DNA of 63,482 nucleotides, counting the filler, from Squatina squatina (Eukaryota), in the NCBI GenBank assembly GCA_031763465.1. It is 3 parts of 3 records of this genome, joined end to end, with 100 filler letters (N's around TTAATTAATTAA, not from the genome) between each part and the next. Parts side by side here need not be neighbours in the genome. Positions count along the whole stretch, not along the records: positions 43,829 to 63,482 come from JARFOE010000072.1; 2 more parts are not named here. One strand, given 5' to 3'. Each line of letters opens with the position of its first letter. The first letter of the stretch is position 1. Of the stretch, positions 1-63,482 are shown in pieces. A program made the translations under genes and the position numbers. The notes below the pieces were generated by a model, which did no database searches, was not told where the DNA came from, and saw nothing but the letters and a program-made list of their open reading frames with translations.

Positions 1-368
1 ATGGCACACATTCTATTTGGATACATGCAGGTGATGATGGCACTGCACTAAAGCAGTCAATAGGCTATTTGTTGACATTCATTCCCATTTAAAAGAGAAA
101 TCTGCAGAACAGACCAGCTGAATATTTCAAAGAAATTACTACACAGAAATAGACTGTTCAGCCAAACCAATGATGTTGATGTTTACTCTCCAACTAGTCC
201 GGCTCCAGTGTCCTGTTCCCATATCTGCCCATTCCCCCTTCCTCCAACCACCGACCTTAATCTATGCTTAAATGTTGACATACTTTAATGACCAACTCCA
301 GTAATACAAGCTGTAGCCTCACAACCCTTTCCCTCCTGCTGTTTTTTTTTTAAAAACAAAATTCTTAC

Positions 369-561
369 CAGGATCAAAAGGATCAATGGACCATCCTTTA
401 AAAAATGCCTGGAATTTTGAATTGGCCAGCTTGTTCTTCCCCACACTAGTCTTAACATCAGCTTTCTTCTCATCTGGTCCAGGAATTTTAGTGCAGTAAT
501 CAAGGAATCCATAAGGAGTCATTACTTCCACATAGCCTTTTTCACAGCCGCACACTCCTCC
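369..561 (-). CDS. THSD7B: THSD7B internal exon near the C-terminus (juxtamembrane region)
   Basis: Translates GGVCGCEKGYVEVMTPYGFLDYCTKIPGPDEKKADVKTSVGKNKLANSKFQAFFKGWSIDPFDP; matches recalled THSD7B (CEKGY...GFLDYC...KKADVK...FKGWS) better than THSD7A; cag acceptor and gtaag donor. Confidence 0.9.
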
Positions 562-1568
562 CTGAGGATTGATTACAACACAATCAATTATTAAACAGGA
601 CAAGGATATAAGTTTACAGTCAGGTAGGAGCGGGGAGACCTCCTTCCATAATGTCATAAGCAAAGTAATACTAAGGGTTCAGAAATAGATTTAATTGCCC
701 CATATCTCTTTCAATGGTAATAACACAGACACAGTAAAGAACCAAAGTTCAGCTTATGGTCTACTTCTGATAACTCAGTTATTGTTGCGCTTAATACTCG
801 AGATAAATGAGTAACAAAAGAAATTGGAAGTGTTGTGCTAAATTGTCAGATAATTTGGATTAAGCTATTTTGAATTCAGAGCAGAATGTATAATGAAATG
901 ATATTTTCTTAAAAATAGTTCTTTGTTACAATATGTCATCTCAAAAATGACAACAGGATGCTTCTAAGTAATTAATTGGAGTCTTCCATAACAGTGAATT
1001 GATTTATTAAAACTTTGCAACTCTTTTCCAGGTCATTATCAAGAAAGAAACAGTTTTATTTTTGAATGTTGTTTATTAATTAATTGATTTTAGAAATTTG
1101 CAAAATTCCTGTTGAGTTGCATTGGATCTACACAGAAATATCACACAAGTAGGAAATGTTGTGGTTTATACTAAACATTTATGCTCTCATTGGAAATAGA
1201 AATATAGATTAATATCATGTGGCATGCAGTAAATACAGATTTGTGCCAGCATCGAGGCATGAAAGAGACCAGGATTTCAGTGTTCGTCATTCTGTGTGCG
1301 CATGTACCTGTTCTTCTGTGACTGACATTCAGAGCAGCAGGAGTTACTTATCCATGTGGGAAGCTCAGATGGATATTTAAAAGTCAAGGGCTTTGCTCCA
1401 TTGATTTTGTCCCTTTGTGGAGAAAAGTCACAACACTTGCAACAAAAAAGCCACATGTTTTAAAACAANNNNNNNNNNNNNNNNNNNNNNNNNNNNNNNN
1501 NNNNNNNNNNNNNNNNNNNNNNNNNNNNNNNNNNNNNNNNNNNNNNNNNNNNNNNNNNNNNNNNNNNN

Positions 1569-1805
1569 GGTTATTGGTGAGCAAGTGTCACTTGATAGCA
1601 CTGTCTACGACACCTTCCATCACTTTGCTGATGATTGAGAGTAGATTGATGGGGCGGTAATTGGCCGGATTGGATTTGTCCTGTTTTTTGTGGACAGGAC
1701 ATACCTGGGCTGTTTTCCACATTGTTCGATAGATGCCAGTGTTGTAGCTGTACTGGAACAGCTTGGCTATTGGCACAGCTAACTCTGAAGCACAAGTCTT
1801 CAGGA
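1569..1805 (-). mobile_element. LINE reverse-transcriptase fragment (CR1/L2 superclade)
   Basis: VLKTCASELAVPIAKLFQYSYNTGIY..WKTAQVCPVHKKQDKSNPANYRPINLLSIISKVME is the typical non-LTR RT N-terminal motif. Confidence 0.85.
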
Positions 1806-1903
1806 CGATTTTAAAATCAAACATTAACAGAACTGTGCCCCAGATTATGCTATGAGTTTCCAAAAATTCTATGCATAATAAAGAGTTAAATACTGTTCTT
1901 TAC

Positions 1904-1999
1904 CTGTCACATTGACACCATCTGAGCGGACACACCATACAGCTCGCTCGTTGCCATTCCAGGGACTTGATCTCCATTCATACTCATGACAATTTCCTT
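1904..1999 (-). CDS. THSD7B: THSD7B internal exon
   Basis: Hand translation EGNCHEYEWRSSPWNGNERAVWCVRSDGVNVTG; tttccag acceptor and gtaaag donor; not in the ORF track. Confidence 0.88.
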
Positions 2000-3689
2000 C
2001 TGGAAAGAAAACATTCAAATTGCTCTTTGCAGGAAAAATATTCAACTTGCTTTCAGTTCATGATTTGGGGTTTTTGGTCACCCAAGTAAAAATACAATGA
2101 CAAGGCACCAGGCTCTCACCCAATTTGCAGCATTATATTGGTTTTAAACTGAATGCACCAGTATCAAAACACAAGTATAAATCCACAGGAAAAGTGTCAC
2201 CATCAAAAGTGTTATGAAAATACACTGCCTTCTATTTTACAGCTGTAAACCCCTTGGAGTGAAGCATAAAAATGACCAATACTTGCTATCTCTGAAGCTG
2301 AAAACAACATTTCATGTCTTTGTTTATTTGACATCACACCATATAAAGATGGTAGTACTTTTGTCACTCATGTGTTGAGGCTATGAGCATACTTAAAAGT
2401 TACGCAGAAATTGCTTCGTGTTAGGTTTCAAGTAACAATGAGAAAAGGTGAAGATGACACTAATGTGACAGTTTGTCAGATTAAGTGACGAAAGAACATA
2501 CATTATGAAACAATAAGGTCATATGACCCATCAGACCTTTTGCAGTTCATGTGCAACCTACCTTATGATTGATTTTAATCACCCCATTTAATTCCTGGCG
2601 GGAAAGTTCTGTATAAATACTTCCTTATCCCCAAAGGGTATTAAGCAAGCTCCAGAATACTCACCCATCGTCACATCTCCATTATTTCACTTCAGGAAGG
2701 CAGGCAGATATAAAAACATAACAATTCCAATCCTCTGTTATGCCAAGTATCATTTTTATTCTTCACATATTCCAACCACTACAGAGTTTAGGCACTGCAA
2801 TCCTGAGAATTTCCCATGTTTCTGGTCTTCATTCACTTCAATCATTCCCGAAGAGACTAACTTGATATGCATGTAGGTATGAAACGAGTCAATTTCAAAA
2901 TGCAAATTACATGGCATCTGTAATTTGGTGTTGAATTTTGAAATCATTTTCAATATAGAAGGAAAGGAATTTATATACAGTTAACAGAAATGGGGATGTC
3001 ATTATTGACCTCATGTTCCTCAGCAGTCATCTCTATTAGTAACTTTAATTATTTCCAGTCTAGGTCAGAAGCTGATAAGCTTTAAATTTAGTTCTGCAGA
3101 GGTGAAGGGCAAAGGTTTTCAAATTGAACTAGATTGAAGTAACTTTCAATTACACATGTATCTTTCACAGTGATCTGTCTCTGAATAGATATTGCAAATT
3201 GCACATTAAGGTTATTTTAGCAGTGCCGAGCTGCTCACTGCCAGCAACAGAGAGCAATTTTCAATCTTATCTCTTTATAACAGTGATGCACAACATCTGG
3301 CCTATGCACTGAATCCAGTCGGCAAGCCATTGTGAATGAGCCATGTAGGCATTCGTAAATTTGTGAAACACTGAACAAACCAATTACACTGACCCAGGCG
3401 GACTGATTTCAAAAGCAGTTTCTCTCCCTGTACTTCCTTCCTCTTTCCCTTTGTTACCCTTCTCATTTACTTTCCTTCCATGTTGTCTCCTTTCCCTCTG
3501 GGTTTTCCTTTCCTTTCCACCCGCTCTTGGTCGAAGTACTTAGCCAAAATGCAGAGTAAAGTGGATGCTNNNNNNNNNNNNNNNNNNNNNNNNNNNNNNN
3601 NNNNNNNNNNNNNNNNNNNNNNNNNNNNNNNNNNNNNNNNNNNNNNNNNNNNNNNNNNNNNNNNNNNNNTCAATTCACCTGCCATTTCT

Positions 3690-3856
3690 CCATGTGCCTT
3701 AGCTTTCAAGCTGGGGATCGATGGATTAATATTAATTAAGGTTATCAAGGGATATGGAGCTAAGGCAGGTAAATTGAGTTGCAGATCAGCCATGATTTAA
3801 CTGAATAGTGGAACAGGCATGAAGGGCTGAATGGCCTACTCCTGTTCCTATGTTTT
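3690..3856 (+). mobile_element. CR1/HER1-type LINE 3' end
   Basis: ttcaagctgggatcgat...gggatatgg...gatcagccatgat...ggctgaatggcctactcctgttcctatgt, the same 3' tail recurs many times in this window. Confidence 0.7.
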
Positions 3857-6224
3857 TGCATGTCCTGCTGCTTGGCGTCTGTTTGTCCCTCAGTGAAGTG
3901 TCTTGGGACATTTTACCAAGTTAACGGTGTGAAATTTGTTATTTGGTTACCCAACAATACTACTTAAGGGTATAGATGCACAGATGTGGCCTCTCAAACA
4001 AGATTCGTATACACAGTTCCAGAAAGGTACCTGGAAGAAGCCAATAGCCGAGGAGTTAATTGTCACTGTCACCTTGACTGCTACAGTAAAGTAGTGGCAA
4101 TTGCAGATTGACTAGTAAACTCTGCAATTTACAGCATAGGTCGATGAGAACTTATCTACTGAGCCTTATTCTCCTTAGGCACTGCATTTCAATAAGACAG
4201 ATAATTTGTTCTCCGCTAGAATNNNNNNNNNNNNNNNNNNNNNNNNNNNNNNNNNNNNNNNNNNNNNNNNNNNNNNNNNNNNNNNNNNNNNNNNNNNNNN
4301 NNNNNNNNNNNNNNNNNNNNNNGAAGATGCACTCTCCTTGGAGCAGATTGCTGAACTGTTGATAGCAGCCCAAAGTTATGACCAGTGCCAAAGCAAAGCA
4401 CTCCTGGAGTTCTTTAACAATACTGTTACATATTTTGTATTACAAACACACCAAGCATTTGATGTGGTCACACACTCAAGAAGATTTATCAATGGAGATT
4501 TTATTTTATTACTTAGCTCCAGGCTAAAATTGAAAACCAGACAGTAAGGTCACAGCTGACAAACCACTTATACTAAAACGTTGAAATAGAAAATCAAGCA
4601 TAGCCTAGAATTTAAAGTGCTCTTTCCTTGCACATTCCTAAAACTCCACACAATATGTTCCTGAATTATTCATGTCATATCCAGAGGTGGCCAAACAGTT
4701 GGAGAATTAAGACTAAACATAGCAGGAAAGCAGTGACAAAGAGGAAGAGATCTACTGAAATCAGAAATTAACTTTAGTTAGCACTTGAGTTACAAAGGCA
4801 AAGTTCATTAGAGGCTACACAATCTTTTAAAAAGCAACAGCTCGACACCCACTACCTCGGCTGTTTGGGTTATGAAGGTCATCAAAAAATAACGAACTGA
4901 ACAGATTGCAATGTAACTATTTACCAGTTACAAATGTGCACTTAGCCAGTAAAACAACCATTTATTTTGAATAGAGGGCACTTCCAACATCACGTCCTCA
5001 GTGTTGCACTTTATCATTTTTCTAAGTAGGGAACCAAGCAGCTATTAAAGGAATATGCTCCACCAGGAAGCTTTACAATGACCTTGTAGTGCAATGTAAC
5101 CAACACTGGCGTGTAGTCATAGAACCACAGAAATAGAGGTAGGCCGTTCAGCCATTGTGGCTACGTNNNNNNNNNNNNNNNNNNNNNNNNNNNNNNNNNN
5201 NNNNNNNNNNNNNNNNNNNNNNNNNNNNNNNNNNNNNNNNNNNNNNNNNNNNNNNNNNNNNNNNNNCACAAAGTCAAAATTACCCCCAGGAGCTCTGCGG
5301 GTACAAACATGACCAAATATACTATATTTCTTTGAAGGGGCAGGTTGATTTGAACCTCAATTACCCAACTTATATAAACTTTGAAATCTAAACAATCAAT
5401 ATGAAATGTTGCTATTTGGGTCACTTCATGTTATGATTTCAGTTGTGTCCTCACTTCTAACAGCAACTGCATATTTGCATTATCTAATGGTGGAGGAAGT
5501 CATAGAAGCACCATAAGATGTAAATAAAATGATTAATCAGGACTAAGCTGGCCATCTAAAAAGAATATTGATTACAAATCTACTATACAGTTGCTTTTTA
5601 ACCTCCACAGTCCCTCTAATTCATCTAAAGGTTTCTGAATTTGCAATAAGTTCAGTACTGAATAATTCAGATATGCAAAATTCAAATGCATCATCGAATA
5701 TTAAATGCAAACTTAGAAACGTGCATCGAATCTAGAATAGTTACCAGATGAATTCCACAGTTAAACTAGGAATATTGCAGGGAATAGTAAAACATGTTTG
5801 ACATCATTCACTACAATTATATAATGTTTATTTTGGTTGAATATAGAATATTATTTGCTATCAGGATGACACAGATGGTGAGGCACTTGCTTGCTTTCCG
5901 TCTTATCGCCATACATCATACATTTACAATCATTTGTTTATGTGTGCTGTACCTTCTATGTAGGTTTTTCCCACAATTTAGCAATAAAAAAATTAAATTC
6001 ATTTAAAAGTACTTAAGATACCAACAACTGAATTGTTGTGACAACCAACATACACGTCCCCTAACTGGGCCTTATTAAATTTGAGCAATTGCTATGCAAT
6101 TAGTCTATTGGAATGCCATCTGCACATCCTTTGTTAGATTAAACTCAATAACTGCTTGTCTTAATATCTTACAGTGGAAGGTGAACCGATGTTTGCATTT
6201 TGATGTTCGTAAGTATTTACATAC

Positions 6225-6281
6225 CCTCAAGTCCACAGGTGCGGGAACATTCAGACCAAGAAGACCACTCTGATAGCTGGC
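6225..6281 (-). CDS. THSD7B: THSD7B partial exon (TSP1 repeat), truncated by gap
   Basis: (C)QLSEWSSWSECSRTCGLE with WxxWxxC TSP1 motif; gtatgt donor. Confidence 0.8.
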
Positions 6282-7699
6282 NNNNNNNNNNNNNNNNNNN
6301 NNNNNNNNNNNNNNNNNNNNNNNNNNNNNNNNNNNNNNNNNNNNNNNNNNNNNNNNNNNNNNNNNNNNNNNNNNNNNNNNNATATAGGTAAGCACAACTG
6401 CCATTTTCACTGAATTGAAGAGGCGAGATTTGAAGAGGGCAATCCACCTGTATGAATGTTTTTTGAAGGGTGAGGAAACTTAACATTGTAAAGAAGTGAG
6501 ACTGACTATAGCAAAAAAAACTACTGAACTACATACTTAGAATGTGCTCTATGATCACAAGTGTTGGCAGGAATCTTTCCTTTCAGTCAGTTAATCCTAT
6601 TACACAGTTTATTGGCTAGTATTTCACTTGTGTGGTCTCATTTTAGAAGAATAGCTATTAAATAGCCCTTCCTATGCCATTGCACTGCACAATTAAAATG
6701 GTTAGATCCTAACCAGGAAAATGAAATGACAACCTAAGGCTCATTGTTTAATTCACCAGCTGCCACTTTCATTTAAAAAGGATCAATGAAAATAAAAATA
6801 AATTATATTTTTCAGAGGTGATCTTAAATGGAATTCACTTTATGTCATTTTGGAATAGCCAATTACCTGTTAGGTTGTAGTGATAGTGAAAGCAGTTTTT
6901 GTTGAGAGCACAGGGCTCCACCTCAGAGGCTTCTGGGCAGGTTTTCCCATCTGCTGGTAGGCGTAGAGGATATCGAGTTCGAACACGAATGTTCAAAATG
7001 TTACATTCCTATATAAAATTTCCAAATAAACAAATGTGAATAGCAACATCGACACAACATTTAAAGTGTTGTCTTGGATAGATATTGGCTAAAATTAGTA
7101 TTCTAATTGCTTTATTTCTTAACACTGTATTTACAAAAATGAAATGGTGCTTTTGAAATTTGAGTTTTAACACTGGTGGCTGACAGCATTAAAAGCACCA
7201 GTTTCTTTTCTCGTGCAGCAGGAAGTGGTTTTTAGTCACTCCTTTTCCCAATTATTGTTGTGGTCCCACACCCAGTCAAATTATTAACGTCAAAGGAAAT
7301 GGTTTGCACCACATTCCATGCCTTTTGTTCATCTGACACAAAGTTGTGCTGCTGTATGATGCTTTATCTTAACGGGTGAGCGAAATCTGCTGTCAGCTTT
7401 TTTTTAATCTATAAATAAATCATTAGAATCAAAAATATCATGGTAACAAAATCTGTTGATGACACCTTGAGCTTTCTGCAGCTCTACCTCAGTAAGAGAC
7501 AGAAGTACAATTCTTTGCAATAGTTTAATTGCACTCAGGAGGATCGCTGAAATTCAGTCAAATTAGCATGTGCTACATTCCCATTTCTTTTAAAGAACCA
7601 CAAATTGGAGACAAAATAACAACATCCATTACAAGTTATTAGATAATTCTGTGTATATGCCTGTCAATTAATATTTGTGCTAATATTCCTCATTTTCTC

Positions 7700-8020
7700 C
7701 AGGTGCTGTCCCATAGGCTTCTGGAGGGAGTCACAGCATGCAGGGAGGTTCTCTTCCCTTCCAAGTGGGTGGAAGAGACTTCCCCAGGACACCAACGCAA
7801 CCTGGTTGCACATTGCAAAGGAGGACATAAGCAGGAATGTCATCAGGAGGACCAGGCTGCAGTGGGGCAAACCTTTCAATGACCTCAGTAGATCACGAAA
7901 CGTTATTGCAAAGCTGCACTCAATCTCATCCTGCTGTGCCACTCTTCACATCCCCATCACTCTGCCTTCCCTACCCTATTCCTGCATATCCTTACTCACA
8001 CCAACCTACCTTGCACATTA
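7700..8020 (+). mobile_element. Degenerate Harbinger-type Myb/SANT ORF remnant
   Basis: Frameshifted LLEGV..REVLFPS..WKRLP...WLHIAKE...RTRLQWGKPFNDLSRS resembles the Myb/SANT-like protein of Harbinger transposons; related copy at ~35730-36200. Confidence 0.55.
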
Positions 8021-9727
8021 GGTCTCGACTCAGCCTCCTCTGTTCCAAGAAAACGACCCAGCCGATCAAATCTTTCCTCATAACTAAAATTCTCCAGTCC
8101 ACGCAACATCCTTAAATCTCTTCTGTANNNNNNNNNNNNNNNNNNNNNNNNNNNNNNNNNNNNNNNNNNNNNNNNNNNNNNNNNNNNNNNNNNNNNNNNN
8201 NNNNNNNNNNNNNNNNNNNNNNNNNNNCGCTCGACTTGCCCGGGAAACTAGAGAGACCCGCTCCGAATCTCCAACTTGGGGGGTACTGAAGATCGCAAAC
8301 TCCCGTGGATCCAGGACCCTTAGGTAAGTACGTAAGGGAAATTGCAATCAGAGGCGCCCGCACGCAGGGAGCCTCCGATCGCAATTTCAGGCCCATTATC
8401 TCATTGATTTTACCTAGCCTGCTCTGTAGCAGTGCAGTCTGTTTGTACGTAAGACTTTGAACTGTGTCTGCTAAACACGGAAGTGGAAGTAACTGCTCTT
8501 CCTGACTAAGGTTAACTCATTAAGGCAGATGGGACTCAGTAATTAAGCACAGCAATCAACAGTTACCTAAAGCAATCTGCTACTCAGTGGGTAGCTACAA
8601 ATGGCAAACAGACAATAATTAAAAAGACAACGAAATTCAGCAGTCTTTAAAACTGCTCCAGTCAGCTACTCACAATATGTTAACATATTGGCATTTTAGT
8701 AGCTCCCAGCTACAATTACAAGACAGTAGATAGAAACAGAACTGAACATAGTAAGATGCTTAAGTATTGACTAGTCTTAGAGACCATTTAAAAGCTACAG
8801 AATCTCATAGTTAGCCGCTAATTAATTTTTTCTCATGTTTAATAAGGAAATAAAATGTCAACCTCTGAATAAATAACATTGTTTTAAATTATTAATATTT
8901 TTGCAGCATAGAGGGATTGGAGTTTCAGGTTCTTGTACTCACACAGCAGATTGTAGCTTTTCAGCTCAGTTTTCCAGCCTAGTACAGAGTCAGAACTCAA
9001 ATGTTAAAAGTGGAAGTCAGCAGTGTGATGGATGCAACTGCACTGTACTGGTTTCAATATCCAGCTTAAATAACATAAAATGAATGACACAAAGGGACAC
9101 AATTCTGTCAAATGCCATAATTTTCAACTAAAACACTTAGGCATACTGTAGTAAAATGTAGCTTTCTTGGTAGGTGAAAGGAAACCGTTTCCTTTCTGAA
9201 AATTATTTCTCATCAAGAGTTCAACAGTTTTGATAGATTAGCACAATTAACATACCAGATTAAGACAGGCAGCTCTTGTTGAGAGTATTTGAATAAATTA
9301 TAACAGGCAATTTCTATGAACATTAGTTCAATAATTAGTACTGAAAGTGAATAATTTCTTCATATAACCTTAACCTGAATGAAATATAGTGGTACTAAAC
9401 TTAGAAAAGAATTACAGTGCAGAAACATTTTGGTTTATATTTCTAACAGTACAGAGATTACTTTTATGTTTCTGTTTGGATAAGGGCAATATACGAGGGA
9501 ACAACACTTTTTTAACTTGGCTCAATGAGCAGCAGATTTTCAGAATAATTGTAATCCACAAAAGTGTGTACAATTTAATTTGTCTAAATAGCCTTTGCGG
9601 AGCTGTTGCAGTTTATTTATAGTCAGAAGGCAGGGGAAATATAGGTTTAGGTGAAAAATTATTTGCAACTTATAGACTTGCTTTTGATTTCCAATCTGCT
9701 GAATTAGCTGATCACAATTGGAGTAAT

Positions 9728-9843
9728 AGTTCTGACGAAGGGTCATCGACCCGAAACGTTGACTCTGTTTTCTCTCCACAGATGCTGCCTGACCTGCTGA
9801 GTTTTTCCAGCAATTTTTGTTTGTATTCTAGATTCCAGCATCC
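9728..9843 (+). mobile_element. Penelope-like element terminal remnant with hammerhead-ribozyme core
   Basis: ctgacga-a-gggtc-atc-gaccc-gaaa-cgtt followed by cagatgctgcctgacctgctgagtttttccagc, a pattern recalled from fish Penelope-like repeats. Confidence 0.6.
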
Positions 9844-10498
9844 NNNNNNNNNNNNNNNNNNNNNNNNNNNNNNNNNNNNNNNNNNNNNNNNNNNNNNNNN
9901 NNNNNNNNNNNNNNNNNNNNNNNNNNNNNNNNNNNNNNNNNNNTTAAACATATGATGAGCAATTGTGTAATCACATGCCATAGCGCATATCAGCTCTTCA
10001 ATAATTATACCGACTAGTGAATGCACTAAAAATACCTGACTGATAATCAGCAAATTTTATTCCCTTAGGATTAGTATTATGTAATAAGCCATTAAAGGCC
10101 AATTTTCCTGGGCCCCATGCTGGGGAGTGTGCCAGAAGTGTGCTTCAGCTGGAGTGTTGCTGTTGACCTTGAAGTCTTGTGGCAGCTTAAAGGGGCACAG
10201 CTTTTTTGTTTCCATGGGTAAGCCTATAGAGGAACTGCTGCAGAGACAGCAGTGTGCCATTCAGGAAGCTTGCAACTTCATTCCAAGAAACCTGGAATCT
10301 GAGACGTTGCTTCTGCTAATGGGTCTATATTGAACGTGCTGAGCAGGAATAGCTAGTAGCTGATCTAAAATATTGGACAACAGGAGGGCTGTTCATTTAA
10401 GGTCATACCACTTTAATGATGATGATTGAGCAATTGCTGTAGGCAGCTGATAAAGGAAAGATGTCCTGTTTCCCTGCTGTGGACTGAAGGTTCTCACA

Positions 10499-10890
10499 GC
10501 TGTGGCTCAGTGGATAGTATCCTTGCCTCCAGGTCAGAAGATTGTGAGTTCAAGTCCCACATCAGAGACTTGAATGCAAAAGTTTAAGCTGATACTTGAG
10601 TGCAGTCCTGAAAGGTACTGTCTTTTGGATAAGATGTTAACCTGAGGTCCTGTCTGCTCTCTCAGGTGGATGTAAAAGATTCCACAGCACTATTTGAAGA
10701 GCAGGGGAGTCCTGGCCAATATTTATCCCACAATCAGATTATCTGGTCATTATCACATTGCTGTTTGTGAGGGCTTGCTGTGTGCAAATTGGCTGCTGGG
10801 TTTCCTACAGTGGCTACACTTCAAAAAGGTACTTTATTGGCTGTAAAGGACTTTGGAATATCCTGAAGTCAATGCAAATTACTTCTTTCA
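10499..10890 (+). mobile_element. Deu-domain SINE (SacSINE1-like), near full length
   Basis: tRNA-like head (tggctcagtgg A box, gagttcaagtccc B box), Deu-like core (gtcttttggataagatgttaacctgaggtcc...aaagattccacagcac), tail ending aatgcaaattacttctttc. Confidence 0.75.
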
Positions 10891-10987
10891 TTTTCTTTCT
10901 TACACATTCTGAACACATGAATGACTGTCATGTCTGAAACATTAGATTTTCTGAATTTATCAGGTGCATTTAAAATGAAATACCCAC

Positions 10988-11141
10988 TTTTGGACAAATA
11001 CTCCAGTGGCCCCAGTCAGACATTATACAGACATTTGGGCAGGGGAGGGAACACTGACGGGCTCCAACTGGCATCTCATCGTAATCACACAATGCATCAT
11101 CCACATTCTCTCCAGGCTCATCAGCTGTGTTACTCACACAT
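10988..11141 (-). CDS. THSD7B: THSD7B internal exon
   Basis: RCVSNTADEPGENVDDALCDYDEMPVGARQCSLPCPNVCIMSDWGHWSICPK; ctag acceptor, gtgggt donor. Confidence 0.88.
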
Positions 11142-14104
11142 CTAGGGAGACAAAACAAGTATCTATTATTGTAAAAAATAGCTGGACCTTTCCAGCCAGT
11201 ATGGAATATGAAATGAAATAGACTTTTGTGCAAGTTTCGCATAGCTTAGCTTCAATTTCCAAAATGTTGATTATGGCCAGACACCTGTGCTTCTGGAATA
11301 GTTCTGGTCACACTAGGAAAGGTATAATCTCGTTTCAATAAGACACCCTCAATTCTTCATAACTAACCGAAACGCCAACAACTGCACCAACAAAACAAAG
11401 AAAATTAAGGGACACAGAGTTGTGCAATCACAAAGAGCAAGATGAAAGTACATGGGTTGAAAAGTCCAGATTAAGAGTCTAGCACAGGATTGTTGACTGC
11501 AGGTCTATGTCCAAATCCCATAAATCCTTTTGCCCACATGAAAGGCGAGCCTGCCCAAGGCACACACCTCCTAGAAACCAGTTATTGAGACAGAAATTTC
11601 CTGGTTCTCCTCCCTCTTGGCCAAAGGTATGACAGAGCCAGAGAGTGAAACTAAACAGNNNNNNNNNNNNNNNNNNNNNNNNNNNNNNNNNNNNNNNNNN
11701 NNNNNNNNNNNNNNNNNNNNNNNNNNNNNNNNNNNNNNNNNNNNNNNNNNNNNNNNNNAAAAACCCCAAAATCAGTAAAGGAAACAATTCAACCTCGGTG
11801 TACAGCTTCTCTGCATTCCAGTGAATCACCTTTGATATTTCAGGGATAATCATTTCCAGGCAGGTAAATGATGATGTTCTTGTCAGTGATCTTAGTAAGT
11901 ACCTCATCCATCAACAAGAATTCCTTCAGTCAGTGAACCGAACACAGAAAACAAAAACAAATCACTCTAATTCTATATATTAGAACAAATAACCCTCTCT
12001 AGAGTGTGTTTCAAGGCAGTATCACACTTTGGCATTGAGGTGACATTAAGAAAAACAACTTCAGCTTCAGTCTTGCAGTACAACTATTGTTGCAAGTTCT
12101 TTATATTATTACAGCCCTCTGGTCTGGATGCTGAAATTTAAACCCACACTGAAATATCTTTGTGATGTAGGGCAGTGAGAAACTAAAGAAGCATTGGCTC
12201 CAGACAGACTAAAACTGAAGTTTATTCTGACACATTCCATTTGACAGCAGTTAGATTGGNNNNNNNNNNNNNNNNNNNNNNNNNNNNNNNNNNNNNNNNN
12301 NNNNNNNNNNNNNNNNNNNNNNNNNNNNNNNNNNNNNNNNNNNNNNNNNNNNNNNNNNNGATGCTAATAATGATCTACTTCAGAAAATAACTTTAAAATT
12401 AAGGTATCTGCTTGGCAATCTTTAATAGGTTGGTGTTCTTCAATCCCAGAGGCTTCAATAACTTAATAACTTCAAGCTGAAACAAAATATATTTTACAAA
12501 TTACTTTGCTTATAGTAGCAGGTTGACACATTAGACTAATGTATTAGTATCAGTGCATCCATTATAAAGTCATTAGAGGAACAGGCCAATTCCCACCAGC
12601 CAATCATAAAGCAATGCACAACATGACACTATCATTTATTTAACCCAAGGAATAAATTCTAATCTGCACTGTCCATTCCCTGAAAAGTTCACGTATTCCT
12701 GGCAGAAAGTACTCTAAATGCAGAAAATAAATCTTCCGCCTGTCACATTTTTCAGCACAATTTCCAACAGCTGTGACATTCACTTACAAACATCTGCTGC
12801 AGGGAGTATGACAGCAATGGTTGCCTACAGGGAGGCAAACATTAAAGACAAATCACAATTTTGAAAATGCATTCAAAATATCTTTTTACATTACTAAACA
12901 TATTTTGAAAATTAATATGCACTGATACACTATTAAAAATGTCTCAATTCCTATTACACAATATTTATGATGATTAAAAGTTAATAAAAAAAATCATTTT
13001 ACCAGCTTGAGCAGATTCAATAAGCAACATCTCCAGAAACATAATCAAAATTGGGAAAGGATGATTTTCTTATTCACTATGATGCACTTATTTTAGTTGG
13101 AACAATTCTTAATTTACTGCAGTGTTTTTTTCTTAGTTCAAAATACATCACAGTATAAATATTTCCGAGTGAGGTTCTGCCATTAAACAATGCAGAGGGT
13201 TAAAGCCACCGTTAGGAAAGTTCAGTTATTACATAAAGTGCATTATGGTCTTGAAGATCTGTTTCTTTTGAGCTTTCAGTAACTTTAATTTCTTAACAGG
13301 CCACATAAAGTAGATTCTAAACATGTGTTTTTATTGATTGCAGTAAACATTGAGTAATGGAGTAAATATTAAGATAGGNNNNNNNNNNNNNNNNNNNNNN
13401 NNNNNNNNNNNNNNNNNNNNNNNNNNNNNNNNNNNNNNNNNNNNNNNNNNNNNNNNNNNNNNNNNNNNNNNNNNNNNNAGCTCAGCTATTAGCGCCGACA
13501 ACGGGCATTAGACCAGTAACACCCGTTTATCGCTCATTTCCGGCGAGCGCTAAGCGTCCAATTGGGCGCCCTAAAGTGGAGGTAGAGAGCTGGAATGGGG
13601 TATTATCAGATATATATGGAAGGGCAGTGGGTGAGGGACGAATTGGGCTCAGCAGTTATGTGGCCATTTTCAGATCATGTACCACACTCACTATTAAGCT
13701 TCCACACGGAAAATAGCCTCTTGGTTGAGGACCAAAGGGTTACAGGTGTCTTCAAATACCTTGCCTAGGATGGCACAGTGCCTCCAGAAAAGGAATAGGG
13801 AAGACTGGAATAAATAAAGTGATGCACATTTGTGGTCTCACAATTATTCAACAGATTTGATATTTATCACTTACGTCACTCAGGAAATAAGTTGTTAAGT
13901 GTAGATATTCTATGTTCCTCCCTCATCAGGAATTAAGAAACATAAGTAGGCATTTGAAAGCATTCATTTTTCAGATCATTTGTATGACAGAAACTATTAA
14001 TATTACATAAAGAACAAAAATTTTTTTTAAAGTACCTGCCATTAATGCACAGATGATCAAGGCAGCATTTAGTAATTCATTGTTGGTCACTTGGAACACC
14101 TCAC

Positions 14105-14283
14105 CTGATTCTTCACATCTAGCTTAAGGCATGGGCGACCACCATTATATGACTTCTCCCGCAGCCACTTGGATCTGATCTGCATTCCACTGCCACAGGA
14201 TTTGCTGCATGCCGACCAGTTTGACCAATCGCTTAGCTTGCAGTCGGATGGGCATGGCAAACTACAAGTCTCTTCGATATACC
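14105..14283 (-). CDS. THSD7B: THSD7B internal exon (TSP1 repeat)
   Basis: Hand translation GYIEETCSLPCPSDCKLSDWSNWSACSKSCGSGMQIRSKWLREKSYNGGRPCLKLDVKNQ; ttag acceptor, gtgagg donor; not in the ORF track. Confidence 0.9.
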
Positions 14284-15457
14284 CTAATTTGAACCATTAA
14301 AAGAAAAATATAATTCATTTAGTGGTTTAAATCTGTGCCACGAGCTACTCCAAAAGCTTGCCACATTCATTTTAAAGAAACTTTACGTCTCAGGATGTAA
14401 CATGGAAACATGATGTTCTCTGAGCTCCTGCTGTCACAGATGATTAGTATTATTTAAAGATACAATTAAAAGCCAAATCAATTTGTTTTACAAAACATAG
14501 TCATATAAACTGGACCAAAGCATAACTAACACACAATCCATGTTATCTATACAAAATACCAAAATAGCTACTCCATTGATAGGGAACAAGAGAGGTATAA
14601 TCGCCCGGAATTTGCAGTCGGTGGCGAAGCAGTGGCATTCGCCGTTGGCCCCGAAGTAAGCTTCGCACAAAGATCTTGTGATCTCCATGGCAAGAATTTC
14701 AGATTTTCCGTTGCGTAACTGAAATCAGCGGAAGTTAATTGGGATGTCCAGTGAAGCGCTGCTATGATGTCAAAAAGCTGTCTAAGCAGCCAATCAAAAC
14801 ACCGAATTTTTACAGACAGCACCCAGGAAGTGGTTACGCTCCTTTGATTCTCACTTTTTAAAAATGTTAGAGAGAGCAAAACAAAGAGTGGGGCTCTNNN
14901 NNNNNNNNNNNNNNNNNNNNNNNNNNNNNNNNNNNNNNNNNNNNNNNNNNNNNNNNNNNNNNNNNNNNNNNNNNNNNNNNNNNNNNNNNNNNNNNNNTGC
15001 AAAGCAAGTAATCCTGTCAGATTGTTAACAAAAAATCGAATTAAATGAAATCCAGCATTTAAAAAACATGTGCATTTTCAAAAATAAACTTTCATTATTC
15101 TCTGTGATGACTAACTGTGTACCACATTTTTTATAACACTGTTGATTAAAAAGATGTTGTAGGTGCCAACAGCTCAAGCTGACAATAAATTACAGTCTTG
15201 GGAAAACTCCAAAAATATTCTTATGACCTCTGATCTAGTGAGTATGCCATTACATCTTAATGTGACAAGCCCAATTAATGGCCCAAGACATCACAATTAT
15301 TCATAGTTTAACTTAAGTTTCTGAAAAAATATGCAGAATAAGAAAACATCTTATTAACTTAATCATACGAATAGACATAAGGAAATTTCATTAACATTAA
15401 GATTAGTTTTGATATAATATGTAAAGCCTTTTGAAATTTTCAATGTCCAATACTTGC

Positions 15458-15652
15458 CTACGAGCGATCTTCTCCGACTATGGGTTGCTCCACAGCCTGC
15501 TGCACAGGAGGTGAACTTGGACCAGTTTGTCAACATGCAATCATCATGACAGGGGATCCGACACTTCTGCACAAGTGCAGGCATTGGGCCTGCCCACTTC
15601 AAGCACCCAATAAGATCTACATGCTGGTCATCACCTGTTTTACAAGTCACAC
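15458..15652 (-). CDS. THSD7B: THSD7B internal exon (probable GC donor)
   Basis: VTCKTGDDQHVDLIGCLKWAGPMPALVQKCRIPCHDDCMLTNWSKFTSCAAGCGATHSRRRSLVG; ttttag acceptor; donor AG|gcaagt. Confidence 0.87.
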
Positions 15653-16574
15653 CTAAAAATAAAGGTAGGACATTAAAAGTATTTTCATGATATTTTCTTT
15701 AAAATCACCTCTTTTTTAAAAAAAACATTGAGCAGCTAAATAACTAAAAATGTGTTGAAAATTACAGNNNNNNNNNNNNNNNNNNNNNNNNNNNNNNNNN
15801 NNNNNNNNNNNNNNNNNNNNNNNNNNNNNNNNNNNNNNNNNNNNNNNNNNNNNNNNNNNNNNNNNNNTGCTCCAAATAGCAGTGTGGGTAGTTTTCTCCA
15901 GTGGCAGTAATTATTTTAGAACTATGCAACAAACTACATATTCTTTCAACGTTCACGCAGAGTCTGATGGAAATGCAATTATTATAGTCCAATATCATGG
16001 CTCATGAATAAGTGAAAAAATTCTCAGAGATAATATTTCCACTGCAAAAAAGACACAACTATTGAAAGGATTGCATCTCATTTTCAACTTCATTGTTATG
16101 AGTCACAAGTCTGTTTTCAATGAGAGGCTGGAGTCAACAGTGTTCATTTTCAGTACCATTTTCACATACAAATTCTTTCTTTATTGATTTTGGTTTGTTT
16201 TTTGAGACATGAATTATGTGCTCATAAAGGTGAGGTATGTCAGTGCTGGTAAAAGGAACATTTTCCTATTTTTTTACACAAAGTGCCAGTTTCCCAGGTA
16301 TAGAATGGGTGAGATGCAGGATCAAGCTTCACCTCCAATGCTGAACTGGGCACCTTAGCCCTCGAACCCGACATGTATGATTTATTTGGTGGGGGAAGGA
16401 TTAAACCATTTTTAAACTGCAACTTGTTGCCGCACTTAAATATCAACCAGCCAGCTTAATGAGACACTGTGCTCAGCAATTCCGTGGTATTGTAAGCTTG
16501 TGTGCAGCATGCAATAATCTTATGCAATTCCTTGACAATAAAATGAGTATCCTGCCTCATCATTTAAAATAAAG

Positions 16575-16875
16575 AATCATAGAATGATACAGCGCAGAAG
16601 GCAACTATTTGACCCATTGTGACTCTACTGGCTCTTTGGTAGAGCTGGCCAATTAATCCCACTCCCCTGCTCGTTCTCCGCGGCCCTGTACATTTTTCCC
16701 CTTAATGATTTATCCCAGTCCCTTTTGAAAGTTATTGTTGACTCTGCTTCCACCGCCCTTTCAGGTAGTGCATTCCAGATTGCAACAACTCGCTGCGTAA
16801 AGTGTTTCCTCATGTTGCCTCTGATTCTTCTGCTAACCACCTTAAATCTCTGCCCTCTGGTTACGGTCCCTTTGG
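16575..16875 (-). mobile_element. CR1-type LINE 3' end
   Basis: TRGQRFKV..RRIRGNMRKHFTQRVVAIWNALPERAVEA..FKRDWD is the CR1 ORF2 C-terminus; (attct)n-like tail. Confidence 0.8.
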
Positions 16876-17061
16876 TGAATCCTGACAATAACCTTTGTGC
16901 TAATGTAGATGCAGTCTGCTGATCAGAATGGAACCATTGCGGGTAGTACTGAAGTGATTACTCTGTTGCGGGGCTGTGACAGTAGAGCGAGCAGATGTTT
17001 TCCATCCACTGCCTGCGACAGAAAGAAACGCACACTTAAAGGAACATAACGTTGGAGATGA

Positions 17062-17277
17062 AAGAAAGGCTTGCATATTTATATAGTGCCTTTCATGACC
17101 GCAATGTCCCAAAGCGCTTTACAGCCAATGAAGTACTTTTGGAGTGTAGTCACTGTTGTAATGTGGAAAATGCGGCAGCCAATTTGTACACAGCAAGATC
17201 CCACAAACAGCAATGTGGTAATGACTAGATACTATGTTTTAGTGATGTTGATTGAGGGATAAATATTGGCGAGGACA
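17062..17277 (-). mobile_element. SacSINE1-like SINE 3' half
   Basis: Reverse complement matches the 3' half of the 10499-10890 SINE. Confidence 0.7.
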
Positions 17278-19836
17278 NNNNNNNNNNNNNNNNNNNNNNN
17301 NNNNNNNNNNNNNNNNNNNNNNNNNNNNNNNNNNNNNNNNNNNNNNNNNNNNNNNNNNNNNNNNNNNNNNNNNNNNNTCATTGCAGAATGGCTTTGGGTG
17401 CTGGCTTTAAACAAGATATTGATCGCCTTTTTCTTCAAGATCTCTTAAGATCAGTGTCAATAGTAACTGATCCTATAAATCTTGCGTTTGGTAGAATCTT
17501 CGTAATTTGATCAGCAGAGCAAAATATTTAACTAGTTATTCATTTAGCTGATTATCCTGCATATAGATCATTCCTAGTCTACGCTTAGCACAGGTCAGTT
17601 GCAATTTGCCCCAAATCCATTTGATAAAGTTCCAGACATGGCCTGTTGAAGAAGGTTATGGCTCATGGAATTGAAAGCAAATTAGCTCACTAGATTGAAA
17701 ACTGTCTTGGTGATGGAACACAAAAGGTGACACTCAGTTGAAAGACTTTGTCTAAGGAAAAATGATCTGCGCAGTTCATAATGGTCTTGGTTCCTTGCTG
17801 CACACACCATTGATTAATATTAGGGAGGTGCTTCTAGTATTATAAAATTTACTGATTGATAGCATTTGAAGTAATGTAGACAGAAAGTGGATGAGCCAAG
17901 GAAGAGCAATTGGATTTTAATGTGGATATAACTGCAAGGTAATGTATGTTGGAAAACTCAGATGAGATTGCTGCTCTAAAATTCTTATTCATTAAGTTAA
18001 TAATCATTTTGATCCCCTCTAGGCAAGAATGTTTAATTACCACTAAAGACAGGATTTGTGTTGGGGAATTGTGTCCAGTGCAAACTAAGCTAGCCATCAC
18101 AATTCATTTAATGTGATCTTCCACATCCATTATACAGAAACAACAATCCCTTGATTGCTTTCCCCAAGTTACATCTAACTCTGGGTAGCCAGAAGGAAAA
18201 CAACAATTCTTAAAAGTTTCGGTACACAGCAAAACCTATTCTTCAGAATTTTACAATGATCAGGTTGTAAATTTGAGGACATCAGATTTTAGTTGCTGCG
18301 TTGCTGAATAAAAAGATAGCTACACAGATTTTAACTCCCATTATTGGAGGCATGTAAGGAAAGTTATTTCATAACCTTTTAAAGTATCAGAAAATGATCA
18401 AATGGTTACAATCGACATCTGGAAAAATTCAGATCACACATTTTCACTTATCAGGATGCACGAGGTGAGAAGAAAGGTAATCTGATCTCTTCAGCTTGTT
18501 ACCTCCTGGCAGCGTCCTAACTTCTTGTACTCCAGGGATAAAACAAGAAATCAAGTTCTGCTGCTTTTCATCAATCTGACAGCAAAGTGAGCAATCTTTA
18601 TTTCCTCCTAATTTTCTGACATGTTCAATAGAATTAATTATGATCCTTCTGAGCAGACCAATCAGTAATAACAGGTAATAAAGGCAATGTTAATTCAGTA
18701 GCTTGGCCACTGTTTACTACATTTCCCATCACTTTCTCAAAATGTTGTAATTCTACTCTATTAGTAGTTTTGTACAGCAAAATTGTGCCCATAGGGAAAT
18801 GCAGCGATATTGCTTGAAGATTGAACAATCTGACAGATGACAACATGGAATACATGAAACAGGGTAAGCAGGGCCTAAAGTTACACTTTTGACAAAGCAG
18901 CTAATTGCTCCTAACCTAGAAATTCTAGCGTCAAAATTTGTCTTCATTAAATCCTCTTCCAAAGTACGTTGACCAAGATCTTCTGCTCAACNNNNNNNNN
19001 NNNNNNNNNNNNNNNNNNNNNNNNNNNNNNNNNNNNNNNNNNNNNNNNNNNNNNNNNNNNNNNNNNNNNNNNNNNNNNNNNNNNNNNNNNNATGCCGGAA
19101 ATGTAAAGCAGGCCTGTCAGCATCTGTGAAATGATGGATTAATAGGGTCAATTCAGCCCGACCAAGCTCCACAACACGAAGCCTCGCACAAGGAGAGTGC
19201 CGATCAGAAAAATTGGATGTAGAGAGGAGGGTTCCCGATTTTGCACTCATTCTCCAATTAGTGCTGCCATCGAGGAAGGCCCGGTGCCGGGAGTGTAGCC
19301 TTACCAAATTCATTCTAATGTTTCAGGCACTCGTGATCCCGCGTCCTAATTCAGCACCAGGTCTCCAACCTGCATTCCCTGTAGTGAGGCTCCCTGCTGG
19401 GAACACGGGATCAGTAAATTTACTCTTTCATCGAATGAATTTCCTGAATATTCTATTTTGATAGACAACATGAAGTCCTAAATGAAGCAGAATCAATATT
19501 CTGACTTTGAGCTCGTAAGATTGGCAGTTACAAGATGTAATACAGTCTCATTTCCTTTCAGTGCTCTGTCAGACGAGTCACATGGAAGCAATGTCACTGA
19601 AAGGATTGCTCATGCTTGACATTTTCTGATTATTTAGTCCCTTTTTCATAAACTGTCATCAGTATTGATCCATTACAGCTGCTGGGAGGATCGCTTTAGT
19701 TATAGAATGTTATACAGTTCACAGTGCTGTCAAATTATCTTGTGACTCTATTATTACTATGGGACTGAGGTGTCTATTTCTTGAACTTTGTTTTGATTTA
19801 AGATTTTGAGCTCATATCAAGATTATCTCCCGACTC

Positions 19837-20060
19837 CAAACAAACTCAAAATGATGCCTTTGGGTGGAATGTCTAACTGACTCTAAATGTACTTTTAATT
19901 AGAAAAAGGGACAACCTCACCCTGCTGTATCAGCTGTTCGTTGTTTTTACTAATAGTGAACAACTTATACAGCAGGGTGAGGTTGTTCCTTTTTCTAATT
20001 AAAAGTACATTTAAAGTCAGTCAGACATTCCACCCAAAAGCATCATTTTGAGTTTGTTTG
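19837..20060. repeat. 224-bp near-perfect inverted repeat (MITE-like hairpin)
   Basis: Left arm caaacaaactcaaaatgatgc...cctcaccctgctgtat pairs with right arm atacagcagggtgagg...gcatcattttgagtttgtttg over ~100 bp with few mismatches. Confidence 0.92.
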
Positions 20061-20429
20061 CAATTATCCCAATTTGTTCCAATTCAGACCACTTTAGATT
20101 CATTTATGAATGACCTATTCAATAAATGTTAACACACCTGTGCAATTTGTAATTTGTGCCAGTTTTACTGGGNNNNNNNNNNNNNNNNNNNNNNNNNNNN
20201 NNNNNNNNNNNNNNNNNNNNNNNNNNNNNNNNNNNNNNNNNNNNNNNNNNNNNNNNNNNNNNNNNNNNNNNNAATAACAGTCTTCACAAACAGCACAATC
20301 AATAAGTTCCCCACACATTACTATTTCACACAAAGTGAATCTAAACAACAGACAAGGCCAAGCAACAATGATTGACTTTATTACTATTACACTAGCTAAA
20401 TCCTTACTCTAAAAAGGAAATACTAATAC

Positions 20430-20664
20430 CTTTTGGGAGTAACATGTCCAACTTTGCTCTTGATGCAAAAGACCTGTCGAGTCTGCATGCCCACAGAACA
20501 GGTGGCCTCCCCATTCCAACTGATGGTAGCATTGAGCACCATCACCAACGTATCTTCAGTGCAAGGACCCCATGGTGATGTATCCCAATAAAACACTGTG
20601 CAGCCATGCTCATTACAAGATCGCCATTCTTGCAATGCTCGGCTAATCGGACATGGTTTTCCAC
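20430..20664 (-). CDS. THSD7B: THSD7B internal exon
   Basis: GKPCPISRALQEWRSCNEHGCTVFYWDTSPWGPCTEDTLVMVLNATISWNGEATCSVGMQTRQVFCIKSKVGHVTPKR; EDTLV..LNATI.WNGEATC is THSD7B-like; cctag acceptor, gtatta donor. Confidence 0.9.
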
Positions 20665-20851
20665 CTAGGATAGAAAGGAACCTTTAACTCTCCCAGTTAT
20701 GATATGTAATTTTATAACAATATTTCACTGAATATCATGCCAAGCTTTTAAAAAAAGTGAAAAGTCTGTATGTTAAAGCTTGAATAATACTGCATCTAAG
20801 AATATGATCAGCTATTTATGTTGCAAAGTAATAAATATGTTGTTCTTGCAG

Positions 20852-20951
20852 NNNNNNNNNNNNNNNNNNNNNNNNNNNNNNNNNNNNNNNNNNNNTTAAT
20901 TAATTAANNNNNNNNNNNNNNNNNNNNNNNNNNNNNNNNNNNNNNNNNNNN
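20852..20951. other. Artificial scaffold linker N44-TTAATTAATTAA-N44
   Basis: 12-mer with stops in all six frames centred in Ns; identical construct at 43729-43828. Confidence 0.95.
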
Positions 20952-22228
20952 TTCCAGCCTGTAACTCACTCCCGGGTATCCATTATTCTATATATAAACC
21001 ATCTGAACCCCTCGATTAGATTCCAGCCCGTAACCCACTCCCGGGTATCCATTATTCTGTATACAAACCATCTGAAGCTAGCGATTAGATTCCAGCCCGT
21101 AACCCACTCCCGGGTATCCATTATTCTGTATACAAATCATCTGAAGCTAGCGATTCGATTCCAGCCTGTAACTCACTCCCGGATATCCATTATTCTATAT
21201 ATAAATCATCTGAACCCCTCGATTAGATTCCAGCCTGCAAGTCACTCCCGGGTATCCACTATTCTATATATAAAACAACCTGAACCCCTCGATGAGATTC
21301 CAGCCTGTAACTCACTCCCGGGTATCCATTATTCTATATATAAAACAACCTGAACCCCTCGATGAGATTCCAGCCTGTACCTCACTCCCGGGTCTCCATT
21401 ATTTACATATAAACCATCTGAACCCCCTCGATCAGATTCCAGCCTGTAACTCACTCCTAAATATCCATTATTCTACATATAAACCATCTGTACCCCTCGA
21501 TTAGCTTCCAGCCTGAAACTCACACCCTAGTAACCATTATTCTATAAATAAACCATCTGAACCCTTCGATTAGATTCCAGCCTGTAACTCACTCCCGGGT
21601 ATCCATTATTCTACAGATAAACCATCAGAACACCTCGATTAGATTCCAGCCTGTAACTCACTCCCGGGTATCCATTATTCTACAGATAAACCAACTGAAC
21701 CCTTCGATTAGATTCCAGCTTGTAACTCACTCCCGGGTATCCATTATTCTATATATAAACCATCTGAACCCCTCGATTAGATTCCAGCCTGTAACTCACT
21801 CCCGGGTATCCATTATTCTATATATAAACCACCTGAACCCCTCGATTAGATTCCAGCCTGTAACTCACTACCGGGTATCCATTACTATATACATAACCAT
21901 CTGAACCCCTCGATTAGATTCTAGCCTGTAACTCACTCCCGGGTATCCATTATTCTATATGTAAACCATCTGAACCCCGCGATTAGATTCCAGCCTGTAA
22001 CTCACTCCTGGGTATACATTATTCCATGTACAAACAATCTGAACCGCTCGATTAGATTCCAGCCTGTAACTCATTCCCGGTTATTCATTATTCTGTATAT
22101 AAACCATCCAAACCCCTCGAGCAGATTCCAGCCTGTAACTCACTCCCGGGTATCCATTATTCTATATATAAACCACATGAACCCCTCGATTAGATTCCAG
22201 CCTGTAACTCACTCCCGGGTATCCATTA
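20952..22228. repeat. Tandem satellite, 69-bp unit, ~18.5 copies
   Basis: Unit ttccagcctgtaactcactcccgggtatccattattctatatataaaccatctgaacccctcgattaga starts at 20952, 21021, 21090 ... 22195. Confidence 0.97.
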
Positions 22229-22335
22229 TATTCTCAGGGTGAGCTTCTGCAACTTACTCTTAACCTTACATCGCTTTCAAATCTCAGTTTATAGCTGAGG
22301 CATTTGTGAGCAGAATAAACAATGAGATTCTGTAC

Positions 22336-22599
22336 CAGTCATGGTATTTCCTCCTTTGTAGGGAAGGTTGGTAATTGCATTCAGCAGGTCCTGCTTCCGG
22401 TTGTATCTGTCTAAGTTGAACTCTGTCCTTGTATCTGAACTATACTGCACAATTCCAACTCTGGTCTTGTCGTCTCCGATCTCAAACGCAGACACGAGGG
22501 AGTAGATGAATTCCCTGATTCTTTTGAAATTGGCCCTCCCCACGCTCCATGATCCATCAACCAGTAGAACCAAATCAGTAACAGCAGTGGCTGAACACT
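22336..22599 (-). CDS. COL12A1: Collagen XII-like first vWA-domain exon (264 bp)
   Basis: [26 protein letters not shown]...[29 protein letters not shown]...[11 protein letters not shown] matches recalled COL12A1 vWA1 with MIDAS DGSWS; ttcag acceptor, gtacag donor; orthology versus a paralogue is not proven. Confidence 0.82.
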
Positions 22600-22744
22600 C
22601 TGAAAGGACAGAAGGAGACAACAGATTATTGATGGCAGTTAATGTGGATTAATATCTATGCACAGTGTCGAGGACACCCAAAGCAGATACATACAGAGAC
22701 GCAACATTGCAGCCAGTGGTGAGTTATGTAGTATGTGAGGGTGG

Positions 22745-22968
22745 AGTGGGCTGGGAAAGGACACAGAGGAGATTTATCCGACTGGTACCAGGGTTGGGGG
22801 ACTTCAGTTATGTGGATAGACTGGAGAAGCTAGTGTTGTTCTCCTTAGAGCAGAGAAGTTTATGGAGATTTAGTAGAGGTGTTCAAAATCATGAGGGGTT
22901 TTGATAGAATAGAAAGAGGGGGGGAACTATGTCCACTGGTGGGAGGGCCGGTAACCAGAGGACACAGT
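22745..22968 (+). mobile_element. CR1-type LINE ORF2 3' fragment
   Basis: ERTQRRFIRLVPGLGDFSYVDRLEKLVLFSLEQR...FKIMRGFDRI...TRGHS. Confidence 0.8.
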
Positions 22969-23069
22969 TNNNNNNNNNNNNNNNNNNNNNNNNNNNNNNN
23001 NNNNNNNNNNNNNNNNNNNNNNNNNNNNNNNNNNNNNNNNNNNNNNNNNNNNNNNNNNNNNNNNNNNNN

Positions 23070-23135
23070 GTCTCCACATCATTTGAACACTACTTTCAGT
23101 TAAAATTTTAAACTTCAGATTTGAAGGTGGCTCCA
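23070..23135 (-). CDS. COL12A1: Collagen XII-like first FN3 exon (partial, cut by gap)
   Basis: VEPPSNLKFKILTESSVQMMWR resembles COL12A1 [21 protein letters not shown]; pyrimidine tract plus gcag acceptor, phase 1. Confidence 0.75.
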
Positions 23136-24207
23136 CTGCGGAGAGAAAAAGGTCACAAACAAAAGACGTCAATCTCAGCCGGGGTCCCCGCTCTCCGATC
23201 AAATTTTGTTTGATGAAAAGACTGTTCACACTACAATGGCTAAAAGCAGAGCCGGTCGAATGGCAGCTAAGCGTTTCGAATCCTACATCTTTGCATAAAT
23301 TTGTTTCCAACAATAAGCATTTCCAGCTTGATGCCTATTGTTGGCAGATACAGAAGACCAGGTAACAGGACACAAATAAATACTGACGATAATAGGAGCA
23401 CAAGGAGAGCACAAGACATTGGCTTTGCACCGTCAGGGCAGTACACGCTGGCCAGCAAGAAACAAAAAAGGGATCAAACATGATTAATAAGACACCCAAG
23501 TACAAGTAGAGCGGGTACACAGATACAATCTCCAAATAGGCAAACATCTAACAGTGAACTCAGGGGACAAGTTTTGATTTTTGCATGCTCGTTGCACTCA
23601 ATACAAAGCTTGTCAAATTACTCGCCATAATAATGGACTTTCGCTTGACATCTGTCTGAGAGTTAGCCATTTCAGTGTGTCAATTAAGTGAAAGAAATCA
23701 CAATGGATCCTGAAAGATCAATTGCAAAAGGTCTTTCTCATCTATAAATTTTTTTTAAATGCATCCGGCAACAAAATAAAGACTGATTTGATTCCAGATT
23801 TTTCAGATACTTCACTGAAGCAATTTATATGTTTTTAAAATTCTCTGCACATACACAGAATTTAAAAGTAGAGCTAAAAAGAATGAAATTGTAAATGTTG
23901 GAATTCTGAAATATAACAGACAATGCGGTAAGTACACAACAGGACTGTCAGCACCTACCATTTAGGGTGTAGGCTCTTTGTCAGAACTCAAAGGGCCTAT
24001 ACCCACACAATCAAAGACAAACACTTGAAATATCAGCCACTTTTACTCTATCCAACAAGGTAAACTGGGCGCTCAATTCAACTGCCCTAAGTTTCCGGCG
24101 CTCATGGNNNNNNNNNNNNNNNNNNNNNNNNNNNNNNNNNNNNNNNNNNNNNNNNNNNNNNNNNNNNNNNNNNNNNNNNNNNNNNNNNNNNNNNNNNNNN
24201 NNNNNNN

Positions 24208-24487
24208 ACAATCTCAGGATAAGGGATCGGCCATTTAAGACTGAGATGAGGAGGAATTTCTTTACTCAGAGGGTTGTGAATCTTTGGAATTCTCTACCCG
24301 AGAGGGCTGTGGATGCGGAGTCATTGAGTATATTCAAGGCTGAGATAGATAGATTATGGACTTTAGGGGAGTCAAAGGATATGGAGATCGGGCGGGAAAG
24401 TGGAGTTGAGTTTGAAATTCAGCCATTGAATGGCGGAGCAGGCTCGATGGACCGTACGGCCTACTCCTGCTCTTAATTCTTATGTTT
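24208..24487 (+). mobile_element. CR1/HER1-type LINE 3' end
   Basis: MRRNFFTQRVVNLWNSLPERAVDAESLSIFKAEIDR followed by the conserved 3' tail. Confidence 0.85.
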
Positions 24488-25343
24488 TTATCTATTTTAG
24501 TGGCGATGGGAATTCTCCTTATTCGCCACATTGGTTGAAGCTGCACTACATCGATCAGCATTCTTAAATTGATATATTTTAATATTTAATTGTTTATTAT
24601 CATTGTAGGCCTGGTATCAAAATAAAAACAGGGAACGGTAGAAAGTTGTGATTATTTTTTAAGGTTTGCGGTAATATGAACACAAAATACTAACTTTAAC
24701 TTCTTTTAAAAACATTTTTTTTATCATTAATTAAGCAATGAAGGTGAATGGCCCTCTGTGCTAAACACCAGCTAGACCTAAAAAAAAGTTAGTTCAACTA
24801 CAAAAAGATGCACACGCACAAACATACAAGGATTGCATGACCTTCTGATAATTTGCTAAAGCTTCTGTATTGAAAGAAATCACGAGAAGATATTGTTAAT
24901 GTGTACACCAGGCCGCATTGGCAGTCTTCAAAAACACCAGCTGGTGCTTGAGAAAGCTCTCGCTGGGCATTGTTGAAAGAGTCACAACATTTGAACAGGC
25001 AAGCATTTCACAGTCACATAATCCACAGCCAGAAACACTGCAAGACATTCACGGGGACCTTCACAAAGAAACGTAGGTGCTGCGAACAACAGTGCTTCTA
25101 TACTGTAATCAGAGTCCGCCTGTATTTCACCTTGTATGTTTTTCTCCCCCCTGTGTCACACGCATGTCACACACCAGCAACTAGGACGTTTTAACCTGAA
25201 TCACTCGGTGGGAAGCCCCCTGGGATCGGGTGGAACGTCGTTTNNNNNNNNNNNNNNNNNNNNNNNNNNNNNNNNNNNNNNNNNNNNNNNNNNNNNNNNN
25301 NNNNNNNNNNNNNNNNNNNNNNNNNNNNNNNNNNNNNNNNNNN

Positions 25344-25940
25344 TCATCAAAAAACTTGATTAAGTTAGTTAAGCACTAGTTGCCTTTAACAAATCCACAC
25401 TTGCCCAAGTGACTGCTAATTTTGTCCCTGATTATTGTTTCTAAAATCTTCCCCACTACCAAGGTTAAACTGATCGGCCTATATTTGCTGGGTTTTTTCT
25501 TTGCACCCTTTTTTGAACAAGGGTGTAGCATTTGCAATTCTCCAGTCCACTTGCACCACCCCCATATCTAAGGAGGATTGGAAGATTATGGCCAGTACAT
25601 CGCAATTTCTTCCTTCACTTCCCTCAGCGTCCTAGGATGCATCTCATCTGGTCCTGGTGACTTATCTACTTTAAGTACAGCCAGCCTTTCTAGTACCTCG
25701 TCTTTATCAATTATTATCCCATCCTGTGTCTCCTCTACCTGCTCATTTACTATGTCTATGGCTGCATCATCTTCCTTGTTGAAGACAGATGCAAAGTACT
25801 CATTTAGTTCTTCAGCCATACCCTCTGTCTCCATGTGTAGGTCTCCTTTTTGGTCCCTAATCGGCCCCACCCTTCCTCTTACTACCCGTTTACTACTTAT
25901 AAGCCTATCAGAGACTTTTGAATTACCTTTTATGTTACAT
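25344..25940 (-). mobile_element. CR1-type LINE ORF2 internal fragment
   Basis: GPIRDQKGDL...MAEELNEYFASVF...LKVDKSPGPDEMHPRTLREVKEEIA. Confidence 0.85.
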
Positions 25941-28612
25941 CCCTAATATGTGATTTGTGAAAATGTGATTTTGTGAAAGGAAACGTAGCATTGAATCATG
26001 ATGCATCTGCAATAATGAGCCTTTAAAATTCTCAAGCAGTTACCAAGCCCCTCAACCACTATAAATGTCACAAAGATTGATAAGCCAGCTGTGAACTGCA
26101 CCATTTGTTGGGCAAAAAGTCTGAACGCTAACATGGAAAATGTAGTTTTAGTGATGAGATCCTTCAAATGCTGGTAAGCACAGTCACATAGAAATGTGAG
26201 CAGTTTTGGAGGAGGAGGACCAGTCACTAGCAGAGGTGTGTACTATGACAATTGTGATGGACAGTGTCTTTATTACCTTGGGGACCCAACAATGGTCCAG
26301 AAGAAAATGTATTATTTAATGAAGAGCACAAAGACAAGGCATCAACAGTACTGTAAATTTGGAGCAAAACTTATATACACATGAAGGAAAGTAGTAGTCA
26401 TGAAAGATATATGTAAAAAAAAGCTCTGCTGAACAGAGAAATATTAACAAGGATGTTGAAAATAAGGTTTGAGAAATTAAAATAGCAGGGTTATGCAAAT
26501 TGCCTTATACATGAAAATTATATATTTTAAAAGGGTAAGGATGCTCTGAACAGAACTAAAGCTAGACAAATTTCCCCAATTGATTCCACCATTCTTTATG
26601 TATGTCTACTTTTTGCTAAAAGGAGTGAGCACAGGGGTGTCAGGACCCAAATGTTTCCAATCTGTTTCTGTGAAAGAATAACCAGAGTTGAATAGTATTT
26701 GCATTATTACTAGATGCAAATGCATCATTTAAGATTAATATGCTTTAATATAGTTAGGCCTATAATACTGCTTTTTTTTTCTGGGCACTGTAACAAAATG
26801 TAGGAGGAAAAATCAAACATTGGGACACAAGGGGAAAACTTAACTCTTTGATTAGAGAACGATTGGTCACATCAATTAGTCTCACAGTCATGCAGATCGA
26901 AACGGAGTCGCAATAAGACGAGTTTCCACCCTCACACAATGAAAGCTTGAACACAGAAGACTTTTCCACATATTTTATAATGATATTCCCATTCTTGAAG
27001 TACACATGCATTGTCGTAGCTGTGCTTATCTGGCCAGTGCAAGGGAGAACGTGTGCATTACAGTTTAAATTCTATTGGGACACGTCTAGATTTATTTAAC
27101 TCTTATTATTAGCTTTGGCTGTCAAAAAAATAAATCAAACATAATAAATAATTCTACTGAGTTGATTCCTTATTTTGAAACAAAACGCCATGCAGCCCAA
27201 AAGTGCAAGGTGTATTAAACAAGCCATCAATTGATCTGATGCGACACATCACTATACAGGGTATAAATTCACATGCACAAGTCCCAGTTAATATCTGAGG
27301 TGAGCAAAATAAATGTCACTTGCAAATCATTCTTGTGTTAGTGTCCAGGATGAAGTAAGATAGAATACCATTGTAANNNNNNNNNNNNNNNNNNNNNNNN
27401 NNNNNNNNNNNNNNNNNNNNNNNNNNNNNNNNNNNNNNNNNNNNNNNNNNNNNNNNNNNNNNNNNNNNNNNNNNNNGAGATAACAAAGGTACTGATGAGA
27501 TTACACCACCTTCTCAGGGAAACTAAGGATGGGCAATAAATGTTGGCCTTGCCAACGACGCCCACATCCCAGAAAATAACGAAGAAAAAAGCTCGGGATA
27601 TAATTTTCACCTTCACCATCCTGCTGGTATTCTGGAGAGCAGATTGCCCGCTCGTTATCGAATCCACCCGATTGTTGACATCAAGGGGACGAAAAGTGGG
27701 CAGGTTCTGCAAAGGGTTGATGGTAACATAATTAACCCCCTCCCACCCCAGTGTTTCATTGAGAGGTTATATTCACCTAAACTGACTGTCCTCCCAATCA
27801 ATGAAACTGTAAGGCACAACTAAACTTCAAAGGAGTAATGGCTATATCCTGTACAACTCAAAGGCGACAATAAAGATTTGTCACCCAACATAATTGGAGT
27901 GACCATTTACTCTACTTTTTCTCCCCAGGTACGACACTGTTCCAATTATCCAGCTTGCAAATCTATAAAAGAAAGGTCACATGCATGATGATGGGAATTA
28001 AATGACCATCAACTTGACATCTGTAGGAGGAAAAGTATTGGAGCCCACGGTGAGGGAAAGAGAGTCAAGGGCTTCCGACCACAGTAGAGTTAATGAGTCT
28101 GAACTAATGAAGCTTCACTTAAGATATTAAAAAAATCTGTAACAGGCCTACTGGAGGAAAGGATTTGATGATATGTCTGGCAAGAAGCTAAAGTGGAAAT
28201 CTGCAAGAGGGGAGTTGGAAATTGTAAATTGGACAATAAATTCTCAATGTTTCCAAGTCAGTACTATAAGGTAAACCTTATCTGTTCCATTACAGTGCTG
28301 TCTCCACGTTTTGGATTGCAAACCCCAACAATAATCTCATCAACTGTGCAGCTGCTGGGTCTGAGGTAGGCAGTCTTCTGTTCCATGTGTTAGCATTTAT
28401 TGTAAGGCCAGAGTCACGTGGCGGGTATTTTATTCTGTGTTTAAACTGCAGAGACGCACCTTTTGGAAGTTCAAGCATTCATCAGCATATCTACCTTGCA
28501 GGAAACCGGCTTNNNNNNNNNNNNNNNNNNNNNNNNNNNNNNNNNNNNNNNNNNNNNNNNNNNNNNNNNNNNNNNNNNNNNNNNNNNNNNNNNNNNNNNN
28601 NNNNNNNNNNNN

Positions 28613-29066
28613 AACAAGAAAGACTTGCATTTATATAGTGCCTTTCAAGACCACATATCTCAAAGTGCTTTAACAGCCAATGAACTACTTTTTGGAGTAT
28701 AGTTACTATTGTAATGTGGTAGCCAATTTGCACATAGCAAGCTCCCACAAACAGCAATATGATAATGACCAGATAATCTGTTGTTGGTGAGTTGTTTGAG
28801 GGATAAACATTGGCCAGCATACTGGATATAACTTCCTTGCTCTTCTTTGAAATAGTGCTGTGGGAACTTTTATGTCCACTTGAGAGGGCAGATCAGGCCT
28901 CAATTTAATGTATCATCTGAAAGATGGCACCTGCTGACATTGCAGCACTCCCTCAGCACTGCACTGGATTGTCAGCCTATGTGCTCAAGTCTCTGGAGTG
29001 GGACCTGAATCCACAGCCTTCTGACTCAGAGGGCAGAGTGCTACCCACTGAAGCCACAGCTAACTG
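28613..29066 (-). mobile_element. SacSINE1-like Deu SINE, full length
   Basis: Reverse complement begins agctgtggcttcagtgggtagcactct..tgagtcagaagg..ttcaggtcccactccagagac; homologous to 10499-10890. Confidence 0.8.
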
Positions 29067-30032
29067 CCCCAGTAAGACACCACCTTCTCGAGGGCAATTA
29101 GGGATGGGCAATGAATGCCAGCGACGCCCACATTCCATGAATGAATTTTTTAAAAGTTGTACTACCAAATAACCTGTGTTGATTTTAAAACCACAGTGCG
29201 TGAGCTGATAACCGATGGAACTAGCTGGCCCAGGAAAGGATTTCGTTCCCTGGACACGCTGGCAGGCTAAGTGTTAACCTCATGACAGTAACACACTCTG
29301 TATTTCTCTCCTCGTATTGAAAGAATCCCTGCAGTCCTGGAGGGAGAAGGAGGCGTAGGAAGCAGTGACGGTACAGTACACAGCTGACCTTTGGAGTGCT
29401 GATGTCTGATGACAGAACTGTTGCAGTTATTTAATATTAAAATCCTATTCAGACTCTCTGCCATTTCCAGCCAGCAATTTCCTGAGTAATGTGCAATTCA
29501 CTTACACCCAGGAAGCTGCTCCTTAACGTCAGCTTGGGCAGCGGGTCCTGCAGAAACTGCACTTCATTACGAATTTCCTCTCATCATCCAACAAACCAGG
29601 TTCCATCTGACTCTAGCCTGCTGTTCAAACTCCTGGGGACGAGGCAGAAAGCACAATGGCCTGGACTCAAAATCTAGTCAATTATGAGTTCAAATTTCTC
29701 CAGGGAAGTTGACAAAATCTGGTAACAAAAAGCCCCTAATAGTACAGACATATGAACATACGAACAATGACGCACAGGTAAAGACCATTTGGTCCATCGA
29801 GCCTATCCCATACAATTGTGATGCCCTGTGTCTCNNNNNNNNNNNNNNNNNNNNNNNNNNNNNNNNNNNNNNNNNNNNNNNNNNNNNNNNNNNNNNNNNN
29901 NNNNNNNNNNNNNNNNNNNNNNNNNNNNNNNNNNGCACACGTGTGTACGTGACTGTGTGATTGTGCAAATGTATCTGGGCGCGCGGCTGTGTCTGAATTT
30001 CACCTTTCTTTTCCCTTTCAGCGTGTCCGAGA

Positions 30033-30236
30033 TTAGCTTTCAGTGAGAGGAGTGGTGTCAGGGGGAGCTTGCGGCTTTTCAGTGAGGGACTTGTACATCT
30101 CAGAGTTCAAGAACCTAGGAAAGGAGTCTCTGTGCATTAGGCTGTATATCTGTAGCTGGGCGTCCTCAAACATAAGAGGGCAAGGATTCAGCAAGTTCCT
30201 GTTGACTATTTCTCGCACACGAGAGTCAAGACTCAC
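30033..30236 (-). CDS. RGS17: RZ-family regulator of G-protein signalling, last coding exon (RGS17-like)
   Basis: VSLDSRVREIVNRNLLNPCPLMFEDAQLQIYSLMHRDSFPRFLNSEMYKS...TES*; NRNLL, EDAQ and SFPRFLNS match RGS17 rather than RGS19/20; gcag acceptor. Confidence 0.78.
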   Translation of the reverse strand: MSLDSRVREIVNRNLLNPCPLMFEDAQLQIYSLMHRDSFPRFLNSEMYKSLTEKPQAPPDTTPLTES

Positions 30237-31369
30237 CTGCAAACAGCACAAAGAAAAATAACTGAAGTGCAAATTTTATTACTACACAATCTCACTCAAG
30301 ACTGTTGAGTAGCCATCACTCTCTGACGAGCTTGATGCTCCATTTAGGCCCACTCAAGGGGGCCAACCGCCCATAACCACCTCTTTCCTAAAGGCCATGA
30401 ATGATCTGTAGGCAAAGACACCCTCTGCTGTCTTGCCCAAATGACCAATTATCGTGCCCAAGCCTAGACATTGACCGACGGTAGAATATTCATTGGTAGA
30501 GGTATCGCTGTCCTCACATGCACAAACATTCGAGCCTCCCAGAGGTCGCAGTCACTGTTGAGAAGCGAGGCTGATTAATGCCCATTGATCATTACTGCCT
30601 CAGGCAGCATTTGATCCCGAGTGCCCGCCGTGGCCCAGCCACTAAAAAGCATGCCCAAAGACAACACCGAGCCATTCAGACTAGGNNNNNNNNNNNNNNN
30701 NNNNNNNNNNNNNNNNNNNNNNNNNNNNNNNNNNNNNNNNNNNNNNNNNNNNNNNNNNNNNNNNNNNNNNNNNNNNNNNNNNNNNACTCCTCGGGCCCCA
30801 GCAAAGAGATTGTATTTTCGGCCCCTATGTTCTCTTACGTTCGGTTTGTGTTTTCATTGCCATGGTGTAACAGAAATCAAAAATGCTGAGTAGCTGCATT
30901 AAATGGCACTTATGTTGAATAGAAATAAACATCGGATTGAATTTTGAACTTCAAGTGGTTAAAATTGGACCAAATTGGATGTATTCATTAAAGGAGCTGA
31001 AATTTCAAGTAGATAATTCTTTTCCAAACAAAATGCTTATGTCTTTAAACAGAAAGGGACAAAATATGAAGGCAAATTCAGCATTTTATGCTCTCGGTGG
31101 GGAGCTGTGCTCGATGGAAATGTGAGTTAGTGATAAGCTATAAAAAAGTAGCATCGATTCTCCAACCAATACTGTCCTTTGAATGTGGCTCCCTACTGGG
31201 AGCATGGGGTCAGGGAATTTCCCCGACAGGTTTCTTCGTAATGGGCCTTGGTCCTTGACAGTAGGTTTGTCATTAAAAAGTAAAACACGCAGAATAAACG
31301 TCCCCTTTTACCTGGGGATTTGAGAGCTTGCTGTCCCTGCTAATCTTCTCAATGTCCTTACTCCTCCAG

Positions 31370-31743
31370 ACACATGGCCACTCACTGTCCTCAGAAGTCC
31401 CACCGGTGCTCATTCTGTGAGAAGATGTTTCACAGGAAGGACCACCTGAAGAACCACCTTCAAACCCACGACCCCAACAAGGTGCTGCTCAGGTGCGAGG
31501 AGTGTGGCAAGAGGTACAACACCAAGCTGGGCTACAGGCGGCACCTGGCGCTCCACGCGGCCGCCGGTGGTGACCTGAGGTGCGGACTGTGCGCCCGCGA
31601 GTTTGGCCAGACTGACCAGCTGCTGGAGCACCTGAAGGACCACGGGGGCAGGCTCGCCAGCAGCTCCAGGGAGAAGCGGCACGCGTGCGATCGCTGCGAG
31701 CGGCGCTTTTACACGCGCAAGGACGTCAGGCGGCACACGGTCG
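31370..31743 (+). CDS. PLAG-family C2H2 zinc-finger gene, start of last exon (PLAGL1/plagx-like), cut by gap
   Basis: [37 protein letters not shown]...[14 protein letters not shown]...[11 protein letters not shown]; ctccag acceptor at the phase-2 R|HMATH junction. Confidence 0.9.
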
Positions 31744-31843
31744 NNNNNNNNNNNNNNNNNNNNNNNNNNNNNNNNNNNNNNNNNNNNNNNNNNNNNNNNN
31801 NNNNNNNNNNNNNNNNNNNNNNNNNNNNNNNNNNNNNNNNNNN

Positions 31844-32038
31844 TCCCTCAGTCAACATCATCAAAGCAGACAACTGGTCATTTATCTCTTCCCTGTTTGT
31901 GGGAGCTTGCTGTGCACAGATTGTGCGCAGCCTTTCCTACAACAGTGACTGCACGTCAAAAAGTACTTCATTGGCTGTGAAGCGCTTTGGGTTGTGCTGA
32001 GGTTGTGAAAGGCGCTTCTGAAATCCAAGCCTTTCCTT
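31844..32038 (+). mobile_element. SacSINE1-like SINE 3' half
   Basis: ctgtttgtgggagcttgctgtgcaca...aagtacttcattggctgtgaagcgctttggg. Confidence 0.7.
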
Positions 32039-33445
32039 TAATCGTTCGTGACTTGTTCCATTTTTCTTAGCCACTCTTCTTTGTGTGACCTGCACTGAAA
32101 CTTTGACCTTTCACCCAGACTTCTCAATGTTGTTGTTGAAATAAATGATAATTACTGAATGAACCAAAATGAGCATGAGATAGATTTTATTCAAGAAATC
32201 TTGACACATTAGAGAACGAATCAGTCAAGCCATGTACTAAGGCACTTTAGAAATGTGCTCAGTGATGGAAACCAATAGTTAGCTTATTACATAATGTTGT
32301 CACATTAAATACCATTAGAGAGAAGAATGTACAATGTAGGAATTTAAAATACACACAAGTAACCTGGGTTGGCTATCCAAACATATGGGCAACAAAGCAT
32401 GGCATCTAACACAGAAAGAGCATTGTTTTTTTTTTGGAAAATATATATATTTGCAAGACTTTACAAAAACACACAGACAGGTGTTAAAATCATTTATGGA
32501 CTCTAGACAGCGTACATTTTTTTTCCAGTTATTTACAACCAGTACAATATATAAATCAAATTCACATTCATCTGTTGCACATCTGTAGAGACCCTCTGTC
32601 TACCAGACAGAGGACCACACAACGTTAAACGCACAGTGAGATTTTCAGCAGCTGCCAGTACAGGTTGTGCGGGACGGCTGGGAGAAGCTGCTTTGTCTGG
32701 TCAGACCTCAATATTCAGTCTTGTTGCCTCAGACGCTACCCAAAGGAAACCTCAGAGAGTTTTGTTTGCGTGGTTAAGTAAAGCTGGGCGGGGTGGGAGG
32801 GGCGATGGGGTCACTGATCCACTTAATTTGAACAAAACTGGGTTTTGCTTTCATGATTTAAAAGTACCTTGTAAACTTCTGAGCNNNNNNNNNNNNNNNN
32901 NNNNNNNNNNNNNNNNNNNNNNNNNNNNNNNNNNNNNNNNNNNNNNNNNNNNNNNNNNNNNNNNNNNNNNNNNNNNNNNNNNNNTTTAAAAAATGTATTT
33001 GTTATGTTAAATATGTTTTTATGTGATCCCCATTGATGCTTATGTTCATACGGAATCCCCGTAAGCATGAATGGGGATTCCCTTCTTTGATTGGTTGGGC
33101 CAGCCCTCGTGGTCTCAGAGGCACCTTCGAACCGCCTGCACCCCTGGGATATGTGAGCCTCTACGCATATCTGCACATAGAGGCTCAGGAGCGTAAGTGT
33201 CCGTGGATCCCGAAGCAGAAGGGAAGTTCGTAGATTTTTTGGCAATCAGAGCATTGGCCCGCATGAAGCCTCTGACCGCAAATTCAACCCCAATAAGACA
33301 ACTTCATGACTGACAAGAACACCTTGTGCTCTCTGGTGTCAGAATTCTTCAACTCACTGAAAATTTTTATTATAAACGAAACTTAATTTTAAAAATAGAA
33401 GTCAATTTTTGACACTTCCGTAAGATTCATGAGTAAGATTATTAA

Positions 33446-33804
33446 GAGGTGAAATTGGTCTATGCCTGTAGTACAAAATGGGCTCATAGCGAATCGGCAG
33501 CCATTTTACACTGAGTCCAATTTTGTTTCCCCTTGTAGGGTGACCAGACATCCCAGTTTTTCAGGAAACGTCCCGGTGTCCCGACACTTACCTTAAGATT
33601 GCTCAAATGTCCCGTTTTTTTGTGCTCACTCGACTGCGCATGCGCAGTCTCGGCAGAGACTGGACTGCGCATGCGCAGACTGACCGTCCCGGTTTGCCAA
33701 TGTTAAGGTCTGGTCACCCTACTTCAATGGAAAAGAAAATCAGGCACAGTGTAAAATGGCTATGAGCCCATTTTATGCTACTGGCATAGATTAATTTCAT
33801 CCTC
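33446..33804. mobile_element. Palindromic MITE (Harbinger-like) interrupted by a nested element
   Basis: gaggtgaaattggtctatgcc..gtacaaaatgggctcatagc pairs with gctatgagcccattttatgc..ggcatagattaatttcatcctc; taa/tta flanks. Confidence 0.7.
33536..33721. mobile_element. Nested 186-bp MITE with TAGGGTGACCAGAC TIRs (hAT-Blackjack-like termini)
   Basis: tagggtgaccagac ... gtctggtcaccccta-type perfect 14-bp TIR; internal gtccc subterminal repeats. Confidence 0.75.
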
Positions 33805-34429
33805 TTAGTTTTCTGTGAATTCTGAACATCAGAACTCAAACTATGACCTCTCCCACTACATTCCTGTAATGCTTCTGTCAACATTTTTGCCTTGGCAAAA
33901 TGTTGCAACCATATTTCTGCCTGATTCACAGTGTAAAACAGAAAACAAGCTCGTCAAAAGGTCCACCTCTCTAATCAAGAGAATCCCCTCATATATTCGG
34001 TCAGATTAGAAAACTCCCAGTTGTTGCTTCATACATTATTTACCCAGCCGAATAATTGCAGTCCTGCCCTTAATCATTCTTGTTTGCATGATACAAGATC
34101 TTGAACTTTTGGAGCCGATTATGGTCCTTGCCACATAAATATAAGATTGATTGCTTTTCTGGCCTACCTTTGAACTGACCTGAAAATGACCAAATAGCAA
34201 AAATATAACAATATCATTTTTTATTGATAAGCATTACAAAATAAAACACATTCAGAGCCATCATACTGAATTCACAATGCGCCTTTTTAAAAAGATTTGG
34301 GACAGCATGCTGCTATTCTCAGATTTCTTTTTTGAAAATTAATTTGAGGTTTGTGTGTTGCTTTTAAAATTAAACATTGCAGCAAGAATTCTTTTACTTA
34401 TCAGATTCCATGCATTGGATCATATTAAC

Positions 34430-34660
34430 ATAAGGAACAGGAATATGCTACTCAGCAACTTGAGCCTGCTCGGTCATTCAATTAGATCATGGCTAATCTG
34501 CAACTCAACTCCATTTACACGCATTTGCTCCATATCACTTGATACCCCTACCTATCACAAATCTGTTGATCTTAATATTGAAAGCTCCAATTGTTCTAAC
34601 ATTCACAGCCTCTTGGGGAGAGAGTTCCAGATTTCTACTACCCATTGTGTGAAAAAGTGT
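34430..34660 (-). mobile_element. CR1-type LINE 3' end, degenerate
   Basis: aacataaggaacagga...gatcatggct...gagagttccagatttctactaccc..tgtgtgaaaaagtg is the reverse of the CR1 tail. Confidence 0.65.
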
Positions 34661-35442
34661 TTCATTGGTTCATAAACAAGGAGCTATTTTTGATCATTAA
34701 AGATGACGCTGGCGGTAGTAGGCACAGTAAGTACAGTCCAGGTAAATTTGCTTGTTTGCATATGTATATGTGTGTGCATGTTGTATGTCCACATGTACAC
34801 AATCCCTTGGATTATGTTAAGGTGAGACTAATCTCAGAGCATGACTGGTATTTGTAAATACTGTTGTTGTCGTCTCCCTGGAATGTTACTGTAAGTTTGC
34901 TGATTAGAGTCTCCCTCCACAGAGATCCCCAGGGCTAACGTTCTTTTCTGCAGCTGCTGATGCTAATGGTTAATGTGGTATAACGCTGAACTGCCATTGA
35001 ATTGAGGGGAAACCACTTTTGTTTTAGTAAGAAGCAGCTTATCCTGTAATATATTCAGTATATCCTGTTTGATGCCAGAACAGATCATGTTCCCCACCTC
35101 TTTCCCCCTCCTAGCGTGCTGGAACATGGCTGCTTAGACACCAGCTGCTGTCCAGTACCTGACCCTTGTGGTCATTCGTTACATGTGAGCCCCTAGAAAG
35201 TGAATGCCACAGACTATATGGCTGCAGGTGTATCACAGCCAAGCCCAATCCTATTGTCACTCATGGCCGATAATGGCTCATTAAACAACAGGAGTGTGAA
35301 TGCTGGCCTTTCCTTTCAATTCCCTTAGCCCAGGGGCAATAAGGCTAATTTTAACAGTTCAACTACTTTGCTATCTAAGCTCAGCCATCCCAGCAGATTC
35401 CATGGATGGGACCGTTTTAATTTATATAGTTTAGTACAACAC

Positions 35443-36660
35443 CGGGCAGGATATTTTGCCGACTGAACCACTGGGGTAACACAGGCCGGAATCTTGCCTA
35501 CCTGGGTGGGACCAGTGTGGGCGGGCTCCATGGCGGGTCGCGACTCCACTGCTGGCTTTATCCTGCTGTTGAAAATGAACTTACCTTAATGGGGTCTATT
35601 AAGCCCACCCAGCGTGGTACCCGGCCCAATGAGATGGAGTGTGTCTGGTGATGCCATTCATGGTGTGTTTTCAGCTGGGATCTTTAAAGGGACCATGGCC
35701 ACATTACATTTGAAGTTTAATCTAACACAGTGCTGTCAACGCACTACTGCATTGGAGTGCTGCAAACAGTGACTGCACAGAGGCAGAGGACTGTACCCAG
35801 GTTCTCCGATGATTCCCTCCATATGCTTGTTGTGAGGAGGATATGGGTGCAGTGCTGCAAACACTTCAATGATCTCATTAGATCAGGAAAGGTGAGTGCA
35901 AAGCTTCATTCAACTTCATCCTCTGTGCATCTTATCACATCCCCATCACTCTGCTTTCCCAAGCCTGCTCCTGCACATCCTTACTCACACCAATATACCT
36001 TGCACATCCACTCATCCCTCTCTCCCCATCTAACTAACTACCTTTCACACTCACCCACATCCTAATGCAATCATACCAACTAACAGCACACAATGAGGCC
36101 ACTTGGCAATGCCACCCCATTCCATCATAGTCACCCTCTAATAATGTAACCCATCCATTCTTTACACTCATTCCATCACCCTCACTCAACCTTATCTTCT
36201 TTCCCTCCTTGCAGGAAAAGAGAGTGCACAATAAGAGGGAGAGGGAAAAAACTCGAGGTAGCCTTTCATCATTGGCCACCTTAACAGCAGCATCACCAGA
36301 CATAAGTGCACCCAGCATCAGCACAGAGATGCACACCTCAGTGGGTCCCACGTGAGATAGAGTAGTGTTGTCACCTGGTAAGTCACAAATGAGCAACAGC
36401 AGATGGTGGAGACAGAGACAGCAGTCAGTGGAGACACCTCGCCGGAGTGCACTGAACACTCGCAGTGCTGCTCAACTGCATGCAGACGCTAAGTCTCAGG
36501 GGCCATCCAGAAATAGGGCAATCCTGGAGGTGCAGCAAGAAGTGCACGGACAAATTTGTGTGCAACTTTGGAAGTGGCTTAGTGAGTTGGAGTGAATGGT
36601 GCGACATAACGTTACCTGCAGCAATGGTGGTCAGTGTGAAAGGAATGGCTTGGTCATTGT
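35443..36660 (+). mobile_element. Degenerate Harbinger-type transposon (GC-rich terminus plus Myb/SANT ORF remnant)
   Basis: PRFSDDSLHML...RRIWVQCCKHFNDLIRSGK|gtgagt, a pyrimidine-rich intron, then ttgcag|GAAAAGAGAGTGCACAAT; similar to 7700-8020. Confidence 0.55.
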
Positions 36661-36664
36661 AGGG

Positions 36665-36965
36665 ATAGTTTCAGAATAAAAATAAGGGGTCACCCATTTA
36701 AGATGGAGATGAGGAATTTCTTCATTCAGAGGGTCGTGAATCTTTAGAATTCTTTACCCCAGAGAGCTGTGGAGGCTGGGTCATCGAATATATTCAAGGC
36801 TGAGATAGATAGATAGATTTTTGAGCAACAGGGAGTCAAGGGTTATGGGGAACAGGCAGGAAAGTGGAGTTGAGGCCAAAATCGGATCAGCCATGATCTC
36901 ATTAAATGGCGGAGCAGAATCGAGGGGCCGAATGGCCCACTCCTGCTCCTATTTATCTTCTTATG
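36665..36965 (+). mobile_element. CR1/HER1-type LINE 3' end
   Basis: Closely similar to 24208-24487, ending ggccgaatggcccactcctgctcctattt. Confidence 0.85.
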
Positions 36966-37544
36966 TGATATATTCCATTTAGCAGTGTGCGGCGTGAGGG
37001 TTCCCTGGGTCATGCTATTGTTTATCTAGATATTGGGCAGAAGAAGGTGCACTCCCTAGTGTAGGGGACGCAATGTCTGCTTACGAGAGTGACCAGAGAT
37101 GCTAAACCCAAGCTAGTATCTAATCTAACAAATCCAAGCATTGTAACCGAGACACAGCTTCAAGCTCGGAAAATGCAATTTAGGACTGTGATCAGAAGGT
37201 TATTCCGAGTGATAATAATGTGGAATGGACTGCCGGATAAAGTAGCAGAGGCAAAATCTTTGGAATCAATTAACAAACCAATTCGATGCTGCAAAGTGGG
37301 AACCGAGGTTCTTTCTGGATGGGTGAATTGTGGTGAGCTGAATGGCCTTCCTCATCTCTAATTATTTTGTGATCTTGTTATCCCTGCAACTTCCCGTCCC
37401 ATTTACAACCAGATAATTACCCATTCCTGTCAAAGTCGATCAATGCAGCATCAATTTAACCTGTGAACTCTGTCACGTGAAGCTCCTAATACATTGCAGT
37501 GATCTCTTGGAAGTGGTGGGGTTGCAGGGTGGGGAGGATGGTTC

Positions 37545-49180: not shown

Positions 49181-52100
49181 ATCTTGTCAGCTCACAATTT
49201 TCTTCATCTGTATTGAGACTTACCTCTGCAGTGATATTACAATATCAGTTATAAGTCTCTTGCTGTTTTCAGCAAGTTAGCTCACTTTCCCCGCTGGTAT
49301 TTGTTGACATGTGATAGCAGTGAGACTGCCAGGAGGATTGGAATCGTGCTGTGTTATAATCCCTGTTCCCAGTGATGATCATGTGGCCCAGAGAGAATGT
49401 AAATGACGTGCAATTATCTAACTATGAAATTACAATTCACAGGCCTGCTAGCTGTGAGTGAGATTTGTTTGATCCCTGCCTGTGTGAATAATGATGCGTC
49501 ATTGATTACATAGAAATAAGTTGATCACCATACAACTGCAGCATGTTAATTAGAAAACCTTTCTTTGGTACTACTTCTTGCCACTTATAAACTGACAATT
49601 TCTTCCTTGTTGAAGTTGAGAGTATCTCTTATTTCCTTCCTCCTGGGACACTCTGCCTCCTGTTTTGTGTGAAAATTGACTGCAAATGGCAACGTGCATC
49701 ATTACCATGTGTTAGCGTCTGCTCTCCATGTTCACCCTGAATGATTGATGATTTATGCTTCATTCCAATGTTCCCAGATTTGCAACTTAGCTGCAAATCA
49801 CAATAAACAGAGCTCGAGATGCAGTGAATTCGCTCTGAAATACAAACTGTTAAGAATCTGCTGCTAAAAGATTTGTTTTTCAATTCAATCAAAAGAGGAG
49901 AAAAATAAAAGAAACAAACCAAAATTTATGATGACTGAATGAAGTGTTCTGATAAGCTGACACAAACAGATCGGTCCATTAAAGCACTGCAGGAGGATTG
50001 TGGCATGTTTATGGGACATGGGTCGACTGTTTTTGGGTTGTCCGCCTGCATGGGCATATGTGAAAGGTAACCATGTAAGATAACAAAAAGAAAAATGTAG
50101 CCTTAAGCCAGGCAAGTGTTCCAGTCTTAGCAACTTGTTCACAATGCCAACAGACNNNNNNNNNNTCAACAACCCGAAGAACAAAAGCTCAATTCATTCA
50201 TTTTCAGTGCAGTGTGGAAGCAGTGTTTCTCCGATCACATTCCTCCTGTTTATCATATTCCCTCTCTTTCAGCTCAACTGCGAGGCTCGTTAACATGCTT
50301 TTTAGCCACATTAATGTACCTCATCAAATTTTTTAATCACTTTAAATGTGAACTATCATGCAGGTTCACGCTATCCTGTATCATTCCCACTCTCAAACTT
50401 TAAATGATACTGCAATATTTTCAACGTGTTGTAAAGAAGCTAATATAATAACATTATTCTTGCAAATTATGTGACTATGATTTAAAATAGACTAAAGTAC
50501 ATCTTTGGTTTATTGTGCCAACCATAATGGTTTAATGGCAAAAATCCATTCCCCCCCGCCGCCGCCCCACCCCCCACGAACATTGTGGATGAGGCTCATT
50601 GCCAGGACTAGCAGAGACTCAGATGTGGCAGGGGTTTCTTTCTGCGCCTGTTTGTTGAATGTGACAGCTGGTGAGCGGTTGACCATTTCAGCGCATCTTA
50701 TTATCTATTGCTCCTGTTGGCTGCCAAGCTGGATTACGAATTCTTGGGGGCCTTGGGCACCAAGAAGATTTATGGCCCCTCCACCTCACCTGCAAAACCC
50801 CCTCTCCCCTTGATCCATTATAACCTAAAAGTGTATTAAATTGAAGAAATTGGCTCACAGAATGCTTACACACCACATCAATAATATCACAATACACAAT
50901 GTTTAAATGAAAATTAAATCAAATCACAATACACTAAGCTTAAATGAAACGTATTTGCACAGGGCCCTTGGGCCCATATGCCCATGCGTTCCTTCATCCT
51001 TGAGTGACAGTGACGCCTGTGAGAAATTTGTCTGTTCTTCCAGCTAAGGGCTACAGGTAAGAACTGAGGGAGGAAAATCGGAGGTGGTGGTGGGGGAAAT
51101 GTGCAAATGGGTAACCAATCCAAGCATAATTCTCCTTCAAGTTAAATGGACCAATCCACTTCTCATCTCCCCCAGGATAAAAAAAAACCCTCTAGATTTA
51201 CAGTAATATAAATACAAATCCCAATACAAAGTTTAACCANNNNNNNNNNNNNNNNNNNNNNNNNNNNNNNNNNNNNNNNNNNNNNNNNNNNNNNNNNNNN
51301 NNNNNNNNNNNNNNNNNNNNNNNNNNNNNNNNNNNNNNNTCCTGCTCCTATTTTCTATGTTTCTATGATTGGCCTCCCCGCCCAATGTTCCTGGACTTTC
51401 CTTCATTATACTGAGCAATAGAGCAAAGGTCAATCCAGCCACAAATATACAGAAGGATCTAATGCCTAAGGAAAAGCGAGTGAGAAAATCTTTTCTGGAA
51501 TATTCCATTTGAATTTAGATTTCCTACTTTGTTTCCACCACTTCAAATTTTATGTTTGACATTAAAGTAATTCATTATGTTTCAACAGATGCTCATTAGT
51601 AAGTAAATGGGAGAATTTGACATCAATGGGCTTAAAGGTACTTTAAGGTTTGCCAGTATCGGGTGCCAGCTTCAAACACTGGAAGACAGTGCGAGAAAAG
51701 GCAAGAATTTCTTTGAGAAACAGAAAATAATTCCAATGAAAAGAAAAACACCAAAAAAGTTTTCTTCCAGTTTCCTGCAGCTGGGCCCTGAAGTGAAATC
51801 AGCTGGCTAATATTTTGGCCAACATAATGTTGAAAATTGGCCTCTAACTCCAGACAGTGGAGTATCAAAAGAGTCGACACAGCTATGGTGCTACTGATAG
51901 CTCAAAACAAAAGAGGCAGCTGATGTTTGAATCTCAGTGTGGTCTCTTCACATCCTCTTCTTTGATATAACAGTTCAAAGCAATAGACTAAACATTTAAC
52001 CTTTTACACAAACAATAGCCACCTGACACATCGCCAGAGCAATCAAAGGTTAACTAGCATATAATACAATGTGCGTGGGTTGTGACAGGTTAGATCTGAC

Positions 52101-52373
52101 ACCAGCAAATAAGTCCTGGGTTTTGACGGCCAACTGTGAACTTGGCTGTCAATAGAATATAAAGACACCAGCATTCAAAAACAGAAACCTTTCATTGTAC
52201 CTCTTTCCAGCCATTGACTTCTTTTCCAGAAAGAGGCTGTGGCAGCCTACTTGTCGTGTCCGTCAGTTCTTGCACCAACATATTGACTCACCCTAAATTC
52301 CAGAAGTGACCTATGCAATCCATCTTAAACCTTCCGCATGCCAATCACAAACATAAGGATGCACAGTCCTTAT

Positions 52374-53094
52374 GGGAATGGTAGCATAGTGGTTATGTTA
52401 CTGGACTCACAATCCAGAGATGCAAGTTCAAATCCCAACTAGGACAGCTGGGAAATTTAAAATAAGTTAATTAAATAAATCTGGAATTTAAAAAAAAAGC
52501 TAGTATCAGTCCTGAAACTGTCAGGGTGTCGTAAAAACCCATCTGATTCACTAATGTCCTTGAGGGAAGGAAACCTGCTGTACCTAAATGTGACTCCAGA
52601 CCCACAGTAATGTGGTTAACTCTTAACTGCCTAGCAAGCCGCTCAGTTGTAACAAACTGCTATGAAAAAGAATAATAAGAATAAAACCAGACGTACCACC
52701 TAGCTTCGACCGTGGCACTGGCTATAGGTATGACAACGGCACACCCAGCCCAGTCAACCCTGCAAAGTTGTCCTCACGAACATCTGAGGACTTGCTAAAA
52801 TTGGGAGAGCTGTCCTGCAGACTAGTCAAGCAACAGCCAACAGTCATACTCACAGAATCATACCTTTCAGCCAATGTCCCAGACTCCTCTATCACCATCC
52901 CACCAGTAGGACATATCCGCCACAGTGGCATACAGTCGGAAACCCTGGGACTCCTCAACATTGACTCCGCCCCTCCCATGAAGTCTCATGGCTTCAGGTC
53001 AAGCATGGGCAAGGAAGCCTCCTGCTGATTACCACCTACCGCCCTCCCTCAGCTGATGAATCAGTACTCCTCCATGTTGAACACCACTTGGAAG
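52374..53094 (+). mobile_element. Non-LTR retroelement 5' end: tRNA-like head followed by an APE-endonuclease ORF remnant
   Basis: A box tagcatagtgg, stem-loop ctgga-ctcacaa-tccag, B box agttcaaatcc; downstream KLGELSCRLVKQQP.VILTESYL...SSITIP (APE motif I/II). Confidence 0.65.
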
Positions 53095-53262
53095 NNNNNN
53101 NNNNNNNNNNNNNNNNNNNNNNNNNNNNNNNNNNNNNNNNNNNNNNNNNNNNNNNNNNNNNNNNNNNNNNNNNNNNNNNNNNNNNNNNNNNNNNTGCAAC
53201 TCACTAAGCCAATTCCAAAAGTGTAGACAAATCTATCTAAGAAATAAAAGTGCTGAAAATAA

Positions 53263-53988
53263 AGGGGGCCCAATTGGCTACCTGTGGTAGCGCCAAATAG
53301 TTGTGCTACCCAGGTGCTAAATGGCAATTTAAATAATTTATGTAATTGGCACGGCGCCCTGGCTGCGCTAAGGCCTGCTGACTGGGGATGCCATTGGCGC
53401 CGTTGTAAGGTGCGCGACGACATCAAGTTGCACGTTGACCCCTTTTTGCATTGCCAGGGAGCCACGGCTGGAATTGGCGCGCGGCTTGCCAGCAAGGCTC
53501 CCGTCGGTGATAGCGCCACCAGCCACCATGTTTTTTCATCGGTCGTGTTTACTGTCGGCCAATGTTTGGCAGCCAGTTAGCCACCATCGCCGCTGCCCCC
53601 ACTTGCCAGCACGCTCTCTGCCATGCCGGCATTTTGTAGGCCCCCAGCCCGGTTCACTGGTGGCCCAGTGATGTGCCCTGAGGCTCCGTTACCTCAGCCT
53701 GCGGCCCTCCCCTTTAAGGCAGGGGGCAGGGCTGTGGCTGATGCAAGTGCGCTGAGTTCGATAGCGTGCTGCCGACACAAGCCCGCACCCCCCAGCAAAT
53801 CACCGGTTCAATGCCGGGTCAGTGCCATGTGGCAATGCTTCATTAGCATTGCCACATTGTGTTGACCCGGAAATGAGGCAAAGATCCCAATTCCAGGTCA
53901 GAACACATCGCTCCAGGACCGGCGCATACACAGCAAGACCCAGACCAATGCAGCACCCCATTCCGACGCTCTCCAATAGGGGGCCCTG
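53263..53988. mobile_element. GC/CpG-rich non-autonomous DNA transposon (Harbinger-like TIRs)
   Basis: Left end ggggcccaattgg, right end ccaatagggggccc; sharp GC contrast with flanks. Confidence 0.5.
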
Positions 53989-54654
53989 GGTGTCTGAAAT
54001 GGTAAGAGTTCCATTTCCCTAGCATCACTTATCTTGGAACGCTGTTGGGAAAAAAAATCTATGATGAGGGCTGTCAATTTTTTCCAGCAACGTCTGGAAG
54101 GTTTTTCATCCATGGAATTCCACTGCCTAGCAGGTTATGAAAGCTTGTATAAACAAAGTTGCTCTGTTCATGTAGCTGACAAGAAGAAGCTCTTGAGTAG
54201 TTCTGGTTCTGTTATCCAGTAATTCCACATGCATTCCTCATCAGTCGTACAGATGTACACGTTGTGCCTGGCATTTTGGTAGGTATGTTGAATTGTTTTA
54301 ATGATTACAATATACAACTGCAGCTGCCAGAACTGGTAGTTTATTAGGAAGCAACAATTGGGATTATAAATTTTCTGCAAAAGTAATGAAAATTATATTT
54401 ATGTATATCCTTGAGCGTTACAGAATTTATTATTTGACTAAATCAGGTTTCCCAGAGTTAGCTTCAGACAGCTTCACTTTTGAAGAAAAAGAATGAAAGG
54501 ACTTGCATTAATTTGTTGACTGGAAGACAGATACAGAGCCAGTTAACTTCACTTAGTTTTCTCCATCTGCTTCTGCATTACGGACTACAGGCCTGTCAGT
54601 TCCCAACTCTTGACTGCCCTGCTCCTTCCCTATTTTTGGTTCCCCCAATCTTCT

Positions 54655-55331
54655 CTTAGGCATTCCCTCGGGTGCGAGGATGACTTGCTTCCACTCCGGG
54701 GTTGTGGGTTCTGAGGTGGCTGAAAAGTCCGATGTGGGATCCGCAAACACGGCTGCAGGTGGGACAGGTGGTGCTTGATAAGGCGAGTGGCTGGGATGCT
54801 CGTGTTGCTGCGCGCTCCTTACGCAGCCGACGTTTGGATTCTGCGTGCTCCCGCCGGAGAGACTTGAAGCGGTTGGCGCCTTCATGGCTGTTTCTTTTCC
54901 ATTGTGAGTGATCTTGGACCACGGATTCCCATGTGTCAGTGGAGATGTTGCATTTTTTTCAATGAGGCCTTGAGGACGTCCTTGTAGTGTTTCCTCTGCC
55001 CTCCTCGCAGACGTTCAGAGTATAGTGCCTGTTTCGGGAGTCTTGAATCAGGCATGCGGACGATGTGACCCGCCCATCGCAGTTGGTTGAACGTGACCAG
55101 TGCCTCGATCCTAGGGATGTTGGCCTGAGTGAGGATGCTGACGGTGCATTTGTCCTGTCAATTGATTTGCAGGATTTTGCAGAGGCAACGTTGGTGGTAT
55201 TTCTCTAGTGCTTTGAGGCATCTGCTGTACAGTGTCCATGTCTCTGATGCGTACAGGAGGGCAGGTACCACTGCTGCCCTGTAGACCTGGAGCTTGGTGC
55301 CAGGTCTAAGATCCTTGTCTTCAAACACTCT
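54655..55331 (-). mobile_element. RTE-clade LINE 3' fragment
   Basis: RVFEDKDLRPGTKLQVYRAAVVPALLYASETW...; C-terminal CPTCSRVCGSHIGLFSHLRTH zinc finger. Confidence 0.85.
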
Positions 55332-58175
55332 ATTACTCCATTAGATAACGGATATATGACCAATTGAAAGAAAAGTTCCTAGGCATTGTAATGGACTCTT
55401 TAAACTTTACGCCATATTTTTCACCAGGTGCATAATTGACCTGTGAAAGTGGATAGGTGAATTCCAGATAAAGGGAAGAGCAATTAAGATCACATTTTTT
55501 GATAGAAAGAGTCATTCTAATTTCACTATCAGGGGAATAAATGATCATTAAGGTGTTCATTTTATAGCTAAATAATAAAAAATACTGCAGTTGATTTGCT
55601 TTCAGTGTTAGTCCTCTCCCCAAGCACTGTGCAGAACATTCCTGTGTAATATTACTTTGCGTGCGCTGTTTAAGAAAGAAAAGTTGCAATATTATTTGTT
55701 AAAAGATGTTAGGAAGAAAATGGCCTCGGAGATCTGTTTTCTGCCATAGTCTGTCTACAGGGTAATGTTATCCTTTCATATCTAGGATTATAGTTTGCAC
55801 TGACTTCAAACACCATTGTAAATCTGTGCTTTTATTTGGCAGCTATTACAGAATTTAAGCAAAATAATTTCAGGCCATTTTATTCCAGTCCCATTGGGCA
55901 TGTATTTAGAGTACAAAATTCCCATCGAGATTCAAAACTGGGGTAAATATATCAATGCAAAAACCCTGAGTACATTCCTCAATTGAACGAGAAAATACTA
56001 ATGGTCATAGCTTTAAACATTCTAATAGAATAATAAATGTATGAGAGAAAACGAACATAAACAGGTTGGATGGGATTATTTACATTAATTGCATCAATGG
56101 AGCTGATCAAATTTCTATAATTGATACTAATGACCAAATTTGTGTTTGAAAAGCAAAAATGCTTAAATGTCAGTGCTTGTGNNNNNNNNNNNNNNNNNNN
56201 NNNNNNNNNNNNNNNNNNNNNNNNNNNNNNNNNNNNNNNNNNNNNNNNNNNNNNNNNNNNNNNNNNNNNNNNNNNNNNNNNATGAACTAGCACAACAGGG
56301 CAATGTTTCAAAATGTAATTTAAAAAAATTTTGCTTCAAAAATATTCCTTGATATATTTGAAAGTGGTAACATGGTAAAGTTTGATTAATACAGCTGAAA
56401 ATGGGTATTTCACAAAATATATGCATTTTAAGTCAGTGTCAATCCACCTGTGAGTAATCTTTTTAAATTTTAAATGACTGAAAATAACTTTAGAAAATAT
56501 GCAAGAACTATTTTCTAGTTAGATTGGGGTCCAGTAGTCAGTTCCTTTGTAAATTGTAAAAAAAATCATTCAAAACCTTTCAAAATGTACTTATTAGTGT
56601 CCTTACGCCAAAAGGCCCAGCTTAATTTCTGGAGCCTCCTCAAAGGCATGCAAACGAGTGCATTTAATGGAAACTCCAAATGGTGATTAGTTCAGGCTGG
56701 GGGCATGGCCAGTTTTGTGGGCGATGTCTTTAAAACTAGCGCAAAATATTGGGGAATCTAGAGTTGCGCTGAAGGCAATTTGCGCTTAAAACTCAATTAA
56801 CTTTTGCACCAGTTACGCCGATGTCAGGAGAATTGCGTCAAAAAAAAGCACAATCAAGCAGGAACTCCAAGCCCAAGTGCCTTTAGGATCACAAGCCTTT
56901 GCTTTCCATCATCATTGGAAACACCAACATAACAAAACCATTTCTATTAGTACATAATAAAGATAAATCAATAATCTACACTGAAATAATTAAACAAATC
57001 AACAGAAACAAATTTCATTGTAAATAGCATGCAACACGAGGGGCATTTCTACTCTTAATGCAAGACTGGGTACAGCCTGGTCTTAGAACGCAATAAAAGT
57101 GACCCCTTTTTTCTCACTATCCCATCTTTCTCTGCAGGAGGTTAACCAGTGCCTCAATTATGGGCTAGCTTTTAATCTTCATCGTTTGAGCGGTAAGGGC
57201 AGGGCAGATTGCATGCCCTTGATAGAATCCATTGAAATCAATGGAAGCAGGTAGGTTCTATAAAACTGCATGCGATCCGCCCAGCCAGTTTCCCACCCAG
57301 GTGCTAAACATCTACTCTTAATTGTCAAGATGTAGCTGGATAGTATTGCCTCCTTCAGAAACAACAAAGCTAAGATACACTTTTGTTTGTGCATCTGTTC
57401 CCAGCAGCCAGACTCCAATTTATTAGGTTTCAAATAAGTTTTATCGAGCTTATATATTTTTAAGTGGTTTACAATAGTGTCTGTATAACTACCCAGTTGA
57501 ACCTGTCTTGAGGGAGTAATTAATTTCCATCTGGTAGCTTAGTTTTAAGCAGTAATTTACGAGAGAGTGAAAACCCCTGGAAAGAGGTTGTTCTAAAAAA
57601 AACAGCTGTTTCAAAAAAATCAAATTTACTATGTATATCAATATTATTCATAGACGTGTTAAAAGAACCGTTTTAAAGTTAATCCTATCCTGTTTATTCA
57701 ATAAAAAGTGATTCATATCCATTGAAATGCTGAATCCTTACCTCTGTTTTTAGACTTGAGGTCTGGCAGTGATTAATACTCAAATTAGTCCTCAGTTGGA
57801 CATTGGCTCACTTGTCAGAAATAAACTTCTTTAATTTTAAAATTTGCCCTCTTATTTAAGTGAAACGGTATGGACATTAACAGCTATAGCAAGATGCTAA
57901 AAGGGAGAGCAATNNNNNNNNNNNNNNNNNNNNNNNNNNNNNNNNNNNNNNNNNNNNNNNNNNNNNNNNNNNNNNNNNNNNNNNNNNNNNNNNNNNNNNN
58001 NNNNNNNNNNNNNTCACATAGATGCTTGAATGCAAGCAGAGGGGGTCATGCATAAAACTGATTTTGTACTTAATAACTAGTATTCACTTGCCCATCTGAA
58101 CCATTTAAAATAAAAATCACACTTTCTCCATGTTTATTGCACATTTTTGAAACAAATACAAAAGACAGCAGGTAC

Positions 58176-58765
58176 CTGGAGCTCTTGCTTTTTCTCAGCC
58201 TGTCCCCAGCACTCATATTGTACAGAGATAGGGCTTTTACTGAAGCAGAGATGCAGCTTTCAGACAAAGACCACGAGAGGATGAGTCTGATGGCGCTTTG
58301 GATCTCGAACTTGGTGCACTTGGAGTGCACGACACTCAGGCGCTGCGCCTCCCTGGAGATCCTGATCAGGGCTCTCCTCAGCAAGAAGGACAATCTCCTG
58401 ACAGCTTCCTGAGAGAAGAGCTTTCCACACTCCCCGGGCCTCCCTTTCTTCAGAATCCTCCCAATGTCTTCGTCCGTCCATGGGAATTCCTCCAGCTCGG
58501 GGAGCCGGGGGCATTTGAAGAAGATGTCGTTGACCTCGGGGTCCTCTGGTAGCACCGTGTTGACGGTATCCCAGCTGTTGTTGCGGCTGTTCATGGAACC
58601 CGAAAGGTACCACCAGTTGCCTCTGTTGTGGGTGGACTGGAAGGCTTGGGAGTTCGATCTGGACGAGGAGAGACTGAGAGACCTGCAGGAATCTCCTGCC
58701 CCATAGCCCGAGTCCAAAGTCAGATCTTCCAGCGTCTTCAAGGTGGAGTTGTACAATCCCGCCAT
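58176..58765 (-). CDS. ABTB2: ABTB2 first coding exon (includes H2B-like histone fold)
   Basis: [35 protein letters not shown]...[16 protein letters not shown]...[15 protein letters not shown]...KSKSSR then cag|gtacct donor. Confidence 0.92.
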
Positions 58766-59065
58766 TGTGCAAGAGGCGCAGTTTGGAAGTGTTTGCACAA
58801 GTCCAAGCCAAGTCAGTTGGGATGGGGTGCTGTCCAACTCCTTTCTTCACGACATAAAGCGCAAAGTACTCCTTTGGGCTTTCTAATAGTGCAAACCACT
58901 GTACTGCAAGGATGTCAGCTATGGAACTCTATCCACATCTGTAACAGTCCTCTTGCTCTAAGCGNNNNNNNNNNNNNNNNNNNNNNNNNNNNNNNNNNNN
59001 NNNNNNNNNNNNNNNNNNNNNNNNNNNNNNNNNNNNNNNNNNNNNNNNNNNNNNNNNNNNNNNNT

Positions 59066-60403
59066 AGAGGAGACCTGCGGTCTGGAATTAGCGTGGGGCT
59101 GCTGACCATTCCTCTGTCCCTTGCTTTTGCAGTCTGTGCTGGAGAACCACCTATTAATGGTCTCTACACAAGTTTCGTTACCACAGTCTTATATTGCTTG
59201 CTTGGCACAACACAACACCTATCCTACGGAGCGTCTGCATTCACTGGTCTGCTCATTGCCAAGAGCACAAGCCATATTGAAACTCAGGAACCTACTTCTG
59301 ACAGCGAATGTTCTGCAAAATGTTCACGAGAACTTCATGTGGTTACCCTCACCTGTGTTTCTGGAATTGTTTTAATTTCTATGGGAATTTTTCGCCTCAG
59401 TTTCCTAAGAACTTACATCTCCAAGCCTGTTATGAATGGCTTCAAAGCTGGAGCAGCTTTGCATTTATTAGTCATCCTCCTGACTGTATTACTTGGTATT
59501 GATGGGCCAATTCATCATGGTCCTTTATCACTTGCCTATACTTTCAAGGCCATAATTGAAAATATTAATAAAATACACATTGCCTCAGTGATTACTGGTT
59601 TAACCACTTTGGCATTTCTGATGCCTTTTAAAGTAGTTAACTATATTTATAGTAGGCATCTCATACCTATAGAGTTTATTGCAATAGCTGTTTCCATTTG
59701 CTTGTCATTCTGGCTGGAACTAGAGNNNNNNNNNNNNNNNNNNNNNNNNNNNNNNNNNNNNNNNNNNNNNNNNNNNNNNNNNNNNCCTTCTTTCTCCTTA
59801 ATATCCAGTGTTGCTGCAGATGCTGTTACTGTTGCACTGGTGACCTTTGCAGTTAGCATTTCACTAGGGAGTGAAAACTCCAAAAAACACAACCAAAGTT
59901 ATCACCCACATCAAGAGACCATTGTTTTAGGGTGTTGTGACCTGCTGCTCTCGTTTCTGGGTACTTTTGCAGCTTCTGGGGTTTGGGAACAAACTGTGGT
60001 ACAAGAAAAAGCCTGGGGTCAAACCCAAGCCGCAGGGCTGGTAGCAGCAAGCCTTAGTCTTACAGCTCTGCTGTGTGCGGAGACTCTGCTTCCACTGGTG
60101 CCCAAAGCAGTTCTTGGCGCTATTGTGATTTCAAATCTGGGGTGTTATTTCGAGTTCTCCTGGAAGTACTGTTTTGCATGTAAGAAGAGCAAATATGAGT
60201 TTGCAGCTGGAATTGTAACATTTATAGCAGTTTGCATACTAGGCATAGATATTGGTTTAGGAGTTGGCATAGTTTTCTCAATTTTGCTCACTCTACACAG
60301 ACTTCAGAGGCCTTTGATTGCCATTTTAGGCCATATTCCCAATACAGAAAACTATACAGACTTGTCCATTGAGAAAACTGCCAAAGAAGTAGTTGGAATG
60401 AAA
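59066..60403 (+). CDS. Partial intronless, divergent SLC26/SulP-family membrane protein (TM domain and STAS start), both ends in gaps
   Basis: GDLRSGISVGLLTIPLSLAFA...GLYTSF...LGTTQHLSYG; YISKPVMNGF; QETIVLG; VQE..GQTQAAGL; PKAVLGAIVI; QRP...LGHIPNTENY; no stops in the visible sequence. Confidence 0.88.
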
Positions 60404-60503
60404 NNNNNNNNNNNNNNNNNNNNNNNNNNNNNNNNNNNNNNNNNNNNNNNNNNNNNNNNNNNNNNNNNNNNNNNNNNNNNNNNNNNNNNNNNNNNNNNNN
60501 NNN

Positions 60504-61015
60504 GGTGCCGGGTTTGAGGTCCTTATCTTCAAACACTCTTTTCCTCAAGTGGCTGAAGGCTGTGCTGGCACACTGGAGGCAGTGTTGGATTTTGTTGCCA
60601 TGTCTGCCCTCACTGAGAGCAGGTTCCCAAGGTATGGAAAGTGATCCACGTTGTCCAGGGGCTCGCCATGAATCTTGATAGTCGGAGGACAGTATTGTAC
60701 GGCTGGGGCAGGACCTTTGCCTTGCGGATGTTTAGTGTGAGGCCCATTCTCTCGTACGCCTTGGTGAGTAAATCAATGATGAATTGGAGCTCAGCCTCCA
60801 AGCGTGCACACACACAAGTGTCATCTGCCTACTGCAGTTCGATGATAGAGGTTGGGGTGGTCTTGGTTCTGGACTGGAGGTGGTGGAGGTTGAACAGTTT
60901 CCCACTCGTCCTGTAGATTAGCTCCACTCCAGCAGGAAGCTTCATGGAGATGGGATGGAGTGTTGCAGCGAAGAAGATGGAGAAGAGCGTCAGTGCCTTG
61001 CTTGACCCCAGGCTT
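60504..61015 (-). mobile_element. RTE-clade LINE RT fragment
   Basis: GVKQG..., Q*ADDTCVCARLEAELQFIIDLLTKAYERMGLTLNIRK, LRKRVFEDKDLKPGT. Confidence 0.85.
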
Positions 61016-62017
61016 CATATTGAAGCACAGGTGACAGCAGAATGACAGCTAAAATTTCTGAAATTTTTAATCTAAAAAGGGGAACAGAGGGACATCCAGG
61101 CAAAGTGCAGGTGAAATTAAAGATATATAAAATGAGTTTAATCCCCTTTGTGTTCTATTTTTCAATTCACTTCTAATATAACTGATTTACTGCACTTTAA
61201 GGTGCAAATAGTTAAATTATTTGTAAAAATAAATCCTTATTGTAATCTGTTTCTGGTTATGCCTTTAGATAGACAATGCAGTGTCCTCAATCCATCTCAG
61301 GTGGCTTTGTTGAGGAATGCTGGGAGTGGGACATTCACGCCAAGTCACCAGCAGTGCAACTTTCTCCTTGTCGGAGAGCAGTTTACTTCCATATCGACCC
61401 CATCTTACAAAGTGAAGGCACAGCTGGAGTGAGAGGAACAAAAGGTGGCGTCATAATAGACCCTTTCGTGTTCCTTTTTTTTGCTGTTGAATACCAAATA
61501 ATAGCATACTAAGAGAAGCTTGATTTCAGATCCAATATCAGGTGTTTCACATTAATATTTCTTCTGGTTTATCAATGGTAATCAGTTGCCTTAGTTTGCA
61601 GCCAACTTGGGGATTTCAGCCTACCTTTGATGCTGACATCCATTGCAGTGCTATGCAAGGTAGACAAGACTATTTTGTTTTACTGGCGCAGTCCTGAGCT
61701 TTAAGTTTATGCCCCATCATTCTGTTGTAGGTCAACAGAAAGTAAAATCAGTAGTTACAGCAATCTAGTACAAAATAGGCAGCAATTTTGCACTGTGGAC
61801 TCATGCCCACCAGGAACTGGGTTGCGACTACTCCAAACTCATTTCTTATTGTCACCATACAGAGACAGAGGAGAAAGGGAGGAGGAGGAGAGAGAGAGAG
61901 AGAGAGACTTCCATTTCAAGAGTCATATGTGGTTTCAGCAATACACCAATGGTATGCTGACACCCAATCTCCCATCGTAACCATCTCTACTGTATATTCA
62001 TAACAACATAACACTTA

Positions 62018-62182
62018 ATGAGGGTCATTTTAAATGTTGTAGCCGGGCAAAAAAGGGTGATAGTGAATTGGCTGCCTGCTTTACACTACTGGAAAATTAA
62101 ATTGAGAAGGGTGTAAAACTGGAGGCCGATTCATTATTGCCTGTTTTTTACTTGGGGATAAGAGTTAAAATTACACCCAAAG
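62018..62182. mobile_element. Degenerate palindromic MITE
   Basis: gggtcattttaa..aaaaaagggtgatagtgaattggc..ttacac mirrors gtgtaa..gccgattcattattgcctgtttttt..ttaaaattacaccc. Confidence 0.55.
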
Positions 62183-62189
62183 TGATTCT

Positions 62190-62301
62190 AAGAACATAAG
62201 AACATATGAAATAGGAGCAGGAGTAGGCCATTCGGCCCCTCGAGCCTGCTCCCCCATTCAACAAGACCATGGCTGATCTTCTACCTCAATGCCATTTTCC
62301 T
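62190..62301 (-). mobile_element. CR1/HER1-type LINE 3' terminus
   Basis: aagaacataagaacata..ggagcaggagtaggccattcggcccctcgagcctgctcc is the reverse of the CR1 tail with its 8-bp terminal repeat. Confidence 0.8.
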
Positions 62302-62648
62302 NNNNNNNNNNNNNNNNNNNNNNNNNNNNNNNNNNNNNNNNNNNNNNNNNNNNNNNNNNNNNNNNNNNNNNNNNNNNNNNNNNNNNNNNNNNNNNNNNNN
62401 NAGTAGTTTAAAAAAAAATTATTCTGCTGTGGCCAATGAACTAAATACCTAAAAACTGCAGTTAAATCTTATATTGGTCCGTTATATGCAGTAAACCTTT
62501 GATCACTGTCGGCTTCTGGAAAAATAGATGATACAATTATGGTTTGACAGTGAATTAAATTGTGATATTGAACCACTACGAACTTTCACAATGCAAAACT
62601 GTCCTGCAATCATATTACTGCAAGTTTAACTTCAGTATTCAGTTCGAA

Positions 62649-63482
62649 TCATGCCAAAACAAACTGCCAGTTAGTCAGCAGTATCTCAATTCCACTGATC
62701 ACTGAGACCACAGATGTGGCTGGGTTCAGTTTTAATGTATTGGCATCACCCTTTTTACACTTGTCTCTGAAAACATAGATACACCCATTGCAACTAGCAA
62801 TCTTCCAGAGGGAGGGTACACGACTCCAAACCTCTGGGAAGCGCAGTCTGGTAAAGCTGTCAAGCAGTGGATTGTAACATACCAAAGAGTCCCCCTCGGC
62901 TACAATAAAAATCAGGTCCTTATGAATAGCGGCGTGCATACGGCCTGCAAAGGGGAGGAGGTACGACTTTAACTGGCACGTTCTGGAGCGTGTGTCAAAA
63001 CACTGGATGAGACGAGATGGTTTGGTAAAGAAGTCCAAGTCATTCTCCTCCCCACCCAGAAGATAGATAGTTCCATTAAGGTTAACACCAGCAGCACAAG
63101 ATACTGCAGTGTCCAGCGGATTGGTTTCAACCCACACATTATCACAGACCACATAATAAATGATAGCACTGGAGAGCGTATCCTGTAGTGTTTTCCCACC
63201 CAGTGAATAAATGGCGTCCTCACTTGGGACAGATACCAACGTGTGCTGAAGGCGATCTCTTGGCAGGGATGCGCACTGTTCCCAGTCCATTGTCTCCATG
63301 TTACACTTCCACATCCGGCGTGGGATGGGGCCACCCACAACATACAGGTCACTGCCATGCTTGCATGCAGCTGTGATCTGCTGGCGCAATCTATTTTGCC
63401 CACTGACACTGATGGCATCATCATCACAGTGCAAAGAAACTGCCAGTGAGTGCGTCCGAGTGTCTTCCTTTCCAATCAGATA
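62649..63482 (-). CDS. KBTBD4: KBTBD4 last coding exon (Kelch propeller), 5' part beyond the window edge
   Basis: YLIGKEDTRTHSLAVSLHC...ITAACKHGSDLYVVGGPIPRRMWKC...GGEENDLDFFTKPSRLIQCFD...LLTNWQFVLA* closely matches recalled KBTBD4. Confidence 0.95.
   Translation of the reverse strand, partial: YLIGKEDTRTHSLAVSLHCDDDAISVSGQNRLRQQITAACKHGSDLYVVGGPIPRRMWKCNMETMDWEQCASLPRDRLQHTLVSVPSEDAIYSLGGKTLQDTLSSAIIYYVVCDNVWVETNPLDTAVSCAAGVNLNGTIYLLGGEENDLDFFTKPSRLIQCFDTRSRTCQLKSYLLPFAGRMHAAIHKDLIFIVAEGDSLVCYNPLLDSFTRLRFPEVWSRVPSLWKIASCNGCIYVFRDKCKKGDANTLKLNPATSVVSVISGIEILLTNWQFVLA

Follow-up and report, generated by a model that had tools for sequence, protein, structure and literature searches.

Can an SLC26 gene without introns in its membrane domain, and with its anion-binding pocket replaced, be a working gene, and what would its protein do? 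The question is raised by a locus of Squatina squatina (assembly GCA_031763465.1) in a window of 63,482 nucleotides, by which we mean the whole stretch of DNA analysed, made up of short genomic contigs strung together with 100-N spacers between them. A preliminary description had proposed about 1.3 kb of intronless, open SLC26 frame, read either as a non-transporting or new-substrate protein or as a young, drifting retro-pseudogene. The SLC26 feature is a single contig (59065-60403) with 100-N spacers on either side and an internal 60-N gap, laid out as follows.

59066-60403, plus strand: open frame of 446 codons without stop or intron; the translation covers SLC26 TM1-TM14 and the first STAS strand, approximately prestin 82-536
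59726-59785, plus strand: 60-N gap, equal to 20 codons that are present in the orthologues at exactly that place
59065-59080, plus strand: contig edge, at which the first 3 bases disagree with three related runs

The remaining five frames of 59066-60403 have 17 to 30 stops each, and PF00916 (E 3e-65) is the sole Pfam family matched by the window protein. The DNA of the stretch is genomic, because neighbouring contigs carry exons with introns. Two genome-sized runs from relatives, X15 and X16, each yielded a single contig that crosses all of it, free of gaps and joints, so there is no intron in the membrane domain and the intronless frame of the preliminary description stands. At the upstream loose ends of these contigs the frame runs on for 10 more codons in the relatives, which together with the 446 codons delimits the observed absence of introns, the N-terminal and STAS parts lying outside the DNA read. 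The parts missing here, among them the 60-N gap that was a blind spot of the earlier reading, contain no stops in the orthologues, which are full length. Codon 5 (59078-59080) codes for R in the window versus L in 27/27 orthologues, and together with the odd first 3 bases this is probably an error at the contig end. Across the following spacer comes a LINE-like high-copy fragment (60504-61030) with very high cover, which need not adjoin the gene in the genome. Two other spacers (20852-20951 and 43729-43828) consist of 44 N, 12 AT-only bases and 44 N, probably a data-handling artefact.

The gene is not private to this genome. Full-length orthologues of 735-864 aa, with a STAS domain, were identified in 22 named species of sharks, rays, skates and sawfish and one chimaera, the hosts including both shark superorders and the elephant shark (the chimaera). 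Most of them are named 'prestin-like', the automatic name under which the gene is already in databases. Their membrane domains are 75-93% identical to the window protein, versus 38% for the best of 170 other SLC26 rows, and among 1.84 billion representatives the clade forms 1 cluster (1153 bits), with the next match at 384 bits. Both PF00916 and PF01740 were found on orthologue P0003; the STAS region of the S. squatina gene falls beyond the contig, and all statements on STAS are orthologue based. For residue comparisons we used an alignment of 198 rows, of which 28 are clade rows (including duplicates of three species and 2 rows without species name, with the 52-aa fragment P0354 excluded throughout) and 170 are other SLC26 proteins, these being the best search matches and not the whole family. 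For several orthologues, one and the same protein is listed under two to four RefSeq accessions, a pattern that may reflect alternative untranslated exons.

Between the window and run X1 there are 52 differences, and the 40 of these that are listed comprise 24 synonymous and 16 nonsynonymous changes, giving a pN/pS of 0.23-0.31 (p at most 3e-4). This value, far under 1, answers the dN/dS check proposed earlier, and the gene is under purifying selection.

Expression had also been named as a check. The RNA nature of the runs used is inferred and not on record (14 rows taken as RNA, from 6 studies), and the evidence comes from X1 and X2 only. X1 belongs to the same study as X21 and is as near to the window as X15, while X2 is from another study and organism. 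As a control, we used the cover on unique non-coding sequence (56858-57577) and on an intron (58010-58153) beside a neighbouring exon. This neighbour, which also served as spliced-RNA control, is a first coding exon (58070-58846, minus strand; splice donor near 58175) with no Pfam match, which we take to resemble ABTB2. X1, X21 and X2 have zero cover on both non-coding intervals, where the genome run X15 has 13-32; the blank in X2 is the weaker control, X2 being more distant. The X21 contig of the exon follows it as far as the splice donor, beyond which its letters differ. The SLC26 stretch is covered by two long contigs in each of X1 and X2 which, together with the control, supports transcription of the gene in two studies. 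X21 contains it only in three low-depth pieces (2.4-6.9), close to its own non-coding background (2.7), and was dropped as expression evidence. Contig depth is unsuited to ranking tissues. The main text of PMC11979771 gave no match for tissue data on the gene, its supplement being outside the search. In the parts available of PMC9396271, the kidney table has slc26a1, a2, a5, a6, a9, a10 and a11 without a prestin-like entry, and its 4 supplements gave 0 matches, a blank that is not evidence of absence.

A drifting retro-pseudogene or an assembly artefact would have explained the missing introns, the short contig and the one private non-conservative change at the contig edge. At the level of the clade this reading is already refuted: full-length orthologues exist in 22 species, the chimaera included, the pN/pS is low and RNA-type runs cover the gene. 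We give it practically no weight, and the young pseudogene of the preliminary description falls with it, as the gene is intact from chimaera to sharks and rays. What we have is an intact SLC26 paralogue shared by sharks, rays and chimaeras.

As to its origin, the intron common to slc26 genes sits in TM4. In the available parts of PMC12357937, slc26a3 is interrupted by 18 introns, and a single intron is common to all the slc26 genes compared, cartilaginous-fish slc26a1 and a2 among them. From the intronless membrane domain we infer that the gene probably arose as a retrocopy, and we put this no higher because the N-terminal and STAS parts lie outside the DNA read. A poly(A) remnant or target-site duplication would belong to the flanks, beyond the contig, and would have faded by now.

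The parent is harder to name. The clade has full support, with a stem of 1.7-2.1 changes per column versus about 0.25 within the clade, branch lengths that point to fast change on the stem followed by stasis. In a careful 22-row tree it falls among the vertebrate SLC26A3-6/8/9 proteins (92/99) and is joined to SLC26A8 at 80/77, by an unstarred link between two long branches. A 178-row FastTree supports the same group (0.955) and gives the SLC26A8 sisterhood a support of 0.045, and in a 50-row quick tree the clade is unplaced and the SLC26A8 link absent. The trees are without chondrichthyan SLC26A3-A9 (SLC26A5 included) and contain SLC26A8 as 2 rows only; for P0301, P0334, P0217, P0249, P0278, P0229 and some A6 rows, the group was assigned by motif and by place in the tree rather than taken from the name in the source. 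AU tests took in prestin, SLC26A9 and SLC26A1/2 as candidate sisters. Prestin was rejected (p=0.0013; 22 rows, with a long-branch caveat), and with it a derivation from prestin, while SLC26A9 (p=0.126) and SLC26A1/2 (p=0.239) were not. Shared derived residues number 2-10 per row and indicate no clear parent. The family tree that had been called for therefore gives a group and speaks against prestin as sister, without a clear parent; SLC26A8 is weakly suggested.

Regarding genomic context, the window also contains a KBTBD4 kelch exon (62649-63482, minus strand), 98% identical to protein P0377. The contigs carrying P0377 and the SLC26 orthologue P0355 are both 64,382,378 long, which places them in one assembly and gives linkage at chromosome level only. 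Because these lengths are equal, the contig order of the window may follow a reference chromosome. To our knowledge, human KBTBD4 lies on 11p, away from all SLC26 genes. Elsewhere, exons at 1-1468, 9944-11658, 14998-15767, 29935-30685 and 30786-31743 presumably resemble THSD7, an RGS protein and a PLAG-type zinc finger. A single-exon helical ORF of 718 aa (37545-39701, minus strand) has no Pfam family (DUF6987, E 0.019, is under the cut-off); its atlas features lead to unnamed chordate and ascomycete fungal clusters at 0.98 and, more weakly (0.83), to a cluster of Bacillus_HBL type; it may represent a pore-forming-like family that is still uncharacterised and occurs patchily.

Residues of the pocket and of other parts of the membrane domain that set the clade apart stand at the following positions.

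59114-59116, plus strand: L at prestin Q97 (TM1); L in 28/28 clade rows; in the other rows, Q in 153/170 and L in 4/166
59234-59236, plus strand: S at prestin F137 (TM3); S in 28/28 clade rows and 3/161 others
59444-59446, plus strand: K at prestin T214 (TM5, gate domain); K/R in 28/28 clade rows, T in 124/170 others
59939-59941, plus strand: D at prestin N382 (TM9); D in 28/28 clade rows and 2/169 others
59981-59992, plus strand: V-W-E-Q at prestin S396-L397-S398-R399 (TM10 start, anion site), from HMMER and the 198-row alignment

The HMMER alignment of the window protein to human prestin 82-536 is free of gaps at the pocket sites. It and the 198-row alignment uphold the substitutions first aligned by hand (Q97L, P136A/F137S and S396V-L397W-S398E-R399Q), and a profile alignment restoring equivalents of Q97, F137 or R399 was sought, with none restored. 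The canonical pocket (Q97, F137, S396, S398 and R399) is replaced by L, S, V, E and Q in 28/28 clade rows. At position 397, 22 rows have W and 6 have C, K449 (TM12) is G in 28/28, and the K/R at 214 is a new fixed positive charge. E398, the acid that had been placed at the anion site, and Q399 occur in 0/169 other rows (one has D398). Some of the other proposals were only partly right. In TM3, F137S is informative and P136A is not, as position 136 is T in 107/170 and A in 9/170 other rows and A, T or M within the clade; we rejected the idea that P136A matters. The conserved Arg is indeed lost from the clade, although this is not a unique trait, as 10/169 other rows (V, T or other) also lack it, including SLC26A10, one SLC26A8 and one SLC26A9-like row. 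Scaffold motifs, described as kept, are kept in 86 of 159 family-conserved columns and changed in 73. The clade thus keeps 52-56% of consensus columns, compared with 63-66% in SLC26A8, and only 1/170 other rows (an SLC26A11) is under 60%; the change extends beyond the pocket. Within the clade, 5/8 canonical pocket positions are invariant versus a background of 196/446 (44%), and we rejected the argument that the invariance of the pocket proves a substrate.

A model of orthologue P0003 (pLDDT 82, pTM 0.79) has the SLC26 14-TM 7+7 fold with short TM3/TM10 helices; it was built on a 150-row alignment and leans on its richness in canonical SLC26 proteins, a 7-row clade alignment giving a pLDDT of 31. 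Its top Foldseek matches are SLC26 structures, with prestin the best PDB and Foldseek match, and an atlas search returned generic SLC26 clusters.

What these changes may do can be judged from mutants of other SLC26 proteins, cited here from the portions of the papers available to us. S398 and R399 are conserved in all vertebrate prestins (PMC3988826), a hallmark absent from the clade, which has E and Q instead. Chicken prestin no longer transports when it carries S404D (S398D) or R405C (R399C) (PMC3988826). Prestin S398E loses chloride binding in simulation (bioRxiv 2024.01.29.577264) and loses its anion sensitivity while retaining non-linear capacitance (bioRxiv 2024.01.29.577264; PMC10699807; PMC9584906), and R399Q abolishes non-linear capacitance (bioRxiv 2021.08.06.455374; PMC3988826). 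Helix dipoles contribute more than R399 to the anion binding energy of prestin (PMC9584906). Slc26a9, without the TM10 Arg, still carries chloride, Q88, F128 and S392 carrying this transport; its F128, equivalent to F137, limits pocket size, and Q88E in the pocket kills the currents (PMC6656431). SLC26A2 Q125L (Q97L) leaves 40-70% of sulfate transport, and N425D, which the offset of 43 seen at K442 places at prestin position 382, is a disease-associated substitution (PMC11059360). Since Arg-less SLC26A9 and Q97L SLC26A2 still transport and prestin with an acid at 398 does not, we take the acid at 398 as the telling change, rather than the loss of Arg or Gln. By analogy with these mutants, anion exchange has probably gone from the clade, and the reading as a non-transporting or new-substrate protein would be likely.

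The other end of the protein offers a further lead. All 27/27 full-length orthologues end E-Y-E-[T/S]-x-L, and we take E-[T/S]-x-L to be a class I PDZ ligand motif. Five of the last 10 columns are invariant, compared with 3 of the preceding 55 and 71/195 in STAS, so the linker ahead of the tail drifts freely while the C-terminal motif stays; class I-type endings also occur in 41/170 other SLC26 rows. For SLC26A8, CFTR is stimulated via STAS and its own transport is poorly established (PMC6813192, as available in part). Because the PDZ-type tail is conserved, STAS is kept and SLC26A8 provides a precedent, we tentatively favour, at somewhat short of an even chance, a protein that would have lost anion exchange and would act as a STAS/PDZ scaffold-regulator of other membrane proteins. 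The mRNA of an SLC26A3-A9-type ancestor would have been copied back into the genome ahead of the divergence of chimaeras from sharks and rays, and a burst of change on the stem would have removed Q97, F137, S396, R399 and K449 and placed E at 398. This glutamate may cap the ends of the TM3 and TM10 helices, a role that the bound anion has in prestin, and so fill the anion site permanently, and the new K/R214 may pair with it. The protein would then stay folded in the loaded state without substrate, and STAS and the E-[T/S]-x-L tail would connect it with a PDZ adaptor and with a partner protein, for instance CFTR, as for SLC26A8 in sperm. Each functional step here is extrapolated from single mutants made elsewhere in the SLC26 family and would hold by analogy.

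A close rival, which we regard as possible but not probable, is a repurposed carrier, in which the elevator would still move with a neutral or zwitterionic solute or H+/NH4+ in the pocket, convergent with the acid-plus-amide pair of SLC23; the solutes envisaged are a urea-cycle or methylamine osmolyte or a nucleobase-like molecule. SLC4A11 is a precedent for an acid pocket moving H+/NH3. On superposition, S398 of prestin falls on UraA E290, which binds uracil (PMC3988826), the size-limiting F137 of Slc26a9 (PMC6656431) is S in the clade, the new fixed charges D382 and K/R214 could complete a site, and P326, P328, P331, E293, E374, N447 and E404 are retained. A fixed, polar pocket enlarged by F137S would suit a ligand as well as a plug, and the PDZ tail and STAS are compatible with transport, as the class I endings in 41/170 other rows indicate. 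However, UraA also requires a glutamate on TM8 (E241; PMC11362169, seen in part), and this column, which has glutamate in SLC26A11 and bacterial rows, has V in the clade. Lining positions 397 (W/C) and 136 (A/T/M) differ widely in size within the clade, the pocket is not enriched in invariant positions, and no substrate is pointed to by any result. We consider unlikely the more specific proposal that this SLC26 switched from anions to an osmolyte (TMAO, betaine, taurine or urea) or H+/NH4+, converging by analogy on the SLC23 TM10 glutamate; if true, it would be the first vertebrate SLC26 not carrying anions and a candidate for osmolyte retention in sharks and rays.

Somewhat less likely again is an anion transporter with altered selectivity, for example a proton-coupled one in which E398 is protonated on anion binding and the K/R214 present in 28/28 rows replaces the Arg. 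The large share of helix dipoles in prestin binding energy and the SLC26A9 and SLC26A10 rows without Arg are compatible with it, whereas an acid at the same position killed transport in the otherwise transport-competent chicken prestin, E398 is found in no other row, and Q97, F137, S396 and K449 are lost together. Last, the protein might be a natural counterpart of prestin S398E that senses voltage or tension, or acts as a motor, independently of anions in hair cells or electroreceptors; this reading could draw on the non-linear capacitance that S396E/S398E prestin retains without anions (bioRxiv 2024.01.29.577264; PMC10699807). It seems very improbable to us, as R399Q abolishes that capacitance, prestin sisterhood is rejected and a separate gene is annotated prestin in cartilaginous fishes (PMC9396271 Table 5, in the part available).

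Whether scaffold or carrier, the gene extends a transporter family of medical importance by a branch that has apparently not been studied. Our full-text literature search found no paper on it, and the 'prestin-like' matches listed included none on cartilaginous fishes; subscription papers (e.g., an elephant-fish slc26 kidney study) were beyond reach. The elephant-shark orthologue accession is absent from the text of the slc26a12 paper (PMC11145369). Evolution has made, and has kept since before the chimaera/shark split, the S398E and R399Q changes engineered in prestin to study anion binding. This provides a natural test of whether the elevator of SLC26 proteins can do without anions, serving as a scaffold or moving a different solute. 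Work on hearing and ion transport in sharks can be misled by the automatic 'prestin-like' label.

Among known systems, prestin (SLC26A5) has the same fold and is about 29-37% identical, and the natural E398 and Q399 of the clade are the residues engineered there. The clade combines both changes with Q97L, F137S, S396V and N382D, has an intronless membrane domain and is rejected as the sister of prestin. SLC26A8 (testis anion transporter 1) is a multi-exon gene at 6p21. It is likewise a divergent vertebrate SLC26, with STAS-dependent CFTR stimulation (PMC6813192), and a weak sister in two of the three trees. Its rows keep Q97 and 38/44 strongly conserved columns, of which the clade keeps 26-28, and it has no acid at 398 and a different C-terminal end. 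SLC26A9 is without the TM10 Arg, like the clade, and was not rejected as sister; the SLC26A9-like row ends T-A-L, as do most clade members, but SLC26A9 keeps Q88, F128 and S392 (PMC6656431), all three altered in the clade. Slc26a12 is also a lineage-restricted extra vertebrate SLC26, recently named, which, unlike the clade gene, lies in tandem with slc26a2, has two coding exons and is absent from cartilaginous fishes according to the parts available of PMC11145369. UraA/SLC23/NCS2 proteins share the 7+7 fold of the clade model (Foldseek E 9e-9), and the clade glutamate 398 occupies the position of UraA E290 (equivalence from PMC3988826); at 14% identity to UraA, without the TM8 glutamate and with STAS, any likeness of the clade to SLC23/NCS2 would be convergence and not membership.
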